64,000 nucleotides of DNA from the NCBI GenBank assembly GCA_944324635.1, contig CALUXC010000005.1, positions 4,691 through 68,690 of the forward strand. The letters run 5' to 3'. This DNA comes from Candidatus Avelusimicrobium intestinipullorum (GTDB taxonomy: Bacteria > Elusimicrobiota > Elusimicrobia > Elusimicrobiales > Elusimicrobiaceae). Both the position numbers and the translations under genes were made by a program. Under the pieces are notes generated by a model, which searched no databases, had not been told where the DNA came from, and saw only the letters and a list, made by a program, of their open reading frames with translations. This document shows, in pieces, positions 1 to 64,000 of this stretch (within the stretch, counting starts at the first letter, position 1; every line of letters starts with the position of its first letter).

Positions 1-15
1 AAAAAGAAAAGTTTT

Positions 16-21
16 TATAAT
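16..21 (+). promoter_or_regulatory. Possible -10 box (TATAAT) upstream of the structured segment
   Basis: Exact TATAAT at 16-21; the -35 region would fall outside the window; AT-rich context makes a chance match possible. Confidence 0.3.
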
Positions 22-50
22 AGATGATATTGGAAAAGGAGTATTTTTGT

Positions 51-303
51 GTTCCATAAGCCTTAAACGTGGCTTATATACAATTTTGAATCTGTTTTTG
101 GAACCGTATGCAGAATACGGTGCGCTGTTGGGAATACCAACGGCACATTCTGAGTCCAAAAACAACCGTTTTTAGGCACAGTATGCTCGAGCTGATCCCT
201 TGAGTGTACCGTGCCGAGTGTTTCCTGCCCAGTTGGGCAGGAAACCACGGCTGTTTATATTTGGGTTACTCAGAATGGCTCAAATGTAACAGCCGTTTTT
301 GTT
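51..303 (+). ncRNA. Candidate structured RNA or 5' leader of unknown family (multi-hairpin, pseudoknot)
   Basis: No credible ORF. Stems 56-62/71-77, 103-109/115-121, 124-131/137-144, 156-163/168-176, 181-191/199-209, 220-230/235-245, 248-267/277-295. Loop 268-276 (ACTCAGAAT) is exactly complementary to linker 147-155 (ATTCTGAGT). G-U pairs favour the + strand. Confidence 0.55.
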
Positions 304-365
304 TCTCCATTTTTGCTTCTTGTTATTCTTGAGCCCGAGGAAGTCAAGTCTAGTAAGGAGAAAAA

Positions 366-872
366 ATGAGTCCACTTAGAGTTATACTCTCTGCAATGCT
401 AATCGCAAGCCTTACAGGTTGCGCCAGTTATCAGGTAACTACAAAAAATTCACGAAGTGTCCCCCTGGATTCGAATCGGCCCGTATATATTGCCTTAACA
501 CAGGGAGAATATCCTCAAGAGAATCAAGAAACACAAAATACTTTTGTTCAAGAATGGAGGTCCTACTCCAAACAAGTAATCCCCCTGAAAACTCCTTCTT
601 CATTACGAGAAGCCATCAAAAAAGCTCAATTACTAGGAGAGGGTTATTTGGTTTATCCGTTAGTAAAACAATGGGAAGACCACAACACGCCTTGGTCTAC
701 CATTAGAGATAAAGTTCAAATATCAGTTGTATTAATAGACATAAAAAGCGGTCGAATATTAGATAAAAGTGTACTAAATGGCAAGAGTACCACCTGGACC
801 ATGAAAAACACGACCCCTTCGATTATTCTGCCTAACTTAGTTAATCGCTATATAGAACCTTTGTATAAATAG
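366..872 (+). CDS. DUF4823-like lipoprotein
   Basis: SD AAGGAG at 355-360; lipobox LTGC; WEDHNTPWS..RDKV motif resembles DUF4823. Confidence 0.7.
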   Translation: MSPLRVILSAMLIASLTGCASYQVTTKNSRSVPLDSNRPVYIALTQGEYPQENQETQNTFVQEWRSYSKQVIPLKTPSSLREAIKKAQLLGEGYLVYPLVKQWEDHNTPWSTIRDKVQISVVLIDIKSGRILDKSVLNGKSTTWTMKNTTPSIILPNLVNRYIEPLYK

Positions 873-883
873 GAGACATTAAT

Positions 884-2797
884 ATGACCACAATATTACT
901 TATCTTACTAGCTGCCGTTGGAATCGGTGGCGGATTAGCAGCTTCTGGCGGAAGCAGCGGCGGAAGTGATGGCGGCTATGAAAATCCAGTTCAGCCTGGC
1001 GAAAAGCCAGAAATTATCAGCTTATTAACATCGATAGATCGCTATCAACAAACCCAACAAGTCGGTGAAATTTCTGTAGCAGAATCCTCTTTAATTGTAA
1101 GAGGAGAACGGCCCGTTGTAGAAAATGGCAGATTTAAATACAACATTGATCCCGACAGAGGAGAATTAGAAGATGTTTACGAACCCTACACGGTTTCTAT
1201 CGGAGTCAATGATTATAGCCACTCAGATGATTATGCAGACTATTACGAACACCAAGGAGATACTATTAAAGGCTTGTACAACTACAAAGAACACTCTTAT
1301 GAACCTGACAATTGGATCGATATGGAAGTAGTGTCCCGTGATATTTTAGCTTTGGGTGGGCAAAAGTTAGGATTAAAAAGCAGCGATTTTGGGTATCATA
1401 ATAATTCCATTAGTTTTTCTTCTTTCGGAGAATTACCCTGGTATGAACCTTTCTATTTGTATGATACTACCAAGATTGCATCAACCGACCGAACCGATAC
1501 CGCCACTTATCAAGGGCACCTATTGGGCGGGGTAGAATTGGTAGAAACCGAAAGTGGTTATGCAGCAGGGAAAGATTATCTTCCTTTTACTGGGAATATT
1601 AACTTAAATATAGATTTTGCAAATAGAACTTTAAATGGAGATATGGCCACTGCTCTTGCCAGTTTAAGTTGGTATAAGTTTAACTTATCTGGGAATCTAT
1701 CTTCTTCCAGTGATTTTAATGTTAATTCAGTTTCCATTGATCACAATAGCCAGCCGGATTCTGCTCTCTCTAAATATAAACTCAATAGTGTGAATTATGC
1801 AACCGGCTCAGGAAAGTTATTAGAAGGCGAGACACAAGATGAAATAGTGGGAAAGCTTTCTTTTTGGGGAGAAAATTCTCAGTATAGCGTCTTTGTTAAT
1901 ACTTCTTTTGGTGCCATTTCACCCAAGCCTGAAGCGCCTGTTATTAAACCCAACTATAATTTAATTAGTGCTTTAACAGATAAACAACAATATCCAGATG
2001 TCACTTGGGAGGTACCCACCGATGAACTTGCGGCGCCAGCTTTTTATACTCAAAGTGGATTTATGAAACCTTCTGCTCAGTTAGCAGAAAATAGCATAAT
2101 GCTAACTACAGCGGCTCCTATATTAAATAATGGGGTATTTTCTAATCATACCTTCAATGGGATGTTATCTAGTGAAATTAATTTTCAACCTGAAACCATC
2201 TATTTAACAGAAGCCAATTTAACCCAAAGTACAGCTTATGAAAAAATATACACAGAATCCCGTTCTTGGACTGGACAATATAAAACTGGTTCAACCTCAT
2301 CCCCAGCATGGTCTACCAAACAAATCAATCGTCTCAACGTAGTAGGGCTAGGGGGAAGCAAATTGGGATTAACAGCAAGTGATTTTGGATATTGGAAAGT
2401 AAGTGAAGAAGGAAGTTTCTGGCACCTTAATGTCCCTTATTATTATCTATATATGTACGATAATACGAAACTTGCTAAAAACATACAACAAGATTCAGCC
2501 CAGCTCAAAGGGTATTTGTTACCCAATCACTATGAAATGAATATGAACTTTAACTTTGCCACAAACAAACTAACTGGTAATGTATTTGATTCTTCGGCTG
2601 GTTCTAACCTGTTTGATTATACGGGAGACGTTTATAATGCTGGATTCCGCTTGCAAAGTATTGCGCCAGATTCTCACACTGGATCATATTGGTGGGGAAA
2701 TGGAACGTTACTGACAGGAAATGAGGGATTGGAAGCAGTTGGTTATATTGCCAACTCCAATCAACGCTATTCTTTTGGTGCTAAAGAAATAAAATAA
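884..2797 (+). CDS. Bilobed TbpB-like (transferrin-binding-protein-like barrel) surface or secreted protein; probable Slam substrate
   Basis: Hydrophobic N-terminus plus Gly/Ser linker; two internal repeats (LGGQKLGLKSSDFGY / LGGSKLGLTASDFGY); barrel-type strands ATYQG, LNIDFANRTLNG, FNFATNKLTG; lobes end FGAI and FGAK; adjacent to Slam. Confidence 0.7.
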   Translation: MTTILLILLAAVGIGGGLAASGGSSGGSDGGYENPVQPGEKPEIISLLTSIDRYQQTQQVGEISVAESSLIVRGERPVVENGRFKYNIDPDRGELEDVYEPYTVSIGVNDYSHSDDYADYYEHQGDTIKGLYNYKEHSYEPDNWIDMEVVSRDILALGGQKLGLKSSDFGYHNNSISFSSFGELPWYEPFYLYDTTKIASTDRTDTATYQGHLLGGVELVETESGYAAGKDYLPFTGNINLNIDFANRTLNGDMATALASLSWYKFNLSGNLSSSSDFNVNSVSIDHNSQPDSALSKYKLNSVNYATGSGKLLEGETQDEIVGKLSFWGENSQYSVFVNTSFGAISPKPEAPVIKPNYNLISALTDKQQYPDVTWEVPTDELAAPAFYTQSGFMKPSAQLAENSIMLTTAAPILNNGVFSNHTFNGMLSSEINFQPETIYLTEANLTQSTAYEKIYTESRSWTGQYKTGSTSSPAWSTKQINRLNVVGLGGSKLGLTASDFGYWKVSEEGSFWHLNVPYYYLYMYDNTKLAKNIQQDSAQLKGYLLPNHYEMNMNFNFATNKLTGNVFDSSAGSNLFDYTGDVYNAGFRLQSIAPDSHTGSYWWGNGTLLTGNEGLEAVGYIANSNQRYSFGAKEIK

Positions 2798-2804
2798 TTA
2801 ATTT

Positions 2805-2833
2805 AGGGCCTTAACAGAATATGTTAGGGCCCT
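2805..2833 (+). terminator. Hairpin between cargo gene and Slam (weak terminator or mRNA stabiliser)
   Basis: AGGGCCTTAACA-GAATA-TGTTAGGGCCCT, followed only by TTCTC. Confidence 0.5.
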
Positions 2834-2840
2834 TTCTCAT

Positions 2841-4154
2841 ATGAAAAAAATATTATCTTGTTTATATTGCTTACTTTTCCCCTTCTATGCTTGGGCATTC
2901 GATACACAGCGGGCAGAAATATTGCTGGCTGGTAATAATATTGAAGGAGCCCAACAGGCTTTAATTGAAGAATACCAAAAAACCCACAACAATCAGGAAA
3001 AAGAACAAATTCAATTTCTGATTGCCCAACTCTCTTTACAAAAGAAAGATTATGAAGAAGCTGCCTCTATATACCGAAAAATACTTTCAGATAATCCTTC
3101 TCTCACTCAAGTGCGATTAGAATTAGGTTTTGTATATTTTTTACAACACAAAGACGATGCCGCCCGCTACCATTTACGACTGGTGCTATCTGAAAAAGAT
3201 TTATCCCCTATCATAAAACAAAATATACACAATCTGTTAGAAGTTATGAGACGTCGGAGATCCTGGCAACTATACATTAGTGTAGGAATGGCCCCGGATT
3301 CTAACATTAATACAATGTCTGGAAGGAGACTGGAATGCTTTAATTTTATGGGACTTCCTTTTTGTAGAGAATTAGATAACATAGAATCGGATGTTGGATT
3401 TCAAGGATTTGGTTCTCTATCCTATATTTATAAATTAAGCGATAATTGGGGATTAAAAGGACGCTTGATATTAGATAGCATTGATTATAGTGATGATCGA
3501 TATTCTTTTTGGGGAATAGGTGGAGAATTTGGTCCACATTATATAGTAGGGCGCTCTGAGTATGGCCTAGGAGTTTCTTATCGCCAACAATGGAATGATG
3601 AAAGTCGCTATAATACAACGAAAGGGCTCTTCGGAGATTTTTCAGCCGATATTTCTAATAGATTGTCTTTATATGGGCGCTTCAATCTAGACCAAGCAAA
3701 TTATAATGATTATGAATATCAGGGATACAATTCTCATAACTATGCATCATTCTTTCGTTTAATGTATGGCATAAATAACAGGAGTTATGCGTCTTTATCT
3801 GCTTCTTTAATTTATGAACGTAGCCAAAGTGATTGGAATAATAATATTCGTCAAAGATATGCTTTGGGATATGGGAGAGAGCTGCCGTGGGGATTTAACA
3901 TATATGCAGAACCAAATATTACTTTTGCTAACTACCAGGGGAAACGTCTTTTTATTGGAAGAAATAATAATTTAGAAGAAGTGAAAAGACAAGACATCAC
4001 GTACGGAGTTTATCTATCTCTAAGTAACAAATATCTGCGATTTTGGGATATTACTCCAACTGTAAATTTTATTTATAACCAACGGACTTCTAATGTATAT
4101 AATTATGATTATGAACGTACCCGTTGGGAAATAGGACTTAGCAAGAGTTTCTAA
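2841..4154 (+). CDS. Surface lipoprotein assembly modifier (Slam / DUF560 / type XI secretion) outer-membrane protein
   Basis: Signal peptide; TPR-like helices (YRKILSDNPSLTQVRLELG..YF); GMAPDSNIN at barrel start; amphipathic beta-strands ending WEIGLSKSF. Confidence 0.85.
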   Translation: MKKILSCLYCLLFPFYAWAFDTQRAEILLAGNNIEGAQQALIEEYQKTHNNQEKEQIQFLIAQLSLQKKDYEEAASIYRKILSDNPSLTQVRLELGFVYFLQHKDDAARYHLRLVLSEKDLSPIIKQNIHNLLEVMRRRRSWQLYISVGMAPDSNINTMSGRRLECFNFMGLPFCRELDNIESDVGFQGFGSLSYIYKLSDNWGLKGRLILDSIDYSDDRYSFWGIGGEFGPHYIVGRSEYGLGVSYRQQWNDESRYNTTKGLFGDFSADISNRLSLYGRFNLDQANYNDYEYQGYNSHNYASFFRLMYGINNRSYASLSASLIYERSQSDWNNNIRQRYALGYGRELPWGFNIYAEPNITFANYQGKRLFIGRNNNLEEVKRQDITYGVYLSLSNKYLRFWDITPTVNFIYNQRTSNVYNYDYERTRWEIGLSKSF

Positions 4155-4208
4155 GAATTGATTTTAATCCTATTTACAATATATTTCCTTACTTGTTGTT
4201 ACATAACA

Positions 4209-4243
4209 TAGGGTGCTTGGGATTAGACTCCTCAAGTGCCCTA
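4209..4243 (+). terminator. 13-bp hairpin downstream of Slam
   Basis: TAGGGTGCTTGGG / CTCAAGTGCCCTA with three G-U pairs; no U-tract. Confidence 0.4.
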
Positions 4244-4467
4244 AATATTCATCAATAGCCACAAACCCTAAAGTTGTAGCGGACGGGTCCAAAATGTCAT
4301 TTTTAGGCCGAATTTAATGTCTCAAGACACCTTGCAAAAAGTTATAAGAAGGGCCTTTTTGACCATTTTTAAGGGTTCTTTCTCGTCGGAAAAGCAAAAT
4401 ATGCCAATAAATGACATTGGTGGAGAAAAAGTTGTAAAAGTATTCTAAAAGCGAACCCCATATTTAC

Positions 4468-4542
4468 TCCCATCGAACTTTGGATGGGATTTTTTAATGC
4501 CTTTTTAGCTTGTTTATCCCCGGCTATCGTCGGGGATTTTTT
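4468..4542 (+). terminator. Two consecutive intrinsic-terminator-like hairpins
   Basis: TCCCATC/GATGGGA + T-run (4468-4495) and ATCCCCG/CGGGGAT + T-run (4516-4542). Confidence 0.55.
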
Positions 4543-4782
4543 GTTTTGGGCCGCACAGGCCCCAACAGATACTTTTGTCTATGGCGCATTTGGGACCCAA
4601 GAGCAAGGGCAAAAGGTATCTTTGTATCCTTTTGCCCTTACTTACAAACAAGCTGCATTCCTTAAAAACGTCAGAAAATACTATCTCAGCCTTACGGCAA
4701 CTCACAGCTTTTAACTCTTGCAAACTATCGGAAATGCATTATCTTCCGTCTCAGATTCTCGCTTCCGCCCGAAAGGTGCTGC

Positions 4783-5403
4783 CTATTTATCTGCCAAACA
4801 CAAGTCTGCATGAACTTTAGCTTCTTGTGTGCTTGGCTCCTGAATGACTTTTAGCACTTTAGCAGGCACTCCGCCCACTACCGTTCGAGGAGGGACATCT
4901 CGGGTTACCACCGCCCCCGCGGCAATCACGGCACCGTCCCCGACTCTCACCCCGGGCACAACGGTGGCATTGGCGCCCACCCATACGTTTTTCCCGATAA
5001 AAATAGGTTCCGGAATGGTGGTCCCGCGGTCCTGCGGTTCCAAAGCATGGTTCAAGGTGGCCAGCACTACATTATGCCCAATTAAGGCGCCATCATCAAT
5101 ATATATTCCGCCTTGATCCTGGAAACGACAGCCGGAGTTAATAAACACGTTTTTGCCAACCGTAATATTTTTACCACAATCGGTATAGAACGGCGGGAAC
5201 ATACGAAAGGAAGGGTCCACCGGTTTGCCGATTAATTCGGAGAATAACGCCCGTATTTCTTCCGGCTCATGATAACTGCCATTTAACCGGGCTGTAATAC
5301 GCATAGCGTCTTGCGCCAGCTTTGTCATATATTGATGCACCAGGGATCCGCCTTGCACAGGACGGCCTTGATTAACGTGATCTAAAAATTTTTTCAATTC
5401 CAT
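4783..5403 (-). CDS. Sugar O-acetyltransferase, hexapeptide-repeat (maltose/galactoside acetyltransferase family)
   Basis: PPFYTDCGKNITVGKNVFINSGC, IGKNVWVGANATVVPGVRVGDGAVIAAGAVV, VGGVPAK. Confidence 0.9.
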   Translation of the reverse strand: MELKKFLDHVNQGRPVQGGSLVHQYMTKLAQDAMRITARLNGSYHEPEEIRALFSELIGKPVDPSFRMFPPFYTDCGKNITVGKNVFINSGCRFQDQGGIYIDDGALIGHNVVLATLNHALEPQDRGTTIPEPIFIGKNVWVGANATVVPGVRVGDGAVIAAGAVVTRDVPPRTVVGGVPAKVLKVIQEPSTQEAKVHADLCLADK

Positions 5404-5412
5404 TTTCCTCTC

Positions 5413-6270
5413 CTATGCTTCCACTGGGCATTGCTGTATGATCTGGCAATTGGCCCCCGGGAGACGATTCTCATCTAAAATAATCTCTCCAATATGCGCC
5501 GCGCGGATATATCCTTTTTGAGGATTTTTTACGCTAATAATATCCGTAGTAATATCCGCTTGCACTTCGCTATACTCAAAGGCTAAATCGGCGTCTATCA
5601 TTTCACAGTTTTTAAGCACCAGGTTTTTGGCATAACACAGAGGTTGTGTCCCCATTATTTTGCAGTTAATAAAGGTTAAATTTTTGGAGTACCAGCCCAA
5701 ATACTCGCCCTTCACCAAACTATCTTCCACAGTCACATTTTCACTATGCCAGAAAGCGTCTTTCGTGTCTAACACACTGTGGCGAATAGACAAGTTTTTA
5801 ACATACTGAAAAGAATATTTGGCTTTCATGTCCAAACGGTTAATTTTTACATCTTGGCAATCCAAAAAAGGATATTCAGACACCAAACTACAGCGACTAA
5901 GAGACAAATCCCTGCATTTCCAACCAAATTCCGAAGAGTTAATTTGGCAATCTTCCAAAGAAATTCCGCGTCCTTCCCGCACGGCCTTTATGCCGCCTAC
6001 AGAACATTTCTGCAAGCGAACGTCTTTGTTGTACCACAAGGCCGCCCGGCAATCTGCATTCATTCGGCATTCCTCCAGGGTGCTATGATCCACATGCCAC
6101 AAGGGGTAACGCAAGCGAAAGTCACAATCCGCTATATGCAAAGAACCCGCCTCTTTTAAGGCAGATTCCCCATCAGCTGGCCCATCAAAAACACAATGCC
6201 GAACTTCCGCATTTTTGATACCATACAAAGCCCGTTCCTGATCTAACACTAAATCCGTATATTGTTTCAT
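5413..6270 (-). CDS. DUF3737 family protein
   Basis: ERALYG, DGESALKE, LRYPLWH, SEYPF, LDTKDAFW, GEYLGW, GTQPLCY motifs; beta-helix-like repeats. Confidence 0.85.
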   Translation of the reverse strand: MKQYTDLVLDQERALYGIKNAEVRHCVFDGPADGESALKEAGSLHIADCDFRLRYPLWHVDHSTLEECRMNADCRAALWYNKDVRLQKCSVGGIKAVREGRGISLEDCQINSSEFGWKCRDLSLSRCSLVSEYPFLDCQDVKINRLDMKAKYSFQYVKNLSIRHSVLDTKDAFWHSENVTVEDSLVKGEYLGWYSKNLTFINCKIMGTQPLCYAKNLVLKNCEMIDADLAFEYSEVQADITTDIISVKNPQKGYIRAAHIGEIILDENRLPGANCQIIQQCPVEA

Positions 6271-6310
6271 ATAGATTCTCCTCTGTTAGAACAGTCTAAA
6301 AAAAACAAAA

Positions 6311-6356
6311 TGATATATCAAATACTTATTTTTTATGATATTATATGCATATAATA
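6311..6356. promoter_or_regulatory. Palindromic operator candidates in the divergent LysR/DUF3737 promoter
   Basis: Perfect 18-bp palindrome TATTATATGCATATAATA (6339-6356) and TGATATATCA (6311-6320). Confidence 0.4.
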
Positions 6357-6376
6357 AATATAATTTTGGGGGATAT

Positions 6377-7264
6377 ATGGATTTGCGTGTATTGCGGTTT
6401 TTTCTGGCGGTAGCACAAGAGGGTAATGTTTCGCGTGCGGCGCAAGCGGTGCATATATCCCAGCCGAATCTTTCGCGGCAAATAATGGCTCTTGAAAGGG
6501 AATTAAAGACTCTGTTATTTGAGCGCGGTACCAAAAAGAGGCATTTAGTATTAACCAAAGAAGGAGAACTGCTGCGCAAACGCGCGGAAGAACTGATAAC
6601 GCTGGCCGATAAAACCCGGGCGGAATTTTCCTCCCCCGTTGGGCAAATCACGGGAGATTTGTATATTGGCGGAGGAGAAACCGACGGAATGCGTTTAATT
6701 GCCAAAGCCCTACGCCACATGCAAAGGCAACACCCGCTGGTGCGTTATCATCTGTTCAGCGGCAATGCCACCGATGTGACGGAACGGCTGGACAAAGGTT
6801 TATTAGATTTTGCACTGCTTATCGGAGCGGCCAAGCTGGAGCAATATGATTACATTACCTTGCCACAACAGGACCGCTGGGGCCTGCTGCTCCCGGTCCA
6901 ACATCCGTTGGCCAAGCGTTCGGCTATCCGTGCAGAAGATTTGGAAGGGGTTCCGCTGTTGGTTTCCCAGCAGGCAGAGCGTTACAATGAATTATCCGGC
7001 TGGTTTGGCCAAACTTCTCACAAGCCGGATATTGTGGCCACTTATAACCTGATTTATAATGCAGCCATACTGGTAGAAGAAAAAATCGGCTGCGCCTTAA
7101 CGCTGGAAAGGCTGGTAAACACTTCGGGAGAGTCCCCTCTTTGCTTCCGCCCGCTAGAACCGGCCGTCTATTCTCCGTTGTATTTAATATGGAAAAAACA
7201 CGCTATTTTCTCAAAAGCGGCAGAACAGTTTTTGAAAGATATTCGCAACTTATGCCATATATAG
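6377..7264 (+). CDS. LysR-family transcriptional regulator
   Basis: MDLRVLRFFLAVAQEGNVSRAA..HISQPNLSRQI HTH plus substrate domain; start moved to ATG 6377 after GGGGGA. Confidence 0.95.
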   Translation: MDLRVLRFFLAVAQEGNVSRAAQAVHISQPNLSRQIMALERELKTLLFERGTKKRHLVLTKEGELLRKRAEELITLADKTRAEFSSPVGQITGDLYIGGGETDGMRLIAKALRHMQRQHPLVRYHLFSGNATDVTERLDKGLLDFALLIGAAKLEQYDYITLPQQDRWGLLLPVQHPLAKRSAIRAEDLEGVPLLVSQQAERYNELSGWFGQTSHKPDIVATYNLIYNAAILVEEKIGCALTLERLVNTSGESPLCFRPLEPAVYSPLYLIWKKHAIFSKAAEQFLKDIRNLCHI

Positions 7265-7341
7265 CACGGTGTCCCCAATAGAAAATACCTAGCCCTGGCT
7301 GAAAGAAAGAATCCCAGGCATAACAGAAAATTAGTGCCGCC

Positions 7342-8673
7342 TCACAGCCCGTCCGCCTTCCAGCGCAGTTTGCGGCCGGCTAAAACAAAAGCATAATCAA
7401 ACCCGGTTTTTTGAGCCAATAGGCGGGCGTCCGAACCCGTCCAATAATGCAAGGACGTTTCCTTGCGTACTGTAAAAAACGGGTCATTATCCCCCCACAC
7501 TACGGACAGAGTATTCATGCGCGCCGGCACCAAAGGCGACAGCTCCACCACTACCGGCTGTTCGCTGGCAAAAAATTTAGGAATAGAATAAGGCACCACC
7601 CAAGAGGTATGCCCCATTCCGGCATACACAATAAATAAAGCGTCCGGATCCGTTCGGCGGATATCCGCCATTTTTCGTTCCATCACACGGGCCCAGGTTT
7701 GATTGCGAAGCATAATTGCCCGCGGAGAATTTTTTTCAGCCGCCAGGGGGCTTTCTTCCCGTTCAATCATATGGCATAAGGTGCGGTCCTCCAAGGGATA
7801 CACATCCACCCCGTTGCGCACCAAAGTAGCAAATAGCGACTTAGCATACCCCACACGCAAGTACAAATCTTCATCGCCCAGTTTCTCAAGCGGCTCTTGG
7901 GTTACTTGGCGATAATACGTCTCGGTGGTGGCATGGCCGGGGGCCATATGCTCGGGCAAATCCACAAACTCCGTAAACAACACAATCCGCCTTCCGGGCT
8001 GCAAGCGCTGTATTTCCAGCACCAATTCTTCCACCGCGTTTTGAATACCGGGGATATAGTGCATTTCTCCCAGCATAACCATTTTTTCATGGGACAATTT
8101 TTCCGCCAGCAGGAAAAGAGCTTCCGCCCCGCTCTGGCTTTCCATTTCCGCTTTGCCGCGTTGAGGGCGGTCTTCCAGCCAATGCAATTTTTGAATTAAA
8201 TGTTTTAAGCCCACTAAAACCAGTCGGTTATTTTTAACGGAAAAGGAGGAAGGCACCGTCGCAGGCAAGTAATACCCCAAAAACACCGGGTGCGAAGACA
8301 AACGGGGATATGTATTTAACAAAAGTTGAATTTCCGCCAGCAAATCATCATGCATATCCGGCAGGGAAAGTTCCGGCAGCAAAAGTTTTTTGTGAAGATG
8401 TATATTTTGTTTAAGCAAAACATCCTGCTGCACCAGTTCTTGGGCGGGAAGGGGCTGCATGGCAGCGAGCTCTCGTTTTTTACGAAGAGCTTCCTGCATT
8501 TTACGCTGAAGCTGGGCGGAAAAACCGGGCGGAATACGCCGCTGAATGGCAGGCGGGAAGAACTGCGGGGACGCAAGCATTAAGCGGGCCGCCTGCACGC
8601 TATTTCGTTGTGCATATACCGTTGTAGCCAGCAAAAGACACCATGTAAGCACCCCTATTTTTTTCATTTTCAA
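7342..8673 (-). CDS. Secreted protein with a C-terminal EreA/ChaN/Tiki-like domain
   Basis: Signal peptide; VMLGEMH, VLFTEF, RNQTW and IVYAGMGH motifs in the order seen in the ChaN/EreA fold. Confidence 0.55.
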   Translation of the reverse strand: MKMKKIGVLTWCLLLATTVYAQRNSVQAARLMLASPQFFPPAIQRRIPPGFSAQLQRKMQEALRKKRELAAMQPLPAQELVQQDVLLKQNIHLHKKLLLPELSLPDMHDDLLAEIQLLLNTYPRLSSHPVFLGYYLPATVPSSFSVKNNRLVLVGLKHLIQKLHWLEDRPQRGKAEMESQSGAEALFLLAEKLSHEKMVMLGEMHYIPGIQNAVEELVLEIQRLQPGRRIVLFTEFVDLPEHMAPGHATTETYYRQVTQEPLEKLGDEDLYLRVGYAKSLFATLVRNGVDVYPLEDRTLCHMIEREESPLAAEKNSPRAIMLRNQTWARVMERKMADIRRTDPDALFIVYAGMGHTSWVVPYSIPKFFASEQPVVVELSPLVPARMNTLSVVWGDNDPFFTVRKETSLHYWTGSDARLLAQKTGFDYAFVLAGRKLRWKADGL

Positions 8674-8981
8674 CCAGCCTTCCCTTCAAGCGAGTATAAA
8701 AAGCATATTTTATTAATATAGTATTTTTGCCCCCTTCACACTAGAAATATTTTGAAATGGCAGATCTTAAAGTTATATTTCGGTTTCTTTTTTATTAGTT
8801 TCCAACCCTTTTCCACGCACTCGTTTTGAGGGTTCAAAACCCGCTATTTTGCGGTCTTATTTCACGGCAATACTGCCTCCTAAAAAAGGGGAATTTTCCC
8901 TATACAATACCTATTTTTCACACCTTGTCTTTATAAGAAAATTTCTTGTAATATATATAAGGACGTAATGTTTATTAATTT

Positions 8982-9479
8982 ATGAAAAAGAATACTGGGT
9001 TTACATTAATAGAGGTCTTAGTCGTGGTGTTAATTGTAGGCACACTGGCAACGGTCGCTCTCCCGCAATACGAACGTGCCGTGATGCGCAGCCGCGCGTC
9101 TGAAATTTGGGCCATCTTGCCGACGGTACGCTCCGCCGCGCAGGAGTATTGTTTGGCCAATGGAGGGACTTATGGCAACATACCGGTGGAAGACCTGTCC
9201 GTTTCCTTCCCTTCCCATATGAAAACAACGGCATTTTCCTGCTCCAGCTGTTGGTCTTTTGCTTCTGGCTACGGGCAAGTGTCCGGGGCGCTGCTTCTGA
9301 ACGGGAAAAAGGTGGACGATAATATTACCTCGGAAGACTTTGTACAGCTAACGCTGGGACAAAATGGTTCTCGTTCGTGTGAAGGGACAAAGAGCAATTG
9401 TAAGAAATTGGGATTTTCAAAAGGGGATGTCTATTGCAGCTCCGGTGGGTGCTCCAGCACGGGTTCTTTTACCGAATAG
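8982..9479 (+). CDS. Type IV pilin (PilE-like)
   Basis: Class III signal G|FTLIE, hydrophobic helix, LPQYERAV, Cys-rich C-terminus. Confidence 0.9.
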   Translation: MKKNTGFTLIEVLVVVLIVGTLATVALPQYERAVMRSRASEIWAILPTVRSAAQEYCLANGGTYGNIPVEDLSVSFPSHMKTTAFSCSSCWSFASGYGQVSGALLLNGKKVDDNITSEDFVQLTLGQNGSRSCEGTKSNCKKLGFSKGDVYCSSGGCSSTGSFTE

Positions 9480-9494
9480 AGCAGAAATTTATAA

Positions 9495-9524
9495 TAGGGG
9501 AAGGAAGTTTCCTTCTCCTATTAA
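9495..9524 (+). terminator. Hairpin after the pilin gene
   Basis: AATAGGGGAAGGA-AGTT-TCCTTCTCCTATT. Confidence 0.55.
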
Positions 9525-9652
9525 ATTTAAGGCCCCCATCGGGGCCGTATTAATGTGCATGTGCTTTCTTAGCCGAGCGTTTACACGCTTTCCTAAGGCA
9601 TTTTTCTCACCAAAGGATACCTTTATTGGAAACTGCCGTACACTTTATAACC

Positions 9653-11293
9653 ATGAAATTTTTGTTATCTTTTAAGCGCCGTTTGCAGGACTCATCTGTA
9701 TTATCCAACAGTTTATTGCTGCTGGCGTGTTTGCTCGCGAGCGGCGGGCTTAGCATGCTGATGGGGCAGGACGCGTCCATTGATTTATTAAATTACCATC
9801 TTTATAATCCATTTTCCTTGTTAAACGGCCGCTGGGGAACGGATTTGATACCGGCCGGCATGCATTCGTTTTTTAATCCGATTTTAGATGTTCCCTATTA
9901 TGTACTGCTGCATGGCCTAAATGATTTCCCCCGTCTGACGGCTTTTATACAAGGTTGGGGATACGGCCTGTTTTTATTTTTTGCCTGGAAAATATGCGCT
10001 TTATTGTGGCCCGGCTTTTCCAGCGCACAGGAAAAACTTATTCGCTTGAGCGCTTTTATTTTATCGGTCACCGGCACGGCGGCCCTTTCTCAAGTGGGGT
10101 TATCGTCAAACGAAACGCCTTTGGCCGCCGGAGCGGCCTGTGTGTTGTGGCTGCTGCTCAAGCAATATATGTCCGCCGGCTCTTCTATGGGCTGGCTGTG
10201 TGCCTCGTTTTTAACGGGGGCTCTCTTTGGGCTTAAATACACCTTTGGCCCGACGGCTGTGGGATTGGGGGCCGTGGGGCTGTATATCTGGTTCCGCACG
10301 GGACGCAAAGCAAAATTGTTTTGGGGTGCTCTGGCGGGCGGTATAGCCGGTTTTATGCTAAGCAATGGCTGGTTTTTCTTCCGTGCCTGGCACGAAACGG
10401 GAAACCCCTTATTTCCGTATTTCAACGCCATTTTTGGCTCGGCTTTATTTGATTCTATCAACTTGGCAAACGGCATAGGCACGCCCGAAAATTGGAGAGA
10501 ATGGCTTTTCCTTCCTTTCATGCGGCTGGACTGGGGGGTCATAGAACTCCAAACGGATTGGCGCTTAGCACTGGGCTTAGCGGCTTGTGTGGTGTGGCTG
10601 TGCTGGGCCTTGTTTACTCGCCAAAAAGCAGAGCTTTCCATTCCTAACGGGTTTAAGCCGGTGCTTATCTTTTTCCCTATCGCGTATATTTTATGGCTGG
10701 CTTTCTTTAGTGTGATGCGCTACGAAATAATGCTGGATTTTGCGGGCGCCCTGCTCCTGGCCGCCGCTTTGCAGCATTTCCTGGGCAAAACAACCGGCTC
10801 CGCCGTGTGCGCCATAACGGTGCTGGCCCTGCTGGCTACTCCGCCGGTGGATTGGGGCCGCACGGCTTATCAGCCAAAAGCGTTGATGCCGTCTGTCCCG
10901 CCCCTGCAGGAAAATTCTTTGGTTTTGTTAGCGGGGCATGTGTCTTTTTTGGCATTATCCAATCCGCAAGCAACTTATGTAGGCGGCATTTGGTTCCGCC
11001 CGAGCGATTATGAAAACGAACAAAAGTACGCCGCGCGCCAATTAAATATTTTGCAGTCTAACGATTATCGTTTCCATTTTGAAAATCAAATTCGTCAAAA
11101 AGTAAACTCACACAGAGGGCCTCTATACGTAATGGGCCCCAACAGCCCGCTGACGAAACATCCCACCACCTGGGAACGCTACGGTCTGAAACTGGTAAAC
11201 AACGGGAAAGAATGCACCTTTTTTACCAGCAATATAGATTCTTTTTACGGCGGATTTTTGTTGTGCCCCGCGCAAAAGCGCCACCAAAACTAA
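9653..11293 (+). CDS. Polytopic membrane protein, putative GT-C-fold glycosyltransferase
   Basis: About a dozen hydrophobic segments; acidic loop motif DLLNYHLYN after TM1; GLKYT and GNPLFPYFN motifs; soluble C-terminal domain; start taken as ATG 9653. Confidence 0.55.
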   Translation: MKFLLSFKRRLQDSSVLSNSLLLLACLLASGGLSMLMGQDASIDLLNYHLYNPFSLLNGRWGTDLIPAGMHSFFNPILDVPYYVLLHGLNDFPRLTAFIQGWGYGLFLFFAWKICALLWPGFSSAQEKLIRLSAFILSVTGTAALSQVGLSSNETPLAAGAACVLWLLLKQYMSAGSSMGWLCASFLTGALFGLKYTFGPTAVGLGAVGLYIWFRTGRKAKLFWGALAGGIAGFMLSNGWFFFRAWHETGNPLFPYFNAIFGSALFDSINLANGIGTPENWREWLFLPFMRLDWGVIELQTDWRLALGLAACVVWLCWALFTRQKAELSIPNGFKPVLIFFPIAYILWLAFFSVMRYEIMLDFAGALLLAAALQHFLGKTTGSAVCAITVLALLATPPVDWGRTAYQPKALMPSVPPLQENSLVLLAGHVSFLALSNPQATYVGGIWFRPSDYENEQKYAARQLNILQSNDYRFHFENQIRQKVNSHRGPLYVMGPNSPLTKHPTTWERYGLKLVNNGKECTFFTSNIDSFYGGFLLCPAQKRHQN

Positions 11294-11380
11294 GCCTAAT
11301 CTCCCCCTGCCCAAATTGTTAAAAAGAAGGTGCCGCTCCTGCGGCGCCGTAAAGGCGGGCCCCTGCGTATTAAAACTATT

Positions 11381-12499
11381 TTATTTCTCCGCTGGCAAAG
11401 CCTTCACCCCTGCTTTCAAAGGCGGCTGTTGAGCCAATTTGCGCTGAAAGCGCCGTATATGGCGCGAATCAATCCGCTTTAGCTGCTCCAGCATCCAGCC
11501 CGGGTCGGCATCTAAATTAAACAGCGGAATCACAATATCCGCCCCCGCCGCAAACGCACGGTTCATTTGTTCGGCCGGTTCCAAAAATCCGGTCTGCTCC
11601 GAAGCGTACATATTTAGCGCGTCGGGGATAATAAATCCGTCAAAGTTTAATTCTTGGCGCACGAAGCGATAAAATGCAGGCGAATAGGTGGAAACTGTTT
11701 TTGGATCTATGGCAGTATAATGCGCGTGAGCCGTCATCAAAAAAGGCCAGTCAGACGCGGAGGAAAAGGGCACCAAAAGCCGGGAGATGATTTCTTGCTG
11801 TGGCAGGGTAACGGTTTGCTGTTCGTAGTGCGGGTCCGACGATACGGCAGAATCTCCCACGGCATGTTTGTAACAGGGGATTACCCCTCCGTCCGCAAGC
11901 CCGCGTGCATATGCGTCGGCCAGCGTTTTCACCACCTGAATATCCGAAGAAAAATAGCGGCTTTTTAGCGGTGCGTTTTCCCCTTGCGGCATTTGCTCCG
12001 CCAGCGGAGCAAATACCACGTCTATCGTGCGCGATTTCAAAAATTGCCCCGTTCTTAACCCATATTCATACACGGCTTTTTCGGCTTTGGCCAAATCTTT
12101 CTCGGCTTGTTTTCCAAAGGTAGCAGGAGCCGGAGCCCGAAAAGAAGGATCATATTGTTTAATGCGGTTCACCTTGCCGCCTTCTTGGTCTATAAAAAAC
12201 AAGAAATCCTTCCGCCCCAACGCTTGTTCCAATTCTTTGCGCAGGGTGCGCGGATCCAAATCCGTGCGGGAAGGGAGCCCCAACAAAAATCCATAGGGAT
12301 TTGCCTGGCGGAAGAAATCTTTATCCAGACTCGTCAGCGGGTAGCGATTAATTAACAAAAGAACCGGGCGCAGCGGCGGCGCAGGTTCCGGCCAGCATTT
12401 TACAATCCCCCACACGGCGCCCGCCACCGCCAAAAGCACCACCCAAAAAAGCATGGAGCGCTTTTTCGTTAAATAGTTTTCCAAAAAATCTTTTCCCAT
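11381..12499 (-). CDS. nagZ: GH3 beta-N-acetylhexosaminidase, N-terminally anchored
   Basis: FIDQEGGKVNR, CYKHAVG..SDPH, MTAH, IIPDALNM. Confidence 0.75.
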   Translation of the reverse strand: MGKDFLENYLTKKRSMLFWVVLLAVAGAVWGIVKCWPEPAPPLRPVLLLINRYPLTSLDKDFFRQANPYGFLLGLPSRTDLDPRTLRKELEQALGRKDFLFFIDQEGGKVNRIKQYDPSFRAPAPATFGKQAEKDLAKAEKAVYEYGLRTGQFLKSRTIDVVFAPLAEQMPQGENAPLKSRYFSSDIQVVKTLADAYARGLADGGVIPCYKHAVGDSAVSSDPHYEQQTVTLPQQEIISRLLVPFSSASDWPFLMTAHAHYTAIDPKTVSTYSPAFYRFVRQELNFDGFIIPDALNMYASEQTGFLEPAEQMNRAFAAGADIVIPLFNLDADPGWMLEQLKRIDSRHIRRFQRKLAQQPPLKAGVKALPAEK

Positions 12500-12648
12500 G
12501 TTGTTTGTCCCATCTAAAAAATCTCGCTTCTAAACTATACACAATTTTTAGAACACGCAACAGTTGCCCCGACTAGGAACGCTATCTAATGCAAATTTAT
12601 CCGCCTTACATTTACTTTTCTTTTTTATAATGGACATAGGGAGGATGT

Positions 12649-13743
12649 ATGAAAAAATTATTGTCTTTAACGCTTACTTGCGCGCTTTTATTAGCCTACG
12701 GCGCGCCGGCCCAGGCCTGCACGGGCATTTTGTTTGCCACGCAGGACGGTGCCAAACTGCAAGCCCGCACCATTGAGTGGGGTGGATTCTCGCTGGAGAG
12801 CAAACTGGTGATTATGCCCCGTGGGGGACAAAACACCTCGCTGACGCCGCAAGGTAAAAACGGCCTGTCTTGGAAAAACAAATACGGCGCGGTGGGCATT
12901 AGCGTGGTGCAGGACCCGTTTATCGGAGAAGGCGTAAACGAAAAAGGACTGGCCGCCGGGATTTTTTATTTTTCCGGTTACGGCAGCTTAGCGTCTTACA
13001 ATCCGAAGCGGGCCAAAAAATCCGTGGCGGACGTGGAACTGGTCCGCTGGCTGTTAACTAATTTTTCCACGGTGGAAGAAGCTATCAAAGGGCTTAAAAA
13101 AATAGACATTATCAGCATTTATCCTCCGCAGGAAGGGCAGCAGGACTCTTCTACCGGGCATTGGCGCATTTCCGACGCCACGGGCCGCAGCATTGTGCTG
13201 GAAATTGAAAACAACGGCCAACGCCATATTTACGAAAATACCGTTGGCGTGCTGACAAACTCTCCTTCTTTCCCGTGGCAGGTCACTCACCTTAACAACT
13301 ACGTCCACCTGCAGGCGGGCGGCGTGACGCCCCAAACCTACGGCAAAACCAAACTCTCCGCTTTTGGGGCCGGTGCCGGCATGTGGGGCCTGCCGGGGGA
13401 TATTACGCCTCCGTCCCGTTTTGTGCGGGCATTTTTCTACCTGCACACCGCGCCTACCGCTCCTACCGCACAGACGGGCGTATTGCAGGCCTTTCATATT
13501 TTGAACAACTTTGATATCCCCATTGGGGTGGAATTTGCCGCAGGCGAAAAAATACCGGATTTGCCCAGCGCCACCCAATGGACCAGCGTCACCGACATGA
13601 CACACCCCGCGTTTTATTACCGCACGATGAACAATAGCCAAATCCGAAAAGTGGATTTGAAAAAAATTGATTTTTCGTCGGTAAAAGCGCAGGCACTGCC
13701 GCTGGATAAAGAGCCGGAACAAATAGAAGAACTGACGTTTTAA
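12649..13743 (+). CDS. Choloylglycine hydrolase / penicillin V acylase family Ntn-hydrolase with signal peptide
   Basis: Signal peptide ending AQA followed by catalytic N-terminal CTG; ARTIEW, GVNEKGL, GVLTNSP, LPGDITPPSRF. Confidence 0.9.
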   Translation: MKKLLSLTLTCALLLAYGAPAQACTGILFATQDGAKLQARTIEWGGFSLESKLVIMPRGGQNTSLTPQGKNGLSWKNKYGAVGISVVQDPFIGEGVNEKGLAAGIFYFSGYGSLASYNPKRAKKSVADVELVRWLLTNFSTVEEAIKGLKKIDIISIYPPQEGQQDSSTGHWRISDATGRSIVLEIENNGQRHIYENTVGVLTNSPSFPWQVTHLNNYVHLQAGGVTPQTYGKTKLSAFGAGAGMWGLPGDITPPSRFVRAFFYLHTAPTAPTAQTGVLQAFHILNNFDIPIGVEFAAGEKIPDLPSATQWTSVTDMTHPAFYYRTMNNSQIRKVDLKKIDFSSVKAQALPLDKEPEQIEELTF

Positions 13744-13756
13744 CGGCACTTAAAAC

Positions 13757-13791
13757 AAAAAATCCTCCGCCTAACAAGCGGAGGATTTTTT
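13757..13791. terminator. Bidirectional intrinsic terminator
   Basis: AAAAAATCCTCCGC / GCGGAGGATTTTTT between convergent genes. Confidence 0.85.
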
Positions 13792-13808
13792 ATACCGTTT
13801 TATTTTTC

Positions 13809-14813
13809 TTACAAATGCGCAATAACGGCTTGAGCAAACTCTTCGGTAGAAGCGTTTCCGCCCAAATCAAACGTCAGCGTTTTTCCTTCCTGCAACACGG
13901 CCGTCAGGGCCGCCTCTATCTGCTGGGCACGAGGCGTTTCCCCCAAGTGGCGAAGCATCAGGCACGCGCTAAGAAGAAGCGCCGTAGGGTTGGCTTTGTG
14001 CTGCCCTGCCAGCGTGGGACTGCTTCCGTGAACGGCTTCAAATACGGCCGCTTTTTGCCCGATATTAGCTCCCGGTGCAACACCCAATCCGCCCGTCAGT
14101 CCGGCCGCTAGGTCGGATACGATGTCCCCATACAAGTTAGGCAACACCAGCACGTCATAAATTTCGGGATTAATCACCAGCTGCATGCACAAGTTATCCA
14201 CCAACACTTCCTCATAGGCAACCTGCGGATAATCCTGCGCCACCCGGCGTACCGCTTCCAGAAAAAGACCGTCGGAAAATTTGCAAATATTGGCTTTGCT
14301 GACGGCCGTTACTTTGCGGCGGTTATTTTTAACGGCATATTCAAACGCGTAGCGCGCAATTCTTTCGGACGCACCGCGCGTAATGCGTTTAATGGATTCG
14401 GCGGTATCGTCATCAATTTTGCGTTCAATGCCGGCGTACAGATCTTCGGTATTTTCGCGCACGATCACCAAATCCACCTGCGAGTAGCGGCTTTTTACGC
14501 CCGGCAATGTTTTGGCGGGGCGCACACAGGCGTACAGGTCCAGCTCTTTGCGAAGGGCCACATTTACACTGCGAAAACCTTTCCCTATCGGCGTGGTGAT
14601 AGGACCTTTTAAGGCCACTTTATTTTTGGCGATGCTGTCCAACACCCGCTGCGGCAGAACAGAGCCTTCCGCTTCCAACACGGCCGCACCGGCGGCTTGT
14701 TCTTCCCAGCGAATGGGCGCGCCCGCCGCTTCCAACACGGAAACCACCGCACGGGTAATTTCGGGGCCGATCCCGTCGCCGGGAATTAACGTAACCATAT
14801 ATTCTTTCGTCAT
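13809..14813 (-). CDS. Isocitrate / homoisocitrate dehydrogenase (beta-decarboxylating dehydrogenase family)
   Basis: IPGDGIGPE, RSVNVALR (ICDH-type Ser/Asn), RENTEDLY, NLYGDIVSDL, FEAVHGSSP. Confidence 0.85.
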   Translation of the reverse strand: MTKEYMVTLIPGDGIGPEITRAVVSVLEAAGAPIRWEEQAAGAAVLEAEGSVLPQRVLDSIAKNKVALKGPITTPIGKGFRSVNVALRKELDLYACVRPAKTLPGVKSRYSQVDLVIVRENTEDLYAGIERKIDDDTAESIKRITRGASERIARYAFEYAVKNNRRKVTAVSKANICKFSDGLFLEAVRRVAQDYPQVAYEEVLVDNLCMQLVINPEIYDVLVLPNLYGDIVSDLAAGLTGGLGVAPGANIGQKAAVFEAVHGSSPTLAGQHKANPTALLLSACLMLRHLGETPRAQQIEAALTAVLQEGKTLTFDLGGNASTEEFAQAVIAHL

Positions 14814-15310
14814 ACCAAATCAAACCCGCCGTGTTTTTTGATGTGCGCCATCAGGCCGCCTTCGTTTAAGATTTTAATCATCACGTCCGGCAGGGGCGTA
14901 ACGGGGATATCAATTTTTTGCGTCAGGTTGTGCACCACACCGGCTTTCACGTCCACGGCCAGTTCGTCCCCCGCGTTGATTTTATCGGTATCACATTCCA
15001 CCAGCAACAGCCCGATATTGATGGCGTTGCGGAAGAAAATGCGCGCAAAACTTTTAGCCAGCACCGCATTCACGCCCGCCAGCTTAATGATGGTGGGAGC
15101 GTGTTCACGCGAAGAACCCAAACCAAAATTTTTCCCCGCTACCACAAAATCGCCTTTTTGCATGGAAGAAGCAAACGCCGGGTCGGCATCTTCCAGCACG
15201 TGTTTGGCCATTTCGGGCAAGTTGCTGCGCAAGTGGAACAAACGGCCGGGAGCGATATGGTCCGTACTGATATCGTCTCCAAATTTCCAAGCTTTTCCTT
15301 TCAATTCCAT
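14810..15310 (-). CDS. LeuD/HacB-type aconitase-family small subunit
   Basis: DDISTDHIAPG, HLRS specificity loop, NFGLGSSREHA, SFARIFFRN. Confidence 0.9.
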   Translation of the reverse strand: MELKGKAWKFGDDISTDHIAPGRLFHLRSNLPEMAKHVLEDADPAFASSMQKGDFVVAGKNFGLGSSREHAPTIIKLAGVNAVLAKSFARIFFRNAINIGLLLVECDTDKINAGDELAVDVKAGVVHNLTQKIDIPVTPLPDVMIKILNEGGLMAHIKKHGGFDLV

Positions 15311-15311
15311 A

Positions 15312-16568
15312 TTAAATAATCCCCCTGGGGTCGGTAATGTGTCCGCTCAGCGCGCTGGCAGCGGCCACGGCGGGACTGCACAAATAAATAAAACCTTTGG
15401 TGTTGCCCATGCGGCCTTGGAAATTGCGGTTCTGGGTGGAAAGGCACACTTCGCCGTCCCCCAAAATGCCGCCATGCACCCCTACGCAGGGGCCGCAGCC
15501 CGGCGTTTGGACAGAGGCGCCGCTCTGCACAAAAATTTCAATCAGGCCTTCTTTAAGCGCCTGCAACATCACATCGCGCGAGGCGGGCGTGATAAACAAA
15601 CGCACGCCGGGGGCCACCTTTTTGTCTTTCAAAATGGCCGCCGCAATGCGCAAATCTTCAATGCGCCCGTTGGTACAGGTGCCGATGTAAATTTGATTTA
15701 CTTTTACGTCCGCCAGTTCTTTGGCCTTTTGGACATTGTCCACTTTATGCGGGCAGGAAACCGTCGGCTCCAGGGAAGCGGCGTCTATTTCAATTACGCG
15801 CTCGTAAACGGCGCCTTCGTCCGCCTTTACTTCTTTGAATTTGTCGCCGCGGCCGTGTTCCTGCAGGTATTTTTTGGTCTTTTCGTCGGTAGCAATCAAT
15901 CCCGCCTTGGCGCCGGCTTCCACCGCCATGTTAGACAGGGTAAACCGATCCGCCATTTCCATATTTTCAATCGTATCGCCGCAAAATTCCAACGCTTTGT
16001 ACGTAGCGCCGTCCGCCCCGATTAATCCAATCAGGTGCAAGATTAAGTCCTTGGCGCCCACGCCCGGCTGGAATTTGCCCGTAACTTTAATTTGGAACGT
16101 AGCCGGCACTTTCAGCCAGGTTTTCCCTATCGCCATGCCGACGGCCACGTCCGTAGAGCCCATGCCGGTGGCAAACGCGCCCAACGCACCGGAAGTGCAG
16201 GTGTGCGAATCCGCCCCGATTAAAATTTCACCCGGGTTTACGTATTTTTCCACCAACAATTGGTGGCATACGCCTTCGCCAATTTCGGACAACACCGCCC
16301 CCGTGCGTTTGGCAAACTCACGCAGGACTACATGCGTGTTGGAAAGTTCCTTGCGCGGGCTGGGGGCAGCGTGATCAATAAATAAAATGGTGCGGGCCGG
16401 GTTCTTGACGGTTGTAAATCCGGCTTTTTCCAATTCGGCCACGGTCAAAGGGCCGGTTCCGTCCTGCACGGCGGTAACGTCCACGTCGGCCACGACGAAA
16501 TCTCCCGCGCGTACGGGCGCGGCGGTGTGCGCGGAAATAATTTTTTCCGCTAAGGTTTGTTTAAGCAT
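15312..16568 (-). CDS. LeuC/HacA-type aconitase-family large subunit
   Basis: GVCHQ, GADSHTCT, IGTCTNGRIEDL, PGCGPCVG, STQNRNFQGRMG. Confidence 0.9.
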   Translation of the reverse strand: MLKQTLAEKIISAHTAAPVRAGDFVVADVDVTAVQDGTGPLTVAELEKAGFTTVKNPARTILFIDHAAPSPRKELSNTHVVLREFAKRTGAVLSEIGEGVCHQLLVEKYVNPGEILIGADSHTCTSGALGAFATGMGSTDVAVGMAIGKTWLKVPATFQIKVTGKFQPGVGAKDLILHLIGLIGADGATYKALEFCGDTIENMEMADRFTLSNMAVEAGAKAGLIATDEKTKKYLQEHGRGDKFKEVKADEGAVYERVIEIDAASLEPTVSCPHKVDNVQKAKELADVKVNQIYIGTCTNGRIEDLRIAAAILKDKKVAPGVRLFITPASRDVMLQALKEGLIEIFVQSGASVQTPGCGPCVGVHGGILGDGEVCLSTQNRNFQGRMGNTKGFIYLCSPAVAAASALSGHITDPRGII

Positions 16569-17820
16569 TTTTTTGTTCTCCCAAATAATGCGGGGTAATG
16601 GTCATCACCTTGGCGGCAATGTCCGGATGATAATAAATAAAGCGCAGTTCGCTTTCTACCAGCGGCAGCTGGTTGTGCACGTTGGCATAGCGGACCAATT
16701 CCAAAATATCGCGCGCGTGCGCATCATTTTTGAATTCCAATTCCAGCTTTTCATATACGTTGCGGAAACCTTTAATCCCGCCGTATTCGCCGGTGGTAAT
16801 GACGCGGCCGGTTTCAATCACTTCCGGCTCGCCGCGGCCCAATTCTTCAAAATCGTACAGTTCATAATTGCGGCGGTCTTTCAAAGCGCCGTCGGCATGA
16901 ATGCCCGATTCGTGGGCAAAAGCGTTGCCCCCCACGGCAGGCTGGTTAATCGGTATCGGCACGCCAAACGCATACGAAGCATACTTGGCCAGCTGCCAGG
17001 CTTTATTTAAGCGGATATTGGGGTTAAGTTTATAGTCTTGCATGCCGCTTCCGTGTACAATGGCCAGCAGGCAGGAAACCAAATCCGCATTGCCGGCGCG
17101 TTCGCCCAAGCCGTTTACCGTGGTGTTGATAAACGCTTCCGAACCGCCGTCCACCGCGCCGCGGGCCCCCATAACGGAGTTGGCCACCGCCATACCCAAA
17201 TCGTTATGGCAATGCAGTTCAATGGCAATATGGGTGGCTTCGGCAATTTTGCGGATTCTGTCATAAATCACGTCGGGGGTATCGTACCCCAGCGTGTCGC
17301 AATAGCGAAAGCGCACCGCGCCCGCTTCTTTGGCGGCGGAGGCAAACTCTATTAAGAAATCCAAATCCGTGCGGGAAGCGTCTTCCGCGTTTACGCCCAC
17401 GCCCGACGCGCCTTTTTCTTTGGCCAGGCGCACGGCGCGCACGGCTTTATTCAAAATGTCTTTGCGGTTAAACTTACCGCCAAACTTGCCTGCCAGCATC
17501 TGGTCCGAGGTGGACATAGACAAGTTGCAATACTGTAATCCGGGAACATTTTTATATGCCAGTTCCACGTCTTCTTCCACCGCGCGCAGCCAGCCGCTTA
17601 AATGCGTTTTGTCTATCACGCCCTGCTGCACCAATTCCAAATTGGCATTCAAATAGTTGGTTTCGTGGTTCGTGGTCGGGAACCCAAATTCAGAAAAAGC
17701 CACCCCCAATTCGTTCAAATAATAGTTCAACATGGTTTTCTGCAATTTGGACAAACCCAAGCGGGAAGTTTGCACTCCGTCCCGGTTGGTTACGTCCACA
17801 ATCCAAATGGTATGCTTCAT
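16561..17820 (-). CDS. DRE-TIM acyltransferase (homocitrate-synthase-like), probably Re-citrate synthase
   Basis: DVTNRDGVQ variant of [46 protein letters not shown]; no LeuA regulatory domain. Confidence 0.7.
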
Positions 17821-17931
17821 ACGGCGGGTCCTCCAAAAACAGTTTTATATTCGTAGATTTTAGCATATTTGAACCGCCGTGCCGTCATACTTTTTTGACT
17901 GTTTCCCGACTGAGTTTTTCTCGCCGCCCAC

Positions 17932-17960
17932 AAAAAAGCACCCCGCTTTTGGCGGGGTGC
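17932..17960 (-). terminator. Intrinsic terminator after the PTS gene
   Basis: GCACCCCGC/GCGGGGTGC stem with U-tract on the minus strand. Confidence 0.75.
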
Positions 17961-17977
17961 CTAAAACGCTGACTCGT

Positions 17978-19690
17978 TTATTTTCCGCAGGCGCGTTTCT
18001 TATCCATATATTGCTGTAGCTTGGGTTTAATCACACTCACGACCGGGCCATACACTACCTGCACGGCATTCCCGTTCACAATTACGCCCAAGGCACCTGC
18101 TTTTTTAAGCAAAGCTTTGTCTATTTTGGAACTGTCCTGCACGTTTAAGCGCAGGCGGGTGGCGCAACATTCCGGGTTTTCCATGTTGTCTAAACCGCCC
18201 AATCCGGCAATGATGTTTTCCATTTGTTCGTCCCGCTCAAAGTGTTGCACGGGCTCGGCCGCATCACCGGTCTGCAGCGGTTGCTGGGCCGGGGTTTGCT
18301 CGGCAGACGGTGCCGTTTCCGCACGAGCGGCCTGCTTGGCTTGGAAGTCTTCTTTTGTATAGAGTTTGGTTTCCTGATCGTCGGCTTCGCGGCCGGGAGT
18401 AGGCAGGTTCCACTTCAAAATAACCCAGCGGAAAAAATAATAATACACCACAAAGTACACCGCAAAAATGGGCAGCAGGCGCACCCAATTGGTTTTATCG
18501 TTCCCCTGCATTACGCCATACAGCACATAATCAATCAGCCCGCAGGAGAAAGTGGTGCCGATAGTAATTTGGAACACATGCATAAGCACAAACGAAATGC
18601 CCGCAAATACACAATGCACCACATACAAAAGCGGCGCCACAAACAAAAACGTAAATTCAATCGGCTCCGTGATACCGGTTAAGAACGAGGTCAGCGCGGC
18701 CGAGAACAAAAGCCCGCCTACCAATTTGCGTTTGTTGGTTTTGGCCGTGTTGTACATCGCCAAAGCAGCCCCCATCAAGCCCCCCATCATAATGGCGTAT
18801 TTACCCGTCATAAACCGGGCGGCCTCTATGGCAAAATGCTGCGTATTGTGAGAAGCCAATTGAGCAAAGAAAATATTTTGCGCGCCATAGTACATGGTGC
18901 CGTCTATATTCATGGCACCGCCCAGGCCGGACTGCCAAAACGGCATATAGAACACGTGATGCAACCCAAACGGAATGAGCGCGCGTTCCATAAAGCCAAA
19001 AATAAAGGTGCCGTAATAACCCGTCTTAACCACCAGCGCACCGCTGGCCAAAATAAGCTTTTGAACAGGCGGCCACACATAAAAGCAAATCACGCCCAAC
19101 ACGATAGAGGCCAAGGTGCATATAATGGGCACAAAGCGAACCCCGCCAAAGAACGAAAAGACAACAGGCAATTCTATCCGATAAAAGCGGTTATGCAGGC
19201 AGGCCACTGCCAGCCCCACCAAAATACCGCCAAAGATACCCATCTCCAAAGTTTGAATACCAAGCGTAGTGCCGATGGTGCCGGAAATAACGTCCGCCGC
19301 CAATTTCCCGTCCGGCAGGACTTGCCCCGAAAACACCAGCAGTTCATGAATGGTCATATGCATGATGATAAAAGACAGCGCGGCCGACAACACCGCGACA
19401 GCCTTTTCCTCTTTGGCCATGCCCATGGCCACCGCCAAGGCAAACAGGAGCGGCAAATTGGCAAACACCGCATTGCCCACGGAACTCATCAGCAAAAACA
19501 CATGATTAAGCACCGTCCCCGCACCCATGATAGACTCCAACCCATACTGCTCAACCGTAGAGAGGTTGGAAAAAGAAGCGCCGATACCTAACAGCAACCC
19601 GGCAACGGGGAGAATAGATATCGGCAGAAAGAACGAACGTCCTATGGTTTGTATGACAGTAAGAATTTTATGATTATTAGATGAAGCCAT
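17978..19690 (-). CDS. PTS permease EIICB, glucose/maltose/GlcNAc family
   Basis: GRSFFLPISILPVAGLLLG, PFGLHH, GITEPIEF, EIIB motif CCATRLR. Confidence 0.9.
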   Translation of the reverse strand: MASSNNHKILTVIQTIGRSFFLPISILPVAGLLLGIGASFSNLSTVEQYGLESIMGAGTVLNHVFLLMSSVGNAVFANLPLLFALAVAMGMAKEEKAVAVLSAALSFIIMHMTIHELLVFSGQVLPDGKLAADVISGTIGTTLGIQTLEMGIFGGILVGLAVACLHNRFYRIELPVVFSFFGGVRFVPIICTLASIVLGVICFYVWPPVQKLILASGALVVKTGYYGTFIFGFMERALIPFGLHHVFYMPFWQSGLGGAMNIDGTMYYGAQNIFFAQLASHNTQHFAIEAARFMTGKYAIMMGGLMGAALAMYNTAKTNKRKLVGGLLFSAALTSFLTGITEPIEFTFLFVAPLLYVVHCVFAGISFVLMHVFQITIGTTFSCGLIDYVLYGVMQGNDKTNWVRLLPIFAVYFVVYYYFFRWVILKWNLPTPGREADDQETKLYTKEDFQAKQAARAETAPSAEQTPAQQPLQTGDAAEPVQHFERDEQMENIIAGLGGLDNMENPECCATRLRLNVQDSSKIDKALLKKAGALGVIVNGNAVQVVYGPVVSVIKPKLQQYMDKKRACGK

Positions 19691-19801
19691 ACGACTCTCC
19701 TATATAAAAAGTCACAGCAAGGGGAGTTTGCACCCCCCTCTTGGGATATTATCTTTTTTAGGGAATTCTCTTCAAGCAGAATCCGCGGCCGAGCGCCACG
19801 G

Positions 19802-22042
19802 TTAAGAAAGCGGTTTTGAGTCGGAGCCTTCTTCCTTAAGCAATTCTTCAAACTGGGCAGCAGGAACCGGGCGGGAGAAGAAGTACCCCTGTGCCAAATC
19901 GCACCCGGTATGGCGCAGGAAATCGGCCTGTTCGCGGGTTTCCACCCCTTCCGCCACGACTTGAATACCCAGCGACTTAATCATGGACACGGCCCCTTCT
20001 ATCACCTTGTGGGCATGCGGATTATTTTCAAACCCGCTTAAGAATTCTTTGTCCAATTTAATGCTGTCAAACTGCAAGTTTTTCAGTACGTTTAACGAAG
20101 AATAACCGGAACCAAAATCGTCCATCGCCACCGAGAAACCCATCTTGTGCAGACGGCTGATGACGTTCTGCGCGCGGTCCAAGTTATTAAAAATCACGCT
20201 TTCGGTCAGTTCCACTTCTATCATGTTATGCGGGACATCGTACTTGTCCACCACGCGCAGCATTTGCGGAATATAGCGCGTATCGTTTAAGTGCAAGCGG
20301 GAAAAATTGACCGCAATGGGCACTTGTTTCAGCCCTTTTACTTTCCACGCCGCAAGCAGGCGCACGGCCTCTTCCAAAATAAACATATCCAAGCGCAAGA
20401 TAAACCCGTTTTTCTCAAAAATAGGAATAAAATCATCGGGCTTTACAATGCCTTCTTCCAGTCTGTTCCAGCGCACCAGCGCTTCGGCCCCGCGCATTTG
20501 CCCGGTGGCAAAATCACACTTAGGCTGCAAAAAGACGGCAAAATCCCCATGCTCCAACGCCGTTTCCATTGTGTTTTCAATTTGCTTTTCGGCCACGATG
20601 CGTTTGCGGTCCGCTTCATCGTAAAAATCGCATTTGTCAAAGGCCATTTTTTTGGCGTTTTCCAGGGCCAGGTGAGCGCGGTCCAGCATAATATAGAAAG
20701 GAATATCCTCTTTAATTTCATACACGCCAAAAGCCACGTCAATCATCAGGCAGGAATCTTCCACCGTGCAGTCGCGGCGGAGCTGGGTGGTAAGGTTTTT
20801 TAAGCGGGCGCGGAAAGATTTCCGGTCGGTATATTTCCACAGCATGATGAAATTATCCGCCGTAGAGCGGCAGAAAGCTTCTTCGGGAGAAATGTTCTCG
20901 CGCAGGACGCGCGCCACGCGCTGCAGCACTTGGTTTCCGCGTTCATATCCGTGCAAGTCGTTAATTACTTTGAACTTATTGATATCAAAAATAATCAAAG
21001 CCGCCTGACCGTGCAAGCCGGCCAATTTTTCGGGGAATTGTTCGCACATGCGGTTAAAGTTATCCGCGCCCGTCAGCTGGTCCACAAACGCCGTGGCAAA
21101 AAGCTGGCGGTTGCTGTACGCGCGCATATGCAAAATATAGAAAATAAGCGCACTAAAAATAATAAATACCGACACAAACAGCAAAAAAGACAGCCACGTC
21201 AGGTGCTGGGCCTGGTGCGCCACATACGACGTGGGCAACGTGGAAATCATGTACCAGTCGTTAATCTGAAGCGGAATAAAATGCAAGAAAAGATGCCCCG
21301 CAGGGCCACGATAGCCAACCAAGGCGTGCTTGCCTGCCGCCACGGCCGCGCGCAAATCGGCCAACGTCATGGACCCGTCAAACGAAGCGTTGGCCAAAGC
21401 GTCAAAAATATTATCCGCCCGCATGGAACGGTAGCCCAACATCGGTACGCCGTCACGCCGAACGATTAACGAATACCCTTTATTTCCCATGGCAGAAAGA
21501 GCCAACAGCGGGCGATAGCGCTGAGGCTGCTGCAAGGCAAAGAGCGCCCCGATCGGGCGGCCGCGGCGCGTGAGCACGGTGGATTGAACAAGCACGTCCT
21601 CCCCGTCGGCCGGGTCGGCCTGGCGGACGGAAAGGTAGCGGCCTTCTTCCAAGGTGCGGGTCAATACGTCCGTTACGAATATGGGGTTGAAATCGCGCGG
21701 CGAAGACAGAAACACCGTTCCGTCCGTCGTAATGACGCCTAACGATTTGAAATAGTTGTGTTGCGTTTGGCGGCGCAAGAATTCGGTAAGCTGGGCGGAA
21801 TCCGTCCACGGATAGGTATCTTCCACCGTAATGGCGATGGATTCCAGAACTTGTTGGTCGGTTAAGATTAAGCGGTTAAAGTCGGCAGCGGCTTCTTCGC
21901 CGGCGGCAGCCACATGGGTTTTTACGTCCCGTTCCAAGATGCCTCTTACTTGTTGCCAATACAGCACCACGCCCGTGGCGATAACGGCCGCCGCGACCAT
22001 AAAAAATACTATAAACGAGCGGAACGAAATACGCTGCACCAA
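19802..22042 (-). CDS. Cache-sensor / degenerate GGDEF / EAL c-di-GMP phosphodiesterase
   Basis: Two TM helices around a Cache-like domain; GGDEF site reads STADN; EAL domain has EALVRW, DDFGSGYSS, EGVE. Confidence 0.85.
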   Translation of the reverse strand: MVQRISFRSFIVFFMVAAAVIATGVVLYWQQVRGILERDVKTHVAAAGEEAAADFNRLILTDQQVLESIAITVEDTYPWTDSAQLTEFLRRQTQHNYFKSLGVITTDGTVFLSSPRDFNPIFVTDVLTRTLEEGRYLSVRQADPADGEDVLVQSTVLTRRGRPIGALFALQQPQRYRPLLALSAMGNKGYSLIVRRDGVPMLGYRSMRADNIFDALANASFDGSMTLADLRAAVAAGKHALVGYRGPAGHLFLHFIPLQINDWYMISTLPTSYVAHQAQHLTWLSFLLFVSVFIIFSALIFYILHMRAYSNRQLFATAFVDQLTGADNFNRMCEQFPEKLAGLHGQAALIIFDINKFKVINDLHGYERGNQVLQRVARVLRENISPEEAFCRSTADNFIMLWKYTDRKSFRARLKNLTTQLRRDCTVEDSCLMIDVAFGVYEIKEDIPFYIMLDRAHLALENAKKMAFDKCDFYDEADRKRIVAEKQIENTMETALEHGDFAVFLQPKCDFATGQMRGAEALVRWNRLEEGIVKPDDFIPIFEKNGFILRLDMFILEEAVRLLAAWKVKGLKQVPIAVNFSRLHLNDTRYIPQMLRVVDKYDVPHNMIEVELTESVIFNNLDRAQNVISRLHKMGFSVAMDDFGSGYSSLNVLKNLQFDSIKLDKEFLSGFENNPHAHKVIEGAVSMIKSLGIQVVAEGVETREQADFLRHTGCDLAQGYFFSRPVPAAQFEELLKEEGSDSKPLS

Positions 22043-22228
22043 TCACCTCTCGGGCGAGCGTTGCTGTATCCGCCCGCCGCGTAATTATTATAGCATTTAT
22101 CCGCCGCGCGCCAAGCAAAAAAACACCCCTCTTTTTTCCCCGCTCTTTTTGATATTTTTAGTGCATTTATAAAAACGTTTTCTTCCTTCCCAAACAAAAA
22201 TACTATAATGCCCATAAGGAACTTTTTT

Positions 22229-23167
22229 ATGAAAATAGCCCTTCTAATTCCCGTATATAATGAACAGGAAGTGTTGCCCTTTTTTAAGGAAGAAACGCAA
22301 GCCGTCTTGCGCACTTTGCCACAGGACACTTTTGAATATGTATTTGTAAATGACGGCAGTTCGGACGGCACCTTAAATTGGCTCAAAAATTGGGCCGAAC
22401 AGGACAAATCCGTCAAAATCATTTCGCTTTCCAGAAACTTTGGCAAAGAAGCAGCCTTAACGGCCGGGCTTAGCTTTGCCGCCGGGGCAGACGCCGTCAT
22501 TATCCTAGATGCGGACTTGCAAGACCCCCCTTCCCTAATTGTTCCTTTTGTACAGAAATTCAAAGAAGGCTACGACGTGGTATACGGCCAGCGGACGGAC
22601 CGCCAACAAGATTCTTTCTTAAAATGTTTCTCCGCGCGTTGTTTCTACACATGTTACAACGCCATCGCCTCGCGCCCCATGCCGCCAAACGCCGGGGACT
22701 GCCGCCTGCTAAGCAAGCGCGCCGCCCAAGCCGTGCTGCGCCTGCCGGAGCGGGAACGCTTTATGAAAGGACTTTTTAACTGGATAGGTTTCCGCACGGT
22801 GTCCGTTCCGTTTGCCCGCCAGGCGCGCAAAGCGGGGCAAACCAAATGGAATTACTGGCGGTTGTGGAACTTTGCCTTGGAAGGGCTGACGGCTTCCAGC
22901 ACGGTGCCGCTTCGGCTGTGGACGTATTTCGGTTTTGCGGTTTCCGCTTTTGCTTTCCTATATGCTTTATGGGTGGCCGCGCAAAAAATCATTTACGGAA
23001 ACCCCGTCAGCGGGTATGCTTCGTTGATGGTGGCTATTTTGTTTTTCAGCGGGGTACAGCTTATTTCGCTGGGAGTTATCGGCGAGTATTTGGGCCGTAT
23101 TTTTACCGAAGTGAAACAACGCCCGCTTTATTTAACGGACGAAACCGTCAATTGCGACGAGCCATAA
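22229..23167 (+). CDS. GT2 polyprenyl-phosphate glycosyltransferase (GtrB/YkoT-like)
   Basis: IPVYNE, VNDGSSD, LSRNFGKEAAL, DADLQDPP, two C-terminal TMs, GEYLGRIFTEVKQRP. Confidence 0.9.
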   Translation: MKIALLIPVYNEQEVLPFFKEETQAVLRTLPQDTFEYVFVNDGSSDGTLNWLKNWAEQDKSVKIISLSRNFGKEAALTAGLSFAAGADAVIILDADLQDPPSLIVPFVQKFKEGYDVVYGQRTDRQQDSFLKCFSARCFYTCYNAIASRPMPPNAGDCRLLSKRAAQAVLRLPERERFMKGLFNWIGFRTVSVPFARQARKAGQTKWNYWRLWNFALEGLTASSTVPLRLWTYFGFAVSAFAFLYALWVAAQKIIYGNPVSGYASLMVAILFFSGVQLISLGVIGEYLGRIFTEVKQRPLYLTDETVNCDEP

Positions 23168-23191
23168 CCACCCCTCATTCTTTCCAAATAA

Positions 23192-23217
23192 AAAAGCCGC
23201 CCCGCCGGGTGGCTTTT
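23192..23217. terminator. Bidirectional terminator
   Basis: AAAAGCCGCCC / GGGTGGCTTTT between convergent genes. Confidence 0.7.
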
Positions 23218-23236
23218 AGATTATATTTCAAGCGTA

Positions 23237-23764
23237 TTACGAATGAGCCTTCGGCTCGGAAGCGGCCGCTTCCTGCTGGCGGAAGAATCCCAGCGTTTGC
23301 TGTGAGTAGGCAAAAAACGGATAAAAAGCATTTTCCGTTTTGCGCAGTTCTTCTTCGGCTACTTCGGTATAGAATAATTTTTCTTTGGACACGGCAAACA
23401 ACCGCACCATGGCAGGGGAAGAAGGCGCCGGCAAAGCAGAACCCGCCGCTACGCCCGTCATCTGAGAAGTCAGCTTGCTGGCATGCGCCAGCATATGCGC
23501 AGCCGCATTCTGCAAGGCTTCGTGCCCGTGCCCGCCAATCATGCCGCCTAAGCCGCTTTTGCTGTTGTTTTCAAAATACACGCTGCTGTCCCCCAGCGAA
23601 TTGGTAGCCAGAAACAGATGTTTGACGGTTTGCCCGTCCTGCATGGCCATTTCTATTCCGGCTACGGAAATTTTATCCGGCCCGATTTCAATAACGCCTT
23701 TGCGGTTTTCCAAATTCTTTACGTCCAGCCAAAAATTACGCATGTTAATATATGCTTGTTTCAT
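23237..23764 (-). CDS. Hypothetical protein
   Basis: 175-aa ORF filling the gap between terminator and deoB promoter; SD-like AGGGG upstream. Confidence 0.6.
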   Translation of the reverse strand: MKQAYINMRNFWLDVKNLENRKGVIEIGPDKISVAGIEMAMQDGQTVKHLFLATNSLGDSSVYFENNSKSGLGGMIGGHGHEALQNAAAHMLAHASKLTSQMTGVAAGSALPAPSSPAMVRLFAVSKEKLFYTEVAEEELRKTENAFYPFFAYSQQTLGFFRQQEAAASEPKAHS

Positions 23765-23881
23765 AAAAGCCCCCTTGATGTATAAAATATAGCATTTTAG
23801 CCGGCCTTTTTATCTTCCAAAACAGATTAGACGCGGCAAGCAAATTGGGGTATAATAAAAAGAAAAGAAGGGAGGACTCTT

Positions 23882-25090
23882 ATGACCAAGAAAGGACGCG
23901 CCGTGATTTTGATGATGGATTCCTTTGGCCTTGGCGGAGCTGAAGACGCCGCCAAATTTTCCGATGCCGGGGCCGATACCCTGGGCCATATTGCCGCCGC
24001 ACGCGGCGGGCTGAAAGTGCCCAACCTGGCCGCGCTTGGCCTCTTAAAAGCGGCCGAAGCTTCCACAGGCAAAGCCCCCGCCGCGGGGCCGCAGGAAGGC
24101 GCCAAGATAGCGCTCCCTTCCAAATACGGTTTTATGCGGGAAATCAGCCGCGGGAAAGACACTTCTTCCGGCCATTGGGAAATGGCTGGCGCCCCCGTGG
24201 AATTTGAATGGGGTTATTTTAAGCCGGACTATCCCTCTTTCCCGCCGGAACTGATTGAAAAAATCTGCGCCGAAACCGGCCTGCCCGGCATCTTGGGCGA
24301 CAAAGCCGCTTCCGGCACCGCCATTATTGAAGAACTGGGCGAAGAACACATCAAAACGGGCAAACCCATTTGCTACACGTCGGCCGACAGCGTTTTCCAA
24401 ATTGCCGCCCACGAAAAGCACTTTGGGTTGGACCGCCTGTACAAAGTGTGCGAAATTGCTTTCAAACATGTGGCCCCCTACAACATTGCCCGCGTGATTG
24501 CCCGCCCCTTTGAAGGAGAACGGAAAGGCGAATTCAAACGCACCAAAAACCGCCACGACTATTCCGTCAAACCGCCCATGATTACCGTGCTAGACGAAAT
24601 TAAAAATGCGGGCGGAGAGGTGATTTCCGTCGGAAAAATTTCGGACATTTTTGCCAAGCAAGGCATTACCAAAGCTTCCAAAGCTTCCGGCTTGGAAGAA
24701 CTGTGGGACGTAACCCTGGCCGAAGCGGCCGCCGCGCCGGATTTTAGCCTTGTGTTTACGAACTTTGTGGATTTTGATATGGCCTGGGGCCACCGCCGCG
24801 ATGTGGAAGGCTACGCCAAAGGTTTGGAATACTTTGACTCCCGCCTGCCCGAATTGGCCGCCCAAATGAAAGAAGGGGACATCGCGTTTATCACTGCCGA
24901 CCATGGCTGCGACCCTACCTACAAAGGCACCGACCACACCCGCGAACATGTACCGGTAATTATGTTCGGCCCCGGCGTTAAGCCGCAGTTTATCGGCGGG
25001 CGGGACACCTACGCCGACCTGGGGCAAACCATTGCCGACTACTTTGGTTTGGAAAAACTAAAGTTTGGAAAAAGCTTCTTAAACGACTAA
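23882..25090 (+). CDS. deoB: Phosphopentomutase
   Basis: [65 protein letters not shown]. Confidence 0.95.
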
Positions 25091-25092
25091 AC

Positions 25093-25121
25093 AAAAACCC
25101 CGGCTCAGCCGGGGTTTTTTT
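25093..25121. terminator. Bidirectional terminator
   Basis: AAAAACCCCGGC / GCCGGGGTTTTT. Confidence 0.85.
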
Positions 25122-25142
25122 ATGTGTAAAATCTTCGCTTTC

Positions 25143-26198
25143 TTAGCGAATGATACCAATACTGTTGATACCGCTTTTCATCACCCATTTGCGCAGGAAA
25201 GGCATATATAGAAACGGGCACTTAAATAGTTTAAGCCACAACTTCAGGCGAAGCCCCAAACAATCCCGTGCATAACGGCAATGCTCCCGCGGGGAAGGCT
25301 CTTCCTCCAGCGAAGCGGCCAATCGCCGCGCACTGATAAAAGCGCTGGAAATGCCTTCCAAACTGCTGGGGCTAATAAACCCCGCCGCTTCCCCAATTAG
25401 AAACACGCCCTTTTCGCCCAAGCAAAAATCTTTCCAACCGGCCGGCCTCAGCACGCGGCAAGCTTCCGTTTTAACTGCTTTTCCAAAGCGAAACCCCTCT
25501 TTTGAAAGGGCTTCTTTCTGCCGTTCAAAACGCGCCCGGCAGCCGTCGGGCGGATAAGCCCCGCCAAAAATAAAGTATCCGTCTTTGGAAACGGACCAGG
25601 AATAGCAGTCCGTTTGGGAGGGGTCAAAAATGCAAGAATAGAAAGGACTTTCGTGCGCTTCCTTAAACCATTGCTGCACCGCCACATACCAACGAACTTG
25701 GTGTTTGGGGAAAAACGTACGCCGCACCAACGAGTCTGCCCCGTCTGCCCCCACCAGACGCTTAGCATACTCGGTGCGTTCGCGGCCGTCTTGGCAGATG
25801 GTCACGGCAAAGGTACCGTCCGCCTGGCGGGCAAGTTTCGTCACGCGGGCGCCTTCCAGCCGCTCTACTTGCGGGGGAATCAGCGATATCAGCCAGCGGT
25901 CAAATTTATTCCGATCCATATTTACGTAAAACCGCTGGTAATGGCGGGTCAGCCCGCTGGCCAAATCCAGCGTGCGCACGGAAAAGAGCTGCGGGTCCAC
26001 CAATACGGATTTGGGAAGCGTCAGCTCAAAACGGGCCAAGGCTTTTTGTGCGTCCGGCGCCAACAGCCCGCCGCACGGTTTTTCAAAACCGCCGGGGACG
26101 GACGTCTTTTTATCCACACACAATACTTTCTTGTCGCTTAACAGCCGCGCCAGGGTGCTCCCGGCCGGACCAAGCCCTATAATAATAACGTCAAACAT
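25143..26198 (-). CDS. cbrA: CbrA-like FAD-dependent oxidoreductase (geranylgeranyl reductase family)
   Basis: IIGLGPAGS, KPCGGLLAPDAQ, LVGADGA.S.VRR, YVAVQQWF, YSWSVSKDG, IGEAAGFISPSSLEGIS; resembles E. coli CbrA as I recall it. Confidence 0.8.
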   Translation of the reverse strand: MFDVIIIGLGPAGSTLARLLSDKKVLCVDKKTSVPGGFEKPCGGLLAPDAQKALARFELTLPKSVLVDPQLFSVRTLDLASGLTRHYQRFYVNMDRNKFDRWLISLIPPQVERLEGARVTKLARQADGTFAVTICQDGRERTEYAKRLVGADGADSLVRRTFFPKHQVRWYVAVQQWFKEAHESPFYSCIFDPSQTDCYSWSVSKDGYFIFGGAYPPDGCRARFERQKEALSKEGFRFGKAVKTEACRVLRPAGWKDFCLGEKGVFLIGEAAGFISPSSLEGISSAFISARRLAASLEEEPSPREHCRYARDCLGLRLKLWLKLFKCPFLYMPFLRKWVMKSGINSIGIIR

Positions 26199-26244
26199 GG
26201 TGTCCTTTTCAAAAAACCGCCGCGTCCCTGCGCGGCGGCATAAA

Positions 26245-28176
26245 TTAACGCAAGTTTTCGGCTTCCGTCAGCCAAATCTGGGCGCTGGCGTCGCTGGGCA
26301 TGCGCCAATCGCCCCGGGGAGAAAGGCCCACGGAACCCACTTTCGGCCCGTCCGGCAGGCAGGAGCGTTTGAATTGCTGGGCAAAGAAGCGTCTAAAAAA
26401 TACTTGCAGCCATTTTTTGATAACGGCCGAGGTAAATTTTTTATCAAACGCATGCTTGGCCAAGAAATAAATTTTGGCCGGGCCAAACCCGTAACGCAGG
26501 AAATAAAACAAAAAGAAGTCATGCAATTCGTACGGGCCCACCAAATCTTCCGTCTTTTGGGCAATATGCCCTTGGGCGGTGGCGGGGAGGAGTTCGGGGC
26601 TGATGGGCGTGTCCACAATATCAGCCAGCACGGCTTGCGTCTTTTTGCCGGTTTCATGCTGGGCCGCCCAGGCCACCAGCGAACGGACCAACGTTTTGGG
26701 AATACCCGCATTTACCCCGTACATGGACATATGGTCCCCATTATAAGTGGCCCAGCCCAAGGCCAGTTCGGACAAATCCCCCGTCCCAATCACTAATCCG
26801 TCCGTTTGGTTGGCAATATCCATCAAAATTTGAGTGCGCTCGCGGGCTTGGGTGTTTTCGTACGTAACGTCTTTTTTCTTTTCGTCGTGTCCGATATCGC
26901 TAAAATGTTGCAGGCAGGCTTTTTTGATATCCACTTCCCGCATGGTTACGCCCAAGTTTTTCATCAGCGTTAAAGCATTTTGATAGGTGCGGTCCGTCGT
27001 GCCGAAGCCGGGCATGGTAACGCCCACAATGTTCTTGCGGGAAAGGCCCAGCTTATCAAATGTTTTGGCACATACCAACAGGGCCAAGGTGGAGTCCAGC
27101 CCGCCGGAAATGCCCAAAACGGCCGTTTTGGCATGGGCCGCCGTCAGGCGCGTGGCTAACCCCATCACTTGAATGTTGAAAATTTCCTGGCAGTTTTCGT
27201 TTAAGATGCTCCCTTTCGGCACAAACGGAAGCGGCGAAACAAAACGGGAAAGGCTCATCACCGCCGCAGGCTGCATGCCGCTTTCTATCAGCTCATACGG
27301 TTCGCCCGCTTCGTAGGCAGCGTCCGAACGGAACGTACTGTTAACCATGCGTTCCGCCCGCAGGCGTTCCACGTCAATTTCCGCACACACCAGCTGTTCT
27401 TCCAACGAGAAACGTTCCGAAAAAGCCAGCGGGGTGCCGTTTTCGTAAATAAGCGCATTTCCGCCAAAAACTACGTCCGTAGTAGATTCCCCAAACCCGC
27501 ACGAGGCATACACATAGCCGCACAAACAACGGGCCGATTGCTGGCCCACCAATTCGCGCACGTAGGCGTGTTTGCCGGCAAGGGCATTACTGGCAGAAAG
27601 GTTGAAAACAACGTCCGCCCCCTGCAAAGCAAGACGCGAAGAAGGCGGCACAACCGACCACAAATCTTCGCAAATTTCTACGCCAAACTTCATGCCGCCC
27701 GCTTCAAACAGCAAGTCCGTTCCGGCCGGCACGTTTTGGCCGCACAGCTCCACTTCGCCGCCGCCCCATTCCAAGGCGGACGTGAACCAGCGCTGTTCAT
27801 AAAATTCCTTATAATTGGGCAAATGCGTTTTGGGCACCACACCCAAAATTTCACCCCGGTAGCAAACGGCCGCCGCATTTAACAGCACATTTCCCGCCGC
27901 CACCGGCAGCCCTACCATAAAAACGATATCCGTATGTTCCGTCCGGCGAAGCAACGCCCCCAACACCCGTTGGGCGCCCTCAATCAGCAAAGGTTTTGAA
28001 AACAAATCCCCGCACGTGTACCCGGTGAGGCTAAGCTCCGGGAACACCACCGCGCGCACGCCTTCCTGTGCGGCACGCAAAATACATTCTTCCAATTTGG
28101 CGGCATTATATGCGGGATCCGCCACTTTTACGGACGGCACACACGCCGCCACTTTTACAAAACCAAAATGATTCAT
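26245..28176 (-). CDS. nadE: Glutamine-dependent NAD+ synthetase
   Basis: Nitrilase domain (FPELSLTGY, EICEDLW) plus synthetase (GISGGLDST, ENTQARER, GTGDLSE); start set at MNHFGF (28176). Confidence 0.95.
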   Translation of the reverse strand: MNHFGFVKVAACVPSVKVADPAYNAAKLEECILRAAQEGVRAVVFPELSLTGYTCGDLFSKPLLIEGAQRVLGALLRRTEHTDIVFMVGLPVAAGNVLLNAAAVCYRGEILGVVPKTHLPNYKEFYEQRWFTSALEWGGGEVELCGQNVPAGTDLLFEAGGMKFGVEICEDLWSVVPPSSRLALQGADVVFNLSASNALAGKHAYVRELVGQQSARCLCGYVYASCGFGESTTDVVFGGNALIYENGTPLAFSERFSLEEQLVCAEIDVERLRAERMVNSTFRSDAAYEAGEPYELIESGMQPAAVMSLSRFVSPLPFVPKGSILNENCQEIFNIQVMGLATRLTAAHAKTAVLGISGGLDSTLALLVCAKTFDKLGLSRKNIVGVTMPGFGTTDRTYQNALTLMKNLGVTMREVDIKKACLQHFSDIGHDEKKKDVTYENTQARERTQILMDIANQTDGLVIGTGDLSELALGWATYNGDHMSMYGVNAGIPKTLVRSLVAWAAQHETGKKTQAVLADIVDTPISPELLPATAQGHIAQKTEDLVGPYELHDFFLFYFLRYGFGPAKIYFLAKHAFDKKFTSAVIKKWLQVFFRRFFAQQFKRSCLPDGPKVGSVGLSPRGDWRMPSDASAQIWLTEAENLR

Positions 28177-28226
28177 ATTTGCTCCTTGCCGATACGGACT
28201 ACTTTTTATTGTATCAATTATGCCGC

Positions 28227-28264
28227 AAAAAGGGCCGAATGCGCGAGCGGCATTCGGCCCTTTT
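28227..28264 (-). terminator. Strong hairpin between copA and nadE
   Basis: AAAAGGGCCGAATGC / GCATTCGGCCCTTTT. Confidence 0.75.
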
Positions 28265-28279
28265 CGGCAAATCAAACGG

Positions 28280-30772
28280 TCAGTTTATCGCCACCACTTC
28301 ATAACCGGCTTTTTGGACGGCTTGTCTTAACGTTTCGTCGTCTATGTCCGAAGCGGATTGCACGACGGCACATTTTTGCGCCAAGTCCACCTTGGCGTGC
28401 ACCCCCGGCAACGCGTTAAGCGCGCGTTCCACGCGCCCCGCGCAGTGGGAGCAAACCATTCCTTCTATAATAACCGTTTTTCTCATAATTTTCTCCCCGT
28501 GTTTCGTTTTCTGGGACGTTTTAGCCGGCGTAAAAAAACGCAGGCGCAGGGCATTGGTCACCACACAAACGGAGCTTAAGCTCATCGCCGCGGCCGCCAC
28601 CATGGGGCTCAGCTTCCACCCCAAGGACAAATACAGCGCCCCAGCCGCCAACGGAATGCCCAGCACGTTATAGAAAAACGCCCAAAACAGATTTTGCTTG
28701 ATGTTGCGCAGCACCGCACGCCCCAACTGCAAGGCGGTGGCTACGCCCGTCAAATCGTCCTGCATCAGCACAATATCGGCCGATTCCACGGCTACGTCCG
28801 TTCCCGCGCCCAAGGCGAGGCCCACGTCCGCACGCACCAGCGCCGGTGCATCATTCACGCCGTCACCCGCCATGGCCACCACTTCGCCTTCGTTTTGCAG
28901 GCGGCGCACCACGGCTTCTTTTTCCTGAGGCAACACCCCGGCTATCACGCGATCTATCCCCACCGCGTCCGCCACACGGCGGGCCGTTTGTTCATTGTCA
29001 CCCGTTAAAAGCACCACTTTTAAGCGCATTTTTTTCAGCATGCCTACTGCCAAAGCGGCAGAGGGTTTTACCGTATCGGCAAAAGAGACGACGCCCAAAA
29101 AGCGTTGGCCGCGCGCAAAAAACAGCGGGGTCCGCCCGGCGGCCGCTTCCTCTTTTAGCAGATCTTCGCCCTGTTCCACCGGGATATGGAGTTCTTGCAT
29201 CCAGGTCAAATTCCCGCCGAATAAACCCTCGCCCCCTTCTTCGGCGCGCACACCGCGGCCGGGCACCAGCTCAAAATTAGACGCTTGGAAAAGAGGCGTG
29301 TTCTTCTCGTCTGCATACGCCAGTAGCGCCTTGGCAAACGGATGTTGGGAAAAATGTTCCAGCGAGGCGGCCTGCGTCAGCAGTTCTTGCTCGTCAGTAC
29401 CACTGGCAGGCACTACCCGCGCCACACGCATTTGACCGGTGGTAACGGTGCCCGTTTTATCCAAAATAACGGTTGTTACTTTATGGGAGCGTTCCAACGC
29501 CGCGGCCGATTTCACCAAAATGCCATGCCGCGCCGCACTGCCGGTGCCCACCATAATGGCCGTGGGCGTAGCTAAACCCAACGCACACGGGCAGGAAATC
29601 ACCAACACCGCAATAGCCGAAGAAAGCGCAAAGCCAAACCCGGCCCCTTGCGCCAACCACAGCACAAACGTCAACAAAGCCACCGAAATAACCGCCGGCA
29701 CAAACACCGCACTCACGCGGTCGGCCAAGCGGGCTATCGGCGCTTTACTGCCGGCCGCTTCCTCTACCAAAGTCACAATTTGTGCCAGTACCGTGTCTTT
29801 CCCGGTGCGTTCTACGCGCATTTCCACATAGCCGCTGGCCAGCAAAGTGCCCGCGGCCAACTCGGCCCCGATAGGCTTTTCCTGCGGGACGCTTTCCCCC
29901 GTCAGGGCAGACTCATCCGCCGCGCCGCCGCCGTCTATAATCACGCCGTCGGCCGCAATCCGTTCCCCTGCGCGAACGACCACTACATCGCCCGCCACCA
30001 ACCCCTGCACGGGAACCACCACTTCTTTCCCGCCGCGAAGAACCGAAGCTTCCTGCGGGATAAGACGCACCAGGGCGGAAATAGCGTCGGACGTTTTTAC
30101 CTTGGCCCGGGCTTCCAGCCATTTGCCCAAAGTAACCAGCGTCAAAATCATAGCGGCCGATTCAAAATAAAGCTCCCGCTGTGCTTCAAACGCGGCCGTC
30201 CAATCCGGCTGTTCCATCAAGAGCAAAATGCGAAACAACGCCCATATGCCGGCCGCTATCGCCGCGCCGGAGCCCAAGGCAATTAAGCTGTCCATATTCG
30301 GGGCGCCATGCACCAAGCGCTTAAACCCGTTAGTAAAGAAACGGCGGTTTACCGATAATACGGGAAGCGCCAGCAAAAACTGCACCAAGGCAAAAAGCCC
30401 CGGGTTTTTCCCTAAACAAGCAGGCAACGGGAAAGAAAACATCGTTCCCATAGCTACATATAAAAGCGGAATCAAAAACACCACGGACGCCACAAAGCGG
30501 CGTTTAAGGCGCAGGGCCTCTTCCTTGGCGGCGCGCTGAGGCGACAAAAGGCCGGCCTCTTCGCCGGGGGCAAACGCGTCGTACCCCGCGGCGCGTACGG
30601 CGGCGATAATATCCCGCGCGTCTAACCGTTCTTCGTCATATTCGGCCGTCAACGTATTTTGCAGCAAATTTACGGCGGCACAGCGCACGCCGGGCAACTG
30701 GGCAACGGCCTTTTCCACATGCGCCTGGCAGGCGGAGCAGGTCATGCCGGTAACATTAAATTTTTTCTTCAT
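28280..30772 (-). CDS. copA: Copper-translocating P1B-type ATPase with N- and C-terminal HMA domains
   Basis: GMTCSAC, TGES, CPC, DKTGT, GDGVNDAPAL, YN..GIP, C-terminal GMVCSHC. Confidence 0.95.
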   Translation of the reverse strand: MKKKFNVTGMTCSACQAHVEKAVAQLPGVRCAAVNLLQNTLTAEYDEERLDARDIIAAVRAAGYDAFAPGEEAGLLSPQRAAKEEALRLKRRFVASVVFLIPLLYVAMGTMFSFPLPACLGKNPGLFALVQFLLALPVLSVNRRFFTNGFKRLVHGAPNMDSLIALGSGAAIAAGIWALFRILLLMEQPDWTAAFEAQRELYFESAAMILTLVTLGKWLEARAKVKTSDAISALVRLIPQEASVLRGGKEVVVPVQGLVAGDVVVVRAGERIAADGVIIDGGGAADESALTGESVPQEKPIGAELAAGTLLASGYVEMRVERTGKDTVLAQIVTLVEEAAGSKAPIARLADRVSAVFVPAVISVALLTFVLWLAQGAGFGFALSSAIAVLVISCPCALGLATPTAIMVGTGSAARHGILVKSAAALERSHKVTTVILDKTGTVTTGQMRVARVVPASGTDEQELLTQAASLEHFSQHPFAKALLAYADEKNTPLFQASNFELVPGRGVRAEEGGEGLFGGNLTWMQELHIPVEQGEDLLKEEAAAGRTPLFFARGQRFLGVVSFADTVKPSAALAVGMLKKMRLKVVLLTGDNEQTARRVADAVGIDRVIAGVLPQEKEAVVRRLQNEGEVVAMAGDGVNDAPALVRADVGLALGAGTDVAVESADIVLMQDDLTGVATALQLGRAVLRNIKQNLFWAFFYNVLGIPLAAGALYLSLGWKLSPMVAAAAMSLSSVCVVTNALRLRFFTPAKTSQKTKHGEKIMRKTVIIEGMVCSHCAGRVERALNALPGVHAKVDLAQKCAVVQSASDIDDETLRQAVQKAGYEVVAIN

Positions 30773-30949
30773 AAGCTAAAAATCCCCTTCTAATAAAGAA
30801 TAAGCTTATCGACGGGCATTGTCAAGCAAAGCCTTGTGCGGGAACATATAAAACACGCCCCCAAAAGAGGAATTTTGCTAAAAGAAAAAGCGGGCTCTTC
30901 GTCGGGGCGTCCCTTTTGTTTTACGTGGTTTTTTGCTACACTATATCCC

Positions 30950-32245
30950 ATGACGATACTTATCATCATACTCATGTTAGCCTTAAACGCGTTGCTGGCG
31001 GCCTATGAAATGGCCCTGGCATCCGTTTCCCGCACCAAACTCTCCATTCTGGCTCAGGAAAAACGCATGGGCGCCGAGCAGGCCCTTTTTATGAAAGACC
31101 ATATGGAAGGCAGCTTGGCTGTGGTGCAAATTGGTATTACCTTGGTGGGAGCCATTGCCGCGGCCGCAGGGGGTGCGGGCGCAGATGAAATGTTTTCGCC
31201 TATCTTGCAGGAATGGCTTTCTATCCCCAAGCGGCTGGCGGACGCGCTGTCCGTAGCCGTGGTGGTGTTGCCTTTAAGCTTTATTACCATTGTGTTTGCC
31301 GAACTCACGCCCAAAACGTTTGCCATTAAAAACAAAGAATTTGTGGTGCTCAAGTTCTCCCCCGTGATGAGAGTGCTCTACACCATTCTCTCCCCCATTG
31401 TGCATATTATGGAGAACCTGGTTCGCTTCTGCACGAAAAAGACCTTCACCAAAACGCCCGACCCGAAAGAAGCCCAAAAAGCGGCCATGGCCGATTTGCG
31501 CACTGCCGCGGCCATCGCGTCTTCTTCTCGTCTGTTTGGGAAAACCGAAGAAAAAATTGTGCTTTCCAGCGCCATGTTCTGCATTCGAAAAATACGCGAA
31601 ATACAAGTACCTCTGGACCAGGTGTACATGCTGGACGCGGGTGACTCTATCGCCGATACATTTGTAAAAGCGCACCTGGACATGCACACCCGCTTCCCCG
31701 TGCGGGAAAATCCGTCCGACCCGCAAAGCATTATCGGGTACCTTAACTTTAAGGATATTTTCCTGTCCACCAAAATGGCGGCCGGTTCCCCCACCTCGGC
31801 GCGCACCATTGTGCGCCCGATGCTTCGCCTGGAAGCCGATACGCTGATTTCCGCTGCACTAGAAAAACTGATGAAAGACAAACAGCACATCTGCCTGGTA
31901 ACCGAAGGGGGCAAAATTACCGGTATCCTGACGCTGGAAGACATCTTTGAAGAAATGGTGGGCGAAATTGAAGACGAGTACGACTTTTTCCCCGCCTATA
32001 TCCGCCCGTTTGGCACCTCGCTGATAGCCAGCGCCACGGCCAAAATGACCGACGTATTTGAACGCTTGGGCGTGCCCGCACCCCAAGACCTGGCCCCCAC
32101 CGCCACCGTACTGCAGTGGACCACTCAAAAACTGGGCCGCGCCTTGGATAAAAACGACAAGCTAAAAGCCGACGGTCTGCTGGTGGACCCGCGCAAGTTC
32201 CGCCGACATAAATTAATGGAAGTTTTAATCACAAAAGCCGAATAA
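30950..32245 (+). CDS. HlyC/CorC-family CNNM (DUF21)-CBS transporter
   Basis: N-terminal TMs with VQIGITL, FAELTPK; CBS pair (HTRFPV, GILTLEDIFEEMVGEIEDE); start taken as ATG 30950. Confidence 0.85.
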   Translation: MTILIIILMLALNALLAAYEMALASVSRTKLSILAQEKRMGAEQALFMKDHMEGSLAVVQIGITLVGAIAAAAGGAGADEMFSPILQEWLSIPKRLADALSVAVVVLPLSFITIVFAELTPKTFAIKNKEFVVLKFSPVMRVLYTILSPIVHIMENLVRFCTKKTFTKTPDPKEAQKAAMADLRTAAAIASSSRLFGKTEEKIVLSSAMFCIRKIREIQVPLDQVYMLDAGDSIADTFVKAHLDMHTRFPVRENPSDPQSIIGYLNFKDIFLSTKMAAGSPTSARTIVRPMLRLEADTLISAALEKLMKDKQHICLVTEGGKITGILTLEDIFEEMVGEIEDEYDFFPAYIRPFGTSLIASATAKMTDVFERLGVPAPQDLAPTATVLQWTTQKLGRALDKNDKLKADGLLVDPRKFRRHKLMEVLITKAE

Positions 32246-32247
32246 AC

Positions 32248-32276
32248 AAAAACCCCGGGTTTCCCCGGGGTTTTTT
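32248..32276. terminator. Bidirectional terminator
   Basis: AAAAACCCCGGG / CCCGGGGTTTTT. Confidence 0.85.
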
Positions 32277-32292
32277 ATGATATGAATTCGCT

Positions 32293-32892
32293 TTATAACA
32301 GCCCGCGGCGTAGCAGTTCCGCGCGAAGTGCGTCCGGACTTTGAAATAAAATAGCGTCAAAGCCCAGGTTTTCCGCTACGGAAACGTTGGCGGCGTTGTC
32401 GTCTATAAACACACAATTGGTGGATTTAAGGTCAAAGCGTTTTAACAGGCGGGCATAAATGGCGGGGTCGGGCTTTACCAAGCGTTCCTCACCGGATACC
32501 ACAATCCCGTTCATCTGCTGCAGGAAATCGTATTTTTCACGCGCAATGGGAAACGTTTCGGCCGACCAGTTGGTCAGCGCAAAAAGGCGGTACCCTTTTT
32601 CTTTAAGTTCCCGCCAGATGGCCACCGTGCCTTTAATGGGGCCGCCCAACATTTCGTCCCAGCGGTTAAAATAATCATCTATCTGGGCCGAGTATTTAGG
32701 ATATTTTTCCTTTACCAAAGCCAACCCTTTTTCAAACGGGCGACCCGCATCTTGCTGGGTGTTCCACTGCGGGGTGCAGACATTGGAAAGGAACCATTCC
32801 ATTTCTTCTTCCGAAGCAAAAATTTTTTTATATAAGTGGCGCGGGTTCCAATCAATCATCACCCCGCCCAAATCAAACACGATGTCTTTCAT
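32293..32892 (-). CDS. HAD-family phosphatase
   Basis: FDLGGV, ALTNW, KPDPAIY, FIDD. Confidence 0.9.
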   Translation of the reverse strand: MKDIVFDLGGVMIDWNPRHLYKKIFASEEEMEWFLSNVCTPQWNTQQDAGRPFEKGLALVKEKYPKYSAQIDDYFNRWDEMLGGPIKGTVAIWRELKEKGYRLFALTNWSAETFPIAREKYDFLQQMNGIVVSGEERLVKPDPAIYARLLKRFDLKSTNCVFIDDNAANVSVAENLGFDAILFQSPDALRAELLRRGLL

Positions 32893-32950
32893 ACAAAAAT
32901 CCCCCTGTTGTTATTATATCTTCTAGACGGTAAAAAACGCAACACGCACA

Positions 32951-32977
32951 AAAAAACCGCACCCAAAGGTGCGGTTT
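32951..32977 (-). terminator. Terminator after purA
   Basis: AAACCGCACC / GGTGCGGTTT with U-tract on the minus strand. Confidence 0.75.
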
Positions 32978-32982
32978 GAAAC

Positions 32983-33999
32983 TTATAAGACCAAGGTATC
33001 TTCCATATCCGGGCCGGTGGAAATGAGTGAAATTTCCGGGTGCGGATAGGTGCGTGCGCACAAGGCTTTCAGCTGTTCCAAAAAGGCTTTGGCTTCGGGC
33101 GTGAAGTCTTCGTATTTTTTCACGCGGTCGTTGCCGGGGAACATGTCTATGTGCGTAATGGCAATTTTGGTGCAGTTGTTAATCATAATGGCACGCGAGG
33201 CAGAACGCGTTTCAAACGCGCCGATGCGGCGCAGCCGTTTGCTGACGCTGCCAATTTCGTGGCCTTTGGTGTGGTACACTTCCAGCTCTTTTTCGTCCGT
33301 CATTTCCTGCTCCAGCGGGCCGGGGCCTACGCGCGTGATGTAGGGTTTGAACACCACATACACGTCCCGCACGGACTTGGGTCCCAAACCGGCTTCGCCC
33401 AAAAAGGTGCTGGCCGTAGTGTCGCGCGAGGTAACAAACGGATATTCCCCGTGCAGCAAAGAGAGTTTAATCCCCTGCGTACCTTCCAGCAGGACTTGGC
33501 CGCCCTTATCCAAGCAATCGTTTAAGAGTTCGGGCACGTCCTGGATAAATTCTTTCAAGAGAGGCTCGTCTTTGGCAAATTTAATGTCGCGCCGTTCAAT
33601 GCGGTCCCGCACGGCTTGCCCAAGCCCGGTTCCCACGCTGCCAATGTGCTGCATAAAGTGAGAAGCACTTTTCTCCGCGGCAGTCTGCTCGTCGGAAATT
33701 AGCACGGCATACGGGTCAATAATCAGCCGTTCGCGCGTACCGGTAAATTTTACTTCGTCCAACAACCATTCAGTTTTGGTATAAGCGCCCGCACCCAGTA
33801 CCAATTTGGTTTTGGGGTTCAAAAATCCGGACGGGATATTTTTAAGCGTGTAAGATTTGCCGTCTTTCACTACCGTGTGACCGGCGTTCGGGCCGCCCAC
33901 ACGCACACAATAGTCGTAGTTGCCTTTATAAGAAAGATAAGCGGAAATTTTTCCTTTTCCTTCGTCGCCGGCCTGACCGCCGCAGACAATATCAATCAT
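32983..33999 (-). CDS. purA: Adenylosuccinate synthetase, short form
   Basis: GDEGKGK, GGPNAGHT, EGTQG, YPFVTSRD, TRVGPGP; about 338 aa from MIDIV. Confidence 0.9.
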   Translation of the reverse strand: MIDIVCGGQAGDEGKGKISAYLSYKGNYDYCVRVGGPNAGHTVVKDGKSYTLKNIPSGFLNPKTKLVLGAGAYTKTEWLLDEVKFTGTRERLIIDPYAVLISDEQTAAEKSASHFMQHIGSVGTGLGQAVRDRIERRDIKFAKDEPLLKEFIQDVPELLNDCLDKGGQVLLEGTQGIKLSLLHGEYPFVTSRDTTASTFLGEAGLGPKSVRDVYVVFKPYITRVGPGPLEQEMTDEKELEVYHTKGHEIGSVSKRLRRIGAFETRSASRAIMINNCTKIAITHIDMFPGNDRVKKYEDFTPEAKAFLEQLKALCARTYPHPEISLISTGPDMEDTLVL

Positions 34000-35386
34000 A
34001 TTTTTCCTCCGCAAGTTCGCACGCGCGCCCCAGGTATTTTTCCGGCGTCAGCGCACGCAGTTTGGAACGGGTTTGGCCGTCCACGGCCAGCCCTTCCGTA
34101 AATTCGCGCAGCAGTTCGGCCGTCATATGGCGGCCGCGCGTAAAATCGCGCAAGGTTTCGTAGGCGTGCGGATACCCCGCCGCACGCAAAATAGTCTGCA
34201 CCGCTTCGGCCAACACCTCGGGGTGGGCATTTAATTCCTCACGGGCGGCGGCACGGTCAAATGAAATTTTACCCAGCCCTTTTAACACCGAGCCATAAGC
34301 CACCGCCGCATAACCAAACGCTACCGACATGTTGCGCAGTACCGTAGAGTCGGACAAGTCGCGCTGCAAGCGCGACACGGGCAGTTTGCGCGAAAAAAGT
34401 TCAAACAACGCATCGGCCAACTGCAAATTGCCTTCTGCGTTTTCAAAATCTATCGGGTTTACTTTCTGCGGCATGGTGGAAGAACCCACTTCCCCCGCCG
34501 CCGTTTTTTGCCGTACCAAACCGGCCGAAATATATTGCCACATATCGCGGCATAAATCCAACAAAATCACATCGGCACGGCGCAAATTATCAAATAATTC
34601 CGCATACGTATCACGCGGGTCCACCTGGGTGGACACGGGCGACAGGACCAGCTTAATTTTGCGCCCCCGATTAAGAAGTGCGGCCATTTTGTGCACGGCA
34701 CGCGGCCACTTTACTTGCGCAAACGCCGCATAATGCGCATTAAAATTGCCCACCGCACCGCCGAACTTAAAAGACAAATTCCTCGTTTGCAGTTCTTCTA
34801 TTTGCCGTTTAAGCCGCTGTGCATAAACGCGTATTTCTTTCCCAAACGTCGTGGGAACCGCCGGCTGGCCATGCGTGCGGGCCAACAGCACCGAGCGCGC
34901 TTCGCGGCGGGCCAGCTGAGAAAGAGCCCGCTCCAGCTGCTGCAAAGCAGGCAGCAACACTTGTTCCAATCCGTCCGAAAGGAGCATGGCATAAGAAGCG
35001 CTGTTGACGTCTTCGCTAGTCAACGCAAAATGGAACCACTGCAAACGGTCTTTAAGGGAAGTTTTCTTCAGCTTCAGGTGCAGGAAATACTCCACGGCTT
35101 TTACATCGTGCTTGGTGGGCGGCAACCCGTCCACGCCGTCAAATTCCAGCGCGCGGATTGTTTCCAAGTCGGCGTCAGACAAATTTTTTATTTCTTCCAG
35201 CAAGCGGCGTTCCGCCAAAGACAGCGGACTAAAACGAGGCAGTTTTAATTGAGAAAGGATTTCAAACCAGGCACATTCCACGCGTACGCGTGATGCAGTA
35301 AAGGCGGCTTCGCTCATGACACTTCTGAGCGCGCCCAATCTGCCGCTATAACGGCCATCCAGAGGGCACAGCGCCGATATTTTCAT
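33992..35386 (-). CDS. purB: Adenylosuccinate lyase
   Basis: LCPLDGRY, HDVKAVEY, HFALTSED, RTHGQPA, GSSTMPQKVNPIDFENAEGN, SRLQRDLSDST. Confidence 0.95.
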   Translation of the reverse strand: MKISALCPLDGRYSGRLGALRSVMSEAAFTASRVRVECAWFEILSQLKLPRFSPLSLAERRLLEEIKNLSDADLETIRALEFDGVDGLPPTKHDVKAVEYFLHLKLKKTSLKDRLQWFHFALTSEDVNSASYAMLLSDGLEQVLLPALQQLERALSQLARREARSVLLARTHGQPAVPTTFGKEIRVYAQRLKRQIEELQTRNLSFKFGGAVGNFNAHYAAFAQVKWPRAVHKMAALLNRGRKIKLVLSPVSTQVDPRDTYAELFDNLRRADVILLDLCRDMWQYISAGLVRQKTAAGEVGSSTMPQKVNPIDFENAEGNLQLADALFELFSRKLPVSRLQRDLSDSTVLRNMSVAFGYAAVAYGSVLKGLGKISFDRAAAREELNAHPEVLAEAVQTILRAAGYPHAYETLRDFTRGRHMTAELLREFTEGLAVDGQTRSKLRALTPEKYLGRACELAEEKYD

Positions 35387-35433
35387 ATATATATTTTACT
35401 AAATTAGCAGGGGCGCGTCTTGCCCGATTGAAC

Positions 35434-35466
35434 AAAAAAACCCCGTCCGCAAAGGGACGGGGTTTT
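35434..35466 (-). terminator. Terminator after the RND operon
   Basis: AAAACCCCGTCC / GGACGGGGTTTT. Confidence 0.8.
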
Positions 35467-35480
35467 GGTTGAACTAAAAG

Positions 35481-36923
35481 TTATTTTTGAATCGGTTCGG
35501 CGGAGGGTTCCGCTTGTGCGGGGGTTCCGTCCGGCGCAAAGCCTTCCTCCACGTTCCAGCCGCCGCCCAACGCTTTGGACAAATTGACCACGGCGGCCAA
35601 TTCATCGTTGCGGGCGGAAGCCAGGTTCATTTCGGCCGAGAGCAGATTTTCTTCTACGTCCAGCAAATCCGTCACGCCGATAAGCCCCGCATCTTCCTGC
35701 TTTTTGGTCAGCTCGTAACTGCGTTTCATGGCCGCGGTTTGCTGTTTGTAAGAATCAAAAATTTCGCGGTTGATACGATTGGCGGCGATGGCATCTAAAG
35801 CTTCCTTAAAAGCGCCTTGGACCGTTTTTTCATACGAAGCCAACATTTCGCGGTAGGCCGCTTCGGCTTTTTTATTTTCGGCACGGATTTTGCCGCCTTC
35901 AAAAATAGGCGCAAGCACCTGCCCGCCCAGCGTCCATACGCCGGAAGAACCCGTAAACAAATTGTTAAGAGCACCGCTGGCATAACCGGCGGAAGCCGTC
36001 AGCGGAATGCTGGGGAAATAGGCCGCGCGCGCCGCGCCGATATTGGCATTGGCGGCCATCAGCTGGCCTTCGGCGGAGCGGACATCCGGGCGGCGGGTCA
36101 GCAAGTCGGAAGGAAGCCCTTCGGGCACGTTGGGAATAAGCGTAATTTCCGCCAGCGTTTTGCCGCGGGGCGTTTTTTCCTGTGCAATAGCCCGGGGCGA
36201 TTTTCCCACCAGCACGGAAAGAGCCGTCTCCGTCTGCGCAATTTTCAGGCGGAGCTGTTGCTCCTGGGCCTGCACGCTGGCCATGTTGGCTTCTACGCGT
36301 TTCAAATCCACTTCCGTGCAGTAACCGTTTTTATAGCGGCTGGTGTAGATGCGCACGTTTTCCTGGCGGGCTTTGAGCGTGCGCTGGGCAATGGCCAGCT
36401 GCGCGTCCAACATGCTAAGCGTGAAATAGTTTTTGGCCACGTCCGCCGTTAAGGTCAAGCGGACCGTATCGCGGGCGGCTTCCGTAGAAAGAAGCTGTGC
36501 GCGGGCGGCTTCGCTTAAGCGGCGGTATTTGCCCCACAAATCCAACTCGTACGAAACGGACACGTTGGCCGTGCTTTTGCTTTGGCCGGAAGCCGTCGCG
36601 TCCCCCGCGCGGCCCGACTGCGCCGCCGCGGAAAGGCTGGGCAGCTGGTCTGCCGTAGCTATCCCCACGGACGCACGCGCCTGGTCCACCCGTGCAATGG
36701 CGGCTTGCAAATCTTTATTATGTTCCAAGGCTTCCGCTTCCAGTTGGTTTAGCACCGGGTCCTGGAACACTTCCCACCATTTGGCACTGGTGAAAATGCT
36801 GAAATCTTCACTTTGCTGCCCTTGAGGCAAATCCTGCTCGGGCTGTTTGTAGTTGGGCCCCAGCATACACCCGCCCAACCACACCGCGGCGGCCAATACG
36901 GCCCCCAAACGTTTTATCTTCAT
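35481..36923 (-). CDS. RND efflux outer-membrane lipoprotein (NodT/OprM family)
   Basis: Lipobox LGGC, SYELDLWG, PSDLLTRRPDVRSAE, KALGGGW. Confidence 0.9.
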   Translation of the reverse strand: MKIKRLGAVLAAAVWLGGCMLGPNYKQPEQDLPQGQQSEDFSIFTSAKWWEVFQDPVLNQLEAEALEHNKDLQAAIARVDQARASVGIATADQLPSLSAAAQSGRAGDATASGQSKSTANVSVSYELDLWGKYRRLSEAARAQLLSTEAARDTVRLTLTADVAKNYFTLSMLDAQLAIAQRTLKARQENVRIYTSRYKNGYCTEVDLKRVEANMASVQAQEQQLRLKIAQTETALSVLVGKSPRAIAQEKTPRGKTLAEITLIPNVPEGLPSDLLTRRPDVRSAEGQLMAANANIGAARAAYFPSIPLTASAGYASGALNNLFTGSSGVWTLGGQVLAPIFEGGKIRAENKKAEAAYREMLASYEKTVQGAFKEALDAIAANRINREIFDSYKQQTAAMKRSYELTKKQEDAGLIGVTDLLDVEENLLSAEMNLASARNDELAAVVNLSKALGGGWNVEEGFAPDGTPAQAEPSAEPIQK

Positions 36924-39900
36924 AAAGTTTCCTCTTTCTTTTCAATTTTTTCCGCTTCCGCAGGCTGTTTCTTTTTCCACCCGCTTAACAGGCAGAAGAA
37001 CAGCGGAATAAACAACGGCGCAATCAGCGTGGCGGCCAACATCCCAAACACCACCGCCGTACCAATGGCATGGCGGCTGGCCGCACCCGCGCCGGAGCTA
37101 ATGGCCAGCGGCACGCAGCCCAAAATAAACGCCAAAGACGTCATGACAATCGGGCGGAAACGCAGCTTGGCCGCTTGAACGGCGGCTTGCACGTTATCCA
37201 ACCCTTGTTCTTTTAACATGACGGCAAATTCCACAATCAAAATGGCGTTCTTGGCGGCCAAACCAACCAGCGCCACCAACGCGATTTGGAAATAAATATC
37301 GTTGGAAAGGCCTCTGGCCCAGGTTCCCGCCAAGGCACCGAAAATAGCAAACGGAACCGCCAGCAACACGGCAATGGGCAGGCTCCATTTTTCATACTGC
37401 GCGGCCAAAATCAGGAACACCACCAGCATACCCAACAACAACGCCATGGCAGAAGAGTTGCCGGAGAGTTTTTCCTGATAGGTGGTACCCGTCCAGGCGA
37501 GGGTAAAGCCGGAGTCCAAGACTTCTTTGGCGGTTTCTTCCACGGCGCGGATAGCGTCGCCGGAGCTGTAGCCTTCCGCGGGGTTGGCAATAATTTTTGC
37601 CGCCGGGAACACGTTAAACCGCTCCACCACGTCCGGCCCCAGCACCGGGGTCAGCGTCACCAAAGCCGAAAGCGGCACCATAGCACCCGTGTTGGAGCGG
37701 ACATATACGTCCGCAATTTGTTCCGGGCGGGCGCGATACTGTCCGTCCGCCTGCATCATCACCTTAAAGCTGCGGCCGGAATACGTAAAATCGTTTACGT
37801 ACAACGTACCAAAAGTGCCTTGCAAGGTGGTGTAAAGCTCCGAAAGCGAAACACCCATGGCTTGCGCTTTCACTTCGTCCACCGCCATTTTGTACTGCGG
37901 CACCGCGGCGGAGAAGGTGGTGCTCACATCGGACAATTCCGGCCGTTTTTTGGCCGCTTCAATAAATTTTTGCGTTTGCGCTTCCAGCGCTTCGCTTCCG
38001 CCGGAACTGCGGTTTTGGATATAGCCTTCCAAACCGCCCGTCGTGCTCATACCCATAATGGGCGGCGGGTTAAACGGCATTACCAGCGCGGCGGGAATTT
38101 TGCTCTGCGCCTGCATATACAAGCTGGCTACTAACGCGGAGGAGGACAAACCTTTCCCTTTGCGCTCTTCCCAAGGCTTCAACATTACAAACGCGGAAAC
38201 AGAGTTTCCTTTCTGCGTGCTGCTTAACAGGTCAAAGCCGGAGAACGTCAGCACTTGCGCAACGGCCGGCTGGGCCAAAATCAAATCTTCCAGCTGCCTG
38301 GCTACGGCATCGCTGTTAGCCAGCGAAGCGGAAGGATCCAGCCGCGCGGCCACCATGATGACGCCCTGGTCTTCATCGGGCAGCAAGCTGCCGGGCACTA
38401 TTTTGAACAAGCCCAGCGCCGCCAGGAACAACACCGCAATCAGCCCCAGCGAAACGGACAAACGGCGGATAAAGAACGATACCCAGGAACCGTATTTTTC
38501 GGTCAATTTTTCAAAGAAACGGTCAAACTGAAAGAAAAATCCTTTGGTGGAGTGTTCCTGCTTTTTAAGCAACAGCGCGCACAGCGCAGGCGTGAGCGTA
38601 AGCGCTACGATACCGGAAATAATAACGGACACGGCAATCGTAATGGCAAACTGCTGATACATCACCCCCGTTAGCCCGCCCATAAACGCCACGGGCACAA
38701 ACACCGAACACAAGACCAGCACAATGGCCACCACCGGGCCGGACACTTCGTCCATGGCTTTAATGGTGGCTTCTTTGACGGGAAGGTTCTCCTCGTGCAT
38801 GATACGTTCTACGTTTTCTATCACAACGATAGCATCGTCCACCACGATCCCGATGGCCAACACCAGCCCAAACAGCGTAAGCGTGTTGATGGAAAAGCCC
38901 AACATCAACATACCCGCAAACGCACCCACGATAGACACCGGCACCGCCAAACAAGGAATCAGCGTGGCGCGCCAGTCTTTCAAGAACAAATACACCACCA
39001 AGAACACCAAAATCATGGCTTCAATTAAGGTGTGAATTACTTCCTTAATAGAAGCGGTTACGAACAAGGTGGTATCGTAGGCTACTTTATAATCAATATC
39101 CAAATCGGGCGGGAAGTTTTGGGCAATTTCCGCCATGTGCGCGTTCACCGCTTTGGCGGTGGCCACGGCGTTGGCACCCGGGGAAAGGTACACGCCAATC
39201 GGCACCGCCGGCTTGCCGTTAAAACTGCCGTTAAATTCATAAGTTTGGCTGCCCAGTTCCACACGGGCCACGTCCTTAAGGAGCAGGGTGGTGCCGTCCG
39301 GATTAGCGCGCAAAATAATGTTTTCAAATTCTTTGGGGTCGGTCAAACGGCCGGGCGCAATAATGGAATACATGCGGTCCACTTTTACGGGCAACGGCGG
39401 CTGACCGATTTTACCCGCCGAGCGCTGAGCGTTTTGCGCCTGCACGGCGGCCACAATATCGCTTACGGACAGCCCGCGCTGAGAAAGCACATCGGGCTTA
39501 ATCCAAATGCGGATAGAGTAGTCGTTGGCGGACATTACCTGCGCGTCGCCCACGCCGTCAATGCGTTTCAAATCGTCCACGATATTGAGCAGGGCGTAGT
39601 TGCCGATAGTGGTCGTGTCCGAGTGTCCGTTAGGCGAATACAACGCGATTAACTGCAAAATGGCCGATGATTTTTTGTTTACTTCCACCCCGTAGCGGCG
39701 CACGTCTTCCGGCAGGGTAGCGGTGGCACCCTGGACGCGGTTGTTCACGTTAATCATGGCCTGGTCCGGGTCCGTACCTACCTTAAACGAAATGGTGAGG
39801 GACATGTCCCCGTTGGAAGAAGACGTGGAGTTCATGTACAGCATGTCTTCCACGCCGTTCACCTGTTGTTCTATCGGGGCGGCCACGGTGTTGGCAATTA

Positions 39901-40069
39901 CTTCCGGGCTGGCGCCTGGATACGTGGCGGAAACTTCCACCGTGGGCGGCGTTAAATCGGGGTACTGCTCAATGGGGAGCATGGTGATAGACACGATGCC
40001 CGCCAGCGAAATAAGCAGCGAAATAACGGTGGAAAAAATCGGGCGGTTAATAAAAAACTTGGAAAACAT
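36920..40069 (-). CDS. RND efflux permease (HAE1, AcrB/MexB family)
   Basis: FFINRPIF, PIEQYP, GIVVDDAIVVIEN, GLAAKNAILIVEF, RFRPIVMT. Confidence 0.95.
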   Translation of the reverse strand: MFSKFFINRPIFSTVISLLISLAGIVSITMLPIEQYPDLTPPTVEVSATYPGASPEVIANTVAAPIEQQVNGVEDMLYMNSTSSSNGDMSLTISFKVGTDPDQAMINVNNRVQGATATLPEDVRRYGVEVNKKSSAILQLIALYSPNGHSDTTTIGNYALLNIVDDLKRIDGVGDAQVMSANDYSIRIWIKPDVLSQRGLSVSDIVAAVQAQNAQRSAGKIGQPPLPVKVDRMYSIIAPGRLTDPKEFENIILRANPDGTTLLLKDVARVELGSQTYEFNGSFNGKPAVPIGVYLSPGANAVATAKAVNAHMAEIAQNFPPDLDIDYKVAYDTTLFVTASIKEVIHTLIEAMILVFLVVYLFLKDWRATLIPCLAVPVSIVGAFAGMLMLGFSINTLTLFGLVLAIGIVVDDAIVVIENVERIMHEENLPVKEATIKAMDEVSGPVVAIVLVLCSVFVPVAFMGGLTGVMYQQFAITIAVSVIISGIVALTLTPALCALLLKKQEHSTKGFFFQFDRFFEKLTEKYGSWVSFFIRRLSVSLGLIAVLFLAALGLFKIVPGSLLPDEDQGVIMVAARLDPSASLANSDAVARQLEDLILAQPAVAQVLTFSGFDLLSSTQKGNSVSAFVMLKPWEERKGKGLSSSALVASLYMQAQSKIPAALVMPFNPPPIMGMSTTGGLEGYIQNRSSGGSEALEAQTQKFIEAAKKRPELSDVSTTFSAAVPQYKMAVDEVKAQAMGVSLSELYTTLQGTFGTLYVNDFTYSGRSFKVMMQADGQYRARPEQIADVYVRSNTGAMVPLSALVTLTPVLGPDVVERFNVFPAAKIIANPAEGYSSGDAIRAVEETAKEVLDSGFTLAWTGTTYQEKLSGNSSAMALLLGMLVVFLILAAQYEKWSLPIAVLLAVPFAIFGALAGTWARGLSNDIYFQIALVALVGLAAKNAILIVEFAVMLKEQGLDNVQAAVQAAKLRFRPIVMTSLAFILGCVPLAISSGAGAASRHAIGTAVVFGMLAATLIAPLFIPLFFCLLSGWKKKQPAEAEKIEKKEETL

Positions 40070-40078
40070 ACGCGCTCC

Positions 40079-41515
40079 TTATTTCCCCGTCTGTTCGGAA
40101 GCGGAAGCCGGAGCCTCTTGAGCGGCTTCTGCCGGCAAATCGGATTTTTCAGCAGAAGAGACGTTCTGTTTTTGAGCCGTCTGTTCCTGCTGGGCTTCCG
40201 GCAAGGCTTGCGCATCTCCCTTTTTAGAAGCTTCCACCGCTTCTTCCAAAGCGGACGTTCCGTCTTCTTCCGCCGCGGGTTCAGCTTCGGGCTGTTCTTT
40301 TTCGGCCGCGCGGAACGCTTTCAAATGCACCTGCACCTGCTGGCCGGGGCGCACTTTAATCATGCCTTCGCTCACAATCCGTTCGCCGGCTTTTAAGCCG
40401 TCGGTAACGATATACATATCATCCTGCAGTTGGGCCTGCACGGGGCGGGCGACAATGGTGTCATTTGCGTCTACCACATAGGCCACCATACCTTGGGCAG
40501 TGTTCAGCACGGCAGAAGAAGGAATCAAAATGGCATTTTTGTACACGGCACCCACCAGGCGCACGCGCACAAACTGGCCCGGCATTAACGCGCGGGAATT
40601 TTTGGGGTTGGCAAATTCGGCTTTCATGGCCAAGCTGGAAGTTTGCGTATTTTCCGAGCTGTCAAAGAAAATAATTTTCCCTTTTTCGGGGTACATTTTG
40701 CCGTTGTTAAGCAGCACTTCCACATACATGGGCGCGTCCGCCGCGGCCGTTTTGCGGTACTGATCCGCGGCCAGTTTTTCTTTCTGTTCTTCGGTGCCGA
40801 TGGCAATCTGGCCCGACACAAAACCGGCGGAAAGCTTTTCAAACTGACGGCTGGGCATGGAGAAGTTAACGTAAAGCGGATTAATCTGCACCATAGAAGT
40901 CAGCAGGCCGGATTCCCCCGTAGGCGAAATCAAGCTGCCCACGGACTGGGCTTCTTTCCCCGCAATGCCGGAAATGGGGGCGGTAACTTTGGTATATCCC
41001 AGGTTAATTTCCGCTTCGCTCACGCCGGCTTGAGCCACTTTCACGTTGGCTTGGGCCGTTTCATAGGCGGAAAGGGCGTTATCGTAATCTTGCTGGCTGA
41101 CGGCATTGTCCGCGCGAAGGCGTTTCATGCGGGAATAGGTACGCTTGGTGCGGCGTTCTTCGGCCTGAGCCTGAGCCAAAGCGCCCTGCGCTTTTTCCAA
41201 CGCTACCTTATATTCTTTATCATCAATCTGGAACAGCTGCGTTCCGGCGGCGACATATTCCCCTTCATTATACAGACGGGCTTCCAAAATACCTCCCACC
41301 TGTGCGCGAATTTGAATTTCCAACGAACCCGCCACTTGGGCCGGGTATTCAATGTTCCACGGCAAATCTTCCTGTACAACCGTTATCGCATTAACGGCCG
41401 TGACCGGAGCGGCACCGGGCTCGCTGGATTTACTGCAGCCGCAAAGCCACGCGGCAGAAAAGACCAAAGCGGTTAAAACCGCCGGAAATAAATGTTTTTT
41501 ATTCATTGATGACAA
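40079..41515 (-). CDS. RND periplasmic adaptor (AcrA-like lipoprotein) with long acidic C-terminal tail
   Basis: Lipobox LCGC, IRAQVGGIL, LFQID, APISG, LMPGQFVRV; start may be 41506. Confidence 0.9.
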   Translation of the reverse strand: MSSMNKKHLFPAVLTALVFSAAWLCGCSKSSEPGAAPVTAVNAITVVQEDLPWNIEYPAQVAGSLEIQIRAQVGGILEARLYNEGEYVAAGTQLFQIDDKEYKVALEKAQGALAQAQAEERRTKRTYSRMKRLRADNAVSQQDYDNALSAYETAQANVKVAQAGVSEAEINLGYTKVTAPISGIAGKEAQSVGSLISPTGESGLLTSMVQINPLYVNFSMPSRQFEKLSAGFVSGQIAIGTEEQKEKLAADQYRKTAAADAPMYVEVLLNNGKMYPEKGKIIFFDSSENTQTSSLAMKAEFANPKNSRALMPGQFVRVRLVGAVYKNAILIPSSAVLNTAQGMVAYVVDANDTIVARPVQAQLQDDMYIVTDGLKAGERIVSEGMIKVRPGQQVQVHLKAFRAAEKEQPEAEPAAEEDGTSALEEAVEASKKGDAQALPEAQQEQTAQKQNVSSAEKSDLPAEAAQEAPASASEQTGK

Positions 41516-41667
41516 TCCCCTCTTTATAATATGCCTTTTAGGCGTGCCCTTTCATTGTATAAATTTTCCTGCGCATGCGCCCGCTTTTTACGGGACTATG
41601 TTCCAAAGTCTGACAAACCGCTCCCAAAGGCATATAATAAAGGAAAACTGTTTTGGACGGAGCCATT

Positions 41668-42579
41668 ATGAAAATTTCTCTTTTTGAACAAGCCATCGGC
41701 AATACTCCGCTGGCAGAAATCACCCGCTTAAACCCCGGGCCCGGGCATGTGTGGGCCAAACTGGAAATGTTCAACCCCTTTAGCGTAAAAGACCGCGCCG
41801 CCAGGGAAATGCTAAACGCTGCCGAAAAAGAAGGCAAGCTCGCTCCCGGCGGCACGTTGGTGGAGCCTACCAGCGGGAACACCGGGATTGCCCTTGCTTT
41901 TTTGGCCGCCGCCCGCGGTTACAAAATAGTGCTTACCATGCCCGAAAACATGAGTGCAGAACGCATCAAATTATTAAAAGCGCTGGGCGCGCAAATCGTA
42001 CTGACGCCTAAGGCCGAAGGCATGAAGGGGGCCATTGCCGCCGCCTCGCGCATTTTGAATGAAACGCCCGGCTCTTTTATGCCCGCACAGTTTGACAATC
42101 CCAACAACGCCCTTGCACACGAAAAAACAACCGGCCCCGAAATTTGGAAAGACTTAAACGGACGGGTGGACTTTTTTGTGGCCGGCGTAGGCACCGGCGG
42201 CACGCTGACGGGAACGGGACGCTTTTTGAAAAGCAAAAACCCAAACCTTAAAATTATCGCCGTAGAACCGGCCGACTCTCCGCTCCTTTCCGGCGGAAAA
42301 GCCGGGCCGCATGGCTTGCAAGGTATTGGGGCCAACTTTATCCCCGCCGTTTTGGACCGCAGTTTGATAGACGAAATCATTCCCGTAACCACGCAGGACG
42401 CCTGCCAAACCGCACGCCGCTTGGCCAAATTACAAGGCATTTTGCCCGGCATATCGGGAGGGGCCGCCCTGTGGGCCGCTTTAGAAGTGGCGAAACGGCC
42501 GCAAAACGCCGGGAAGAATATCGTCACCTTATTGCCGGACGGCGGAGAAAGATATTTAAGCACGGAATTATTTGAATAA
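41668..42579 (+). CDS. cysK: Cysteine synthase A
   Basis: IGNTPL, SVKDR, EPTSGNTGI, GVGTGGT, GPHGLQGIG, LPDGGERYLST. Confidence 0.95.
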   Translation: MKISLFEQAIGNTPLAEITRLNPGPGHVWAKLEMFNPFSVKDRAAREMLNAAEKEGKLAPGGTLVEPTSGNTGIALAFLAAARGYKIVLTMPENMSAERIKLLKALGAQIVLTPKAEGMKGAIAAASRILNETPGSFMPAQFDNPNNALAHEKTTGPEIWKDLNGRVDFFVAGVGTGGTLTGTGRFLKSKNPNLKIIAVEPADSPLLSGGKAGPHGLQGIGANFIPAVLDRSLIDEIIPVTTQDACQTARRLAKLQGILPGISGGAALWAALEVAKRPQNAGKNIVTLLPDGGERYLSTELFE

Positions 42580-42606
42580 GAGCTCTTCTCTTGTTACAAT
42601 ACAAGT

Positions 42607-43464
42607 ATGGACAGACGCATTATTGCAGGATTAGCCTTTGTGCTGTTGCCGTGGCTCCCCGTTTGGGGGCAAGCGGCCGAAGAACCCGAAATTGTGATAG
42701 AAATGCACGGCCAGGCCAGTGCGCCGCGGCCGTCTGTATCCATTTGGGATAAAAATGCCCGCCAGCTGACGCGCCTTTTCCGCGGGAAGGACCGCACTTA
42801 TGTGCTCTACCATGTGGAAAACGTCTCTTCCAAAGATGATACCCTGTACGCCGAAGACGGGAAAGAATATGCTTTCGTCCGCTATGGAAGTGACGACGGC
42901 GATTACCGCAAATTTTTATTCAAAGCCGAAGACCCGCAAACCTTTGTTGCCTGTGCGGCCAATTTGGACGATGTACTGGCCGTCAACAAAAAGTACAAGG
43001 TAAATTTGGGCGTAAGCCTGCGGGACTTTTTGCGCCGCTATGAATCGCGCGCCACGTTAACCAACCTGGCCGACAGCGCCTCCGGCAAAACGTATCAGGC
43101 CTACAAAATAAACTATTCCGATATTAACAACAAAAAACCCTCCCCGCATTATTTTGTATTTGAAGACGACGACTTGATTGCCACCTACGCCGGGGACGAC
43201 GCTTTTTACGACTTTGTGGGCAAGCTCTCTCAATCTAACAAAGACCTCTCCGCCCGCCAAAAAGCAGCTGAACAACAGCGCCAGGCAAAACTGCAAAAAG
43301 AACGCCAGCAAGCGCTGGAACGCGCCAACAGACCCGTGCGCAAAGCCTTGGTGTCGGGCGGCACCACGCAGGACCAAATGTATATGCCCCGCGCGGTAAA
43401 CGCCACCCCTTTGCCGGCATTAACGCCCAGCAAAACCCCGGCAGGCACGCCGCTTTCTCTTTAA
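42607..43464 (+). CDS. Hypothetical secreted protein
   Basis: Signal-peptide-like N-terminus; coiled-coil and Pro-rich C-terminus; no family recognised. Confidence 0.65.
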   Translation: MDRRIIAGLAFVLLPWLPVWGQAAEEPEIVIEMHGQASAPRPSVSIWDKNARQLTRLFRGKDRTYVLYHVENVSSKDDTLYAEDGKEYAFVRYGSDDGDYRKFLFKAEDPQTFVACAANLDDVLAVNKKYKVNLGVSLRDFLRRYESRATLTNLADSASGKTYQAYKINYSDINNKKPSPHYFVFEDDDLIATYAGDDAFYDFVGKLSQSNKDLSARQKAAEQQRQAKLQKERQQALERANRPVRKALVSGGTTQDQMYMPRAVNATPLPALTPSKTPAGTPLSL

Positions 43465-43536
43465 GAGCGTTTTCCAAACGGCGGACTAATCCTTTTTATC
43501 CCTTACCAAATAAGGGATATTTTTTATAATAAAGGT

Positions 43537-44976
43537 ATGCATATGGACCCCGTATCGGCTTCCTCATTCGGAATAGCCGGTTTATTATTTATCGTTTTAC
43601 AAGGCTTGGTAACGGCTCACATCATTTGCCGCAAGGACGACGTAAAAAGTTCCATCGGCTGGATTGGGCTCGTGTGGCTCACGCCTATTTTGGGCAGTGT
43701 GGTTTACATTATTTTTGGTATCAACCGCATTCGCCGCAAAGCACTTTCCTTGCGCAACAAAGGCCCGGATATTTTTACCGTTACGGGCAAAAGCGCCGAA
43801 GAAATAGAAAAAGAAATTCCCCGTCCTTTCTTGCAGTTAATGCGCCTGGGTTATAAAGTGCACCCCCAGCATTTTGCCCTGGGCAACCGTGCACAAGCCT
43901 TCGTAAACGGGGACGAAGCCTACCCCGAAATGTGCCGCCTGATTGCTTCGGCCAAGAAAGAAGTCCTCATGCAAAGCTATATTTTTGATAACGACCGGGC
44001 CGGGCAAATGTTCGTCAAAGCGCTTAAACAAGCCGCCAAAAATGGCGCCAAGGTAAAAGTGCTGGTGGACGGGGTTGGACTGAATTACTCCAAGCCCACC
44101 ATCGCCGCGGCGCTTCGCCGCACCCCGGGGATAGAGTTTTCGGTGTTCCTTCCGTCCAAAAGCCCCATCAATTTGCCCTTTGTCAATTTACGCAACCACC
44201 GCAAAATCCTGATTGTGGACGGCCTGGCCGCCTTTTTTGGCGGCATGAACGTGGCCGAAGGCAACTTGGTGCAAACCCAACCCAAAGAACCTATCATAGA
44301 CATTACCTTTAAGGTGGAAGGGCCGGTGGTGGACCAAATGTCCCGCGTATTTGAAGAGGATTGGATTTTTTCAGGCAAGAAACATTTTATTCCCGCATCC
44401 TTCCGCGCGGGAGGCCCCTTGCCGGGCACTATGCCCGCACGCATTATCCCGGACGGGCCCGACGGCGACTACGGCAAGATAGAGCTGATGGCCCTGGGTG
44501 CCCTGTCCTGCGCGCAAAAAACGGTGCAAATCGTTACGCCGTATTTCCTGCCGGAAAACAACATTTTAATCGCCCTGGAAGTGGCCGCCATGCGCGGCGT
44601 AAATGTGGAAATTATCTTGCCGTCCAAAAGCAATATCTTGGGCATGGACGGAGCCATGCGCGCCAACTTTGCACGCCTGCTGGAAAAGGGCGTAAAAATT
44701 TACCGCACCCGCCCGCCCTTTGACCATAGCAAAATCATGCTGGTGGACGACGCCTGGCTGTTTGTCGGTTCAGCCAACTGGGACGTGCGCAGCTTTAAGT
44801 TAAATTTTGAATGTAATATGGAATGTTTGGATAAACAACTGGCCCGCGAAGTGGGCAAAATTATTGCCCGCAAAAAGGCAAACGCCACCGCGGAAAAATG
44901 GGATAAAAATATCCGCCCGCCGCTTTGGCGCACATTGGCGGACAATGCCCTGCGCCTCTTAACCCCGTATTATTGA
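43537..44976 (+). CDS. cls: Cardiolipin synthase
   Basis: Two N-terminal TMs; two HKD motifs (RNHRKILIVD, DHSKIMLVD); GSANWDVRS. Confidence 0.9.
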   Translation: MHMDPVSASSFGIAGLLFIVLQGLVTAHIICRKDDVKSSIGWIGLVWLTPILGSVVYIIFGINRIRRKALSLRNKGPDIFTVTGKSAEEIEKEIPRPFLQLMRLGYKVHPQHFALGNRAQAFVNGDEAYPEMCRLIASAKKEVLMQSYIFDNDRAGQMFVKALKQAAKNGAKVKVLVDGVGLNYSKPTIAAALRRTPGIEFSVFLPSKSPINLPFVNLRNHRKILIVDGLAAFFGGMNVAEGNLVQTQPKEPIIDITFKVEGPVVDQMSRVFEEDWIFSGKKHFIPASFRAGGPLPGTMPARIIPDGPDGDYGKIELMALGALSCAQKTVQIVTPYFLPENNILIALEVAAMRGVNVEIILPSKSNILGMDGAMRANFARLLEKGVKIYRTRPPFDHSKIMLVDDAWLFVGSANWDVRSFKLNFECNMECLDKQLAREVGKIIARKKANATAEKWDKNIRPPLWRTLADNALRLLTPYY

Positions 44977-44977
44977 T

Positions 44978-45724
44978 ATGCTATACAAACAACCCGAAAA
45001 CGCTGATATTTTAGTGGCTCATGGCCGCCCCTCGCAAGAGGCGCTGCCCCGGCGTTTTACGGTGTGCGTGTGGAACTGGCAAAAATGCAAGCATAAAAAA
45101 TGGGCGGGCGAATTTACCAAGATTGCCCAAGCGGCCGATTTATTCCTGGCACAGGAAGTACACCGTTCCTGCTCCGTCAAAAACATTATGGACCAGGCCC
45201 CTTATTATTGGAACGGTGCCATCAGCTTTTTTTCACTCAAGGACAAAAATCCAATAGGCGTGGCTACCGGCTGCCGGGCCCAGCCCCTGCAAGTGGCTTA
45301 CGCCGCCGCCGCGCGGGAACCGGTGCTGCGCGTGCCCAAAATGACGCTTTCCGCCTTATACCCGGTGCAAAACACACGCCACCGCCTGCTGGTCATCAAT
45401 ATCCACGCCATCAACTTCACCGGCTTAAAGCCTTTTGAAAACAATATGCAATGCACGGCCGAAATGTTGGCCAGTTACAACGGGCCCGTACTGCTAGGCG
45501 GAGATTTTAATTCCTGGAACACAAACCGCCGCCGCATGCTGCAAAGCATGGCCAAAGCGGCCGGATTAAGCGAAGTAACTTTTGAGCCGGACGACCGAAC
45601 CCGCTGTTTGGGGCGCCCGGTGGACTATTTGTTTGTACGCGGGTTGACCGTACTGGCCAGCGGCGTGCGCGTGACGGACGCCTCGGACCATAACCCCCTC
45701 CTGGCCCGCCTGGAAGCGGCCTAG
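44978..45724 (+). CDS. Endonuclease/exonuclease/phosphatase family protein (YafD-like)
   Basis: VWNWQK, LAQE, NIHAINF, GGDFNSW, VDYLF, SDHNPL. Confidence 0.85.
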   Translation: MLYKQPENADILVAHGRPSQEALPRRFTVCVWNWQKCKHKKWAGEFTKIAQAADLFLAQEVHRSCSVKNIMDQAPYYWNGAISFFSLKDKNPIGVATGCRAQPLQVAYAAAAREPVLRVPKMTLSALYPVQNTRHRLLVINIHAINFTGLKPFENNMQCTAEMLASYNGPVLLGGDFNSWNTNRRRMLQSMAKAAGLSEVTFEPDDRTRCLGRPVDYLFVRGLTVLASGVRVTDASDHNPLLARLEAA

Positions 45725-45758
45725 CGCCCTATCCAAATATGGTAAAATATAAGTAATT

Positions 45759-47225
45759 ATGAACACATCAGACAATAAAGCCGTGTATTTCAAACGCGAG
45801 GCCCTCAAAAGAGTTGTAGAAGCTTTTGACAAAGGCACGCTGGAAAAAAACGCGTACCGTATCCCTTTTGACGTTATTCCTCCGGATTCCAAATCCGCGG
45901 TGCGCTGCTGTATTTATAAAGAACGGGCCGTTTTCCGCGCCCGCACGCTGGCCGCCATGGGCTGCAGCGTAGAAAAAGACGACGAAGCCACTTCGCTTAA
46001 CGACTATGCCAAGCAGGCGCTCCTGCGCAAAGCCGTGCCCGAAGTGCCGCTGACCGTTATGGACATCGCCTGCAAAGGCTGCGTGAAAGCGCGCCATATC
46101 GTCACCGAAGCGTGCCAAGGCTGTTTGGCCCGCCCGTGCCAGCAGGCGTGCAAATTCGGCGCCATTTCGTTCTCTAACGGCCGCTCCCATATTGATGCCG
46201 ACAAGTGCAAAAACTGCGGCCAGTGCAAAGCCGTCTGTCCGTACAACGCCATTACGTACGTCCCCGTACCGTGCGAACAATCCTGCCCGGTGGACGCTAT
46301 TCATAAAGGCGAAAACGGTTTTGCCGAAATTGATTTTGACAAATGCATCTCCTGCGGGCACTGCATGGACGCTTGTCCGTTCGGCGCCATCATGGAACGC
46401 AGCCAACTGATTGACATCTTGAGCCAAATCCAGAGCAACAATAAAGTTTGCGCCATGATTGCCCCCTCTATTGTGGGCCAGTTTGACTGCACCTTGCCGC
46501 AGCTGATGACCGCCATTAAAAAGGCCGGTTTTGACAAAGTGACCGAAGTGGCCGAAGGGGCCGACATTACCACCGCCAACGAAGCGCGTGAACTGGTGGA
46601 ACGCCTGGAAAACGGCGCCCGCTTTATGACCACGTCTTGCTGTGCGGCTTGGATTCAGGCCGTCAAAAAGCACTTGCCGGCGCTTAAAGAATTTGTCTCG
46701 CACACCAAAACCCCTGCCGCTTACACGGCCGAAATTGAAAAGAAAAACGGCTTTGTAACGGTATTTGTGGGGCCGTGCGTGTCTAAACGCGTAGAAGGCA
46801 TGGAAGACCCGAATATTGACTTTGTAATGACCTACGAAGAACTGGGCGCCATGTTGGATGCCAAAGGCATTAACCCTGCCCAATGCGAAGAAACCCCGCT
46901 GGATCCCAAAATCTCCGGCGAAGCGCGCTACTATGGCGTGACGGGCGGCGTAGCTCAAGCGGTGGAAAATGCCATCGCCGGAAAACGTCCGTTCAAAAAA
47001 ATGGCCATCAACGGATTGGACAAGAAAACGATGATGATCCTCAATGCCTATGCCAAAGGCGCGGGCGACTTCCAGCTCTTAGAAGTAATGAGCTGCAAAG
47101 GCGGCTGCATTGGCGGGCCGTGCACGCTTAAAAAACAAGCGGCCGTTATCAAGCCGATTAAAGACTTGGTAGCGCAGAGCCCCAAAGTGCCGTGCGCATT
47201 GGACGAAAAGAAAGAAGCTAAATAA
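45759..47225 (+). CDS. Monomeric [FeFe]-hydrogenase with N-terminal ferredoxin domains (group B-like)
   Basis: Several CxxCxxCxxxCP motifs; H-cluster motifs TSCCAAW, GPCVSKRVE, EVMSCKGGCIGGP. Confidence 0.85.
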   Translation: MNTSDNKAVYFKREALKRVVEAFDKGTLEKNAYRIPFDVIPPDSKSAVRCCIYKERAVFRARTLAAMGCSVEKDDEATSLNDYAKQALLRKAVPEVPLTVMDIACKGCVKARHIVTEACQGCLARPCQQACKFGAISFSNGRSHIDADKCKNCGQCKAVCPYNAITYVPVPCEQSCPVDAIHKGENGFAEIDFDKCISCGHCMDACPFGAIMERSQLIDILSQIQSNNKVCAMIAPSIVGQFDCTLPQLMTAIKKAGFDKVTEVAEGADITTANEARELVERLENGARFMTTSCCAAWIQAVKKHLPALKEFVSHTKTPAAYTAEIEKKNGFVTVFVGPCVSKRVEGMEDPNIDFVMTYEELGAMLDAKGINPAQCEETPLDPKISGEARYYGVTGGVAQAVENAIAGKRPFKKMAINGLDKKTMMILNAYAKGAGDFQLLEVMSCKGGCIGGPCTLKKQAAVIKPIKDLVAQSPKVPCALDEKKEAK

Positions 47226-47238
47226 AAAGCTTTTTAAG

Positions 47239-47270
47239 AAAAACCCCGCTCCAAAGAGCGGGGTTTTTTT
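47239..47270. terminator. Bidirectional terminator
   Basis: AAAAACCCCGCTC-CAAA-GAGCGGGGTTTTT. Confidence 0.85.
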
Positions 47271-47284
47271 ATAAGAACGAAGAA

Positions 47285-47749
47285 TCAATTAAATACCGTT
47301 ATAGTCAAAACCGGTTGTTTTGCATATTTCTTCACAAAAAGGGTCTTGCGCGTTCCAGTTGCCAAACACACAATCAATCTTGCCCGGTTTATTGGAATGG
47401 TCCAACCACAAGTAGAATACGGCTTACTCATCGGCATCACACACCACACCCAGCCAAAAGACGAATGGTGCAGAATGCATTGATTTTTATCCCAGGATAA
47501 ATAGGACGGATTTCCTGTAGAAATAGTTCCAAAAGGTGTTATTTCCAAATCATTGAAATTTTCGGTATACTTGCCGTTTGACATGTAATACAGCTCTTCT
47601 GCATTTTTGATGTTTTTGGTAATAGGCAACAGCTTCATCATGCGGCTCTTAGCAACGGCTTTTTGATATTGCGGCAGAGCTACCGCGGCCAAAATACCGA
47701 TAATCAGTACCACTACAAGCAATTCTATTAGCGTAAACCCTTTCCCCAT
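47285..47749 (-). pseudogene. Type IV pilin (PilE-like) with an apparent frameshift near 47420
   Basis: G|FTLIELLVVVLIIGILAAVALPQY N-terminus; a pilin-like Cys-containing C-terminus lies in another frame (47423-47289). Confidence 0.65.
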
Positions 47750-47815
47750 TATTATCCCCCTAATAAAAAGCTGCTATAATATAGCAATTCTATGCATAAC
47801 TCGGAACTTGTCCAT

Positions 47816-47845
47816 AAAAAACCCCGCTCGTAAAAGCGGGGTTTG
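47816..47845 (-). terminator. Terminator after rpsI
   Basis: AAAAAACCCCGCT / AGCGGGGTTT. Confidence 0.8.
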
Positions 47846-47877
47846 TAAAACATATCCTGCAAGTTTCCAGCCAACGA

Positions 47878-48273
47878 TTAACGTTTGGAGAACTGGAAGC
47901 GTTTGCGGGCGCCGGGCTGACCGGGTTTCTTTCTTTCCACCATACGAGGATCGCGGGTAAGATAACCGGCTTTTTTCACGGCTTTTTTCAGATCTTCGCT
48001 GATCGCGGCCAAAGAGCGCGCAATCGCATGGCGCAGGGCGCCGGCTTGGGAGGACACGCCGCCGCCGATTACTTTGGCGTTCACGTCGTATTCTTTTTCC
48101 AAGTTGGTCACCACGAGCGGCGCCTTAACGGCGGCTTTGCAGCGGGCGTGGTTGCCGAAATATTCGTCCAAGGATTTGGCGTTCACGGTGATGACGCCTT
48201 TACCTTTCAAAAGTTCTACCTGGGCGACGGAGGTTTTTCTTCTTCCGGTTTTGAGTTCTTTCGTATTGTTCAT
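47878..48273 (-). CDS. rpsI: 30S ribosomal protein S9
   Basis: TGRRKTSVAQV, GGGVSSQAGALRH, LTRDPRMVERKKPG..ARKRFQFSKR. Confidence 0.98.
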   Translation of the reverse strand: MNNTKELKTGRRKTSVAQVELLKGKGVITVNAKSLDEYFGNHARCKAAVKAPLVVTNLEKEYDVNAKVIGGGVSSQAGALRHAIARSLAAISEDLKKAVKKAGYLTRDPRMVERKKPGQPGARKRFQFSKR

Positions 48274-48288
48274 AAATTTCTATCCCTC

Positions 48289-48714
48289 TTATTTACCAAA
48301 GCGTTCGGTGAAGGCGTGTTCTTCGCCGGCGAACAGTCTCAAGCGTTTCATTCTGGGCGCGCGGAGTTTGTTTTCGTCCAACATTCTCTTCACGGCCAAT
48401 TCCAATACTCTGGTGGGGTTCTTTTCCAACATTCTTTTCACGGGCGTTTCTTTGGCGCCTTTGGCGTAACCGGAGTGAGAGAAGTACACCTTCTGTTCCA
48501 TTTTGTTACCGGTCAATTTGATTTTGCCGGCATTGGTGACGACGACGAAGTCGCCGCAGTCCATATGAGGCGTATAGGTTCTTTTGTGTTTGCCCATAAG
48601 CAAGACGGCAATCTGAGAAGCCAATCTGCCCAAGGTCTGGCCCGTGGCGTCAATGTGATGCCATTTGCGGGTGGTTTCAACTTCCTTGACGGAAGGCAAA
48701 AAAGTTTTTGTCAT
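48289..48714 (-). CDS. rplM: 50S ribosomal protein L13
   Basis: WHHIDATGQTLGRLAS, KHKRTYTPHMDCGDFVVVTNA, HSGY. Confidence 0.98.
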   Translation of the reverse strand: MTKTFLPSVKEVETTRKWHHIDATGQTLGRLASQIAVLLMGKHKRTYTPHMDCGDFVVVTNAGKIKLTGNKMEQKVYFSHSGYAKGAKETPVKRMLEKNPTRVLELAVKRMLDENKLRAPRMKRLRLFAGEEHAFTERFGK

Positions 48715-48745
48715 AATTTTTGTTTCTACCTTTGTAATTAATGCG

Positions 48746-48797
48746 CAGCGGAGTGGTGGCCGCTGTCTTAATGACTCGTGGTTTCCTATATATTATA
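48746..48797 (-). promoter_or_regulatory. rplM promoter -10 (TATAAT, 48792-48797) and a short leader hairpin (48746-48765)
   Basis: ATTATA on + strand; CAGCGG/CCGCTG stem in the 5' UTR. Confidence 0.35.
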
Positions 48798-48824
48798 TCA
48801 AAATTTACGTTTTTTTATATGCTT

Positions 48825-49802
48825 TTATTGCAGGCGGGCTAACGTTTGAGCAAACAGGCTTTCTATATCGGCCAAAGCGTCCAGCCGAACAAACGTCCCT
48901 CGTACGTCGGCCGCGTTGGGGAAATCCTTAATCCAATACCCGGCCGTTTTACGGCTGCGGTTTACGCCAATACGTTCCCCATAATAGGCCACATTCTCGC
49001 GGATTAAATCCAAATAAATGCCCAGGCGAAACGCCGGGGAATGGGTGGAGGGCGTTTTGCCCGCAAAGGCGTCTATAATGTCTTGAAAAATAAACGGGTT
49101 TCCCACCGCGCCGCGCCCAATCATCACGCCGGCGCAACCGGCCTCAAAAAATTTTTCGGCAAGGGCCGCGTCCATTACTCCCCCGTTCCCTATAACGGGG
49201 ATTTTCACCGCCGCGCACGCTTCGGCCAAGGCCGGGATATTGGGCGGGCCGCTGTGCACGTCCACCGCGGCGCGGGCATGCAGCACCACGGCCGAGGCGC
49301 CGGCGTTTTCCGCCAGTTTAGCAAGTCTTGCCCCCAGCAGTTCTTTATGCGTAAGCGCTACGCGCGTTTTGAGCGTAACGGGGATTTTGACGCTTTTTAC
49401 TGCGGCTTCCACCAAACGGCCCAGTTTGGCTTCGTCTTTCATCAGCACGCAGCCGGCTCCCGCTTTATTAATTTTTTTAACGGGGCACCCCGCATTCAAA
49501 TCCACGATATCGGCCCCTTGGGCTTCGGCATTGCGGGCGGCCTCGGCAATAGTGGCTTCGTCCGAACCAAAAATTTGCATGGAAACGGGGTGCTCTTTGG
49601 GGTTCACCTGCAGCATACGGCCGCTTTTTTCGTTGCCGTAATGCAGCGCGTGGGCGGACACCATTTCCGCGCACACAATTCCCGCCCCGCCTTTCAAGCA
49701 CAATACACGAAAGGGCGAATCCGTGATGCCCGCCATGGGCGCGAGCAACAAATTATTGGCAGCCGTAAAAGAGCCTATCGTAAGGGGGCGAATGGGGTTC
49801 AT
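48825..49802 (-). CDS. dusB: tRNA-dihydrouridine synthase
   Basis: LAPMAGITD, DLNAGCP, VTLKTR, LHAR, GNGGV, MIGRGAVGNP. Confidence 0.92.
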   Translation of the reverse strand: MNPIRPLTIGSFTAANNLLLAPMAGITDSPFRVLCLKGGAGIVCAEMVSAHALHYGNEKSGRMLQVNPKEHPVSMQIFGSDEATIAEAARNAEAQGADIVDLNAGCPVKKINKAGAGCVLMKDEAKLGRLVEAAVKSVKIPVTLKTRVALTHKELLGARLAKLAENAGASAVVLHARAAVDVHSGPPNIPALAEACAAVKIPVIGNGGVMDAALAEKFFEAGCAGVMIGRGAVGNPFIFQDIIDAFAGKTPSTHSPAFRLGIYLDLIRENVAYYGERIGVNRSRKTAGYWIKDFPNAADVRGTFVRLDALADIESLFAQTLARLQ

Positions 49803-51289
49803 GGTACTTTCTTCCAGCGGCCCAACTCGGGCGCCAGCACCGTTTTTTGGCGGGCCAGGCAGGAGCGCATAATTTGGCGGGCTTCCACAAAAGTGTTTTT
49901 GAATTCCAGCGAATCAATAAATTCGTCGTGCCCGAATCCGCCGGCCAGTACATGGTCCGTTACGGCAAAGCGGTATGTTTCCTGCGGGCGAATGACGCGG
50001 CCGTTATCCAGCGTGATGCGGCGGATTTTTTTGCCATTTGGCGTAACGGCATACGCTACGGAAAAGCCGGCAATCTGCGGAAAATTGTCTTTGGCATTGA
50101 GGGAAGCTTCCATCGCTCTTAAAAAGGCTTCGCCTTTAATGGTGATGAAAGTGATATTGTCCCCATACGGGTACGCTTTATACAAATCATATTCCGACAA
50201 TCTGCCCTCCGGCAAGGCACTGCGGATAGAGTCCGAATTGAGAATGGCGCCGTCCAGCCTGGACCATTTATACAAGCACTGCGCCAACAAATCCCCCAAC
50301 GCCGATTCCTGCGACAGGGAGGTGCCGATGGCACGGGGCAACTCGGCCACGCGCGCGTTCATTTTTTTGCGCGTAGCGGCTCGCAGTTCCGCCGCGTGCG
50401 AAGCGATTTCGGCGTCCGCGCCAAAAGAATCTTTCAGCAGGGCCACGTCTTCAAACAACACGTCGCGAAGCTGTTTGTTTTTATCAAAAGACAGGCGGAT
50501 ATGGCCCACGCTGTCCAACTTAGAGCCGGGATATACGATAAACGTTTTGTTGAGGCGGTCGGTCTCGGCGTTTTCGCGGTCTTTGTTGGAGCTTAAAATA
50601 AGGTCTATACCGGGGATTTCTTCGGCCAGGGTGGTTTCGCTGACGCTGTTTTTCTGCGCGGCGCCCAGCGAGCTAAGCACGATAATATAGTCCACCCCTT
50701 TTTCTTTCAGAAGGGCCGTCATTTCCCGCGCCGTTTCCAGCGGGTCCAGGGCCTGCAGGCCCAGCAAGCGGGATTTGTTTTTATTGATGGTTTGCTGGTC
50801 AATAATGCCAAACAACCCGATTTTAATGCCCTTTACGTTGCGGATTTGATAATCGTGCATGGGCCAGGGAATTTGGTTTTCAAGCCGCAGGTTGGAAGCT
50901 ACAAACGGATACGGAAGCTCCCGCACGATTTCGCGCAAAGACGGCCAGCCGTAGGCCAAATCTTTATCGCTGATGGTACCCGCCGTATAAGGAAGGGTGC
51001 GCGCCAGCTCGGCCACGTAGGCGCCTTTGGTCATGGTGCCTTCCGGCGCGGAACCGAACCAGTTGCCGCCGTCAAAAAGGAGGAACTCCCCTTCGCGGCT
51101 ATGTAAAAAATTCTTTAATATGGCGTATCCGCCGGCCTCGCGGTTATCCCAGCGAGGTTCCGGGCGGGACCAGTAAAAGCCCTGTACGTCTGCCGTATAA
51201 TAAACGTCAATGTTGGTTAAATTTTCCCGTCCGCAGCCGCCCGCCAACACCAAAGCGGCCATCAGCCAAAATATCTTTTTCACACGCAT
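49799..51289 (-). CDS. 5'-nucleotidase-like lipoprotein with degenerate metal-binding motifs
   Basis: Lipobox LAGGC; ADVQG, DGGN, SDKD and SNKD replace DxHG, GD, GNHE and GHxH; C-terminal nucleotidase domain retained (NSDSIR, YPYGD). Confidence 0.75.
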   Translation of the reverse strand: MRVKKIFWLMAALVLAGGCGRENLTNIDVYYTADVQGFYWSRPEPRWDNREAGGYAILKNFLHSREGEFLLFDGGNWFGSAPEGTMTKGAYVAELARTLPYTAGTISDKDLAYGWPSLREIVRELPYPFVASNLRLENQIPWPMHDYQIRNVKGIKIGLFGIIDQQTINKNKSRLLGLQALDPLETAREMTALLKEKGVDYIIVLSSLGAAQKNSVSETTLAEEIPGIDLILSSNKDRENAETDRLNKTFIVYPGSKLDSVGHIRLSFDKNKQLRDVLFEDVALLKDSFGADAEIASHAAELRAATRKKMNARVAELPRAIGTSLSQESALGDLLAQCLYKWSRLDGAILNSDSIRSALPEGRLSEYDLYKAYPYGDNITFITIKGEAFLRAMEASLNAKDNFPQIAGFSVAYAVTPNGKKIRRITLDNGRVIRPQETYRFAVTDHVLAGGFGHDEFIDSLEFKNTFVEARQIMRSCLARQKTVLAPELGRWKKVP

Positions 51290-51290
51290 A

Positions 51291-52754
51291 TTACCGCCGA
51301 ATAATTCTCCCCGTATCGGGCGGAACCGCCGGCCCTTTGCGAAGCGCTTCTTCCATCAGGTCGCGAATGGTTTTCGTCCCGGCCAGTTTCTTATCCTTGG
51401 CAGGCACGCGCTTAAACATCCACCCTTCGCTGCCGCCGCCTGCAATATAGGAGTTGGTGGCCAGAGTGTATTTTTTGCGATTTTCCACCGGTTTTCCGTC
51501 CACGAAAATTTCCAGCCCTTTAATTTTGCCTTTTTTGGTTTGCTTATAAGTAATCGTCAAACCGGAATAGCTGTAGAGGCTGTTGGGAGCAAAACTTTTT
51601 TTGATGAATTTTTTAAGAAATTTACCGTCCACCGTCACCAACGTGATGGTGTTGTCAAAGGGGTGAATGTCAATCAAATCCCGTTTGGTAACGGGGCCTT
51701 TTTGCATATCCACACGGGTACCGCCGTTATTGTGCACGGCAATCTGCGCACCGGAATACGCACGGACCAAATCGGCAATCCAGTTATTAAGTGCGGCGTC
51801 CTGCCGGTCTTCTGCTTGGGGCAGGCGGCTGAGCAAAGCGGTGGCGTTCCCCAGCACTTCGTCCACTCCCGGTTCCCGCAAGGAATCGGCATACGCTTTT
51901 ACTTCTTCGTCCTCGCCGGTTTTGGCAAGCACCAGCGGAATCAGTTCCGACTTGGCAGACACAAACTTGCCGGTTTTATCGTCCGTTTCCACGCTCACGC
52001 GGCTGACGTTTTTCAAATAACAGCCGCTTTCCACAAACAAGGTGCCGTTTCTGTATTCGTTTTGAAAAATATTATGCGCATGTCCGCCCAGCACCACATG
52101 CACCCGCCCGCCAAATTTGCGGCCGATATCTTCTACATAAGACTGCGTGCCGTGCTTTTCGTCCTGCAAAGAGTCATGCACCAGCACCACCACCACATTG
52201 GGTTCTTTGGCTTCCACTTCTTTGAGGGCTTTTTCCAGCGCGTCCAGCGGTTTGCCGTACGTGTAGAGTTTGGACGGATTCGTCGGTTCCCGATTGGCTA
52301 ACCCAATTACCGCCACTTTCACGCCGTTTTCGTCAAACACTTTATAAGGAAGCACGGAAGGCGGATATTTGCCGGTGGCCGTTTCAAAAAAGTTGGCAGC
52401 CAAAACGGCAAACTGTGCATTGGTTAAAAGCGGGGCCAGGCCTTCGCCCTTAAAATCAAATTCATGGTTGCCGATGGTGGCCGCGTCGTAGCTCAGGCGG
52501 TTCATCATCTGCACGCCTTTGAGGCCTTTGGAGTTGCGGGTTTCCACCGTGCCGTTGGCAAAGTCGCCGCTGTCCAAGAGCAAGTAGCTTTCGGGGCCGC
52601 TTTTTAGCACCGCCGCTAAAGCGGCAAACCCGCCCTGACCGTCTTTGGGATAGAAAAATCCGTGCACATCACTGGTGTGATAGATGGTAGTTGTTTTAGC
52701 CAGCAAAAGAACCGGCAGCAACAGTAACGCCAAAAACAGCCAGGTTTTTTTCAT
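51291..52754 (-). CDS. Secreted 5'-nucleotidase / UDP-sugar hydrolase (UshA-like)
   Basis: HTSDVHG, DSGDF, GNHEF, GGHAH, NNGGTR, HPFDN. Confidence 0.9.
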   Translation of the reverse strand: MKKTWLFLALLLLPVLLLAKTTTIYHTSDVHGFFYPKDGQGGFAALAAVLKSGPESYLLLDSGDFANGTVETRNSKGLKGVQMMNRLSYDAATIGNHEFDFKGEGLAPLLTNAQFAVLAANFFETATGKYPPSVLPYKVFDENGVKVAVIGLANREPTNPSKLYTYGKPLDALEKALKEVEAKEPNVVVVLVHDSLQDEKHGTQSYVEDIGRKFGGRVHVVLGGHAHNIFQNEYRNGTLFVESGCYLKNVSRVSVETDDKTGKFVSAKSELIPLVLAKTGEDEEVKAYADSLREPGVDEVLGNATALLSRLPQAEDRQDAALNNWIADLVRAYSGAQIAVHNNGGTRVDMQKGPVTKRDLIDIHPFDNTITLVTVDGKFLKKFIKKSFAPNSLYSYSGLTITYKQTKKGKIKGLEIFVDGKPVENRKKYTLATNSYIAGGGSEGWMFKRVPAKDKKLAGTKTIRDLMEEALRKGPAVPPDTGRIIRR

Positions 52755-52827
52755 AGTTTTTCTCCTCTAGGCATAGGAATAATTTTATGGTAACAAAAAC
52801 ATCTTCCCCGTTCAAGCCGCGCGCCGT

Positions 52828-54291
52828 CTATTTTTCGCGGATACGGCCCGTTTCGGGCGGGGTTAAAAGACCGCGTTTCAAATCGTCTTCCAAAATTTGG
52901 CGCATAGTTTTCGTTCCGGCCGGCTGTACCGCGGCGGAAGGAAGCGTCTTAAACAGTTTGCCTTCGCTCCCCCCTCCAGCAATATAAGAATTAAGAGCAA
53001 GCGTATATTCTTTATCCGCCTGCAGGCGTTCTGTGCCGACCCAAATCTTTACGTTTTTAATTTTGCCTTTTTTGGTTTTTACGTACGACACGCTCAACCC
53101 CGAAAAAGCAAGCCGCGTCCACGGCACGAGTCCGCCTTTTACCAGTTTTTCCAAAAAATCCCCGCTTACGCGCGCTGTTACGACGGTATTGTCAAACGGA
53201 TACAAATCAATAATATCTCGGCGGGAAATGTCCCCTTTGGGCAAGCCCACACGCGCCCCGCCCGTGTTGTGAATGCACACATCGGCTTTAGCATAGCGGC
53301 AGGTGGCATCGGCCACCCAGTTGTCCACGGCGGAGTCCATATGCCCGGGAATAAACGATTTCTTGCCCAAAGCCGCGGCCGTTTGCCCGATTTTTTCATC
53401 TACATCTTTTTCGCGGATAGATTCGGCATATTTTTTGATTTTTTTATCTTCGCCCGTTTGCTTTATGTCCAGCGCTATCAGCTCCGACTTTGCCGAAAGG
53501 AATTTACCCGTTTTGTCATCAAACTGAAGCGTCACCCGCGTTACGTTTTGAAAATTGCTCCCGCTCTCGGCAAATAGAATGCCGCCGCGGTATTCGTTTT
53601 GAAAAATTTTGTGCGCGTGCCCGCCCAGCACCAAGTGCACCCGCCCGCCAAATTGGCGGCCAATGTCCCCTATATAGTTAGGGGAACCGGGGCGGTCGTC
53701 CGCCAGGGAATCATGTACCAACACCACTACTGCGGCAGGGCGGGACGGAGCCAGCTCCTGCAGGGCTTTCTCCAGCGCGGGAAGGGGTTTAGTAAACTGG
53801 TATTTTTCGCTTTTTTTGGTGGGGTTGCGGTTTGCAAGCCCAATCACCGCCACTTTCACCCCGTTTACTTTATAGATTTTATACGCTTTAACCCCTTTAG
53901 GAAGGGTGCCGTTTTTATCGGTCAAGTTGGCGGCCAGCACATCAAATTTAGCCACCCCCATGATATGGTCAAACCCTTCATCGCGAAAAGCAAATTCATG
54001 GTTGCCCACAGTTGCCGCATCATAACCCAGGCGGTTCATCAAATGCACGGCTTTTAAGCCGTTGGAACGCTGTGTTTCCACCGTGCCTTCGGCAAAGTCC
54101 CCACCGTCTAGCAAAAGGTATTTCTTGGGGCCGTTTTTTAGTACGGCCTCCAGGGCGGCCGCACCGCCGAGGTTATTTTTGGGATAGAAAAATCCGTGCG
54201 TGTCACTGGTGTGATAAAGGGTAACTTCCGTTGCCCCGGTAAAAATGGCACAGCAAAAAATTCCGATAAGCAATAAAACTTTTTTCATCAA
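52828..54291 (-). CDS. Secreted 5'-nucleotidase / UDP-sugar hydrolase (UshA-like), paralog
   Basis: HTSDTHG, DGGDF, GNHEF, GGHAH, NTGGAR, YPFDN. Confidence 0.9.
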   Translation of the reverse strand: MMKKVLLLIGIFCCAIFTGATEVTLYHTSDTHGFFYPKNNLGGAAALEAVLKNGPKKYLLLDGGDFAEGTVETQRSNGLKAVHLMNRLGYDAATVGNHEFAFRDEGFDHIMGVAKFDVLAANLTDKNGTLPKGVKAYKIYKVNGVKVAVIGLANRNPTKKSEKYQFTKPLPALEKALQELAPSRPAAVVVLVHDSLADDRPGSPNYIGDIGRQFGGRVHLVLGGHAHKIFQNEYRGGILFAESGSNFQNVTRVTLQFDDKTGKFLSAKSELIALDIKQTGEDKKIKKYAESIREKDVDEKIGQTAAALGKKSFIPGHMDSAVDNWVADATCRYAKADVCIHNTGGARVGLPKGDISRRDIIDLYPFDNTVVTARVSGDFLEKLVKGGLVPWTRLAFSGLSVSYVKTKKGKIKNVKIWVGTERLQADKEYTLALNSYIAGGGSEGKLFKTLPSAAVQPAGTKTMRQILEDDLKRGLLTPPETGRIREK

Positions 54292-54338
54292 TACCCCGTG
54301 TATATAAAGAACCGCGCCCTGTATCGAGCGCGGTAAAA

Positions 54339-55508
54339 TTAGGCGGCTAAACGCGAAAACGGCGAAATTTTGCGCAGCCGTTCAATAATGGGAGGCAGCT
54401 CTTTAAGCACCAGGTCAATGTCCGCCTCGGTCGTTTGGTCCGAAAGCGAAAAACGAATAGACCCGTGTGCAAATTGGAACGGCACCCCCATCGCGCGCAA
54501 CACATGCGAAGGCTCCAGCGAGCCGGATGTGCAGGCCGACCCGGAAGAAGCGCAAACGCCCAAATCGTTCAGATACATCAAAATAGATTCCCCTTCAATG
54601 TAGCCAAAACTGATATTGGTGGTGTTGGGCACGCGGTGCTGCGGATCCCCGTTTACTTTTACGTCGGGGATAGTGGCTAAAATACCTTGTTCCAGCTTGT
54701 CGCGTAAGGCGGCAATTTGAGCGGAAGTTCCGTCCGCCAGTCTTTTGGCGGCCAGTTCCGCCGCTTTGCCCAGCCCCACAATGTACGGCACGTTTTCCGT
54801 GCCGGCGCGGCGGTGTCTTTCCTGATGGCCGCCCATTAAATAAGGCATAAACGGCGTGGCACGCCGCACATACAGCGCACCCACACCCTTTGGCCCGTGA
54901 AATTTGTGCCCGGACAAAGAAAGCATATCAATGTCCGCTTCCTGCACATTCACCGGGATTTTGCCCACGGCCTGTACGGCGTCGGTATGGAAAAGAGCCC
55001 CTTTTTCGTGCGTCAGGCGGGCAATTTCGGCAATAGGGAAAATCGTCCCCGTTTCGCTGTTGGCCCACATGACCGACACGAGTGCGGTGTCTTCGTCCAG
55101 CACGCGCTGAAAGCGCGCCATATCAAAACGGCCCAGTTCGTCCACCCCGATAAAATCCACGCGGTACCCTTGGGCTTCCAAGTATTTGTACGGCTCCATA
55201 ATGGCCGGATGTTCCACCGCGGAGGTGATGATATGTTTCTTTTTGGGCTGCGTGCGCACGGCGGAAAAGATGGCAGAGTTGTCACTTTCCGTAGCGCAGG
55301 AAGTAAAAATAATTTCGTCCGCATGGGCGGCACCGATTAAATCCGCCACTTGCTGGCGGGCACGGTCTATGACGTGCCGGTTTTCCCCGCCAAACGTATG
55401 CATGCTGGAAGCGTTGCCGTATTTCTCAGAAAAGAAAGGCAACATGGCTTCCACCACGGCGGGAGCACACTGGGTTGTGGCGTTATTGTCCAGATAAATC
55501 ACTTTCAT
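54339..55508 (-). CDS. nifS: Cysteine desulfurase NifS
   Basis: YLDNNATT, HTDAVQ, SGHKFHGPKG, RAGTENV, SSGSACTS. Confidence 0.9.
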   Translation of the reverse strand: MKVIYLDNNATTQCAPAVVEAMLPFFSEKYGNASSMHTFGGENRHVIDRARQQVADLIGAAHADEIIFTSCATESDNSAIFSAVRTQPKKKHIITSAVEHPAIMEPYKYLEAQGYRVDFIGVDELGRFDMARFQRVLDEDTALVSVMWANSETGTIFPIAEIARLTHEKGALFHTDAVQAVGKIPVNVQEADIDMLSLSGHKFHGPKGVGALYVRRATPFMPYLMGGHQERHRRAGTENVPYIVGLGKAAELAAKRLADGTSAQIAALRDKLEQGILATIPDVKVNGDPQHRVPNTTNISFGYIEGESILMYLNDLGVCASSGSACTSGSLEPSHVLRAMGVPFQFAHGSIRFSLSDQTTEADIDLVLKELPPIIERLRKISPFSRLAA

Positions 55509-55509
55509 A

Positions 55510-56358
55510 TTACGCCTGTTCTACGGTGAGGGAAGAATCTACTTTTTCCTTCAGCGTTTTTTCAATAAAATTTTTAAGCGTGCCGGCCGCGCCCGCACAT
55601 CCGCTGCACATGCCGGTCAGGCGGATTTTCACCACCGAGCCTTCCAAATCCACCAGCTCGGCAGAACCGCCGTCCATATTCAGCTTGGGGCACACTTCTT
55701 CTTCCAGCACCCGTTCAATGGTTTTAATTTTTTCCACCATCGTCATCTGAGCAAACGTTTTAGGCTGGGCGGCAGGCGCCTGGTTGGCCCCGTTTACTTT
55801 GTCCAAAATCTTTTGGATTTCCCCTTTGCAGCGGCCGCATGCGCCGCCGGCTTTGGTGAAATGCGTTACGTCTTCCACCGTTTTTAAGTGGTTGGAGCGA
55901 ATCGCTTTGATAATCGTTTCTTCCGAAACGTTAAAACAATGGCAAACGATTTTTTCTTCCTGCTGTTCAAACACCACGGGCGCGCCGCCTTGGCGATAGC
56001 TTTTTACGGCCGCTTCCAGCGCTTCCATCCCCATGACGGAACAATGCATTTTTTCGGCGGGAAGCGTGCCCAGCGCGTCGGCAATATCCTGGTTGGTAAT
56101 TTTGGAGGCCTCGGCGATGGTTTTGCCTTTAATCATTTCCGTCAAAATAGACGAAGAGGCAATGGCGCTTGCGCAGCCGAAAGTTTCAAATTTGGCATCT
56201 TCAATAACGTCGGTTTCTTTGTTTACCTTAATGGTAAGTTTCAGGGCGTCTCCGCACACCAGGCTGCCTACTTGGCCCGTACCGTCGGCATTGGGAATGG
56301 CTCCCACGTTGCGCGGATTTCTAAAATGATCCATTACTTTGTCCGTATAGTCCCACAT
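55510..56358 (-). CDS. nifU: Three-domain Fe-S scaffold NifU
   Basis: IscU-like domain (CGD, FGCASA, KMHCS), BFD-like CHCF...CGRC, NfuA-like CSGC. Confidence 0.92.
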   Translation of the reverse strand: MWDYTDKVMDHFRNPRNVGAIPNADGTGQVGSLVCGDALKLTIKVNKETDVIEDAKFETFGCASAIASSSILTEMIKGKTIAEASKITNQDIADALGTLPAEKMHCSVMGMEALEAAVKSYRQGGAPVVFEQQEEKIVCHCFNVSEETIIKAIRSNHLKTVEDVTHFTKAGGACGRCKGEIQKILDKVNGANQAPAAQPKTFAQMTMVEKIKTIERVLEEEVCPKLNMDGGSAELVDLEGSVVKIRLTGMCSGCAGAAGTLKNFIEKTLKEKVDSSLTVEQA

Positions 56359-56476
56359 AGCAAGACCCCCTTTCCTATATGTATTATTATATCATTTTGA
56401 ACCGCTGTGGCAGGCCCCGGCAAAGCCCGCGCACGGGCGCCCCGCCCGCGGCGCTTTTTGGTAAAATAGAAGTACG

Positions 56477-57304
56477 ATGATTTTCAAAAATGCCGCCGTT
56501 TTTTATAACCCGCACAAAACACACACCACCGCTTTAGCCGAAGAGGTGTGCGCGTTCTTGCGCCAGCACGGCCTGCAAGCGCAGCTGATTACGGATTTGA
56601 GCACCCTCACCGCCGAAACGGAACTCCTTATCAGTATGGGCGGGGACGGCACCATGCTCTCTTGTGCGCGCGCGGCAGCGCCGCTGGGGATTTCGCTCTT
56701 CGGCATTAACTGCGGCACGCTGGGTTTTTTGGCGGCCTGCGAGCGGGAAGACGCCTTGTCCTCCCTGCAGGCGTTGCTAAACGGCAAGTGCGCCCTCAAC
56801 GAAAGATTTATGCTGCACACGCGCATTTGGGCCAAGGGGGCCAAGCCGCGCGAATTTTTGGCATTTAACGATTGTGTCCTGCGGGCGGCCGCACCGCGTG
56901 CTTTCCTGGTGGAAGCCAAATGGAACGGCAAAGATATTCCTTCGTACTTTGGGGACGGGGTCATCGTCGCCACACCGACGGGTTCCACCGCCTATTCGCT
57001 GGCGTCTGGCGGCCCGATTGTGGAGCCGGGAGTGGACGTGCTGGTGGTAACACCCATTTGTCCGCACACCTTAAATCAAAGACCGCTGATTTTGTCCGCC
57101 CAAGGAGAGCTGACGCTTACACCGTCTTTCAAAACCGCCTCCGACCGTGCCGCCTGCAGCATTGACGGCCAAATCAATTTAACCCTCCCGCCGGGAGCCT
57201 GCGTGCAAATTTCCCGCAGTGCGCTGAAAGCCAAACTGCTCTGCCCGCCGGAAAGAGGGTTCTTTCAAATTCTTAACCGCAAGCTCAAATGGGGGAACCG
57301 CTGA
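56477..57304 (+). CDS. nadK: NAD kinase
   Basis: GGDGTML, GTLGFL, FNDCV, GDGVIVATPTGSTAYSLASGGP. Confidence 0.95.
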   Translation: MIFKNAAVFYNPHKTHTTALAEEVCAFLRQHGLQAQLITDLSTLTAETELLISMGGDGTMLSCARAAAPLGISLFGINCGTLGFLAACEREDALSSLQALLNGKCALNERFMLHTRIWAKGAKPREFLAFNDCVLRAAAPRAFLVEAKWNGKDIPSYFGDGVIVATPTGSTAYSLASGGPIVEPGVDVLVVTPICPHTLNQRPLILSAQGELTLTPSFKTASDRAACSIDGQINLTLPPGACVQISRSALKAKLLCPPERGFFQILNRKLKWGNR

Positions 57305-57305
57305 T

Positions 57306-58967
57306 ATGTTGCTGCGAATGCGCGTGCAAAATTTTGCTATTATTTCCGATTTATCGCTGGATTTCGCCCAGGGGTTAAACGTTTTTTCGGGCGAAACGGG
57401 CGCCGGCAAGTCTATCGTTATAGAAGCGTTGGGCTTTGTGCTGGGGGCCAGAGGGGACGTGTCCGTCATTAAAGACGGGGCGGACAAAATGTCCGTCACG
57501 GCTTCTTTTTCCTCCCAAGATTTACCCGCCGAACTGCGAAAAGAATTTCAAATCGCGGCCGATGTATTTACCTTAAAAAGAGAATTGGACCGCAAAGGCA
57601 AAAGCAAAGCCGCCGTGGACGGCCGCACCGTAACGGTAACCGCACTGGCACGCTTGGGAAGAGCCCTGGTGGATTTTCACGGCCAGCATGAACATCAAAG
57701 TCTGCTTCATTCTTCCGTGCATTTGGCCTTGCTGGATAAATTTGCCAAACACGACGCGCTGGTGAACAAAACGCAAGAAGCTTACCGCCAATGGCAAGCC
57801 GCCCAAGCCCAGCTAAATGCCGCCCGCATGAGCGAGCAGGAACGCGAACAACTGCTGGACATGAGCCGCTACCAGCTAAAAGAGATTGAAGACGTTCACC
57901 CCACGGCGGACGAAGACTTTCAATTAGAGCAAACCCTCCCCAAAATGAAACACGCGGGCCGCTTGCTGGAAATGGCGCAGGAAGCCTATTACGAGTTGTA
58001 CGCCGCGGAAGATTCCGCCACTTCCCGCGCAGGCAAAGCCCTTAAAGATTTGCAAAGCATGGCCGAACTGGACGAAAATCTTTCCGCCCTGGCGCAGGAC
58101 TTAAATTCCGCCCTGCTCACGCTGGAAGACGCCGCCTCCACCCTCGGCTCCTATAAAGACGACATCAACCTGGAGCCCGACGCCCTGGACCGCATGCTGG
58201 AACGGCACGAAAAAATCAAACGCTTAAAAGCCAAATACGGCCCCGAAATTGCAGATGTATTGGAAAAAGCCGACCATCTGCGCGAACAAATAGACCAGCT
58301 GGAACACGGGGAAGAACGCGAACAAGATTTGGAAGCGGAAGTGGAACGGGCCAAAGGCCGCCTGCTCACACTGGCGCAGGAGCTGCACGAAAAACGCATG
58401 CAGGCCGCGCAAAAACTTTCCGCCCGCATTACCGAAGAAATCCGTCCGCTTGGATTTAATGCGATACATTTCTCGGTTGCCGTGGAAATGGACGAAGAAA
58501 ATTTGGGCCCGTCCGGTGCGGACAAAGTGGAATTTTTATTCTCCCCCAACCCGGGCCAAGCCTTGCGCCCGCTTAAAAACATCGCTTCCGGCGGCGAAAT
58601 TTCGCGCGTGATGCTGGGGTTAAAAACCGTGCTGGCGCCCACGGTGCCGGTGATGGTGTTTGACGAAGTGGACGCCGGGATCGGCGGCGAGACGGGCAAC
58701 TTGGTCGGCCAAAAACTGCACGACGCCGCACAAGGCCGCCAGGTATTGTGCGTAACGCACTTGGCGCAAGTGGCCGCACGGGCAGACCAAAATTTCCATG
58801 TTTCCAAAAAAGCTTCCAAAACGGCAACGGACGTTTCCATTTCGCCGCTTTCCGGTGACGCGCTGACGGCCGAAATCGCCCGCATGCTGGGCGGCCAGGC
58901 GGACAAACATTCCGCCGCATTCTCTCACGCAGAGGAGCTGCTGAAAAATGCAAAACGTTTATCATAA
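57306..58967 (+). CDS. recN: DNA repair protein RecN
   Basis: GETGAGKS, HGQHEHQ, ASGGEISR, FDEVDAG, VTHLAQVAA. Confidence 0.97.
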   Translation: MLLRMRVQNFAIISDLSLDFAQGLNVFSGETGAGKSIVIEALGFVLGARGDVSVIKDGADKMSVTASFSSQDLPAELRKEFQIAADVFTLKRELDRKGKSKAAVDGRTVTVTALARLGRALVDFHGQHEHQSLLHSSVHLALLDKFAKHDALVNKTQEAYRQWQAAQAQLNAARMSEQEREQLLDMSRYQLKEIEDVHPTADEDFQLEQTLPKMKHAGRLLEMAQEAYYELYAAEDSATSRAGKALKDLQSMAELDENLSALAQDLNSALLTLEDAASTLGSYKDDINLEPDALDRMLERHEKIKRLKAKYGPEIADVLEKADHLREQIDQLEHGEEREQDLEAEVERAKGRLLTLAQELHEKRMQAAQKLSARITEEIRPLGFNAIHFSVAVEMDEENLGPSGADKVEFLFSPNPGQALRPLKNIASGGEISRVMLGLKTVLAPTVPVMVFDEVDAGIGGETGNLVGQKLHDAAQGRQVLCVTHLAQVAARADQNFHVSKKASKTATDVSISPLSGDALTAEIARMLGGQADKHSAAFSHAEELLKNAKRLS

Positions 58968-59253
58968 ATTTGCTTCCTTTTTACCTCACCGCCTCTTGGG
59001 CTTAAAAGGTCTGAGCCGGCTCTACATCGTGCTCTTTTATGCCACGCTTGCCGTAGGATTATATGCGGCCGTATGCTGGGTGGGCACATTCATGCAAGAT
59101 CCGGCCGAACTGGGGACCTATTCCGCCCCGGTGCGCAAAATTTATTTGCTGGCTTTCGCCCAAGCCCTGCTGGCTTGCGTGGGGTGGAGCGTGCTGATAC
59201 GCGTTTGCCAAGCGCTGCACGAGGCCTGCCAAGCGTTATCCAACAACAAATAA
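58948..59253 (+). CDS. Small two-TM membrane protein
   Basis: 101 aa with two hydrophobic helices; similar to the next gene. Confidence 0.6.
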   Translation: MQNVYHKFASFLPHRLLGLKGLSRLYIVLFYATLAVGLYAAVCWVGTFMQDPAELGTYSAPVRKIYLLAFAQALLACVGWSVLIRVCQALHEACQALSNNK

Positions 59254-59344
59254 CCGCCGCGGAATTATCGCTACAAACTACATTCTTTTGATACAATATG
59301 AACATGGGGGGTATGACGTTCGTCCCCAATATAAGGAGTGAACT

Positions 59345-59692
59345 ATGTCTAAATGCTGCAAAGGCGCCAAATGGTGGCCGCACAACTGGCTGTGCTTGAA
59401 AGGGTTGTCCGTCGTCTTCTTGGTGCTTTTTTATCTCGCGTTGGTTTATGCCGTTTTCCAGGCGTATGCCATTTTCACGCATCCGCAACTGTCCGGAAGC
59501 GAAATGTGGCTGGCTGCCGCTTTCTATGTAGCGAGCGACCTGGCCGCCGCCATCGGCTTCTTGACCGTGGCCAAAATTCTCAAAGCCATTCGCAAAATCA
59601 AAAAAGCGGTGGCTCCGTGTGCTTGCTCCGTAGTTGAAGCGGAAGAAAAACCCGCTGAATCCGAAACCGAAGCGGAACAAGAATCCAAATAA
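59345..59692 (+). CDS. Small two-TM membrane protein, paralog of the previous gene
   Basis: SD TAAGGAG; PHNWLCLKGLS..VLFY versus PHRLLGLKGLS..VLFY; acidic tail. Confidence 0.7.
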   Translation: MSKCCKGAKWWPHNWLCLKGLSVVFLVLFYLALVYAVFQAYAIFTHPQLSGSEMWLAAAFYVASDLAAAIGFLTVAKILKAIRKIKKAVAPCACSVVEAEEKPAESETEAEQESK

Positions 59693-59753
59693 TCTAAGCG
59701 GCGCGGAACGCTCCGCGCCGCTCTTTTTTCTTTTTTATTTTTAGCGAGGTTGT

Positions 59754-61079
59754 ATGAGAAAAAGCGTTGTGGCCGTATGTCTGTTGCTGGCGCCCCTTAT
59801 GTGCCAGGCGGAAACTATTAAAATGAAGACGGGGGAACTGATCAGCGGGTCTATTTTGTCTCAAACCGAATACACGCTGAACTTGGCCACGTCTTACGGC
59901 AACATCACCCTCAACCAACGCGAAATTGAACAAATCCTGCCCGATAAGCACCGCATCGTTCTAAAAGGCGGCACCCAGCTGGTGGGCGTTATTTTGGATT
60001 TGGACGAATTCAACCTCAAACTGCAAACGGACGACGGAAATATCGTAAACGTAGATATGCCGCAAATCGTTTCCATTGACGTTTACGATTACGACCAGGG
60101 CAAAAAAGCCCAACAGGAATTTGTCCAGCAGAACATTGAACAACAGCAAGCGGCCCAAGCCGCACGCGAAGCCGCCGCCCAAACGGGAACCGCTCCCGTG
60201 GTGGAAGCGGCCGGCGGGCTGACGTTTGATTCCGATATTAACCAAGTTTTTGATACGCAAAAAGCCACCGTGGTCAACGGTTCCGTAGTTACGCCGTCGG
60301 CCCGTGTGCAAACCCCGGCCCCCCGCCCGCTTACGGACGAAGAAGCTTTCTTAAAAGGCGTCAAAACAGGCGCTATCAGCCAGCAGGAATATGCGGCCGC
60401 GGCCAAAGAAGAATTGGCCTCTAAAAAGCCCGCCAAAAAGGAAAAAGCAAAAAAGCCTGCCTACAAAGAAAAAGATTTTGACAAATACTTCGCAGTAGAA
60501 GCCGGTGTGATGGATTTGGATTTGAAAGCGAGCGGCACCCTTAAACTGGGGGACGTGGCTTCCATTGATTTAGGGGACCAAACCGTGGACGCGGGCGGCA
60601 TGAGTGCGGCGATTTCGTCTAAATTTCTCTGGCGTATTAAAGAATCCAATTTATGGCTGGGGCCGATGCTCACCTTCTCCAGCATTTCCAATAACGATTA
60701 CACCGCCACCCTCCCCGGCGTAGGCAGTTTGGACGCCAGCAGCAGCGGCAACATCGTTACGCTGGGCGTAGGGGCCAACTATTACTTGAACCCCGCCAGC
60801 CGCTTTTCTTTTTACCTCACGGCTAATGCCTCTTACGAAATGCTCACGCTCAACTACCGCGGCAGCATTATCAATGCAGACGAAAACGAAATTCCTTTCC
60901 GGGATTCCATCACTTCCAACGGTTTTTCCGGCGCGGCCGGCGTGGGCGTGGAAACCTGGGTGGACGACGTGATGATTGGGCTGGAAGCCAGGCAAGTATT
61001 TGCCACTCGCAGCAACGAGCTGAAAGAATCCGCCGCTTCCAACACGGTACTGCAAGCCAAACTCAGCTGGAAATTCTAA
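59754..61079 (+). CDS. Outer-membrane beta-barrel protein with two N-terminal tandem repeats
   Basis: Signal peptide; two ~42-aa beta-rich repeats; Ala/Gln/Lys-rich linker; amphipathic strands ending QAKLSWKF. Confidence 0.7.
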   Translation: MRKSVVAVCLLLAPLMCQAETIKMKTGELISGSILSQTEYTLNLATSYGNITLNQREIEQILPDKHRIVLKGGTQLVGVILDLDEFNLKLQTDDGNIVNVDMPQIVSIDVYDYDQGKKAQQEFVQQNIEQQQAAQAAREAAAQTGTAPVVEAAGGLTFDSDINQVFDTQKATVVNGSVVTPSARVQTPAPRPLTDEEAFLKGVKTGAISQQEYAAAAKEELASKKPAKKEKAKKPAYKEKDFDKYFAVEAGVMDLDLKASGTLKLGDVASIDLGDQTVDAGGMSAAISSKFLWRIKESNLWLGPMLTFSSISNNDYTATLPGVGSLDASSSGNIVTLGVGANYYLNPASRFSFYLTANASYEMLTLNYRGSIINADENEIPFRDSITSNGFSGAAGVGVETWVDDVMIGLEARQVFATRSNELKESAASNTVLQAKLSWKF

Positions 61080-62183
61080 ATGAAAATTCTCATCTTGCCA
61101 AACGCGTTTAAGGGTTCTTTAAGCGCGGCTTACGCCGCACGCGTGATGAGCCGTTGTTTGGCAAAAAAACACACTGTGCGTGCTTTCCCTATTTCGGACG
61201 GGGGCGACGGGTTTATGGACTTCTTCTCCCCGCTGGACCCGCACGCCAAAAAAATCCGCCTGCGTGCAAAAAACGCTTTCTTAAAAGCCAAGAACACCTA
61301 TTTTTTAATGCTTAGCGACGGGAAAACCGCCATCGTGGAAACGGCACGCATTTGCGGGTTGGGAAGCGCTAAAAAAGAAGAACTGGACCCGATGGGAGCT
61401 TCTTCGTGGGGTGTGGGAGAAGTAATTCTAAAGGCGGTACGCGCGGGCGCCAAAAACATTTATGTTGGCCTGGGCGGAGTAGCCTGCAACGACGGCGGCG
61501 CCGGCATGGCGGCTGCCTGCGGGGCCGTGCTGACGGACAAAATGGGCCGTACCCTGGCACCCGGAGCCGAGCCCTTACTAGGCATTAAAAAAGTAGATTT
61601 GGGACCCCTTCAAAAAAACTTAAAATCCGTTCGCATTTATGCCGTGGCGGACGTAACGAACCCGCTTTTAGGCCCCAAAAGCTCGGCCAAAGTGTTTGGC
61701 CCGCAAAAAGGCGCCACGCCCGAACAGGTGAAACGGTTAGACAAAGCCATGGCCCGCTGGGCGCAAGCCCTCAGCCGCGCTTGCGGCAAACCAATTGCCC
61801 ACACGCCCGGTACGGCGGCCGCGGGCGCCATTGCCGCCGGGCTATACGGAGCATTTGGGGCGGAACTTTTGGTGGGAGCCGATTTCTTGTTTCACAAAGC
61901 GCGCCTGGAACGCTATTTCAACTGGGCCGACTTGGTGATTACCAGCGAAGGAAAACTGGACCGCCAAACCTTTTACGGAAAAGCACCCCTGGCCGTATTA
62001 AAACTGGCCAAAAAGCACCACAAACCCGTTTTGTTTATTTGTGCCCTGGCCGATGAACAAGCTCTTAAACATCAGCCGCTTGCGCCTGCGCGGCTGGCCG
62101 TCCTTTCGGACTTTGCCCCCACCCTGGCCGACTGTGCCGCCCATACCGCCCGCTACCTGCAGCGGGTGTGCAAAAGTATTTAA
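61080..62183 (+). CDS. glxK: Glycerate kinase
   Basis: PNAFKGSL, ISDGGDG, GLGGVACNDGG, DVTNPLLG, FGPQKGA, TSEGKLDRQT..GK. Confidence 0.9.
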   Translation: MKILILPNAFKGSLSAAYAARVMSRCLAKKHTVRAFPISDGGDGFMDFFSPLDPHAKKIRLRAKNAFLKAKNTYFLMLSDGKTAIVETARICGLGSAKKEELDPMGASSWGVGEVILKAVRAGAKNIYVGLGGVACNDGGAGMAAACGAVLTDKMGRTLAPGAEPLLGIKKVDLGPLQKNLKSVRIYAVADVTNPLLGPKSSAKVFGPQKGATPEQVKRLDKAMARWAQALSRACGKPIAHTPGTAAAGAIAAGLYGAFGAELLVGADFLFHKARLERYFNWADLVITSEGKLDRQTFYGKAPLAVLKLAKKHHKPVLFICALADEQALKHQPLAPARLAVLSDFAPTLADCAAHTARYLQRVCKSI

Positions 62184-62261
62184 CAGATACATGTACCGCG
62201 TGCGGATTACACCACCAGCAGGCTAATTTCTATGTTCTATTTTGCTTGTCCTAAATGCATA

Positions 62262-62292
62262 AAAAAGCGCGCCCTGTTTAGGCGCGCTTTTT
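62262..62292. terminator. Bidirectional terminator
   Basis: AAAAAGCGCGCC / GGCGCGCTTTTT. Confidence 0.8.
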
Positions 62293-62306
62293 GCTATATA
62301 TGCAAA

Positions 62307-62960
62307 TTAATACACCATGTCGGCAATTTCCCGGGGATCATCCGTGATAAAATCCGGCTGATACGAGGCCAGCAGTTCCCGGGTGCGAAAACCCCACGTA
62401 ACCGCACAGACGCGAACTCCTGCATTTTTGGCGGTTTGCATATCTACGTCCGAATCGCCCACATACAACACCTTTTCCCGCGGCGTGCCGGTAAGTTCTA
62501 CAATTTCGTCCACGATAGTCGGGTCCGGCTTTACAGGGATTCCCTCCCGCTGCCCGAGCACCGCCGCAAACGTGATGTTCGGAAAAAAATGTTTGACCAG
62601 CCTTTCCGTAGCGCTTTGGTATTTGTTAGAGGCCACGGCCAGCTTAATCCCGCGTTTTTGCAAGGACTCCAACAGCTGCGGCAGCCCAGCATAAGGACGG
62701 GTGAAATCCGTTAGGTGGTTATCGTAATACTCAAAAAAAGCGGGGCGGATTTTTTCCACGTCTTGCGCCGTTTTATGGCCTTCCGGCAAGGCCCGCTCCA
62801 ACAGTTTATTCACGCCGTTTCCTACAAATTGTTGGCACTCTTCCTGCGTGCGGACGGGGAACCCCAACGCTTTTAACGCCGCATTGGCCGCGGCGGCCAA
62901 ATCGGAAATAGTGTCTAGCAGGGTGCCGTCCAAATCAAAAATTACAAGTCCTTCTTCCAT
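62307..62960 (-). CDS. HAD hydrolase, phosphoglycolate-phosphatase-like
   Basis: FDLDGTLLDT, VASNK, KPDP, YVGDSDVD. Confidence 0.9.
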   Translation of the reverse strand: MEEGLVIFDLDGTLLDTISDLAAAANAALKALGFPVRTQEECQQFVGNGVNKLLERALPEGHKTAQDVEKIRPAFFEYYDNHLTDFTRPYAGLPQLLESLQKRGIKLAVASNKYQSATERLVKHFFPNITFAAVLGQREGIPVKPDPTIVDEIVELTGTPREKVLYVGDSDVDMQTAKNAGVRVCAVTWGFRTRELLASYQPDFITDDPREIADMVY

Positions 62961-63027
62961 ACAGTTTTACTCCTTTTAACAAATACAAAATCTTTCATAA
63001 AACACCCGCCTTTTCGGCGGGTATTTT

Positions 63028-63927
63028 TTATAAGTACTGGCGGAAAAAATCGGCCAGGCGCTGTTTGTATTCAAACCCGCCCACTTCGGCGCATTTATTG
63101 TGCCGGGCGCCGGGTACCAGCCAAATTTCTTTGGGTTCACCCGCTTTCTTAAAAAGCATTTTGGCCTGCGCGGCGGGGACTAAATTGTCGTAGCGTCCGT
63201 GAATAATCAGCACCGGGCGCGGGGCAATTTTGGGGATATTGTATTTGGGGCTGTAACGCTCCGGATTGACGCCCAAATACTTGCGGATATAATGCAAAAT
63301 AATCGGAATCAGCGGGAAATAAGGCACTTTGTGGTGCACCCACGCCCAGCGAGAAACCACCCGTCTAAACGAATAGTAAGACGCTTCCGCCACCACGCAG
63401 GCAATTTCCGGATTGCGGGCCGCTTCGCAAATGGCCACCATGCCGCCCATGGACAAGCCGTAAAGGCCAATTTTTTCGCAAAATTGCGGGCGCGTTTCTT
63501 TCAAAAACCGCACCGCGGCCGATACGTCTTTGAGTTCCAAATAGCCGATAGAGCTGGTTTTGCCCCCGCTTTCCCCTAAGGCACGGAAATCAAAATACAG
63601 CAGGTTGAACCCCAAGTCATGCAGGAAATAGGTGTTCTTCAAAATATCGGCCCGGTTCATGCCCCAGCCGTGCATTAAAATAATGGTTTTATTGGAGTAG
63701 GCTTCGCTGGGAATAAACCACCCTTTGATTTGCACTTTGTCTTCGGTTTTGAAATAAACATTTTCATAGGGCAGGCCAAACTGGTCCGGCCAGGCGTCCA
63801 GCGGTTTGCGTTTGGAAGTAGGGTGAAGCACTTTTTTGGCCGCACGCATACAAAAATATACCGTGCCCAACGCTACCAAAAACGCCGCACCCAATACCGA
63901 AAATACAAGATACCAAAAGGGAGTCAT
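63028..63927 (-). CDS. Membrane-anchored alpha/beta hydrolase
   Basis: N-terminal TM; HGW, GLSMGG nucleophile elbow, IHGRYD, GARH; start at MTPFW after AAGGAG. Confidence 0.9.
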   Translation of the reverse strand: MTPFWYLVFSVLGAAFLVALGTVYFCMRAAKKVLHPTSKRKPLDAWPDQFGLPYENVYFKTEDKVQIKGWFIPSEAYSNKTIILMHGWGMNRADILKNTYFLHDLGFNLLYFDFRALGESGGKTSSIGYLELKDVSAAVRFLKETRPQFCEKIGLYGLSMGGMVAICEAARNPEIACVVAEASYYSFRRVVSRWAWVHHKVPYFPLIPIILHYIRKYLGVNPERYSPKYNIPKIAPRPVLIIHGRYDNLVPAAQAKMLFKKAGEPKEIWLVPGARHNKCAEVGGFEYKQRLADFFRQYL

Positions 63928-63949
63928 AAGTTCTCCTTTTCCCCAAAAT

Positions 63950-64000
63950 TTATTGTAAAACTTCCGCAAAAGCCTGCGCTATACTTTCCGCCGTGTGGCG
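63950..64000 (-). CDS. 3' end of a gene running in from beyond the window
   Basis: Open frame RHTAESIAQAFAEVLQ* ending at 63950; only 16 codons visible. Confidence 0.35.
   Translation of the reverse strand, partial: RHTAESIAQAFAEVLQ

Follow-up and report, generated by a model that had tools for sequence, protein, structure and literature searches.

A putative attenuator leader RNA of about 220 nt, recurrent upstream of surface-protein genes in Elusimicrobiaceae

The DNA considered here, hereafter the window, is a stretch of 64,000 nucleotides (C5:4691-68690) from the 1.57 Mb, nine-contig genome of Candidatus Avelusimicrobium intestinipullorum, and it derives from chicken-gut metagenomes. At its 5′ end, a run of promoter-like, hairpin and terminator-like sequences precedes genes for a DUF4823 lipoprotein, a TbpB-like protein and Slam. 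We propose that window positions of about 28 or 85 to 368 (+) are the 5′ leader RNA of this DUF4823/TbpB-like/Slam operon, acting as an attenuator in cis, a reading to which we give a probability of about 0.72. The parts of the leader and the genes that follow are listed below in window coordinates.

16..21, +, −10 box TATAAT of a putative leader promoter (TAGCCA, 17 nt, TATAAT), from a consensus scan
35..42, +, SD-like AAAGGAGT box within the 5′ extension, which may serve as a decoy for the anti-SD strand
56..77, +, optional 5′ hairpin ATAAGCC/GGCTTAT, found in 18 of 98 copies
92..102, +, strand 1, CUGUUUUUGGA, the 5′ strand of P1 (putative anti-antiterminator), near-invariant in 101 copies
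103..121, +, P2 hairpin with a GNRNA-type pentaloop (GCAGA), 84-93% paired, changes on both sides at 6-7 pairs
122..146, +, P3 hairpin, variable in sequence and length, changes on both sides at 8 of 8 pairs
146..155, +, junction 10-mer CAUUCUGAGU, copy-specific, the predicted terminator-loop partner, exact complement of 268-277
156..168, +, strand 2, CCAAAAACAACCG, the 3′ strand of P1 or the 5′ strand of the putative antiterminator, pairing with strand 1 or strand 3
175..215, +, P4, a long hairpin whose apical loop CUGAUCC (192-198) holds the palindrome GAUC, 89.8% paired, 16 of 16 pairs covarying
220..245, +, P5 hairpin, 12-nt arms 100% complementary, 92.8% paired, 12 of 12 pairs covarying
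247..300, +, predicted intrinsic terminator: strand 3 at 247-268, loop ACUCAGAAUG at 268-277, strand 4 at 277-296, U-run at 296-300
299..335, +, post-terminator strand with anti-SD UUUCUCC at 302-308 and UGUUAUUCUUGAGCC at 321-335 (inverted repeats I1, I5 and I10)
344..368, +, DUF4823 start region (SD GGAGA 357-361, ATG 366-368), paired with 299-332 in the lowest-energy fold
366-872, +, DUF4823 lipoprotein (PF16105, 5e-18)
884-2797, +, TbpB-like protein (PF01298, 1.5e-6)
2841-4154, +, Slam (PF04575, 2e-28)

Just 5′ of the window (L005:1314-4362), a 243-aa ORF and a 777-aa helicase-like ORF overlap at the start of the latter; this pair, which lies directly upstream of the leader promoter, could be a defence-type gene pair.

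The initial annotation had described seven back-to-back stems here, and all of them are found where it placed them, in a fold that spans positions 56 to 301. Its 11-bp stem with three G-U pairs (181-191/199-209) is present inside P4, and its perfect 11-bp stem near 220-245 came out of an inverted-repeat scan as a 12-nt perfect one (220-231/234-245). The last stem is a terminator-like hairpin (247-296), perfect over 9 nt at 247-255/288-296 and followed by TTTTT at 296-300. The same scan returned the P1 arms, 93-102/155-164, as 10 nt with 100% complementarity. The TATAAT at 16-21, the small hairpin at 328-348 and the SD at 357-361 were likewise recovered, and the 9-nt complement reported between the loop of the last stem and a linker extends to 10 exact nucleotides (146-155/268-277) and is kept family-wide. 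Against dinucleotide shuffles, the segment from 40 to 365 folds at −132.6 kcal/mol vs −82.4 ± 6.0 (z = −8.4), which bears out the suspicion of structure. The opposite strand folds too (z = −7.9), because any set of inverted repeats must fold both ways. A further pairing, 51-59/96-104, was set aside as chance because it is absent from the conservation of the subfamily that carries the 5′ hairpin.

The initial annotation had presented the element as a single one heading a “secretion island”. It is instead one member of a family whose copies number in the hundreds and mostly stand before pilin-like genes. Three copies, with 82-89% identity, occur in this genome, and their alignment already has compensatory changes in the 181-191/199-209 stem, while 146-155 and 268-277 are complementary in all three with different letters. 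A covariance model, R1, was built from a 17-copy alignment (A2; 223 positions, 73 pairs). With R1, 90 of the 96 species of the genus give full-length matches, the highest-scoring at 254 bits, with 1 to at least 23 copies per genome. Across the order, 128 of 227 genomes have R1 matches, and these fall in four of 25 genera, all in Elusimicrobiaceae. The model matched 107 places in 97 loci, from which 101 distinct copies were taken; alignment-free counts were made on 98.

Named genomes carrying a family 17-mer are MAGs of Elusimicrobiaceae, recovered from rumen, from birds and from other gut sources. Twelve matches to the 17-mer in non-Elusimicrobia genomes all fail the covariance model; five viral contigs sharing it were discarded as chance matches, and no family member was found in viral contigs, phage records or plasmids. 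Three loci labelled Muribaculaceae (L097), Eggerthellaceae (L118) and “Spirochaetes UMGS352” (L056) hold full-length leaders of 184-236 bits with Elusimicrobia-type genes downstream, and their contigs are probably mis-binned or mislabelled Elusimicrobiaceae sequence.

The earlier failure to place the element in a known RNA family agrees with the Rfam searches, which used a permissive as well as the gathering threshold. With Rfam 15 at E ≤ 1, window positions 1-3000 returned only a spurious mir-4520 match (19.8 bits vs a threshold of 90), and six loci that together hold at least 10 copies returned only a tRNA; the T-box (RF00230), GEMM-I and GEMM-II models gave no match at E ≤ 1. Full-text literature searches found no description of the leader element. 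This is, then, a leader family of about 220 nt that has no Rfam entry and is not described in the literature searched.

The RNA data are short contigs of relatives from two metatranscriptome runs. These break inside the repeat, so that the contig ends are uninformative on 3′ ends; a 212-nt contig in one RNA run comprises about 140 nt of a leader relative (equivalent to window 91-229) plus short flanks.

The 101 copies were aligned with MAFFT (alignment A4), without fitting to any structure, and pairs were counted there for a fold made up of P1, P2, P3, P4, P5, the terminator (T) and the helix between loop and junction. Across the copies, 86.7% of cells are paired, vs 72.2% in shuffles, and the figure drops to 39-47% when the partners are slid along the alignment. 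Changes on both sides of a pair occur in 1284 cells vs 469 in shuffles, and none of 500 shuffles was as good, with the reservation that such shuffles ignore the relatedness of the copies. Every pair covaries in P3, P4, P5 and the loop-junction helix, as do 14 of 19 in T; the pairing in P3 is just 74% in this alignment, which is poor in that region. P1 behaves differently: it is 98.6% paired, and its changes lie almost all on the strand-2 side and are mostly G-U wobbles. As for the strand, the R1 score is 234 bits for + but 12 bits for −, and the paired cells contain 884 G-U as against 217 A-C combinations. Both signatures mark the element as an RNA that is read from the + strand.

Four strands are near-invariant in the family: strand 1, CUGUUUUUGGA; strand 2, CCAAAAACAGCCG; strand 3, which begins ACGGCUGUU; and strand 4, which ends AACAGCCGU. 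All helices outside these four have drifted through compensatory changes. Strands 1 and 2 form P1, and strands 3 and 4 form the base of T. RNAalifold instead predicted an alternative fold, with a 2:3 helix that the copy-specific 10-mers lengthen and with strands 1 and 4 paired too. The core 2:3 helix (listed as 94-101/203-210) is 96.8% paired on A4. One of its pairs (listed as 96-208) is CG in 78 copies, UA in 12, UG in 11 and nothing else; strand 3 bears A only where strand 2 bears U. Direct covariation of 2:3 is mainly that of this one pair, whose 12 UA cases may share descent, and the antiterminator of the window copy has one A-C mismatch. In addition, strands 1 and 3 are alike, as are strands 2 and 4, so that much of the 2:3 complementarity could be a by-product. 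In constrained folding of 98 copies, P1 plus T had a median energy of −84.6 kcal/mol and 2:3 one of −80.0, with a median gap of 4.2; the P1-plus-T fold is the lower in 82 of the 98, in nested folds that cannot count the loop-junction contact.

The mutually exclusive fold suggested earlier, CGGCAC (141-146) with GTGCCG (211-216), is at chance level (60.2% paired, equalled by 117 of 500 shuffles). The true alternative fold is, on the conservation just described, strand 2 (156-168) with strand 3 (247-256). The terminator hairpin occupies the same position in all copies, with energies of −13 to −31 kcal/mol and CCGUUUU conserved at 90% or more. A terminator hairpin with its U-run in the 5′ UTR and a conserved helix that excludes the terminator are features of an attenuator, and both are present. 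Conserved unpaired positions are few and are mostly explained by the alternative pairing. Leader-peptide attenuation of the trp type was rejected, as an SD, a start and at least 8 codons that overlap strand 1 occur together in just 20 of the 98 copies and the peptides are not conserved; the ATG in P2 is absent from 38 of the 98, and the frames are not conserved. The predicted anatomy is that of an anti-antiterminator/antiterminator/terminator leader, which is most likely a cis-acting transcription attenuator and probably a translation attenuator too.

In 97 of 98 copies, the terminator apex has an exact complement of 7-13 nt (mode 10) within the 14 nt before strand 2. There are 88 different junction 10-mers among the copies, and the complement between the apex of one copy and the junction of another is usually 3-4 nt and never more than 7. 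The terminator loop is thus predicted to be part of the fold, where it pairs with the 10-mer of the three-way junction. The initial annotation had drawn this as a pseudoknot. The pairing is real, but the same 10-mers can also extend the antiterminator as a nested helix, so that the pseudoknot need not be static and may belong to the switch rather than being merely a tertiary contact.

A second loop shows a different kind of constraint. Palindromes of 4 nt or longer occupy the P4 loop in 92 of 98 copies, and in 54 they reach 6 nt or more, vs 4% of shuffled loops. About 18 different palindromes were seen (GAUC, UAAUUA, UUGCAA, UUCGAA, UCAUGA, CUCGAG and others), typically a palindromic 6-mer in a 9-nt loop with unpaired flanks, and six to eight palindrome classes coexist in one genome. 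Because a hairpin cannot use a loop palindrome within itself, the simplest reading is a kissing dimer, and the palindromes suggest that leaders may kiss each other through the P4 loop.

Downstream of the terminator, the family conserves a further layer of pairing. Family-wide, the post-terminator strand pairs with the start region at a median of −10.6 kcal/mol, vs −5.6 in shuffles and −7.3 between copies. With the 5′ end, including strand 1, the value is −13.5 vs −6.2, and this duplex reaches −10 or lower in 54 of 79 copies but in none of 79 shuffles. In 50 of 51 copies, some nucleotides belong to both duplexes. In the subfamily with the 5′ hairpin, to which the window copy belongs, the partner is strand 4 instead: the median is −18.0 vs −7.5 shuffled, with 12 of 14 copies at −10 or lower, and strand 1 is not paired with the post-terminator strand (−7.3 vs −8.1); by this choice of partner the subfamilies separate cleanly. 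Several pilin-type copies (L089:5843-6020, L076, L068, L085 and L058) carry an extra hairpin, AUAGGUCAGGUGCAAACCUGAC, between the post-terminator strand and the SD, which stretches the spacer to 65-170 nt.

The subfamily has other marks of its own. TTTTTATAAT at the promoter is kept in all three copies of the genome and in the subfamily. Changes in the stem of the 5′ hairpin preserve pairing (CTAAGCC/GGCTTAG, ACAGCC/GGCTGT), and its 3′ arm overlaps TTATAT at 74-79, which aligns to the −10 box of most family members. About 20 nt 5′ of the hairpin, AGGAG or GAGG occurs in most of the 18 members, as read by eye and not counted. Pairing of this SD-like box with the post-terminator strand is above shuffles in some members only; in the window copy it is −10.0 vs −9.3, and the box at 35-42 was rejected there as a decoy for the anti-SD strand, while in some relatives the pairing is significant.

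In the window copy, UGUUAUUCUUGAGCC (321-335) is complementary to strand 4, and strand 4 pairs with the post-terminator region at −17.0 vs −9.1 kcal/mol shuffled, so that 277-291/321-335 competes with 299-332/344-368. Positions 296-369 fold at −18.2 kcal/mol (z = −2.3), and both the SD and the AUG are paired in that fold. The nested energies are −122.6 for the OFF state, −113.3 for read-through and −107.6 for read-through with the strand 4-post-terminator helix (4:6) enforced, which makes the terminator fold more stable by 9 kcal/mol than read-through and by 15 than the 4:6-enforced form. Since these nested energies favour the masked state, we infer translational coupling in the window copy from subfamily conservation only.

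Which genes lie behind these leaders? Pilin-like genes, recognised by the prepilin N-terminal methylation motif, are downstream of 65 of the 96 copies with enough sequence. Other products include a sulfatase-family membrane protein, a zinc-ribbon membrane protein, a GT9 heptosyltransferase, an outer-membrane beta-barrel and HSDR_N_2. For nearly all copies, the next ORF is co-oriented, with a median of 48 nt from the U-run to its start codon; this leaves little room for a second promoter and argues that the leader acts in cis. The three copies of the present genome precede the DUF4823/TbpB-like/Slam cassette, a zinc-ribbon protein and a sulfatase-family protein. The genome encodes 41 pilin-like genes (GFTLIELLVVV N-terminus), for example at C1:124411, C5:13687 (window 8997) and C5:52430 (window 47740), yet none of its three leaders stands before a pilin, and a search with filters off found no degenerate leader copies before the pilin genes of the window. 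Sister species, by contrast, have dozens of pilin genes behind this leader; in the present lineage the two have become uncoupled. The N-terminal regions of two adjacent pilin-like genes, C2:111801 and C2:112521, are identical and point to a recent tandem duplication.

The promoter, leader and anti-SD strand form a module of about 430 bp that occurs at 92-93% identity amid unrelated genes in three species (L005:4601-5025, L009 and L060). No terminal inverted repeats or target duplications were seen by eye at the module ends in the alignment.

We propose the following working of the leader. In one state, 1:2 (P1) and 3:4 (the terminator) would form, and transcription would stop at the U-run at 296-300. 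In the other, the 2:3 antiterminator would form and the polymerase would read into the operon. The fate of P1 would decide the outcome. If P1 holds, the terminator would form and its loop would dock on the junction, and, in any read-through RNA, the post-terminator strand would keep the ribosome-binding site paired. If strand 3 captures strand 2, the terminator would be blocked, and a freed strand (strand 4 here, strand 1 in the pilin subfamily) would capture the anti-SD strand and open the start site. The outcome would be a double lock on transcription and translation. The junction and loop 10-mers could serve to dock the terminator once it is complete, or else to seed the antiterminator ahead of the synthesis of strand 4, and which of these applies we can only infer; because both 10-mers adjoin strands 2 and 3, their pairing may nucleate the capture of strand 2.

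The trigger could be a small ligand, a protein, metal ions, the speed of the polymerase or an RNA-RNA contact. A protein candidate could be one that binds the invariant block of strand 1 and P2. The P2 pentaloop (GCAGA, GAAGA, GUGGA) on its 7-bp stem offers a lead in its resemblance to the boxB hairpins bound by phage N antiterminator proteins. It is tempting, if unlikely, to suppose that the family is a new class of self-contained RNA switch, with RNA-RNA contact and not a metabolite as the trigger: each leader would have a private 10-nt “address” and a shared palindromic loop by which members of one class dimerise, and free terminated leaders could feed back on nascent ones. If this were true, the cell could count or coordinate dozens of surface genes, for example by expressing few pilins at a time. 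A ligand-sensing orphan riboswitch with a new fold would be the more conventional form of this idea.

The initial annotation had left a choice between a stand-alone ncRNA and a riboswitch or attenuator. The promoter, the U-run terminator, the exclusive antiterminator and the co-oriented gene favour the attenuator, and the first option has lost ground. In its present form, that option would be a stand-alone small RNA of about 220 nt, with the strong terminator as its normal 3′ boundary, acting in trans, for instance as a P4 kissing dimer, with the downstream genes expressed via leakage only. Such an RNA would suit the terminator fold being lowest in energy in 82 of 98 copies, a terminator hairpin built into the tertiary fold via its loop, palindromic P4 loops that point to RNA-RNA contact and the 212-nt metatranscriptome contig covering about 140 nt of a relative. 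It sits poorly, however, with a co-oriented ORF 30-60 nt downstream of nearly every copy, which has no room for a promoter of its own, and with conserved post-terminator sequence that pairs with the start site and with a leader strand, a pairing without purpose unless read-through RNA matters. A pure trans function is unlikely on these grounds, and action in trans and attenuation in cis are mutually compatible.

It might also be argued that the leader is a constitutive structured 5′ UTR, serving as an mRNA stabiliser, processing site or insulator without switching, and that an ancient duplication within the element left the alternative pairings as by-products. The likeness of strand 1 to strand 3 and of strand 2 to strand 4 would indeed make the 2:3 and 1:4 complementarity automatic. 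However, a U-run right after a 21-bp hairpin should halt most transcription unless countered. In addition, the four strands are frozen while the other helices have drifted, the pattern expected when a strand must satisfy two partners, and strand 3 changes from G to A only where strand 2 has U. We consider a constitutive UTR decidedly unlikely. That the element works at the DNA level, as a MITE-like cassette, a recombination site or a single-strand origin, is very improbable: it is multicopy, the 430-bp module stands amid unrelated genes in three species and each copy has unique 10-nt inverted repeats, but terminal repeats and target duplications are absent by eye, viral contigs, phages and plasmids hold none, G-U outnumbers A-C four to one, the model scores one strand only, and orientation and distance to the next gene are fixed.

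The preferred reading, an attenuator in cis, has well-known precedents. In the PyrR-bound pyr attenuators of B. subtilis and in OFF-riboswitch platforms, anti-antiterminator, antiterminator and terminator helices compete. The present leader shares with them three exclusive helices, a P1 that would sequester the 5′ strand of the antiterminator, a location in the 5′ UTR and a multicopy regulon; it differs in its length of about 220 nt, its six helices, a terminator loop included in the tertiary fold, a second layer at the RBS and the lack of an Rfam match. The 1:2, 2:3 and 3:4 strand logic is that of trp-type attenuators, unlike which it has no conserved leader peptide. In the L5-L13 kissing loop of cobalamin riboswitches, the loop of the platform hairpin pairs with a loop of the sensor. 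Here, too, a loop of the expression platform would contact a junction and couple the fate of the platform to the fold of the sensor. In contrast to L5-L13, the contact spans 9-11 bp, it is the terminator loop itself that is involved and its sequence is different in nearly every copy, and there is neither a cobalamin-type core nor an Rfam match.

The P4 loop recalls the DIS of HIV-1, which forms a loop-loop kissing dimer. As in the DIS, the loop is often of 9 nt with a 6-nt palindrome and unpaired flanks (AC-UAAUUA-C, AA-UUGCAA-G), and self-complementarity is kept through sequence change; unlike the DIS, it belongs to a bacterial leader RNA, its dimerisation is putative, and the palindrome of the present genome has just 4 nt (GAUC). 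The general mechanism is known; new elements are the fold itself, an “address” formed by loop and junction, a palindromic loop and a domino-like series of helices.

Riboswitches for c-di-GMP are reported upstream of genes for pilins and surface proteins, Clostridioides difficile being one example (PMC6200980, PMC6366702). The leader resembles them in its many copies per genome before pilin and surface genes, but its architecture is unrelated and neither GEMM-I nor GEMM-II matches it. These genomes do encode GGDEF proteins, which keeps c-di-GMP among the candidate ligands, although as such it is pure conjecture.

For RNA biology, the family offers hundreds of natural variants with rich covariation, a terminator loop that would take part in the tertiary fold, and chained helices that would link termination to ribosome access. 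The compact module, from promoter to SD, could serve as a portable regulatory part. Elusimicrobia are common, barely cultured gut bacteria whose gene regulation is almost unknown. The leader precedes tens of pilin-like genes per genome, as well as outer-membrane, LPS-core and sulfatase-family genes and the Slam cassette. With a large share of the surface repertoire behind it, the leader is probably a master control point for the host-facing surface of these bacteria.

What the first reader, a model, noticed from the sequence alone, without database searches (positions are those of the whole stretch)
13809..17820. A 'leu/nifV-like' operon that probably encodes a Re-citrate route to 2-oxoglutarate
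Seen: synthase, large subunit, small subunit and dehydrogenase overlap or nearly abut. Three signatures point to tricarboxylates rather than isopropylmalate. (i) The small-subunit loop is HLRS, keeping the Arg of the homoaconitase YLRT loop (isopropylmalate isomerase has YLVY). (ii) The dehydrogenase has the ICDH-type SVNVALR. (iii) The synthase lacks the LeuA regulatory domain and starts [18 protein letters not shown], which from memory closely resembles the Dehalococcoides Re-citrate synthase. No lysW/lysX or ilv genes are nearby. The cofactor loop HGSSPTLAG has neither the NAD-type Asp nor the NADP-type Lys-Tyr. Inference: a self-contained glutamate-precursor operon using a LeuCD-type aconitase; the alternative is homocitrate to 2-oxoadipate.
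Basis: partly seen in the sequence, partly recalled or inferred. Interest (0 to 1): 0.6.

Follow-up and report, generated by a model that had tools for sequence, protein, structure and literature searches.

The report
Re-citrate operon of gut Elusimicrobium
Four adjacent genes in a small chicken-gut bacterium look like leucine or lysine genes but most likely make 2-oxoglutarate, the precursor of glutamate, through citrate; the same operon in the cultured relative Elusimicrobium minutum was already annotated this way, so this is another example of a known solution and not a new pathway.

Summary
Observation confirmed: four intact, tightly coupled minus-strand genes (synthase, large and small dehydratase subunits, dehydrogenase) in an Elusimicrobiaceae genome found in chicken-gut metagenomes. 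The synthase is 59% identical to the Dehalococcoides mccartyi protein taken to be its Re-citrate synthase and groups with it (SH-aLRT 100), apart from NifV and LeuA. In relatives the fourth gene of this operon is swapped for an unambiguous NADP-isocitrate dehydrogenase, and other relatives carry aconitase + IDH + ATP-citrate lyase in its place. The small-subunit loop (TDHI..G..RSN) matches true aconitases (Arg580 position) better than homoaconitase. The genome shows no other citrate synthase, aconitase or IDH, no ilvC/ilvD, lysW/lysX or nitrogenase, and has lysA and dapF. It is not new: GenBank already names the E. minutum orthologues 'putative aconitase', '(re) citrate synthase' (on the wrong gene) and 'isocitrate dehydrogenase (NAD+)', and this scan noted similar operons in at least 17 other genomes. 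No enzyme was assayed. Still open: whether the two-subunit enzyme is a true aconitase (I found no assay) and which cofactor the Asp-less IDH uses.

The parts
16561..17820 (-). DRE-TIM acyl-CoA condensing enzyme, 419 aa; probable Dehalococcoides-type Re-citrate synthase (D9, R13-D14, Q17, E146, H203-x-H205)
   Evidence: Pfam HMGL-like + HCS_D2; below every NCBIfam cut-off, best NifV 264.6 vs 462.9; 59% identical to D. mccartyi AII61599.1; clade with it, SH-aLRT 100
15312..16568 (-). Large (Fe-S) subunit of a two-subunit aconitase-family hydro-lyase, 418 aa; Cys298, Cys358, Cys361 present; probable aconitase large subunit
   Evidence: PF00330; over cut-off only for broad subfamily models PRK00402, hacA_fam, IPMI_arch; below the LEU2 (477/610) and HacA (487/550) equivalogs; only aconitase-family gene found in the genome
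14810..15310 (-). Small subunit, 166 aa; TDHIAPGRLFHLRSNL loop (Arg28) and GSSRE motif; probable aconitase small subunit
   Evidence: Loop aligns to TDHIMPAGARLKYRSNV of single-chain PRK07229 aconitases and through them to TDHISAAGPWLKFRGHL (Arg580) of mitochondrial aconitase 1ACO; Arg28 kept in 120 of 120 homologues; below leuD and HacB equivalog cut-offs
13809..14813 (-). Short type I isocitrate dehydrogenase (mitochondrial NAD-IDH-like group), 334 aa; S82-x-N84 substrate motif; cofactor loop Thr267-Leu268...Ala274
   Evidence: Best PDB matches Xanthomonas IDH 6LTF/6M3S (371 bits) and human IDH3 alpha (362), against HICDH 281 and IPMDH 260 or less; best NCBIfam PRK08997 IDH 446.9/510 and mito NAD-IDH 424.9/432.4
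17829..17834 (-). GGAGGA ribosome-binding site 8 nt before the synthase ATG
   Evidence: read from the sequence
17857..17865 (-). Candidate extended -10 element TGCTAAAAT; the operon probably has its own promoter
   Evidence: read by eye; not listed by the consensus scan; inference only
17936..17962 (-). Terminator-like hairpin (11 pairs + T run) directly after the upstream PTS gene, separating it from the operon
   Evidence: the region as a whole has no more such sites than shuffles: 10 vs 9.2; position and stem length make this one plausible; fold -26.6 kcal/mol
13757..13791 (.). 14-bp A/T-flanked hairpin between the dehydrogenase and the convergent hydrolase gene; probable bidirectional terminator
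   Evidence: fold -24.6 kcal/mol for the 64-nt stretch; no shuffle control run

Best explanation
The operon is the organism's stand-alone oxidative TCA branch. (1) The synthase condenses acetyl-CoA with oxaloacetate to citrate, with Re stereochemistry. (2) The large and small subunits form a [4Fe-4S] heterodimeric aconitase that converts citrate to isocitrate. (3) The dehydrogenase oxidises isocitrate to 2-oxoglutarate + CO2. Oxaloacetate can come from ATP-dependent PEP carboxykinase, aspartate aminotransferase or a PYC/OadA-type carboxyltransferase encoded elsewhere; NADP-type GdhA can turn 2-oxoglutarate into glutamate. Shown: gene structure, families, orthology, gene context, presence or absence of other pathways. 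Inferred: every substrate, the stereochemistry, heterodimer formation, co-transcription and flux direction.
For: Synthase 59% identical, full length, to the D. mccartyi 415-aa protein, against 34-38% to NifV-like and 28% to LeuA; a long, fully supported branch separates this clade from NifV/LeuA. In E. posterum and G024 the same synthase-large-small genes are followed by a type II NADP-IDH over the PRK08299 and TIGR00127 cut-offs, and E. posterum has a separate leuA-C-D-B operon. Of 61 family genomes, the same 19 carry an aconitase-family gene and an IDH; 7 have this synthase with the two-subunit enzyme and 12 have single-chain aconitase + IDH + ATP-citrate lyase. Small-subunit loop is aconitase-like. 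In other Elusimicrobiota the synthase lies next to PEP carboxykinase or an aspartate-aminotransferase-like gene, both linked to oxaloacetate. In an Omnitrophota genome with this synthase clade a two-subunit enzyme lies beside IDH and malate dehydrogenase. No competing pathway found in the genome; lysA, dapF, GdhA, PEPCK present. GenBank annotation of E. minutum orthologues; PMC4720418 assayed the D. mccartyi IDH that lies beside 'aconitase large and small subunit' genes.
Against: No enzyme of this operon has been assayed. That the fetched D. mccartyi protein is the orthologue of the assayed cbdbA1708 rests on my knowledge, its 'homocitrate synthase' label and an earlier scan note; the original paper was not held. 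59% identity does not fix specificity in the DRE-TIM family. By overall score the two subunits are nearest to M. jannaschii isopropylmalate/citramalate isomerase. The dehydrogenase is just below the IDH equivalog cut-offs. The genome is 92.6% complete. GDH is in 57 of 61 family genomes, with or without the operon, so it does not discriminate. Non-overlap of synthase and ACL alone is not significant (p = 0.23) and kin are not independent.
Confidence: 0.9

Rival explanations
1. Homocitrate route: 2-oxoglutarate + acetyl-CoA to homocitrate, homoisocitrate and 2-oxoadipate, for lysine (aminoadipate pathway), a nitrogenase cofactor or a longer 2-oxoacid product.
For: Best NCBIfam model for the synthase is NifV and databases call it homocitrate synthase; the large subunit passes the hacA_fam subfamily cut-off; a 2026 paper still calls DET1614 'nifV' (PMC13390414); some homoisocitrate dehydrogenases also accept isocitrate (own knowledge).
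Against: NifV score is 200 bits under the cut-off, as is that of the D. mccartyi protein; no lysW, lysX or nitrogenase found; lysA and dapF present; no other source of 2-oxoglutarate backbone found; S-x-N motif; in kin the fourth gene is a type II NADP-IDH.
Confidence: 0.04
2. Leucine (2-isopropylmalate) or citramalate/isoleucine chain elongation.
For: Both subunits score best against M. jannaschii isopropylmalate/citramalate isomerase structures; databases label them leuC/leuD.
Against: No ilvC or ilvD found, so no 2-oxoisovalerate synthesis; leuB model 216 vs cut-off 353; E. posterum keeps this operon beside a separate complete leu operon; loop has Arg, not the hydrophobic LeuD residues.
Confidence: 0.02
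3. Citrate chemistry is right but the enzymes are broad-specificity, or the main use is not glutamate synthesis (for example supplying 2-oxoglutarate as amino acceptor or NAD(P)H during amino-acid fermentation).
For: Only 5 of 44 genus genomes sampled carry the synthase, so it is dispensable in the gut; the cofactor loop has lost its Asp in all 71 close homologues; E. minutum ferments amino acids through 2-oxoacids (PMC11257099).
Against: No direct evidence; strong conservation of the small-subunit loop and synthase motif fits a single tight specificity.
Confidence: 0.04

Closest known systems
Elusimicrobium minutum Pei191 operon, CP001055.1 (ACC97958.1-ACC97961.1)
   Same: Same four genes, same order; 71, 82, 87 and 64% identity. 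GenBank names: pyruvate carboxyltransferase family protein; putative aconitase; (re) citrate synthase; isocitrate dehydrogenase (NAD+).
   Different: Different flanking genes. Its IDH keeps the NAD-type HGSSPDIAG. The '(re) citrate synthase' label sits on the small subunit and belongs on ACC97958.1. Annotation only; I found no assay.
Dehalococcoides mccartyi Re-citrate synthase (cbdbA1708/DET1614 type; Marco-Urrea et al. 2011, cited via PMC12016533 and PMC4720418) with the DET0450 IDH operon
   Same: Synthase 59% identical over 408 aa, shared [10 protein letters not shown] and N-x-S-x-STS motifs and C-terminal extension; same clade. D. mccartyi also has annotated aconitase large and small subunit genes beside an assayed IDH.
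   Different: There the synthase stands alone, far from the aconitase-IDH genes, and the IDH is NADP-preferring. I could not fetch the D. mccartyi aconitase subunits for comparison.
Other Re-citrate synthases: Clostridium kluyveri / Syntrophus aciditrophicus type, and Heliomicrobium HM1_2993 / C. difficile type
   Same: Same reaction and DRE-TIM superfamily; also routinely mislabelled homocitrate or isopropylmalate synthase (PMC12016533).
   Different: Separate clades: HM1_2993 is about 36% identical to the Dehalococcoides enzyme and 28% to the C. kluyveri and Syntrophus ones. Not compared directly here.
Methanocaldococcus jannaschii homoaconitase (4KP2/2PKP) and isopropylmalate/citramalate isomerase (4KP1/3VBA)
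   Same: Two-subunit architecture; best structural-sequence matches.
   Different: Small-subunit recognition loop is 1-2 residues longer and reads TDHI..G..RSN as in single-chain aconitases; below the HacA, HacB, LEU2 and leuD equivalog cut-offs.
Xanthomonas campestris IDH (6LTF, 6M3S) and mitochondrial NAD-IDH alpha subunit
   Same: Same short type I IDH group; S-x-N motif and catalytic residues.
   Different: Asp-Ile of the cofactor loop replaced by Thr-Leu (Ala-Leu in most close kin) while Ala274 is kept.

Membership tests
Re-citrate synthase, Dehalococcoides clade (EC 2.3.3.3) | DRE-TIM domain with D-R-E catalytic and H-x-H metal motifs | tested here: met
   PF00682; R13, D14, E146, H203, H205 invariant in alignment
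Re-citrate synthase, Dehalococcoides clade (EC 2.3.3.3) | Orthology to the D. mccartyi enzyme, apart from NifV/LeuA/CimA | tested here: met
59% identity; clade SH-aLRT 100 on a 1.19 branch in a quick IQ-TREE run without bootstrap.
Re-citrate synthase, Dehalococcoides clade (EC 2.3.3.3) | Host lacks Si-citrate synthase but has aconitase and IDH | tested here: met
   PF00285 not found (genome 92.6% complete); none of the 7 synthase genomes has it
Re-citrate synthase, Dehalococcoides clade (EC 2.3.3.3) | Citrate formed from oxaloacetate + acetyl-CoA with Re stereochemistry | not testable with these tools
   needs enzyme assay and 13C labelling
Homocitrate synthase NifV / LysS-AksA | Score over TIGR02660 or TIGR02146 cut-off | tested here: not met
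   264.6/462.9 and 192/413.55
Homocitrate synthase NifV / LysS-AksA | nif genes or LysW-dependent lysine pathway in the genome | tested here: not met
Leucine operon leuABCD | LeuA and LeuB equivalog scores; ilvC/ilvD supply | tested here: not met
   leuA 188.5/598.7, leuB 216.3/353.2; ilvD and ilvC not found
Aconitase (EC 4.2.1.3) | Three Fe-S cysteines, DSHT and GSSRE motifs | tested here: met
   shared by the whole superfamily, so not specific
Aconitase (EC 4.2.1.3) | Arg at the mitochondrial Arg580 position after TDHI | tested here: met
   Arg28 aligns with it with one gap; the role of Arg580 in binding the third carboxylate is own knowledge
Aconitase (EC 4.2.1.3) | Membership of a described single-chain subfamily (AcnA, AcnB, mitochondrial, PRK07229) | tested here: not met
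   two chains; PRK07229 403.5/612. PMC8184944 lists two-chain forms only for HACN, IPMI and AcnX type II. It likely works like an aconitase without being in those subfamilies.
Aconitase (EC 4.2.1.3) | Citrate/isocitrate interconversion | not testable with these tools
   needs anaerobic reconstitution and assay
Type I isocitrate dehydrogenase | S-x-N-x-x-x-R substrate motif and nearest solved relatives are IDHs | tested here: met
Type I isocitrate dehydrogenase | Score over an IDH equivalog cut-off | tested here: inconclusive
   424.9/432.4 (TIGR00175), 446.9/510 (PRK08997); still far above HICDH and IPMDH models
NAD-specific IDH (Asp-Ile-Ala) or NADP-specific IDH (Lys-Tyr-Val) | Cofactor determinants as defined in PMC5397045 | tested here: not met
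   Thr267-Leu268-Ala274: neither set; cofactor unresolved

The most novel reading that the evidence does not exclude
The large/small pair is a real two-subunit aconitase of a subfamily that has been annotated but, as far as I could find, never assayed; its small-subunit loop keeps the TDHI...RSN signature of single-chain aconitases, which gives a sequence rule for telling such enzymes from LeuCD/HacAB. In addition the IDH of this genus has lost the NAD-selecting Asp without gaining Lys-Tyr and may use both NAD and NADP. The cultured E. minutum carries the operon, so the aconitase question is directly testable.
Probability: 0.6. Interest if true: 0.45.

Novelty: new member of a known kind. Interest (0 to 1): 0.27.

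Why it matters
It corrects four database labels (homocitrate synthase, leuC, leuD, isocitrate/isopropylmalate dehydrogenase) that would wrongly give these gut bacteria leucine or lysine genes and hide their route to glutamate. It suggests that Elusimicrobiaceae use two interchangeable modules (7 and 12 of 61 genomes) and that most gut members carry neither and would need glutamate or 2-oxoglutarate from outside. It points to a cultured organism in which a two-subunit aconitase can be tested. It does not reveal a new pathway.

Tried and rejected
Herlemann 2009, Marco-Urrea 2011, Li 2007 and Kim 2013 are not held; their content is cited only through other papers or database names. A search for 'cbdbA1708' found no paper, and the CBDB1 proteome supplement held nothing. 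D. mccartyi could not be searched as a genome, so its aconitase subunits were not compared. The AlphaFold model of the dehydrogenase was mediocre (pLDDT 71, 8 sequences) and was not used. The ESM Atlas returned only 'homocitrate synthase' labels. The careful tree did not finish; the quick tree is reported. Mutual exclusion of synthase and ACL is not significant by itself (p = 0.23). GDH presence does not discriminate. One RNA run has short near-identical contigs over three of the genes, but also over the neighbouring PTS gene, and contigs cannot show transcription: no claim made. An apparent aconitase-IDH fusion in G015 is a scaffold N gap. Recent horizontal gain is not supported by composition (GC3 0.59-0.65 vs genome 0.59 +/- 0.08) and flanking genes are shared within the genus; gain versus loss was not resolved. 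The weak LysX hit is AccC. No complex prediction was run: a large/small pair would pass by likeness to known structures.
Full report
Observation. Junctions are an 8-nt overlap, a 1-nt gap and an ATGA overlap. A hairpin with a T run follows the upstream PTS gene (17962-17936) and a 14-bp hairpin lies between the dehydrogenase and the convergent hydrolase gene (13791-13757). A GGAGGA precedes the first ATG. The block therefore looks like a self-contained operon; co-transcription is inferred. All quoted motifs are exact.

Host. The genome has 1.57 Mb in 9 contigs, 92.6% complete. The closest named loci are uncultured Elusimicrobiales, and Elusimicrobium minutum and E. posterum fall in the same family sample by size, coordinates and protein match. 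The DNA is held by chicken-gut and bird metagenomes. The genus is probably Ca. Avelusimicrobium (inference, not tested).

Synthase. It is a DRE-TIM enzyme below every NCBIfam cut-off; the best model is NifV at 264.6 against 462.9. To test the remembered resemblance I scanned metagenomes with a short degenerate pattern, read the one matching gene from the tool, and looked it up by identity: it is a 415-aa Dehalococcoides mccartyi protein labelled homocitrate synthase (AII61599.1 and others). It lies alone near the end of the chromosome. The window protein is 59% identical to it over 408 aa, against 34-38% to NifV-like proteins and 28% to LeuA. In a quick maximum-likelihood tree both sit in one clade with SH-aLRT 100 on a long branch, apart from proteins that pass the NifV cut-off or are LeuA-like. 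That this D. mccartyi protein is the orthologue of the assayed Re-citrate synthase cbdbA1708 rests on my knowledge and an earlier scan note; PMC12016533 confirms that the Dehalococcoides enzyme is characterised and that such genes are often mislabelled homocitrate or isopropylmalate synthase. Absence of the regulatory domain proves nothing: the LeuA-type gene of the E. posterum leu operon is also short.

Dehydratase. Both subunits score best against M. jannaschii isopropylmalate/citramalate isomerase and homoaconitase but pass only broad subfamily models. The small-subunit loop is the recognised specificity region (PMC7308503). A better match is to true aconitases: TDHIAP-GRLFHLRSNL aligns with TDHIMPAGARLKYRSNV of the PRK07229 aconitases of relatives, which aligns with TDHISAAGPWLKFRGHL of mitochondrial aconitase, placing Arg28 at Arg580. 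Arg28 is kept in all 120 nearest homologues. This is the only aconitase-family gene found in the genome.

Dehydrogenase. Nearest solved structures are Xanthomonas IDH and human NAD-IDH alpha (371 and 362 bits), ahead of homoisocitrate (281) and isopropylmalate dehydrogenases (260 or less). S82-x-N84 is the isocitrate-type motif. The three cofactor determinants (Asp-Ile-Ala for NAD, Lys-Tyr-Val for NADP; PMC5397045) read Thr267-Leu268-Ala274. None of the 71 homologues at 82% identity or more has the Asp (58 Ala-Leu in ALAG, 7 Thr-Leu), nor do 12 of 49 more distant ones, while E. minutum has HGSSPDIAG. It is an NAD-type scaffold without the residue that excludes NADP; relaxed specificity is a guess.

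Genome context. Not found, with positive controls ringing: Si-citrate synthase, IlvD (11), IlvC (121), LysX (31; 0 of 61 family genomes, 100), LysW (120), nitrogenase (34). No paralogue of any of the four genes, no type II IDH and no ACL or succinyl-CoA synthetase alpha by tblastn. Found: lysA over cut-off next to an aspartate kinase, dapF, NADP-type GdhA, ATP-PEP carboxykinase next to an aspartate-aminotransferase-like gene and a PYC/OadA-domain protein (87). Lysine thus has its own route, leucine has no precursor supply, and oxaloacetate is available. The genome is incomplete, so absences are 'not found'.

Comparative evidence. In 61 family genomes the same 19 have an aconitase-family gene and an IDH over cut-off. 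Seven carry this synthase with the two-subunit enzyme; twelve carry single-chain aconitase, type II NADP-IDH and ATP-citrate lyase in one block. In E. posterum and G024 the synthase and both subunits (69-70, 79, 85% identical where measured) are followed by a type II NADP-IDH over its equivalog cut-offs; G003 and G018 show the start of the same gene at a contig end. E. posterum also has a separate leu operon. An isocitrate dehydrogenase from another family taking the fourth place is the strongest sign that the upstream product is isocitrate. In other Elusimicrobiota the synthase neighbours GTP-PEP carboxykinase or an aspartate-aminotransferase-like gene. Caveats: kin are not independent, non-overlap alone gives p = 0.23, and GDH is nearly universal in the family. 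Only 5 of 44 genus genomes sampled have the synthase.

Mechanism. Acetyl-CoA + oxaloacetate to citrate (Re), citrate to isocitrate by a heterodimeric [4Fe-4S] enzyme, isocitrate to 2-oxoglutarate + CO2 + NAD(P)H, then glutamate by GdhA. Confidence 0.9 for citrate chemistry; every substrate assignment is inferred. Rivals: homocitrate/2-oxoadipate 0.04, leucine/citramalate 0.02, broad or non-biosynthetic use 0.04.

What is known. GenBank names the E. minutum orthologues 'putative aconitase' (ACC97959.1), '(re) Citrate synthase' (ACC97960.1, which is really the small subunit) and 'isocitrate dehydrogenase (NAD+)' (ACC97961.1), so the reading was on record with that genome. PMC11257099 reports putative Re-type citrate synthases across Endomicrobiaceae, PMC8542988 in Omnitrophota, and PMC4720418 an operon with aconitase large and small subunits beside an assayed IDH in D. 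mccartyi. This scan holds at least 17 similar notes on other genomes; they are leads, not support. I found no paper that assays a two-subunit aconitase, but the library lacks most subscription papers.

Verdict. Real, correctly read, and a new member of a known kind. Interest 0.27. What remains worth doing is the assay of the two-subunit aconitase, for which E. minutum is a cultured host, and of the cofactor use of the Asp-less IDH.

Noticed in passing
E. minutum CP001055.1, L001:10539-11033 and L001:8001-9251: GenBank puts the name '(re) Citrate synthase' on the small dehydratase subunit ACC97960.1; the real synthase ACC97958.1 is named 'pyruvate carboxyltransferase family protein'.
   Followed up: yes
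L089-L098, L104, L145, L146 (Elusimicrobiaceae genomes G002, G006, G008, G009, G010, G012, G015, G016, G021, G045, G051, G055): Block of single-chain aconitase, type II NADP-IDH and ATP-citrate lyase (two subunits) in small fermentative bacteria; ACL may run towards citrate synthesis there, or serve citrate or glutamate breakdown. Direction not tested.
   Followed up: partly
genus and family samples: 42 of 61 family genomes show no aconitase-family gene and no IDH although GDH is nearly universal: probable dependence on external glutamate or 2-oxoglutarate.
   Followed up: partly
L009-L082 (Gastranaerophilales), L135:8607-9101, L137:8984-9511: In Gastranaerophilales the same module (about 70% identity) is often scattered: synthase and large subunit lie close with inserted genes (often one starting MGMAASQAR), and the small subunit lies near rpsL/rpsG. 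A few genomes keep the four-gene operon (L018, L031, L032).
   Followed up: partly
L105:2115-3362; PMC13390414: A 2026 paper still describes Dehalococcoides DET1614 as a distally located nifV; by my knowledge this is the Re-citrate synthase orthologue.
   Followed up: no
L107:4161-8837 (E. posterum): Separate leuA-leuC-leuD-leuB operon with a short 401-aa LeuA lacking the regulatory domain, followed by an acyl-CoA synthetase; may elongate 2-oxoacids from scavenged branched-chain precursors.
   Followed up: partly
G000:C3:167277-169267 (L085:1402-3392): lysA is followed by a 242-aa aspartate kinase that has only the catalytic domain (no ACT regulatory part in that ORF).
   Followed up: no
L136:3967-10044 (Omnitrophota, G063): Aminotransferase, two-subunit dehydratase, NADP-type IDH (HGSAPKYAG) and malate dehydrogenase in one block; its small-subunit loop (TDFIISGRYKFS) lacks the RSN motif, so that motif is not universal for IDH-adjacent pairs.
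   Followed up: partly
window 12649-13743 (+), 17978-19690 (-), 19802-22042 (-): Neighbours: a choloylglycine-hydrolase/penicillin-V-acylase family protein with an N-terminal leader, a glucose/maltose-type PTS IIBC, and a membrane GGDEF/EAL-like protein. The PTS gene is beside the operon in only one of seven close relatives.
   Followed up: partly
P0428: A 517-aa record joins this dehydrogenase to a pilin N-methylation motif (PF07963); probably read-through or an assembly error.
   Followed up: no
L145 (G015:C104): Apparent 1071-aa aconitase-IDH fusion is an artefact of an N gap in the scaffold.
   Followed up: yes
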